A DNA stretch of 20,000 nucleotides. It comes from an uncultured virus (IMG/VR IMGVR_UViG_3300013137_000014). Taxonomy: Duplodnaviria > Heunggongvirae > Uroviricota > Caudoviricetes. Positions 1 through 20,000 of this stretch are shown piece by piece. A program made the translations under genes and the position numbers. Below the pieces are notes generated by a model, which worked only from the letters and a program-made list of their open reading frames with translations, made no database searches and was not told the origin of the DNA. The stretch's first letter is position 1, and each line of letters begins with the position of its first letter. The DNA lies in the IMG/VR virus record IMGVR_UViG_3300013137_000014. The stretch is one strand, 5' to 3'.

Positions 1-708
1 AACTACTAAAACAGAAAAGAATGATGCATTTTTAAGTATATAATCAGAATATTTACTATTATAAAATTCTACAAAGTGGGTTGTTTTAACAAGGCTAGAT
101 TTTAGATATACCAGTGTAGCTACTCTTCTTGATAAATTATCAATAGTTTTATTTTGTAATCTTCCTAATATATAACCGGCAGCTGAACCGCATTTAGTTG
201 TTCTACTTTTAGTTAGACCTAAATAATTAGGAGTACCAATAAATTCTAATTTATCTGATAAACTTCTTGCTTTACCATCACTTGCGGCCAGTAGTAAAAC
301 TTGAGCATCTTCTCTAGTTTGAACAGTGATTATTCGTATAAATGCTAGTATTGTAACATCTGCATCTGACGCACTTCTTAATGTATGTTGTCCATCAATA
401 AGTTCTGTTTTATTTTCTTTAATAATATGAATAATTGTTATCAATGAAACAGCAGATGAGTAAGTACCATCTTTCATTGATTGTACCATTGCTTTTAAAT
501 GTCTTTTAGATATAGATCTTTGATTGATATTAGTGTTAATCATTCTTAAAAGTTGCAAGGAATCTGTAGGAGTTAAATATACTTTTAATTCCTCTATATT
601 TATGATACCTGGATTAGTTTGAATAATTACATTTAACCAATTATCACATTTTTTATCTTTTAAAAATTTAATTCCAAGTTCATAATTTTTTATTTCTTCT
701 AGTGTCAT
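1..708 (-). CDS. ParB-like/DGQHR-type N-terminal domain protein (partial, runs off the window start)
   Basis: Not in the supplied ORF track; translated by hand. ATG at 708 follows a GAAAGGA RBS and the frame is open to position 1: MTLEEIKNYELG...YLTPTDSLQLLRMINTNINQRSISKRHLKAMVQSMKDGTY...ELIDGQHTLRSA. The TP...N.R...M..G and LIDGQH pattern is typical of phage ParB-like/DGQHR proteins (R is T here). Confidence 0.7.
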   Translation of the reverse strand, partial: MTLEEIKNYELGIKFLKDKKCDNWLNVIIQTNPGIINIEELKVYLTPTDSLQLLRMINTNINQRSISKRHLKAMVQSMKDGTYSSAVSLITIIHIIKENKTELIDGQHTLRSASDADVTILAFIRIITVQTREDAQVLLLAASDGKARSLSDKLEFIGTPNYLGLTKSRTTKCGSAAGYILGRLQNKTIDNLSRRVATLVYLKSSLVKTTHFVEFYNSKYSDYILKNASFFSVLVV

Positions 709-907
709 AATGATCCTTTCGTTTTTAAGTGATTGAGTAATTCACTTTAATTTTAAATATTTATCAATTAGAGTTTCATCCAATATATTAGTATTTAGGT
801 TATTAAGGAATTTAATTTTAGAAGACTCAATACCAAATTTTCTCTGTTAATTTGATATGTTTGAGAACACGTGGGTAATTTAAAATCAACATTACTATAA
901 TATGCAT

Positions 908-1597
908 CTATAAGAGAGACTGAGGGTATGCTTCGTAAAGAGCCGCTTCTTGAAGATTTACTCCTTTAAGATCCGCTTCTCGAAGGTCTGCTTTCTCAAG
1001 ACGTGCGTCTCGAAGTTTTGCTCCTTAAAGATTTGCTCCTTGGAAGTTTGCTCCCCGGAGGTTTGCTTCTAGGAGGTTTGCTTCTAGGAGATCTGTTCCT
1101 CGAAGAAATGCTTCTTGAAGGTTTGCTCCATAAAGATTCGCTCCTCGAAGATATGCTTCTTGAAGGTTTGCTCCTTGAAGGTTTGCTCCATAAAGATTCG
1201 CTCCTTGAAGATATGCTACATAAAGGTTTGCGTCTTGAAGATTTGCGTCTTGAAGATTTGCTTCTTGGAGACCTGCTCTCTCAAGATTTGCTCCTTGAAG
1301 ACTTGCTTCTTGGAGATATGCTTCTCTAAGATTTGCTCTATAGAGGTTTGCTCTATAAAGGTCTGCTCCTCTAAGATTTGCTCTATAGAGGTTTGCTCCT
1401 CTAAGATCTGCTTTCTCAAGATTTGCTCCTCGAAGGTTTACTTCTTGGAGATCTGCTCCTTGGAGATTTACTTCTTGAAGATCTTCTCCTTGAAAATACG
1501 CTTCTAATAAATCTGGAGTAATTTCCGAGTTTTCTTTTCTCCACTTATTCCATTTTTCAACCCCTGATTTGAGTATTGCAAAATGTTTCTTGTTCAT
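908..1597 (-). pseudogene. Pentapeptide-repeat protein interrupted by an in-frame TAA at 1025-1027
   Basis: N-terminus HFAILKSGVEKWNKWRKENSEITPDL followed by A(N/D)LxG repeats. After the TAA the same frame continues GAKLRDARLEKADLREADLKGVNLQEAALYEAYPQSLL to a TAG at 908-910. The TAA sits where neighbouring repeats usually have CAA (Gln). Confidence 0.75.
926..1500. repeat. Degenerate 15-bp tandem repeat array (pentapeptide coding)
   Basis: Coding-strand consensus about GCA AAT CTT CAA GGA, with Leu almost always CTT. Exact higher-order copies occur, e.g. cttgaaggtttgctccataaagattcgctcc at ~1114 and ~1174. Confidence 0.9.
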
Positions 1598-1649
1598 TGT
1601 CAAATTTCCTTCTTTAGATAATTTTATATTTTTTAGATAGAAATTAATA

Positions 1650-1841
1650 TTAATCTATTTCTTCGTATATTTCATCTAACGCATCTGCTCCAAATCTTTT
1701 AAATTGCTGATTTACATTTGTTCTTTTATAACCTTTATCCCCCTTTTTAGTAGAATGTACATCCTCAACTGGATTACGAGACCAATTAAATCTTACCTTT
1801 TTTAACGGATTGTGTTTATTATCTTTGTTTGTTTTACTCAT
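1650..1841 (-). CDS. Small basic protein, candidate ArfA-like ribosome-rescue factor
   Basis: 63 aa with KKVRFNWSRNPVEDVHSTKKGDKGYKR, resembling the ArfA core RVEKNKKGKGSYMRK. Similarity judged by eye. Confidence 0.45.
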   Translation of the reverse strand: MSKTNKDNKHNPLKKVRFNWSRNPVEDVHSTKKGDKGYKRTNVNQQFKRFGADALDEIYEEID

Positions 1842-1855
1842 CTTCTTAAAATTTT

Positions 1856-3121
1856 TTAATCTCCTGTAATATAATAACCTCTAATGCAGTTCAATTGACA
1901 ATTGCATTGAAAATAAGGTTGTTTTTCCCTTTCCCAAATTAGAAAAGAGTTTTTTACTATATATTTTCCCACATACTCCGCATATACATTCTTAATACAA
2001 TCTAAAGTGATTGAGACTCCCACTTTGCTTAAATTTAAAAATGGTAAATCTCCTGCATTAATATTAAATGTTATATCTGAAAAATCATTAATTTTATTTG
2101 TAAGGTTTTTCCGAACTAATGCATCATTATAATCTACAGCTGAAATATTGTTAAAAAATGCTCGCAAATTTTGTAATTCCTTATTATATTGTAAAGAACT
2201 ATCTCTATCTGTTAAACTGTTATCTTGAAATGTTTGAGATACATCTATATCAAATTTACTGAATAATTTATCGATAGGTTTTCCGGTACAGGTTGTTTTA
2301 TAGGAGTTTAGAATTATTTTTTCATTTGATTTATATTTTGTTTTTATTTCAGAATATGTAAAATATGTTTTTCCATTATTCGGTGTTTTCCATATTTCAT
2401 TTTGATCTTTTATTCCAGGACTAAGAAATATAATTTTATATTCTTCCTCTTTCAATTTCTTTTTTAGGTCCCAAATACATAATGTGTTGTCAGAGAAACG
2501 GCAATATATAAATGGTGTTCTGCCATTATATAGAGGATATCGTCCATCTATATATCTTATGGCATTTATATAATTTGTAGGAGGAATCATTAGTTGAAAT
2601 ATTTTATTATCATTTATATTTGTCTTATCAATATTTTTATTTAATTTTCCAATATCTTTTAAAAAAGTATCTGTTATTTTTTGGCAAATTTCAATGGGGA
2701 CTAAACCTTTGTCATCCTGTATAAGAGTATTTACAGGAGTATACATAACTTTAAAAGGAATTAAAGGAACACATACTAAAGTAACAAATCTTGGTTGATA
2801 AGTGGAATCCTGATTTAAACTACCTACCTTTTCTGATTCTTTATGAATTACAGGAAAGTTTGATTTGACTATTATTAAATCTAAATTTATATTTTCCCTA
2901 ATATCTACAGATTCTGTTGTTAATGTTATATTTAGATTCGCAGTAGTCTGTCCCAGAAGTTGTTCATCTAAAATGGTGTCTGAATCTATTAATAATTTAA
3001 TTAAGAAAATATCGAAAATAAAATTCAAACTAGAGGCGATTTCAACCCTTTTTATAGATCTGGAAAGCACAGTATTTCCAATGGAAAAAGAAATATCATA
3101 AATTCTATTTAATTCTGCCAT
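1856..3121 (-). CDS. Hypothetical protein, possibly baseplate hub/tail structural protein
   Basis: 421-aa ORF with an AAGAGG RBS. The beta-rich N-terminus and C-terminal VGxxIxL...YVGKYIV...xCxLxCxR pattern recall gp27-like hub proteins. The gene is well supported; the product is weak. Confidence 0.35.
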   Translation of the reverse strand: MAELNRIYDISFSIGNTVLSRSIKRVEIASSLNFIFDIFLIKLLIDSDTILDEQLLGQTTANLNITLTTESVDIRENINLDLIIVKSNFPVIHKESEKVGSLNQDSTYQPRFVTLVCVPLIPFKVMYTPVNTLIQDDKGLVPIEICQKITDTFLKDIGKLNKNIDKTNINDNKIFQLMIPPTNYINAIRYIDGRYPLYNGRTPFIYCRFSDNTLCIWDLKKKLKEEEYKIIFLSPGIKDQNEIWKTPNNGKTYFTYSEIKTKYKSNEKIILNSYKTTCTGKPIDKLFSKFDIDVSQTFQDNSLTDRDSSLQYNKELQNLRAFFNNISAVDYNDALVRKNLTNKINDFSDITFNINAGDLPFLNLSKVGVSITLDCIKNVYAEYVGKYIVKNSFLIWEREKQPYFQCNCQLNCIRGYYITGD

Positions 3122-3149
3122 TAATGCCTCTTTTAAATTTTTCCAAATG

Positions 3150-3190
3150 AAAATAAAGGGGATTGATCTATTTCAACCAACCCCCTTTTT
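3150..3190 (-). terminator. Intrinsic terminator-like hairpin
   Basis: Minus-strand RNA AAAGGGGGUUG-loop-CAAUCCCCUUUAUUUU. One position is a G.U pair on the minus strand but an A.C mismatch on the plus strand, supporting minus orientation. Confidence 0.65.
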
Positions 3191-3191
3191 T

Positions 3192-3467
3192 TTATAACCA
3201 TTTTAGCACGCAATATATAGCATATATTGCCAATATTACGTGCGTTTTTTCAAGAAGTATATTGTATATATTTGATATATGCTTCTTGAATGAAATTGCG
3301 TTCAATTCTTCGTTCCAGTTCCCTATTCCCAAACAGGAAAAACTGGTTTTCTTGTTTATAGGTATACTATATTTCATAAAATATAATATACCTCGCATTA
3401 ATCCTAGGAGAGAAGATATGGTATAACCTTTTTCCTTTTTTCTTCTCTCCTCTAATTTGACTCTCAT
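3192..3467 (-). CDS. Hypothetical protein
   Basis: 91-aa ORF filling the gap on the dominant strand and ending at the hairpin. Hydrophobic C-terminus; no recognisable motif. Confidence 0.35.
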   Translation of the reverse strand: MRVKLEERRKKEKGYTISSLLGLMRGILYFMKYSIPINKKTSFSCLGIGNWNEELNAISFKKHISNIYNILLEKTHVILAIYAIYCVLKWL

Positions 3468-3532
3468 TTCCTCATACGTAAGTTTTTCCTCCTTTTCTTA
3501 AAATTATCCCTATCATATTTTAATATATATAA

Positions 3533-3904
3533 TTACATCTTTAAAGATTTATATATATCTGATATTGGTACAGAATTTAAAATCTTTTCAATTTCATCTT
3601 TGTTTTGATAATCTATATCAGATGTACAAGATATTAAGTTATTATTATTTATTCGGCAACTCATACCTAGAGATAATAATATTTCAGATAAAGAAGTCAA
3701 ACAACTAGAATTATTATTTTCTTCACTTGGCATGTCAATATCTAAATGATTTAAACTTTCTTCCATCATTGCTGTATTTATAAATTTTTTTTCCAATTTA
3801 TGGAAGTCTTTTACTTTTATATAATTCTGATTAAATGTAATAATGATTAAATAAACAAAATTTTTTATATCATTAGATATTAAAGAATTTTGTACTGCAA
3901 CCAT
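3533..3904 (-). CDS. Hypothetical protein (true start probably downstream, e.g. MMEESL)
   Basis: ORF on the dominant strand; the C-terminal ~80 aa look protein-like. Start uncertain. Confidence 0.45.
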   Translation of the reverse strand: MVAVQNSLISNDIKNFVYLIIITFNQNYIKVKDFHKLEKKFINTAMMEESLNHLDIDMPSEENNNSSCLTSLSEILLSLGMSCRINNNNLISCTSDIDYQNKDEIEKILNSVPISDIYKSLKM

Positions 3905-5324
3905 TTAGAATGTTATCTCCTTTTAATTTTTCATTTCCTGTAATTAACCAAATAGTTTCAAAATTTTTAAGAAAATTATATCCCTTATAAATATTTTGTA
4001 TATCTGAATAAAAATCTGTTAGAAATAAAATACTACTAACTTTTTCATATTGTGTTAATAATTCTATTTTGTCAAAAACCTCTTTATGAGATGTTCCCCC
4101 TCTTCCCTTGATTCCTTTTTTACGAAAGGCACTCATAATTTGTTCTTCAGAAAATAAAGAATTTATTATAATTGTATCATGAATAATAGTATCATGTATA
4201 TATACATACAATGATTTATAGTACATAAAACTATCACTTAATATACCTATAAATTTTCTTAATTCTTCCTCGTTTATTGAAGCTGAGGAATCTAATCCTG
4301 CAACTAATATAAAAGGAGTTTTATTGTATGATTTTCCTTTTAACCTGGGATACTTTTTTATACCCCTTGTTTTTTTGTATAGGGGTGTGGGAGGAATAGT
4401 TAAATTAGGAAATAACCATGTTTTTTTAGTTTGATTTTGTAAGGGGTATAATAACGTGTTCAAAAGTATTTCATTCCATGGAACCTCAATCTTAAATATT
4501 TCATTAAATATTTTAGTTAAAAATCCAGGAGTTTCTCCTTTGAGTCTGGCCCAAATTGATTGAATGTTTTCCTGCTTTTCTTTTATATTATTTGAAATGG
4601 ATTCTTTTGTTTCACCTTCTTGTATAGGTGGATTATTATCATTTGAAATAATATAACTTTTACCTGTTTCTTTATCTCTAATTATATGAATCTTGGTTCC
4701 TTCAATATTTTCACTGTTCTCAAATTTCAAATTGTGGTTATTGAAATTATTGTCAGATTCATCTACACTATCTAAAGAAGAATTGTCAGATTTTTCTTTT
4801 TGTAATTTATTATCTTTAATACAAAAAGTATTACTAATAAATCTATTTTTTTGGTTTATCAATATATTATAAACATCTTCTGCACTGCAATTTGGATGTT
4901 TAGAATGTATTTCAGGAAAGAATATACATCCTTCAGGAACCTTAATTATTCCCATATTTTCTGCAATTTCTTTACATAATCTGTTAACTACATGATCTGT
5001 AGCCATTTGCCAGATTTCTAGATCTTTGTTTATTGCTCTAAAAATATGGTTATAAAATATATGTAAAATTTCATGGATTGCAACAAATAGGAATTCTTGT
5101 AAGGTAATGTTATTATGTATCAAAAAGACAATTTTTTTTCCATTAGTGAATCCTAAACTAGAGGTGGGAACACCTAATTTTTTACAAACTTTCGTATATT
5201 CTGAAGAAGAACAATAAATACGTTCTGCTGAATAATAAAAGGACGATAATATGGTTAAATCTGGTCTTCCTACAAAAATAATGGTGGCATCAGAAATTAT
5301 CTTATTAATTTTTTCGATACTCAT
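3873..5324 (-). CDS. Putative metallopeptidase + VWA-like domain protein (DUF2201 type)
   Basis: HEILH zincin motif followed by WQMATDHVVN. C-terminal MIDAS LDSSAS, GRGGTS and FLTD. Directly downstream of a MoxR ATPase. Confidence 0.85.
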   Translation of the reverse strand: MSIEKINKIISDATIIFVGRPDLTILSSFYYSAERIYCSSSEYTKVCKKLGVPTSSLGFTNGKKIVFLIHNNITLQEFLFVAIHEILHIFYNHIFRAINKDLEIWQMATDHVVNRLCKEIAENMGIIKVPEGCIFFPEIHSKHPNCSAEDVYNILINQKNRFISNTFCIKDNKLQKEKSDNSSLDSVDESDNNFNNHNLKFENSENIEGTKIHIIRDKETGKSYIISNDNNPPIQEGETKESISNNIKEKQENIQSIWARLKGETPGFLTKIFNEIFKIEVPWNEILLNTLLYPLQNQTKKTWLFPNLTIPPTPLYKKTRGIKKYPRLKGKSYNKTPFILVAGLDSSASINEEELRKFIGILSDSFMYYKSLYVYIHDTIIHDTIIINSLFSEEQIMSAFRKKGIKGRGGTSHKEVFDKIELLTQYEKVSSILFLTDFYSDIQNIYKGYNFLKNFETIWLITGNEKLKGDNILNGCSTKFFNI

Positions 5325-5337
5325 ATTTAGGTACCTT

Positions 5338-6558
5338 TCAGTATTGTTTAATAATACTAAAATCCACCTGCATATTTTTTATAACGCTGGAATCTATTTC
5401 ATGGTTATTTATCATACTTTTTATAATATCTAGTCCTGAAATCAAATTTAATTTTTCGTTAGTAGTTTTTCCACACAAATGATACATCATTTTTATTGAC
5501 AACTCTTTATTATTATTCATAAAATAGTTTAGTACTTTAATAAAACTATTGGATGCATTTTTATCATTTAAATCAAGTGATTTTCTTTGGTAAAACTCAC
5601 TAACTACAATTGTACTATATGCCATTTTTCTAATCGGATCTTCTGGAACATTTAATATTCCTTTATCAAATAAAGGAGATACATCAATATCTTTATAAAT
5701 TAGTAAATATTCAATAAATTTATTTGCAGGACCCGATCCAACACAACCTTCAAGTGCACATCTCATTATATTTTGAAGTTTTGGATCGGTTTTAATCTCA
5801 TCCATTTTATTTGTTTTTTCAAGATTCCATAAAAATTCTGACACTCCTTGATCCCATGATCTTGGACTAGCAAATTGTTCAAAATTAGATTCCTCTGTGC
5901 AAAAATAGGATTCATGGTCAATTATGCTGAAAAAACTACATATAGTATCATGTACTCCATTTGGTACGGCATAATTTTGTAACCAAAATTTAACATCTGG
6001 CTCTGCATATAAGGCCATACATCTATTTCTTATGGCTGTAAATGTAATTCTAGCTCCGGCCATAGGTGTTTCATTTCCAGCTAAAATTATTGCCACATTG
6101 TTTGGTATTTTGTGTCCGCTTATACTATTATGTGTAAATAATTCAAATTGTATGTTTTGCACAGCCTCCGAACATGTATGAATATCATCCATAAAACAAA
6201 TTACCCCGTTCGGATTTTGCTCGGACATTTCCCAAAGTTTACAAACTAATTCTGGCATTGACCATTCAGTAGTAAGAGTTTCTTTTTGAGAAATTATTTT
6301 AATATTACTATCGGGTAAGCCTCCAAATTTTTCTTCTCTTTCTAAACCAGGTTCGCATGGTAAAACTGCAAAACCTTTTTTGGACGCATAATATATAATC
6401 ATTTCTGTTTTTCCAATTCCCGGAGAAGATATAATCCAAGGAATTAAAAATTTTTTGGTAGGATTTTCAATCTTTCTTTTAGCCATTTGTAACGCCAAGA
6501 AAACAGCATTTTGTATAGAGGTTGAAGAATGTTTTATAGTTTTCATTCCGCCATTCAT
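5338..6558 (-). CDS. MoxR-like AAA+ ATPase
   Basis: Walker A SSPGIGKT, Walker B ICFMDD, GHKIPNNVAIILAGN (sensor 1), AIRNR (arginine finger) and ASPRSW. Confidence 0.88.
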   Translation of the reverse strand: MNGGMKTIKHSSTSIQNAVFLALQMAKRKIENPTKKFLIPWIISSPGIGKTEMIIYYASKKGFAVLPCEPGLEREEKFGGLPDSNIKIISQKETLTTEWSMPELVCKLWEMSEQNPNGVICFMDDIHTCSEAVQNIQFELFTHNSISGHKIPNNVAIILAGNETPMAGARITFTAIRNRCMALYAEPDVKFWLQNYAVPNGVHDTICSFFSIIDHESYFCTEESNFEQFASPRSWDQGVSEFLWNLEKTNKMDEIKTDPKLQNIMRCALEGCVGSGPANKFIEYLLIYKDIDVSPLFDKGILNVPEDPIRKMAYSTIVVSEFYQRKSLDLNDKNASNSFIKVLNYFMNNNKELSIKMMYHLCGKTTNEKLNLISGLDIIKSMINNHEIDSSVIKNMQVDFSIIKQY

Positions 6559-6563
6559 TTCGT

Positions 6564-7526
6564 TTAAACCTTTCCTTCCTTACAGATATTCAACAAGTGT
6601 TTTTTATTCTTATTCCAAAATTCCAATGCTCCTTCATTCATCTTATCAATTTCTTCATCCGTGAAATTTTCCCATTCTTCAAATGAATGGAGTTCACATC
6701 CAATTTTCATATGTTCGTCAAGTATCAACACAAACCATCTAAGTCGTCCAGTAACCTGAATGGGTTCCTTCGAGATAGGAACTCCTTTACCATAGGTGGT
6801 ATTCTCGAATTTGGCTTCTCGAAGATCTGTTCCTCGAAGAAATGCTTCTTGAAGGTCTGCTCCTTGAAAATCTACTTCTTGAAGATTTGCTTCTCTAAGA
6901 TTTGCTTCTAGAAGTTTTGCTTTTCGAAGACTTGCTCCTCTAAGATTTGCTCTCCAAAGATCTGCTTTCTCAAGATATGCTTCTCTAAGATATGCTCCTT
7001 GAAGGTTTGCGTATTGAAGATTTGCTTTATAAAGGTTTGCGTATCGAAGGTCTACTACTGGAAGTTTTGCTCCTTGAAGGTTTGCTTTTTGGAGGTCTAC
7101 TCCCCAAAGATCTGCTCCTTGAAGATTCGCTCTCCAAAGACTTGCTCCTCTAAGATTTGCTCTCCAAAGATCTGCTTTCTGAAGATTTGCTCCTTGAAGA
7201 TTTACTCCTTGAAGATTTACTCCTTGAAGATTTGCTTCTCGAAGACTTGCTTCTTGAAGATTTGCTTCTTGAAAATTTACTCCTTGGAAGTTTGCTCCTT
7301 GGAGGTTTGCTCCTTGCAGATCTGCGTCTTGAAGATTTGCTCCTCTAAGATCTGCTTTCTCAAGATCTGCTTTCTCAAGATTTACTCCTTGAAGATTTAC
7401 TTTTTGAAAATGTTCTCCTTGAAGATACGCTTCTGATAAATCTGGAGTAATTCCAGGATTTTCTTTCCTCCATTGATTCCAATTTTCAACCCCTGATTTA
7501 AGAATTGCGAGATGCTCTGAATTCAT
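6564..7526 (-). CDS. Pentapeptide-repeat protein with C-terminal DUF5758-like domain
   Basis: About 40 A(N/D)LxG repeats, then PIQVTG...HMKIGCELHSFEEW...ALEFW, a tail typical of phage pentapeptide proteins. Start is either MNSEHL at 7526 (after AAGGAAG) or 7547. Confidence 0.9.
   Translation of the reverse strand: MNSEHLAILKSGVENWNQWRKENPGITPDLSEAYLQGEHFQKVNLQGVNLEKADLEKADLRGANLQDADLQGANLQGANFQGVNFQEANLQEASLREANLQGVNLQGVNLQGANLQKADLWRANLRGASLWRANLQGADLWGVDLQKANLQGAKLPVVDLRYANLYKANLQYANLQGAYLREAYLEKADLWRANLRGASLRKAKLLEANLREANLQEVDFQGADLQEAFLRGTDLREAKFENTTYGKGVPISKEPIQVTGRLRWFVLILDEHMKIGCELHSFEEWENFTDEEIDKMNEGALEFWNKNKKHLLNICKEGKV
6810..7432. repeat. Degenerate 15-bp tandem repeat array (pentapeptide coding), paralogous to 926-1500
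   Basis: Same 15-nt periodicity. A 34-bp segment at 6823-6856 is identical to 1089-1122. Confidence 0.9.
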
Positions 7527-7580
7527 TTTCTTTTTCTTCCTTTTCATCTATTTTTGCACATCACCAATAATTTCTTTTTT

Positions 7581-8309
7581 TTAAGCTTTCCTAGGAATAT
7601 AATAATTCATAATTGATTGACAAAAAGGCCACATATATATTTTCCAGTATTTTAATTTGTCAATTTCGCTATTATCGATTAAATTAGTTGATTTTCTTTC
7701 AATAATAATATCATATCCTTTTAAATAAACAAGAAAATCACTATTTTTATGAGGTATCAAAAAATATTCTATATTATGTGATTTAAAATAAGCTTGTCTT
7801 ATTTTCTCAATACTTTGACAAATATTTTTTGGACTACTATAATTAATGTGATTGAAAAAATTATAGAAGGAAAGGTTATATGGTTTATTTAATATTCCTT
7901 TTACATACATTTTAGCATCAATATTATAAAGAAAAGATTTTCGATTTGGAGATATGATTAATTTATTTATTTTACCTTCATATCTTATGGGGAGGGATAA
8001 TAACTTAGTATTTAAAATTTTAGAACAAATAAAACCGTCTCTTTGTATAACGGCTATTTGATCCATATTAATATTATTTCTTTGCAAAAAACTCTCAATA
8101 GATAAATCTACCATGGAAATAAAATAGGAAGATAAAGTTGGATTCTTTTTTTGAATTAACCCTATCTTCCTATTTCTTAATTCTTTATCGTCTCTAAAAG
8201 ATTTTGGTAACTCCTCCAATCCCAAAGAATTCATTAAATTAAAATAACAAGATGATATATCATATTGAAATAGATTTTCTTTTATTATTTCTTTACATAG
8301 TATTTTCAT
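7581..8309 (-). CDS. Small family-B DNA polymerase-like palm-domain protein
   Basis: 242 aa with motif-A-like QYDISSCYFNLM, motif-C-like VIQRDGFI and a downstream YVKGI. No exonuclease domain. Confidence 0.5.
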   Translation of the reverse strand: MKILCKEIIKENLFQYDISSCYFNLMNSLGLEELPKSFRDDKELRNRKIGLIQKKNPTLSSYFISMVDLSIESFLQRNNINMDQIAVIQRDGFICSKILNTKLLSLPIRYEGKINKLIISPNRKSFLYNIDAKMYVKGILNKPYNLSFYNFFNHINYSSPKNICQSIEKIRQAYFKSHNIEYFLIPHKNSDFLVYLKGYDIIIERKSTNLIDNSEIDKLKYWKIYMWPFCQSIMNYYIPRKA

Positions 8310-8955
8310 TACATATCGTTTTTAGCAATAATAGTTCTTGTATTTGAATTATCTTAATCATGTAGTATGGATCAACTGTTTCGAAAAATAGTTTATCTAA
8401 CTTTATATGTATATCTTTTAAGGTTTGGCATTCTTCTAAAAGTTTGCCAAATTTCTTGGAAACACTTACTAAAATTACTTTTTCCCTATCAGTTAACCTA
8501 GAATCTGGATTTTTATAATCTGTTAGTTGTCTAAGATTAAAATTTTCTTCCATTACAGTGGAAGGTTTACTAGAAGTTTGTATAAATATAGGATAATGAA
8601 TACCTTCTACATTTTGTGTTATATAAATAATTTTCTTATGATCGTTAAATGTAATATAACAAATATATCTATAGTTATTTTCTTCTTGAAAAATCATAAT
8701 ACCATTATTATAAGATTTATTACAAGTATTATTAATTCGTATATTGGGTTTAACGGATGTACTGGTATTCATTAATGGTATTGAATGTTCTTTAGTACTA
8801 ATTTTTATATCAGTATATTCAGGATATTTTATAGATAAAACAATTGAATTATTATTAAAATTTTCAATACTATCAAATAAGGAATTTATTATTTTAATAT
8901 CATTAGTATAATTACATAAATCATTCCAATTAAAATTTTTTATGGATAGCATCAT
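8293..8955 (-). CDS. Hypothetical protein
   Basis: 220-aa ORF with a GAAGGA RBS; overlaps the next gene; no recognised motif. Confidence 0.7.
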   Translation of the reverse strand: MMLSIKNFNWNDLCNYTNDIKIINSLFDSIENFNNNSIVLSIKYPEYTDIKISTKEHSIPLMNTSTSVKPNIRINNTCNKSYNNGIMIFQEENNYRYICYITFNDHKKIIYITQNVEGIHYPIFIQTSSKPSTVMEENFNLRQLTDYKNPDSRLTDREKVILVSVSKKFGKLLEECQTLKDIHIKLDKLFFETVDPYYMIKIIQIQELLLLKTICNENTM

Positions 8956-8972
8956 ATTTTGTTTCCTTCATT

Positions 8973-9575
8973 TTAAAGTTTTAAAAACTCGGATTTAATT
9001 GTACTACATGTTTCAAAGATTCCTCTAACTGCTGATGTAACAACCCAACATTCAGAAGATGTTTCCACTCCACGACATAGCATACAACCATGTTGACCCT
9101 TAACAATTACCCCACAACCTTCAGGTTCTAAAAACTCTACAAAATAATCAACTATTTTTGTAGTAAGATCTTCTTGTAGAATGGGGGCCTTTGCCAACAG
9201 TTTTATCATTCTAGGAATTTTACTTAATCCTACAGCATGTCCTCCTGTTTTTGGCATATATCCAAATGTTGCTTTATAAGATACCGTTTCAAAATGGTGG
9301 GGGCATACTCCATAAGCGTCTATAGGACCTACTTTAATTAATCCATTATAATTAGTCGGAAATGTTTTGGATAATATCTCTTTAATTTCTTTTCTCGGAT
9401 TTATACCTCTGCACTTTTCCAGAATCAAGGCCTTGGCAATTCTAGAAGGAGTTTCATCAAAGTTAACATCATTTTGATAATCCAATTGATAGACTAAAGA
9501 CAAGGCAGGAAAAATATATTTTTCCCATCCTGTTTTAACCATATCTAAAGCAGTTTCAACATTAGTATCATTCAT
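8973..9575 (-). CDS. folE: GTP cyclohydrolase I (FolE)
   Basis: ETPSRIAK, Zn-binding CPHHF, VGLSKIPR, LQEDLT and HGCMLCRGV; strong AGGAG RBS. Confidence 0.95.
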   Translation of the reverse strand: MNDTNVETALDMVKTGWEKYIFPALSLVYQLDYQNDVNFDETPSRIAKALILEKCRGINPRKEIKEILSKTFPTNYNGLIKVGPIDAYGVCPHHFETVSYKATFGYMPKTGGHAVGLSKIPRMIKLLAKAPILQEDLTTKIVDYFVEFLEPEGCGVIVKGQHGCMLCRGVETSSECWVVTSAVRGIFETCSTIKSEFLKL

Positions 9576-9647
9576 ATATATCTCCTATATTATAAAATTA
9601 TGAGTAATACAAAATATATTGTATGAGTTAAAAAAATCACCAAAACT

Positions 9648-12600
9648 TCATTCTTTTTTTATCTGTATTCCAACAGTCTTAAGATTGCTTTCCAATAAAT
9701 CTAAAGAAATCGGTTTTTCTTCATTTAACTCCTCATCTTCCTCATATAATCTGGGGTTTTGTAAAATTTTAGACAATTCTTTATTTTTTAATCCACTAGA
9801 ATCTGAATGAATTGTTAAAAAATCTGTTAGTAGGTTTAAAGCATCATATCCAATTAAAGCCCAAACTTCCATTTCTCCCAATCTGTGGCCACCTTGATTA
9901 CTTTTTCCACCTAGGGGTTGTAACGTTCGTTTGGAATACGGACCAATAGATCTTACAGACATTTTTTCTGTAGCTCTGTGCACTAATTTTAAAAAATACA
10001 TATATCCACAAGCGATAGGATTTGTTATAGTTATTTTAGATTCTGGATCATAAATTTGATATTTATCAATTATATTATTAATATAAAAATCAATTAATTC
10101 TTTTTCAGTCATACTATCTGGATTTTCAGGATAGTTTCTCATTAGTCCAACATAACCCATACATTGCATTAATTCCTCAAAATTTATACTTTGAAAAGCT
10201 GGTTGTATTAAAGTTATATTTTGAATAGCATATTTAATTCCGTGTTCTTTCCGTCTTTTTTCAAAATCATTCAAAATAATTTCCGTTACCCACTTATTTT
10301 TCGTTTTATCAATTATTTCAAGAAACCCTTTAAGAACTTTGCATATTTCAATATCTGAATCTTCTTTTGTCTGATCTAATAAATTATACTTTAATTGGTT
10401 TAAGCATTCAGTTAAATGTAGTTCATATATTTGACCTACATTCATTCTACTAATTATACCAAGAGGATTTAGTATTAATTCAAATTTTCTTCCATCTGGA
10501 GTATTAGGCATAAGTTCATCTGGTAGTATACGACTAATTGTTCCTTTATTACCATGCCTATTGGAAAGTTTATCCCCATTATTCAATTTCTCCATATATA
10601 TAGCAGTAATTTTAATATGACATCCTTTAATTCTCTTACTATCAATAGTATATTTTCCAAGATTTTCTGAAATATTTAATCTACTTAGTGTATTCTCCAA
10701 AATAGAATTTGCTTTTTCTTTTCCAAGATGTGAAATTAATTTTTCTCGTATAGAATTATATCGTTTATTCTCTTTATTTATAAATTTTTCGAGAAATCCA
10801 TTATAATCTTCAATATTACGATTAAAATTATTGGGATATATTTCAATATTAACTATTTTACAATCGACAGGAGCAGTTTTTTCTAAGGGTTCTATATTTA
10901 TCATCTCTAAATCTGCATCCATATCTATAGTTTTTAATTTGGCGAATATTTCACCCTTTTTTAGAAAATCATTAATTTCTGGTAGGGGTTTATATGTTCC
11001 AGAATCTAAACTAAGTAATACTTGAGTTGAATCAATATCAAATGATAAATCTACAATATGTATACTCTTAAATTTTTCACTGGCTGATTTACTAATAATT
11101 ATACCATCATCAACATTCCAACCTTTCCAAGAACAAATTCCAACCAATAAATTTCTTCCTAATTGTAAACTACCATTTCTTAAAAATAGAGATTCACAAA
11201 GTATTTCTCCTTTCTGAAATGTATCTCCCTCATTCTTTTTAGGTATCATATAGTCCATTATACTTTCTTTAAAGAAAGGTTTTATATATGCACCTTCATT
11301 TAGATTATCATAATGAATAATCATTCCATCTTCATTTAAAGTTAATACCTTACCATTATCCTTTGCCCGACATAAGAAAGTACCACTATCAACAAACATA
11401 TCTTCTGTACCAGATCTAATAAGAGGTTCATCTGTTTCAGATAATAATATTGTTTGTTTAACTTGACTAGAAGCCATTTGTAATCGCGTTTGATCATCAT
11501 TACATAAAAATGGAGTTAAAGAAATAGGATAACTGAAAACAATATCTTTATTGGGTTCTACAAATAGTCCTTTTTCATTTATGACACAGTTGGGAACTAA
11601 ATTTAATATTACTCCACAACCTTCTCTATCAGGAGTATCTGCAGGACAAATAAATCCTTTTTGAGAATCATCTAATGTTCGAAGATGTGTAGGAACATTT
11701 TCTTTTTTGAATCCACCTGGTCCGGTAAGCGATAATTGCATTAAAGATGCAATTTCAGAAACAGGGTTTATGCAAAAATTAAAATGAATGATATCTGATA
11801 CATTACATTTTTCTAAAATTATATTTTGATGAATTCTAAACGTACTTTTTTTACTATTCTTTACTGATACTAGCATATCATAAACTTTTTTAAGTAAAGG
11901 ACTTATAATGTATTCAAGAAATCTAATTCTTTTATATTTTAAATCAGTATCTGAACGAGGTCCTTCATATAAAGCAAATAGTATTTCAAATAAAATAGAA
12001 TTGGTTTTAAAATAATCATGAATAAAATAATCCATATAATATGCTAATGTTAAGGAGAAAATAATACTAGATCCTTTTTTCTCCTCATCATTTTTAATCG
12101 TACTAAAATATTTTCCTACATGGCATATTAAATCTGTTTTGTTAGAATTATTCCATATATTATAACAAGAGCTTATAATAGATTTTAAATTTTCATTAAC
12201 AATATTGGGATCTAATAGTGTTAAAAAATCATCTAGTTCTTGTTTTGTATGATTTGCACATATTAGTAATGGAAGACTAATTTTTCTTCCAAATAGAGAA
12301 ACATAATATTCATTATCTTTATGATTTTTATTAATATTAAGGGATAAAATATTAGTTCTAAGTTTAATCTGGTTTGGTTTGTTAAACCTATATATAATTG
12401 GAAAATCATATAACTGTAGTACTGGTATTTTTAAATGTCCACCAATATAGAAAAATTGATTTTCAATCAAATTTGGAATTTTTAAGAAAAATTCCTGTTT
12501 CTTGTTTTTATCATCCTCAACAATGATTTTTAATAAACTTAGACTATTATTTTTTAATTCCTCATGTCTTATTTTTTTTAATTCCATCCACTCACAAAAT

Positions 12601-12722
12601 ACTACCTTCCATCCAAGAATATCTGTTTTGTTAAATATTTTAATTATACAATCTTTTAAGTTATCTGGATTCCATTCTTTAGCTCTAAAATCTAATAAGG
12701 TTGTTTGAAATCTGGGATCCAT
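9648..12722 (-). CDS. rpoB: DNA-directed RNA polymerase beta subunit (phage-encoded, compact)
   Basis: GPGGF, ICPADTP, GRNLLV...GWNVDDGIIIS, GDKLSNRHGNKGTIS, LNPLGIISRMNVGQ, GYMYFLKLVH, RSIGPYS...QPLGGK..GGHRLGEMEVWAL. Confidence 0.97.
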   Translation of the reverse strand: MDPRFQTTLLDFRAKEWNPDNLKDCIIKIFNKTDILGWKVVFCEWMELKKIRHEELKNNSLSLLKIIVEDDKNKKQEFFLKIPNLIENQFFYIGGHLKIPVLQLYDFPIIYRFNKPNQIKLRTNILSLNINKNHKDNEYYVSLFGRKISLPLLICANHTKQELDDFLTLLDPNIVNENLKSIISSCYNIWNNSNKTDLICHVGKYFSTIKNDEEKKGSSIIFSLTLAYYMDYFIHDYFKTNSILFEILFALYEGPRSDTDLKYKRIRFLEYIISPLLKKVYDMLVSVKNSKKSTFRIHQNIILEKCNVSDIIHFNFCINPVSEIASLMQLSLTGPGGFKKENVPTHLRTLDDSQKGFICPADTPDREGCGVILNLVPNCVINEKGLFVEPNKDIVFSYPISLTPFLCNDDQTRLQMASSQVKQTILLSETDEPLIRSGTEDMFVDSGTFLCRAKDNGKVLTLNEDGMIIHYDNLNEGAYIKPFFKESIMDYMIPKKNEGDTFQKGEILCESLFLRNGSLQLGRNLLVGICSWKGWNVDDGIIISKSASEKFKSIHIVDLSFDIDSTQVLLSLDSGTYKPLPEINDFLKKGEIFAKLKTIDMDADLEMINIEPLEKTAPVDCKIVNIEIYPNNFNRNIEDYNGFLEKFINKENKRYNSIREKLISHLGKEKANSILENTLSRLNISENLGKYTIDSKRIKGCHIKITAIYMEKLNNGDKLSNRHGNKGTISRILPDELMPNTPDGRKFELILNPLGIISRMNVGQIYELHLTECLNQLKYNLLDQTKEDSDIEICKVLKGFLEIIDKTKNKWVTEIILNDFEKRRKEHGIKYAIQNITLIQPAFQSINFEELMQCMGYVGLMRNYPENPDSMTEKELIDFYINNIIDKYQIYDPESKITITNPIACGYMYFLKLVHRATEKMSVRSIGPYSKRTLQPLGGKSNQGGHRLGEMEVWALIGYDALNLLTDFLTIHSDSSGLKNKELSKILQNPRLYEEDEELNEEKPISLDLLESNLKTVGIQIKKE

Positions 12723-12740
12723 ATAATTTTTTTTCCTTTC

Positions 12741-14519
12741 TTATAATCTAAATAAAGACGACAGAGAAGATTCTACATCCTCTCTGTTTCGAACTAGACC
12801 ATCTATTATTTTACCTTTTAGATCTGAAAATGCACATCCTACTAACCAACTACTCATATAAGGTATTTTTAATATACTATTCCATTCTCTGGTGATAGAT
12901 GTATGATCTCTATTTTTAATTGTTCTCCATAATTTGTTTTGATACCAAATCATACAACTAATCAATACTTCAACATGAACCATATAAAGAGATCCATGAT
13001 TTATCAATAATTGAAATAATCCTTTTACTAAATTTTCAGGTTCATACGGAGAAGTATATTCTTGAGGTTTATGCAGAAATGTATTAATAATGCTCATATC
13101 TGAAATAATATCATTATTGCCACCTTTGGATGTTGTAGAACTAGCAACTCCAGATAGATGGAAAGTTCTTAAAACTAATTGAGTAAGTTTTTCAGAAATA
13201 CTATGTGTGGCAATGATTCCAATTTGAGTGGTATTAATTTTTTTATAAAATTCTCCATAACACTTTTTGCATATTTTATCGGATTTACAGAAAATGGGAG
13301 ATCTTAATTTTAAGAATTTAAATTTTTTAATAAATTCTTCTTCTTGTTTAGGTTTCATTTCTTTTATAATTTTTTCTTTACCAACTTCTGGATCTAAATA
13401 CCATCTAAATTTTAAACCATGTAGTATTTTTCTAGATGCCTCAATATCCTCTATCCGCTCACCGTCAATATTTTTATAACACATTAATTCTAAATTTAAA
13501 TAGTCATTAGTAAAACAATCTTCAACATCACCTAATTTACAAAATTGAGTACTATATATTAATTGTCTTGTTAAAAATCCACTATCTCCAGTTGATGTTG
13601 CTGTATCTAGTAATCCTTTACGACATCCCCAACAACTATCAAAAAATTCATCAGGAGTTAAACCTTGAACTAAACTTGATTTAATTAAATTCGGCCTAAT
13701 TTGATTATTGTGATCAGCCACATAACCTCGAGAAAAAACTAATTGCTGAGCCTGTAGCCAACTGCCTCTTGCTCCAGAATCAATAAATACAGCAAAAGGC
13801 ATTTTTTTCATCAACGAATGTAAAAATTTATCATGTTTAATAAATTTTATATCTTCTTGATAATTGCCAGATAAGTTATTAGCAATTTTAACTAATTCTG
13901 GATTATATATATCTTTTAAAGATAATGTATATCCATCTAAAGTACATTTAGCAAAACCAATAGTTTTTATTTTATCTAGAATTCTAGATAAACTAGCATT
14001 ACTAATGGTACTCTGTATTCTATTTAAGATATGATTAAGTAACCCTTTTTCAATATATGAATGCACTATAGGATAATTTTTAGGTAATAATTCATTGAAA
14101 ATTATTTGTCCTTCCGTCAATAATGCAGAATCCTCTTTTTCAATAATATTACCATCATCATCTGTATATTTAATTATTTTTTTGTATTCTCGTTTTTCTT
14201 CATCATTATCTTTTGTTAAACTATAAATTCCCAGTACGGTATCTTGGGTAGGAGTTGCTACTGGTTCTCCATTTGCTGGAGAAACTAAATTATTAGTTAT
14301 TAGTATTTTATCGAGAATATCTTGTTTTGATCTATCTGTTAAAGGAATATAAAATGCCATACAATCAAAAACAGATACTCCATCTTCCGTTAAGAAAGTA
14401 TAAAAATCCTCAACAGTAAAATCATAAGCAGTATTTTTTGTTTCGTCTTTTTCAATAATTAAATCTGAAACAGGTATTAGCTTGAGATTTTTTTGTTCCA
14501 AATATTCTCTAGTTATCAC
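12741..14519 (-). CDS. rpoC: RNA polymerase beta' C-terminal part fused to an N-terminal split C-intein
   Basis: After ~52-60 aa of intein-like sequence: CMAFYIPL...NNLVSPANGEP..TPTQDTVLGIY, SGARGS, bridge helix RKGLLDTATSTGDSGFLTRQL, Zn site RSPIFC...ICKKCYG and trigger loop TQLVLRTFH. GTG at 14519 lies 7 nt after an AAGGAG RBS; the ORF track starts at ATG 14543. Confidence 0.95.
   Translation of the reverse strand: MITREYLEQKNLKLIPVSDLIIEKDETKNTAYDFTVEDFYTFLTEDGVSVFDCMAFYIPLTDRSKQDILDKILITNNLVSPANGEPVATPTQDTVLGIYSLTKDNDEEKREYKKIIKYTDDDGNIIEKEDSALLTEGQIIFNELLPKNYPIVHSYIEKGLLNHILNRIQSTISNASLSRILDKIKTIGFAKCTLDGYTLSLKDIYNPELVKIANNLSGNYQEDIKFIKHDKFLHSLMKKMPFAVFIDSGARGSWLQAQQLVFSRGYVADHNNQIRPNLIKSSLVQGLTPDEFFDSCWGCRKGLLDTATSTGDSGFLTRQLIYSTQFCKLGDVEDCFTNDYLNLELMCYKNIDGERIEDIEASRKILHGLKFRWYLDPEVGKEKIIKEMKPKQEEEFIKKFKFLKLRSPIFCKSDKICKKCYGEFYKKINTTQIGIIATHSISEKLTQLVLRTFHLSGVASSTTSKGGNNDIISDMSIINTFLHKPQEYTSPYEPENLVKGLFQLLINHGSLYMVHVEVLISCMIWYQNKLWRTIKNRDHTSITREWNSILKIPYMSSWLVGCAFSDLKGKIIDGLVRNREDVESSLSSLFRL
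14364..14519 (-). other. Split intein C-fragment (IntC) with atypical Phe-Asp terminus
   Basis: Block F TAYDFTVEDFYTF and block G EDGVSVFD, followed by Cys+1 (TGT at 14361-14363) exactly where beta' homology resumes. Confidence 0.88.
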
Positions 14520-14766
14520 CACTTGACTCCTTTTTAAACCCATTTATTATTCTAATTCGAATTTTTTCATAAAACAATGTACCAAATGAAACAAATATTA
14601 TGAAAATTAGAAATAGTAATACTAATGGCCATACAATAATGAATACAATAGACCAAATATAGTCAATATCCCTAGAAGAATCAGATTCTGCTAAAATAAT
14701 AAATAGCCATAATGTAAATAATATTAAACAAATGATACCATAAATGAATATAGTAAATTCATACAT
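14509..14766 (-). CDS. Small membrane protein (two predicted TM helices) between the split-intein halves
   Basis: 85 aa with two long hydrophobic stretches (FTIFIYGIICLILFTLWLFIILA; IWSIVFIIVWPLVLLFLIFIIFVSF). Starts 1 nt after the IntN stop and overlaps the IntC start. Confidence 0.75.
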   Translation of the reverse strand: MYEFTIFIYGIICLILFTLWLFIILAESDSSRDIDYIWSIVFIIVWPLVLLFLIFIIFVSFGTLFYEKIRIRIINGFKKESSGDN

Positions 14767-14767
14767 T

Positions 14768-16378
14768 TTAATTTCCTTTTTGAATAAAATATTTCCCTTC
14801 TGGATTATTAATTAATTCTTGAGGAGTTATTCTCTTAATAATTTTTTCATTCTCATCAAAAACGATTAATGAATGATCTTTAGAAGACCAAAAAGGTTTA
14901 AATCTATTTTCTTTATCTGTAATTTTATATAACTCTAAATTTTCATGTACACTATAATCTAAAATTTTCTTCCATTCTATATCACCAGTCTCAAGATTTA
15001 TTGCTTGAATTTTTAAATTTTCTACAGGAGAATAATGAGTAACTTTCACATTATCTTCTCTAATTTTTTCTGAAGTTTTATTAAATGTAAAAATTTCATT
15101 AATATCACAGATTGAACAATTTAATGATTCAGAAATAATAGTATCTAAAATTGTAACATCACAAACAACACTATCTCCATCAAAATCAGCATTATATGGA
15201 GAAGTGGCTAATGGGGGAATTTGTATAGTATTACCTTTAGTTGGTTTAATCTTAAAACCTAATATTGATAGTCTATGTAAAGAAGGTTGTCTATTTAAGA
15301 TACAGACTTTATCTTTACAGAACTCCTCCACAATATCATATAGACCATAATTATGATTTTTAATATGTTCATCAATTGTTTTAATAACAGAGTTATATCG
15401 TTTATTTAATCTTTTGTTAATCAAATAAGGAATTAATTGGGGCTTAAATATCTCCAATAACATAAAATATGGAATTCTACATTCATCTAAATTTAATGTA
15501 GGATTTGGTGTAATAACGGCACGCCCCGAGAAGTCTAATCTCTTTCCTAAAATATTAGAACGAATTAATCCCGATTTCTTACTCAATTTTTCAAAAATAT
15601 GATTATAAAGTTCCAATACCAGTCTATGTAAATGCTTACAATTCATATTATATATCATATCATTTTCTTGACATCTGACGGAAATAGATCGAATACTGTT
15701 ACAACGAACTATAATATCTGTATACAGTCTATTTATGCTATCCAGTACATGTAAACCATTATTATCCCTACCACAAGGTCTACATCCAGGAGGAATAACT
15801 AATACATTACTTATAATCCACTTGTCTTGGTGTTCTCTTACAAAATTTGAAACGGAATCTGTTTTATCTTCAATTAAAAATTCTATATATTTACACATGC
15901 CTTTTACACCAAATAAAATATCTTCTGGTTTTATTAAATTTTGATTTTCAGAATTTATTGCACATAATGTTTTAACTTTTTTGGTTATACCCTTCTTTGT
16001 TATTTCTTCTTCTTTAATATAATATGATTGTTTAAAATCAATCATATTATCTAAAACAGTTTTAGATGAAGATTTAGAAGAGGTTAGTAAATAATAAAAA
16101 ATGGGGTTTAGTATGGGTATTGGAAGTACGATTTTTCCAAAACGTTTTCTTCTAATACTAGATGAGTTAATTTCAGTATGACAAACCTCACATTTTTTAT
16201 TTTTATATTTTCTGCCGGAATATTTTCCGCATAGACATCTATATGAATGTACCGGTCCGAATTTATATACTGAAAATAATCCATCTTTATTATATTTGTT
16301 ATTCTCAATGGCCTTATGACTAGTTACTTCTGGAAAATTTTCACATATTTGATCTATATTAATCAACTCTAGATGCAT
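14768..16378 (-). CDS. rpoC: RNA polymerase beta' N-terminal part (to the catalytic NADFDGD) fused to a C-terminal split N-intein
   Basis: DGLFS..FGP...YRCLCGKY...CEVC zinc finger, VIPPGCRP, GLIRSNILGKRLDFSGRAVI, LNRQPSLHR and PYNADFDGD (15173-15193 for NADFDGD), then 134 aa of non-RNAP sequence. Confidence 0.96.
   Translation of the reverse strand: MHLELINIDQICENFPEVTSHKAIENNKYNKDGLFSVYKFGPVHSYRCLCGKYSGRKYKNKKCEVCHTEINSSSIRRKRFGKIVLPIPILNPIFYYLLTSSKSSSKTVLDNMIDFKQSYYIKEEEITKKGITKKVKTLCAINSENQNLIKPEDILFGVKGMCKYIEFLIEDKTDSVSNFVREHQDKWIISNVLVIPPGCRPCGRDNNGLHVLDSINRLYTDIIVRCNSIRSISVRCQENDMIYNMNCKHLHRLVLELYNHIFEKLSKKSGLIRSNILGKRLDFSGRAVITPNPTLNLDECRIPYFMLLEIFKPQLIPYLINKRLNKRYNSVIKTIDEHIKNHNYGLYDIVEEFCKDKVCILNRQPSLHRLSILGFKIKPTKGNTIQIPPLATSPYNADFDGDSVVCDVTILDTIISESLNCSICDINEIFTFNKTSEKIREDNVKVTHYSPVENLKIQAINLETGDIEWKKILDYSVHENLELYKITDKENRFKPFWSSKDHSLIVFDENEKIIKRITPQELINNPEGKYFIQKGN
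14771..15172 (-). other. Split intein N-fragment (IntN), 134 aa, Ser1
   Basis: Starts SVVCDVTIL directly after DFDGD. Hint-like segment IQAINLETGDIEWKKI...H...LYKI and block B FWSSKDHSLIV ([T/S]xxH). Ends at a stop codon without blocks F/G or an endonuclease. Confidence 0.88.
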
Positions 16379-17150
16379 ACTTTTTCTCCTGAGATTTTAT
16401 AAAGCTTAAATATTTTTTTGGAACCTGATAACAGCTATTTAAATTACAAATTTTGATTCTGTTTATCATATCCCTTAAACCAATATCTGAAAATTCAATA
16501 GTGTATACATTATTAAAACAATAAAAGTTAACTTCATCAATATTAGGATGAATTATTTTATTTAAAATCTGAACATTTAAAATATATTCCATATTATTTT
16601 TATATTCTGTCCAAATCTTTATTTTATTAATTTTATATTTTAAATTAGGAGGAATATCCAATAAATTTCCATTAGTTGTAAATATTTTTTCTAAATAAAA
16701 GGAATAATGAAAATTATATAGACTATAAGAGGAGTAATTTGGAGAAATCTTTTCAATAAATGGAGAAAATTTTATAATTTTATTATTCATTATAGATGTA
16801 ACTTCATTATAAGAATTTAATATTAATTCTGTAATGTTAAAATCATCTATAAATTGTGTTTCTAATTTTGCCAGGAAATTTTTTATGGAGTGAATATCAT
16901 TAATTATACAATATTGTACATTATTATTCATTAATAAACAAGTATATGAATCATTATTTTCTAAAATTTGAAATTTAATATTATTTTTGTTAAAAATAGA
17001 AATTAAATCCCCATAATATTCTGTATCCGATACTAATATTTTTATACCTTTATTTTTTTCTAGAAATTTAAATATAGTTATAAAATTTAATTCAAATAAA
17101 AAGTCAAACTTACTTAATTCATTTTTTGAATGGTTTCTAAATAGTATCAT
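16359..17150 (-). CDS. Hypothetical protein overlapping the start of the beta' N-gene
   Basis: 263-aa ORF with a 20-nt overlap with the beta'N start; no recognised motif. Confidence 0.7.
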   Translation of the reverse strand: MILFRNHSKNELSKFDFLFELNFITIFKFLEKNKGIKILVSDTEYYGDLISIFNKNNIKFQILENNDSYTCLLMNNNVQYCIINDIHSIKNFLAKLETQFIDDFNITELILNSYNEVTSIMNNKIIKFSPFIEKISPNYSSYSLYNFHYSFYLEKIFTTNGNLLDIPPNLKYKINKIKIWTEYKNNMEYILNVQILNKIIHPNIDEVNFYCFNNVYTIEFSDIGLRDMINRIKICNLNSCYQVPKKYLSFIKSQEKKYASRVD

Positions 17151-17164
17151 GTTATACTCTCTAG

Positions 17165-17203
17165 AATTTAAAAGGGGGAAGTACTTTATATACTTCCCCC
17201 TTT
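17165..17203 (-). terminator. Intrinsic terminator-like hairpin
   Basis: Perfect 13-bp inverted repeat aaagggggaagta (17171-17183) / tacttcccccttt (17191-17203) with a 7-nt loop, 11 nt downstream of the Zn-ribbon gene stop. T-rich tail on the minus strand. Confidence 0.75.
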
Positions 17204-17214
17204 CATTAGGTATC

Positions 17215-17514
17215 CTAATGTTCTTTACTATTATCTGGTTTAGTATAAATTAAGCCAGATTGATTTGTTATAGTACCATTCAAAATACCTTTAATTCTAT
17301 CTGGAGTAAGTATATTATGACAATTTGCACATATCATGGGTCCTTGTAATGGACCAATATCTGGTATGCCTTTTTTAGATACTAATGCTGAAATTTTGGT
17401 TAAAATAATAGTGGGAATAAATACTTCTGAACCGCAATTACTGCAAGTAATTAGTTCAGGAATATTTTCTAAGTTATTTTCCGGATGATTAACTACGTGT
17501 AATTTATCGTTCAT
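17215..17514 (-). CDS. Zinc-ribbon protein (CxxC...CxxC)
   Basis: ITCSNCGSEVF...MICANCHNIL. ATG at 17514 follows GAAAGGA; the ORF track extends to 17571. Confidence 0.75.
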   Translation of the reverse strand: MNDKLHVVNHPENNLENIPELITCSNCGSEVFIPTIILTKISALVSKKGIPDIGPLQGPMICANCHNILTPDRIKGILNGTITNQSGLIYTKPDNSKEH

Positions 17515-17578
17515 TTTTTTCCTTTCTTGAACAACAACATAATTTATTATGGTCATTTTTGAAAAGTTCAATTATAGT

Positions 17579-17848
17579 TTATGCAGATCCTGGATTGGGA
17601 ATTATTTTTATAATTCGTTTAGTACTACTATTCTCAACTTCCGATATTATATATCTAATATTACGTAATTCTGGATATTTTAAAAAATATGCTTCTAATT
17701 TATTATATGTGACGTTGACTATAATTTCTCCTGTCGGAGTAATTATAGTTAATACTTTAAAAGTATTATCTATATTACATTTTATAATAGAAAATAAATT
17801 ATCTTGAATTGTAGAATTTGGTTCTATTTTAATTAATGTATTATTCAT
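17579..17848 (-). CDS. Small protein, candidate ubiquitin-like (beta-grasp) partner of the ThiF-like enzyme
   Basis: 89 aa with an ATGA overlap with the ThiF-like gene. The C-terminus RIIKIIPNPGSA resembles the MoaD/ThiS/Ubl terminal strand but lacks di-Gly. Gene solid, fold tentative. Confidence 0.45.
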   Translation of the reverse strand: MNNTLIKIEPNSTIQDNLFSIIKCNIDNTFKVLTIITPTGEIIVNVTYNKLEAYFLKYPELRNIRYIISEVENSSTKRIIKIIPNPGSA

Positions 17849-18411
17849 ATCATTATCCTAAATTCTTTTAAATCTAGAATAAATTCTGCTCGATCTTTAT
17901 AATTCAATAAATTTTTCCAACTATTTACAATTAATGTACAAAACAATTGGCTATAAAATCTATTCTTTCTTAACCTATATGGTTCTTTTTTATTAATATT
18001 ATTATCTTTAGGATTTACAACTATTTTTCCAAATGATCCATCTATACTCAATTTTAATTTAAAATTTGAGAATTCATTTAGATTATCTCTACAATCAATT
18101 AACATAGTATTATTATTGATAGATAAATCGGTATTGTCATAATATATGCCCAATGGCACTATATGAATATTATTATCAAATCTTATATAATGCTCTAATA
18201 TATCTTTTAAAGCATATACTTTTTTATTGGAGATATATTTTTTACCAATACGATTTCTTGAATTTATAAATAAATAAGGAAAATTTTTTGGTTCCAATAT
18301 ATCGTTATCTATTAAATAAATTGTATTTATTTTATTAGGTATTATATTTTGATAAAGAAAATAAGATAAATAACTTCCTATATTACCACATCCTACAATA
18401 CCAATATCCAT
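17845..18411 (-). CDS. ThiF/MoeB/E1-like adenylation-domain protein (short, no CxxC Zn motifs)
   Basis: IGIVGCGNIGS Rossmann motif, IYLIDNDILEPKNF (D.D...N), KKVYALK and LIDCRDN; AAGGAG RBS. Confidence 0.85.
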   Translation of the reverse strand: MDIGIVGCGNIGSYLSYFLYQNIIPNKINTIYLIDNDILEPKNFPYLFINSRNRIGKKYISNKKVYALKDILEHYIRFDNNIHIVPLGIYYDNTDLSINNNTMLIDCRDNLNEFSNFKLKLSIDGSFGKIVVNPKDNNINKKEPYRLRKNRFYSQLFCTLIVNSWKNLLNYKDRAEFILDLKEFRIMI

Positions 18412-18429
18412 ACATTTTTATCTCCTTTT

Positions 18430-18469
18430 TCAAAAATGGAGGAGTATAATGATGAATACTCCTCCATTT
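18430..18469 (-). terminator. Intrinsic terminator-like hairpin
   Basis: Perfect 14-bp inverted repeat aaatggaggagtat (18434-18447) / atactcctccattt (18456-18469), just downstream of the DUF932-like gene; the minus strand ends in CCATTTTT. Confidence 0.7.
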
Positions 18470-18483
18470 AATAAAGCAATTAA

Positions 18484-19635
18484 TCAGGATAGGCTCTTAA
18501 TAATAAGTGATCGAATCATAATAAATTCACTCAATTTATATTCTTCTCCTAAACTAAGAGAAAGAGCAATCAAAACATTATAGGCATTCTTCATATCACC
18601 TATTAAACCGGAAGTAATTCTTCCAAAAATCTCTTTAGAATCTTTAGATAGTTTAGTTGTAATATCTTCGATTAATTTTTCTATATTTTTAGTATTTGTT
18701 TTAAGATTATTGATATTCGTTTTTATTTCTTCATGAAAATCTTTCCTTAAAAGATTTTCATTATTAATTTTTCCTAAATGCTCAATTGAATCAGAATAGT
18801 TATAAAGTGTGAATAAATCATAAAACTTCTGAATTTTACCTTGAATATTTACACTAAATGAAAGAATTAAATCACGGAATAATGATCGAGTACCATTATA
18901 ACTATTAGTTATTTGTAAATGAATGTTGTTAGATACAAATTCTAATTCTTCTTTTGGAACTTGTGTGAATAATGAAAATACGGTTTTATCCGTATCATCT
19001 TGAAAAACATTAAATTCGTTAATATCAAGATCACTTCTTAGAGAAAGAATGAAAGGATCTTTCTTATAAATTTTAGGTTCCCCTTTTAAATTCATCTTGG
19101 TTTTTAAATCATCAAAATATTTTTCTAAATGAATATAAGCATAAGAATCTGAAAGTAATCCTGTATGTACAACTAACTTATCATCTTGTTTAACAGCACA
19201 TACAAATTTCTTGGTTTTTTCACCATCAATAACTATTTGTTTATAAATATATTCTCTTAATCCAAATTCTTTAAAACGAGTTTCATCTTCCACTAAAGCT
19301 AGATTTTTGGCATAAGGTAAATCTAAATCTTTTGTATTTTTGATATTATTTCTAGTAATAGTATTCTGTATACTATTTTTATTATGTTCCTCTACTTTAC
19401 TCTCTTCTCCACCGTTTGTAACTACTTGTACCTCTTTAATAGCCTCTGTCTTGTTGGTAGTTTTACTCACAGTATTAATCTCCTTTTCATTAGGTTGTTT
19501 TAATGCAATTATTACATCTTCATCCTTTTTAGATCCATCAAATTTAATATTTTGAAATATTTTATCTAAATCTAATTCTTCCATTGAAAAATCATTTTCT
19601 AAAGCGGCATCGATTTCTGTTACTATTTTATTCAT
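18484..19635 (-). CDS. DUF932-like domain protein with acidic/low-complexity N-terminus
   Basis: GLLSDSYAYI, LQITNSYNGTRSL and SIEHLGKI match the spacing of the DUF932 (S..Y / NShDG / H.G) motifs; GAAAGGA RBS. Confidence 0.55.
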   Translation of the reverse strand: MNKIVTEIDAALENDFSMEELDLDKIFQNIKFDGSKKDEDVIIALKQPNEKEINTVSKTTNKTEAIKEVQVVTNGGEESKVEEHNKNSIQNTITRNNIKNTKDLDLPYAKNLALVEDETRFKEFGLREYIYKQIVIDGEKTKKFVCAVKQDDKLVVHTGLLSDSYAYIHLEKYFDDLKTKMNLKGEPKIYKKDPFILSLRSDLDINEFNVFQDDTDKTVFSLFTQVPKEELEFVSNNIHLQITNSYNGTRSLFRDLILSFSVNIQGKIQKFYDLFTLYNYSDSIEHLGKINNENLLRKDFHEEIKTNINNLKTNTKNIEKLIEDITTKLSKDSKEIFGRITSGLIGDMKNAYNVLIALSLSLGEEYKLSEFIMIRSLIIKSLS

Positions 19636-19672
19636 GAAAATTCCTTTCTATATAAATTATTTCCAGGCCTAG

Positions 19673-20000
19673 CCAAGGAAAACCACTAACTTCAGTTAGT
19701 GGATGAATTTCTTTTGGACAAACTTTCAAATATATCCTTTTAATTTCAGGAGATTTACTTGTTAGTCAGAAAAACTTATTCGGGATTGATTGCTGGAAAT
19801 AAATCAAAAATCCTCCACTTGGAGAATCTTTTGAAATACTTACAGCAATCTTCTGAATATGTTTTCTCCAAAGGTAGCTCTTCTTGGACCTATAATGGGT
19901 TAAAACAGATTTATCACGAACTTCGAAAAATATTCCCTGAATTGAATTCCAAAGTTCTTCAGAATTTTCTTAAGAAGTATAAACTCATTAAAGGGAAAAA
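19673..20000 (+). mobile_element. Probable left end of an IS200/IS605-family (tnpB-carrying) element, truncated by the window edge
   Basis: Hairpin CCACTAAC-TTCA-GTTAGTGG (19683-19702) in the context AAAACC...GGATGAATT, resembling IS200/IS605 subterminal palindromes. It is followed by the only supported + strand ORF. Confidence 0.6.
19759..20000 (+). CDS. TnpB/Cas12f-like RNA-guided nuclease, N-terminal part (partial)
   Basis: Not in the ORF track. AGGAG RBS at 19748-19752, TTG start, open to the window end: MLVRKTYSGLIAGNKSKILHLENLLKYLQQSSEYVF...LKQIYHELRKIFPELNSKVLQNFLKKYK. The RKTY start and YxELRxxFPxLxSxxLQ helix resemble TnpB WED/REC regions. The RuvC domain is not visible. Confidence 0.55.
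   Translation, partial: MLVRKTYSGLIAGNKSKILHLENLLKYLQQSSEYVFSKGSSSWTYNGLKQIYHELRKIFPELNSKVLQNFLKKYKLIKGK

Follow-up and report, generated by a model that had tools for sequence, protein, structure and literature searches.

A fractured RNA polymerase beta' gene of an uncultured phage, probably joined by a naturally split intein at the catalytic NADFDGD loop

Goodwin et al. are said to have found, in 2006, contiguous inteins in the second-largest RNA polymerase subunits of eukaryotes or viruses (PMC1635734). Accounts of the core transcription machinery generally present it as nearly intein-free, and the available text of Novikova et al. 2016 lists 14 contiguous inteins under COG0086, archaeal RNA polymerase large subunits (PMC4760082). 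For phage DNA from the environment, Dassa et al. 2009 described 'fractured genes' that carry naturally split inteins, with gp41-1, gp41-8, NrdJ-1 and IMPDH-1 among the examples (PMC2677866). According to the accessible part of PMC4031507, inteins that end in Asp, Gln or Glu, or that lack the penultimate His, splice by the same route, and the ones whose last residue is Asp or Gln (Amitai et al. 2004, as cited there) appear as isolated exceptions. For the locus reported here, a sequence-only reading had suggested that an intein at an RNA polymerase active site may be undescribed, and in the literature searched we found no description of a split intein at the DFDGD site of beta'.

The window, a stretch of 20,000 nucleotides from an uncultured virus (IMG/VR IMGVR_UViG_3300013137_000014), contains genes for the multisubunit RNA polymerase of a large phage. 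The beta' subunit of this enzyme is encoded by two genes, with the break directly after the Mg-binding loop:

15173..16378, minus strand: N-extein, beta' residues 1-402, with the Mg-binding loop NADFDGD at its end and Asp402 as residue -1
14768..15172, minus strand: IntN, 134 aa, from Ser1 through block B (Ser-Lys-Asp-His) to KYFIQKGN; TAA stop at 14768-14770
14509..14766, minus strand: intervening 85-aa ORF with two hydrophobic stretches
14527..14532, minus strand: Shine-Dalgarno-like AAGGAG, 7 nt 5' of the GTG of the second gene (sequence read directly)
14364..14519, minus strand: IntC, 52 aa, GTG start at 14519, block F YDFTVEDFYTF, C-terminal GVSVFD
12741..14363, minus strand: C-extein, 540 aa of beta' with Cys+1 first (CMAFYIPLT...), plus stop
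9648..12722, minus strand: beta subunit gene, uninterrupted, 1024 aa, directly downstream (Rpb2_6 2.6e-44, Rpb2_7, Rpb2_3)
14364..15172: 809-bp element (coding part of IntN, intervening ORF and coding part of IntC) that is missing from a near-identical allele

In the ORF list, the first gene is a minus-strand ORF of 536 aa (14768-16378) that reads ...LATSPYNADFDGD up to residue 402 and continues with SVVCDVTIL...FWSSKDHSLIVF...KYFIQKGN to the stop. The second lies in a minus-strand ORF of 600 aa (12741-14543) that reads ...AYDFTVEDFYTFLTEDGVSVFD, directly followed by CMAFYIPLT...NNLVSPANGEP. The two are translated separately, as a TAA follows IntN and the second gene has its own Shine-Dalgarno sequence and GTG. 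Because the GTG at 14519 is preceded by this Shine-Dalgarno sequence and yields 52 residues ahead of the extein, the gene span 12741-14519 and a beta' of 402 + 540 = 942 aa hold. An IntC of 52 aa is also found in four of the seven aligned canonically split relatives, the other three having 51, 44 and 54 aa. The sequence-only reading had placed the genes at 14768-16378 and 12741-14519 and divided them into 402 + 134 and about 52-60 + 540 aa; the ORFs and the Shine-Dalgarno/GTG start bear its coordinates out to the base. Pfam and NCBIfam assign RNA_pol_Rpb1 domains 1-2 to the first gene and 3-5 to the second, and the rpoC model is interrupted at the junction. The N-extein matches RNA_pol_Rpb1_2 (4e-27, residues 278-404), Rpb1_1 (3e-09) and rpoC_TIGR (1.4e-57); the C-extein matches Rpb1_3 (1.7e-12), Rpb1_4, Rpb1_5 (8.7e-24) and rpoC_TIGR (6e-66), and the NCBIfam gamma-subunit model picks up again at residue 60.

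An assembly artefact, a possibility that the sequence-only reading had itself raised, does not account for the split. Contigs from two further runs, which may share a sampling campaign with the source, read from the first gene's stop across the intervening ORF and past the start of the second gene (X4 record 5, 13607-15476; X5 record 12, 13324-15214) with 1 and 0 differences from the window, respectively. The same end point is also shared by 32 N-fragments of 518-542 aa among the 120 best homologues listed.

Modelling identifies the two tails as the halves of one Hint (intein) domain. In an alignment they tile the contiguous 185-aa insert that relative L093 carries at the same DFDGD site. The AlphaFold2 model of this insert (pLDDT 85.2, pTM 0.81) gave 45 Foldseek matches in the PDB at E <= 0.001, each of the listed ones being an intein or BIL/Hint domain; the best was the fused Aes123 PolB1 split intein (9hth_B, E 1.5e-10, TM 0.68/0.74). 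Complex prediction for the window's IntN and IntC+3 reached a score of 0.90, the best of three controls 0.00; 116 of 157 solved complexes attain the mark applied, as do 2 of 215 mismatched pairs. At least 97% of the contacts were common between runs, partner pLDDT was at least 87, and the 234-239 predicted contacts formed one compact unit whose interface includes IntN residues 1-7 and residue 53 (Cys+1). The pass in this co-folding check, which had been proposed along with the intein itself, may reflect the model's memory, since split-intein complexes have already been solved. Of the proposed search with intein HMMs, the IntN part returned a sub-threshold match (Pfam PF14890 Intein_splicing, E 0.016, 15.5 bits, cut-off 35.8), IntC matched no intein model, and NCBIfam found nothing in either half. 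LAGLIDADG-bearing relatives at the same site do exceed the Intein_splicing cut-off, for example P0211 with 64.3 bits. A profile search with IntN had the Pab PolC intein as its sole PDB match (E 0.0022).

The inteins at this site form a family of 321 representative clusters (E <= 0.001) with LAGLIDADG-bearing, mini, split and atypically split forms, and its catalytic positions are conserved family-wide. Among the 150 best of the 321 clusters, the N-junction lies directly after DGD in all 41 cases. Position 1, Ser403 of the ORF in the window, is Ser in 29, Cys in 6, Thr in 5 and Ala in 1 of these 41 N-junctions. The relative P0075 combines Ala at position 1 with an altered block B. His76 and His100 of IntN are invariant in 32 sequences. 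Block B of the window reads Ser-Lys-Asp-His, with Ser in place of the usual Thr; its His is present in 32/32 sequences and Ser at -3 in at least 90%. In IntC, Asp33, Thr35, Phe42, Gly47 and the terminal Asp52 are invariant (11 sequences). The block-F (F:4) Asp of YDFTV, a residue whose role is given in the accessible text of PMC4031507, is present in 11/11. Of 69 C-junctions, again from the 150 best clusters, 67 have Asp and 2 have Asn at the end of the intein, and the penultimate residue is Gln in 50 and His in 1 of the 69. The end of IntC had been read as block F/G-like, of which the block-F part stands; block G needs correction, as the canonical His-Asn is absent from the window, which has Phe-Asp there (Gln-Asp in most relatives). 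Since this canonical end is missing, branch resolution may be slow or deviate in detail.

The locus is thus very probably a fractured beta' gene in which a naturally split class-1-type intein between Asp402 and Cys+1 ligates the two products in trans to a beta' of 942 aa. Fold, co-folding, comparative and population evidence strongly support this core of the sequence-only reading, namely a split intein between NADFDGD and Cys whose removal leaves a colinear subunit. The two genes would be translated separately from one compact operon, and IntN (134 aa) and IntC (52 aa) would assemble into one Hint domain. Ser1 would then form an ester at the Asp402-Ser1 bond, helped by the Ser-x-x-His of block B and the Asp of block F, and the N-extein would pass to Cys+1. 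Cyclisation of the C-terminal Asp, which replaces the usual Asn, would free the intein, and an S-to-N shift would leave an ordinary peptide bond. The expected end product is a colinear beta' with the junction NADFDGD-CMAFYIPLT, and the polymerase would presumably be inactive before ligation.

A near-identical allele without the element exists. In a contig of about 99% identity from another study's run (X6 record 21, 668 nt, 5 differences in 668 nt), 14363 is joined straight to 15173; exactly bases 14364-15172 are gone and NADFDGD-CMAFY reads in frame. This contig (depth 3.3, from a run assigned to DNA or RNA by guess) represents an intein-free allele, and its boundaries are those predicted. 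The insert thus sits in frame in a conserved host motif, and intein-free alleles are colinear across the site: beta' is uninterrupted in 64 of the 120 best homologues listed and in 78 of 80 IMG/VR loci. The survey for intein-free and contiguous alleles that had been suggested has turned up both, L093 being among the contiguous ones.

Because a phage that is about 99% identical lacks the element and 64 of the 120 listed close homologues are uninterrupted, the intein is dispensable and looks selfish. Nothing observed supports the earlier proposal that phage transcription is switched post-translationally by splicing. Most plausibly, the element is a selfish mobile intein that, in the window, has lost its homing-endonuclease gene or had it replaced, and a role as regulator is unlikely. 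There is a small chance that it is no neutral parasite and that trans-splicing gates the maturation of the RNA polymerase, with a role for the rate set by the Asp end, for redox state, for timing or for co-infection. The Gln/Phe-Asp end with Asp cyclisation would then make the rate slow or condition-dependent, Cys+1 together with the intein cysteines would bring redox sensitivity in the window, and splicing would set when transcription passes from host to phage, or serve competition between co-infecting phages.

Slightly less probable still is that the Hint halves merely dock as a non-covalent dimerisation module, or only cleave, and that the polymerase works with a two-chain beta'. In this clade, a beta' in two pieces is viable: in 24 of the 120 best homologues listed, the split lies 51-54 residues beyond NADFDGD and no intein is present, so that beta' can work as two non-covalent pieces at least at this other site. 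The non-canonical intein end and the scores of the window segments below curated intein cut-offs point the same way. However, a +1 nucleophile is needed for ligation alone, and the sequence-only assignment of this function to the Cys of the window is upheld by the family, in which +1 is Thr in 56, Ser in 10 and Cys in 3 and hence a nucleophile in 69/69 C-junctions. The equivalent residue is one of these three in just 10/88 intein-free homologues and in 1/66 distinct IMG/VR junctions. Position 1, the block-B His, the block-F Asp and the terminal Asp are likewise conserved far beyond the mean column identity of 44%, and the contiguous and LAGLIDADG-bearing members at the same site need excision for a colinear beta'. 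Moreover, a domain of about 190 aa retained at the Mg-binding loop would be expected to occupy the active centre.

Removal of the 809 bp at the level of nucleic acid, either as an intron or by programmed DNA deletion with the X6 contig as a spliced transcript, is improbable. It would explain the exact join of 14363 to 15173 in a run that is DNA by guess. Yet both tails are in frame with the exteins, conserved as protein and form one predicted Hint fold, and an Rfam search over 12000-17000 found no intron or ribozyme, its one match being a miRNA model at chance level (E 0.11). Since 5 of 668 extein positions differ, the X6 contig stems from another strain and is no transcript of the window's locus, and X6 and X7 both have zero depth across 14436-15055 of the element. 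Least probable, and very much so, is a polymerase gene in decay, or an artefact of assembly or frameshift, without functional product: the record is a 43-kb fragment with an estimated completeness of 14% and the intervening ORF has no recognised function, but the layout recurs in independent contigs, 32 N-fragment clusters share the end point, both halves are free of internal stops and have kept every beta' domain and motif, the gene junctions are tight and a Shine-Dalgarno sequence precedes the second half.

Between the halves of the split intein, the window has no free-standing homing-endonuclease gene, just the hydrophobic 85-aa ORF, which the sequence-only reading did not mention. It begins 1 nt past the IntN stop, and its last 11 nt overlap the start of IntC. 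Kyte-Doolittle windows above 2 occur at residues 1-29 and 34-67. The ORF is not a homing endonuclease, and family searches gave weak matches only. It weakly resembles (E 0.008) a small ORF at the same position in relative L094, which has three small hydrophobic ORFs between its halves. Five other relatives (L001, L008, L083, L085, L091) carry a free-standing DUF7487 ORF of 370-647 aa there, in L008 with an additional DUF559 endonuclease-type tail, and in L082 and L088 nothing lies between the halves. L090 and L091 are atypically split, with an IntN of 10 aa.

If the ligation is real, the Mg-binding active centre of a multisubunit RNA polymerase arises only once two proteins are spliced. For annotation, the split intein accounts for beta' genes of these phages that look truncated at the catalytic motif. 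The family at the beta' DFDGD site holds endonuclease-bearing, mini, endonuclease-free split and atypically split inteins as well as the empty site in one homologous series; with every stage of intein evolution represented, it is a good natural system for the origins of split inteins. It would also reveal how an Asp-terminated intein resolves the branched intermediate, and it offers protein engineers new Ser/Thr-based split inteins.

As in the loci of Dassa et al. (PMC2677866), a conserved enzyme gene is split by an intein at an active-site motif, mainly in phages, and relatives carry a free-standing ORF between the halves; one endonuclease-free locus type is described there as well. In contrast, the hosts in that report are enzymes of DNA synthesis and repair, and the term 'RNA polymerase' occurs 0 times in its available text, whereas here the catalytic loop of beta' is concerned. 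The window further differs in its small hydrophobic ORF without endonuclease and in an intein that ends in Asp rather than Asn. The intervening ORFs of the relatives are DUF7487, one with a DUF559 tail, and those in the accessible part of PMC2677866 belong to a Vsr-like family, a contrast at the level of the family names.

The multisubunit RNA polymerase inteins of PMC4760082 are contiguous and cellular, with none given as naturally split in the text available, and those of Goodwin et al. are contiguous and come from eukaryotes or their viruses; both sets are compared here at the level of the host protein. The Aes123 PolB1 (9hth) and PolB16 OarG (8cpo; PMC10189870) split inteins, as far as the available text describes them, also come from phages or metagenomes and share Ser1 and class-1 motifs, and PolB16 resembles L090 and L091 in its atypical split and very short IntN. 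They differ in their host, DNA polymerase B, in their His-Asn end and in an identity of 15-17% in structural alignments. Unlike these two, the intein of the window is not cysteine-less (Cys+1), and most of its relatives have Thr or Ser at +1. The family would add many Ser1/Thr+1 split inteins, and the 10-aa IntN of L090 and L091 would be the shortest natural one so far. Like the exceptions in the accessible part of PMC4031507, the beta' inteins end in a non-Asn residue able to cyclise, with the penultimate His missing in some of those exceptions too; there such ends are isolated cases, whereas in the beta' family Asp is the rule (67/69 C-junctions).

The beta' subunit of this phage RNA polymerase is encoded in two pieces that are very likely joined by a naturally split intein, as the sequence-only reading had proposed. 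The observation behind that proposal was confirmed when the ORFs were re-read: coordinates, segment lengths and the sum of 402 + 540 = 942 aa are all correct. The following genes of the window are referred to below:

14768-16378, minus strand: beta' N-gene, 536 aa, with RNA_pol_Rpb1 domains 1 and 2 and PYNADFDGD at residues 394-402
14509-14766, minus strand: small ORF, 85 aa, with two strongly hydrophobic stretches, starting 1 base past the N-gene stop
12741-14519, minus strand: beta' C-gene, GTG start at 14519 with an AAGGAG box upstream and an 11-nt overlap with the end of the 85-aa ORF
9648-12722, minus strand: beta subunit gene, downstream of the beta' C-gene
3873-5324, minus strand: HNH endonuclease-type ORF, 483 aa (PHROG phrog_1314, 4.8e-36), a free-standing nuclease gene ~9 kb from the intein
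1025-1603 and 6564-7547, minus strand: two ORFs that match the same PHROGs (repeat-type, no assigned function) strongly and over several stretches (phrog_7713, 2.7e-45 and 6.9e-56), both in stretches of higher GC

The N-gene continues past NADFDGD with a tail of 134 aa (SVVCDVTIL...FWSSKDHSLIVF...KYFIQKGN, then a TAA stop), the putative intein half IntN. The C-gene opens with a 52-aa segment ending ...AYDFTVEDFYTFLTEDGVSVFD, the putative half IntC, followed by a C-extein of 540 aa that comprises CMAFYIPLT...NNLVSPANGEP and the remaining beta' with Rpb1 domains 3-5. The N-gene, the 85-aa ORF and the C-gene are probably co-transcribed, because they are tightly packed and a scan of 12600-17300 found no terminator between the two beta' halves; promoter-like sites in the same region, 43 against 39.4 expected, are uninformative. 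The window (GC ~26%) comes from a viral record of 43 kb with an estimated completeness of 14%, so its source is probably a large phage. Eleven runs are listed with the window sequence, no RNA run among these. GenBank phages yielded no megablast match to 9000-17500, and a viral-contig scan with a single protein query found no relative.

The sequence-only reading had suggested searching both tails with intein models. IntN gave a match under the cut-off (Pfam Intein_splicing, E 0.016, 15.5 bits); IntC matched no Pfam intein model, NCBIfam gave no match for either tail, and PF14890 had none across the 43-kb record. A profile built from 32 IntN tails had a single match among PDB sequences, the Pab PolC intein (E 0.0022), across block B. 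The block-B histidine is invariant in 32/32 tails and the block-F aspartate in 11/11 IntC sequences, a set that was drawn from loci, while a region-restricted protein search (word index) gave 3 proteins. A second invariant histidine, IntN residue 76 (YSVHxN; IntN 14771-15172, minus strand), lies 24 residues ahead of the block-B histidine and may correspond to the 'NX' histidine, which the available text of PMC10189870 reports as specific to Ser1 inteins.

Structure prediction points to the Hint fold. One relative locus, L093, carries a contiguous 185-aa insert at the same site, and IntN and IntC of the window tile it end to end. The AlphaFold2 model of this insert (pLDDT 85.2, pTM 0.81) had 45 PDB matches in Foldseek at E <= 0.001, all those listed being inteins or intein-like Hint domains, with the fused Aes123 PolB1 split intein on top (9hth_B, E 1.5e-10, TM 0.68/0.74). 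The suggested co-folding of the window halves, given as alignments, yielded a predicted complex with a score of 0.90, against 0.00 for the best of three controls; the mark applied is attained by 116 of 157 complexes of known structure and by 2 of 215 mismatched pairs. The runs agreed in 97% or more of their contacts, partner pLDDT was at least 87, and the predicted interface includes Ser1-Thr7 and Cys+1, the first C-extein residue. Because split-intein complexes have already been solved, we take this result as likeness of the prediction to them and not as proof that this pair binds.

A whole-domain profile searched against 1.84 billion representative proteins matched 321 clusters at E <= 0.001; at the stricter limits of 1e-10 and 1e-30 the number falls to 131 and 63. 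Junctions were read from the best 150 of the 321 clusters without a residue filter.

Junction residues in the best 150 of 321 clusters
Residues before the N-junction: DGD 41/41
Intein position 1: Ser 29, Cys 6, Thr 5, Ala 1
Penultimate intein residue: Gln 50, Tyr 7, His 1, others 11
Last intein residue: Asp 67, Asn 2 of 69 C-junctions
+1 residue: Thr 56, Ser 10, Cys 3 (69/69 nucleophiles)

In 88 homologues without the intein, DGD is followed by Ala (40), Gln (36), Cys (6), Ser (2), Thr (2), Asn (1) or Gly (1), and at 66 distinct IMG/VR junctions by Gln (60), Ala (5) or Cys (1). The contrast at +1, 69/69 nucleophiles with and 10/88 without the intein, is very strong, though these related sequences do not count as independent.

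This contrast bears on the question of whether the halves merely dock without being ligated. The one point in favour of docking is that two-piece forms lacking an intein exist at another site: layouts counted on the best 120 of 2049 homologues comprise 64 uninterrupted chains, 32 N-fragments (518-542 aa, of which 129-150 aa follow DGD), and a third layout of 24 (P0017, P0021, P0025 and others), in which N-fragments of 416-466 aa end 51-54 residues past NADFDGD with no intein-like tail or other extra domain, two of them looking truncated. In some phages beta' is thus, judged from these sequences, also split non-covalently, but at this nearby site and not at DGD. A +1 nucleophile is needed only in ligation, and its presence in 69/69 C-junctions therefore argues for true splicing over docking or cleavage. 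Splicing would follow established intein chemistry. The available text of PMC4031507 applies this scheme to inteins with Asp, Gln or Glu as the last residue as well, and notes that several inteins have no penultimate His. Here the Asp402-Ser1 bond would be turned into an ester by Ser1, Cys+1 would perform the transesterification, the terminal Asp would cyclise instead of Asn, and an S-to-N shift would finish the peptide bond. Until excision, the ~190-aa domain on the Mg-binding loop would keep the enzyme inactive.

An empty-site allele was found in a run (X6) that differs from the source in study, habitat label and year. Its contig (668 nt, depth 3.3, 5 differences from the window) joins base 14363 straight to 15173 and reads in frame ...NADFDGD|CMAFY..., and the 809 absent bases are exactly IntN, the 85-aa ORF and IntC. 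Both this run and its sister run have zero cover of 14436-15055, with the exteins covered. A ~99% identical phage lives without the element, with Cys at the +1 site, and the intein is therefore dispensable. This presence/absence pattern is as expected of a mobile intein, with boundaries exactly those that protein splicing needs. Two additional contig joints (13335>15350 and 15199>15272) are taken as spurious matches because their flanks span just 21-24 letters in AT-rich sequence.

Removal of the element at the RNA or DNA level could in principle also restore beta'. It is contradicted by the tails, which are in frame, conserved and Hint-folding, by Rfam, which found no intron model in 12000-17000 (only a chance-level miRNA match, E 0.11), and by the strain differences of the empty-site contig. 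A dead gene or assembly artefact is contradicted by the 32/120 homologues with a similar tail and by contigs of two other runs that reproduce the layout from the N-gene stop through the 85-aa ORF to the C-gene start (X4 record 5, 1 difference; X5 record 12, 0 differences), although these runs may share a sampling campaign with the source. Besides splicing itself, the sequence-only reading had envisaged a post-translational switch of phage transcription, and for such regulation we found no evidence. A selfish element is instead the reading favoured by the almost identical allele that lacks the intein and by the large number of uninterrupted homologues.

The suggested survey of this site recovered both intein-free and contiguous-intein alleles; among 80 IMG/VR loci fetched with a beta' profile, the gene is split by the intein in 2 and uninterrupted in 78.

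Architectures of the intein in relatives
Large LAGLIDADG inteins: in beta' or in beta-beta' fusions of 2.5-3.1 thousand residues, some passing the Pfam intein cut-off (e.g. P0211, 64.3 bits)
Contiguous mini-inteins: L093, P0141, P0142
Canonical split, free-standing DUF7487 ORF between the halves: L001, L008 (ORF also with a DUF559 endonuclease-type tail), L083, L085
Canonical split, nothing between the halves: L082, L088
Canonical split, small hydrophobic ORFs between the halves: L094 (three, 6400-7508, plus strand), window (one)
Atypical splits near the N-terminus: many representatives begin at profile position 16-49

The small hydrophobic ORFs sit where relatives have an endonuclease-like gene. 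The 85-aa ORF is marginally alike to those of L094 (E 0.008 and 1.2), and its family searches gave sub-threshold matches only. An atypical split of the same intein in L090/L091 (plus strand; 3401-4609, 4745-6013, 6028-8580) has a 10-residue IntN after NADFDGD, then a 423-aa DUF7487 ORF, then ~164 aa of IntC fused to beta'; its length is below the 15 aa that the available text of PMC10189870 gives for the shortest IntN characterised. Inteins or candidates also occur at other polymerase sites. L001 (8674-12036, plus strand) has a second, contiguous intein in the beta' C-half within the TFHxSG motif (TFHE|SLSRDTC...VFVHN|SGVV; canonical His-Asn end; Intein_splicing 63.6 bits), where the window has no insert (LRTFHLSGVA). 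In L095 an 832-aa rpoB-like N-fragment (3364-5862, minus strand; Pfam match only Rpb2_3) reads ...ICPVDSPE, then CLHPDTIV...CSEDHRF..., then a stop, and its tail resembles the N-terminal part of a split intein within the beta subunit. On the opposite strand the beta' C-half begins inside the intein, with no N-half nearby.

In the accessible full-text literature, supplements aside, we found no description of a split or contiguous intein in the catalytic loop of a phage polymerase beta' and no co-mention of 'intein' with 'NADFDGD', and a prior description is possible. A paper on Caudovirales with full-length beta and beta' contains neither 'intein' nor 'split' in its text, and the available text of jumbo-phage papers that use both words places inteins in gyrA, PolB, nrdD or terL. 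For the archaeal RNA polymerase COG0086, 14 inteins are listed in the available text of Novikova et al. (PMC4760082). Hosts of fractured genes named in the available text of PMC2677866 are helicase, IMPDH, DnaE, NrdA, NrdJ, ligase and terminase; 'RNA polymerase' does not appear in that text, whereas the host here is RNA polymerase beta'. The locus belongs to a known class, the naturally split inteins in fractured phage genes, and, with the archaeal COG0086 inteins compared only by host subunit, it differs from that class in its host protein, its insertion site and a terminal Asp as the rule of the family.
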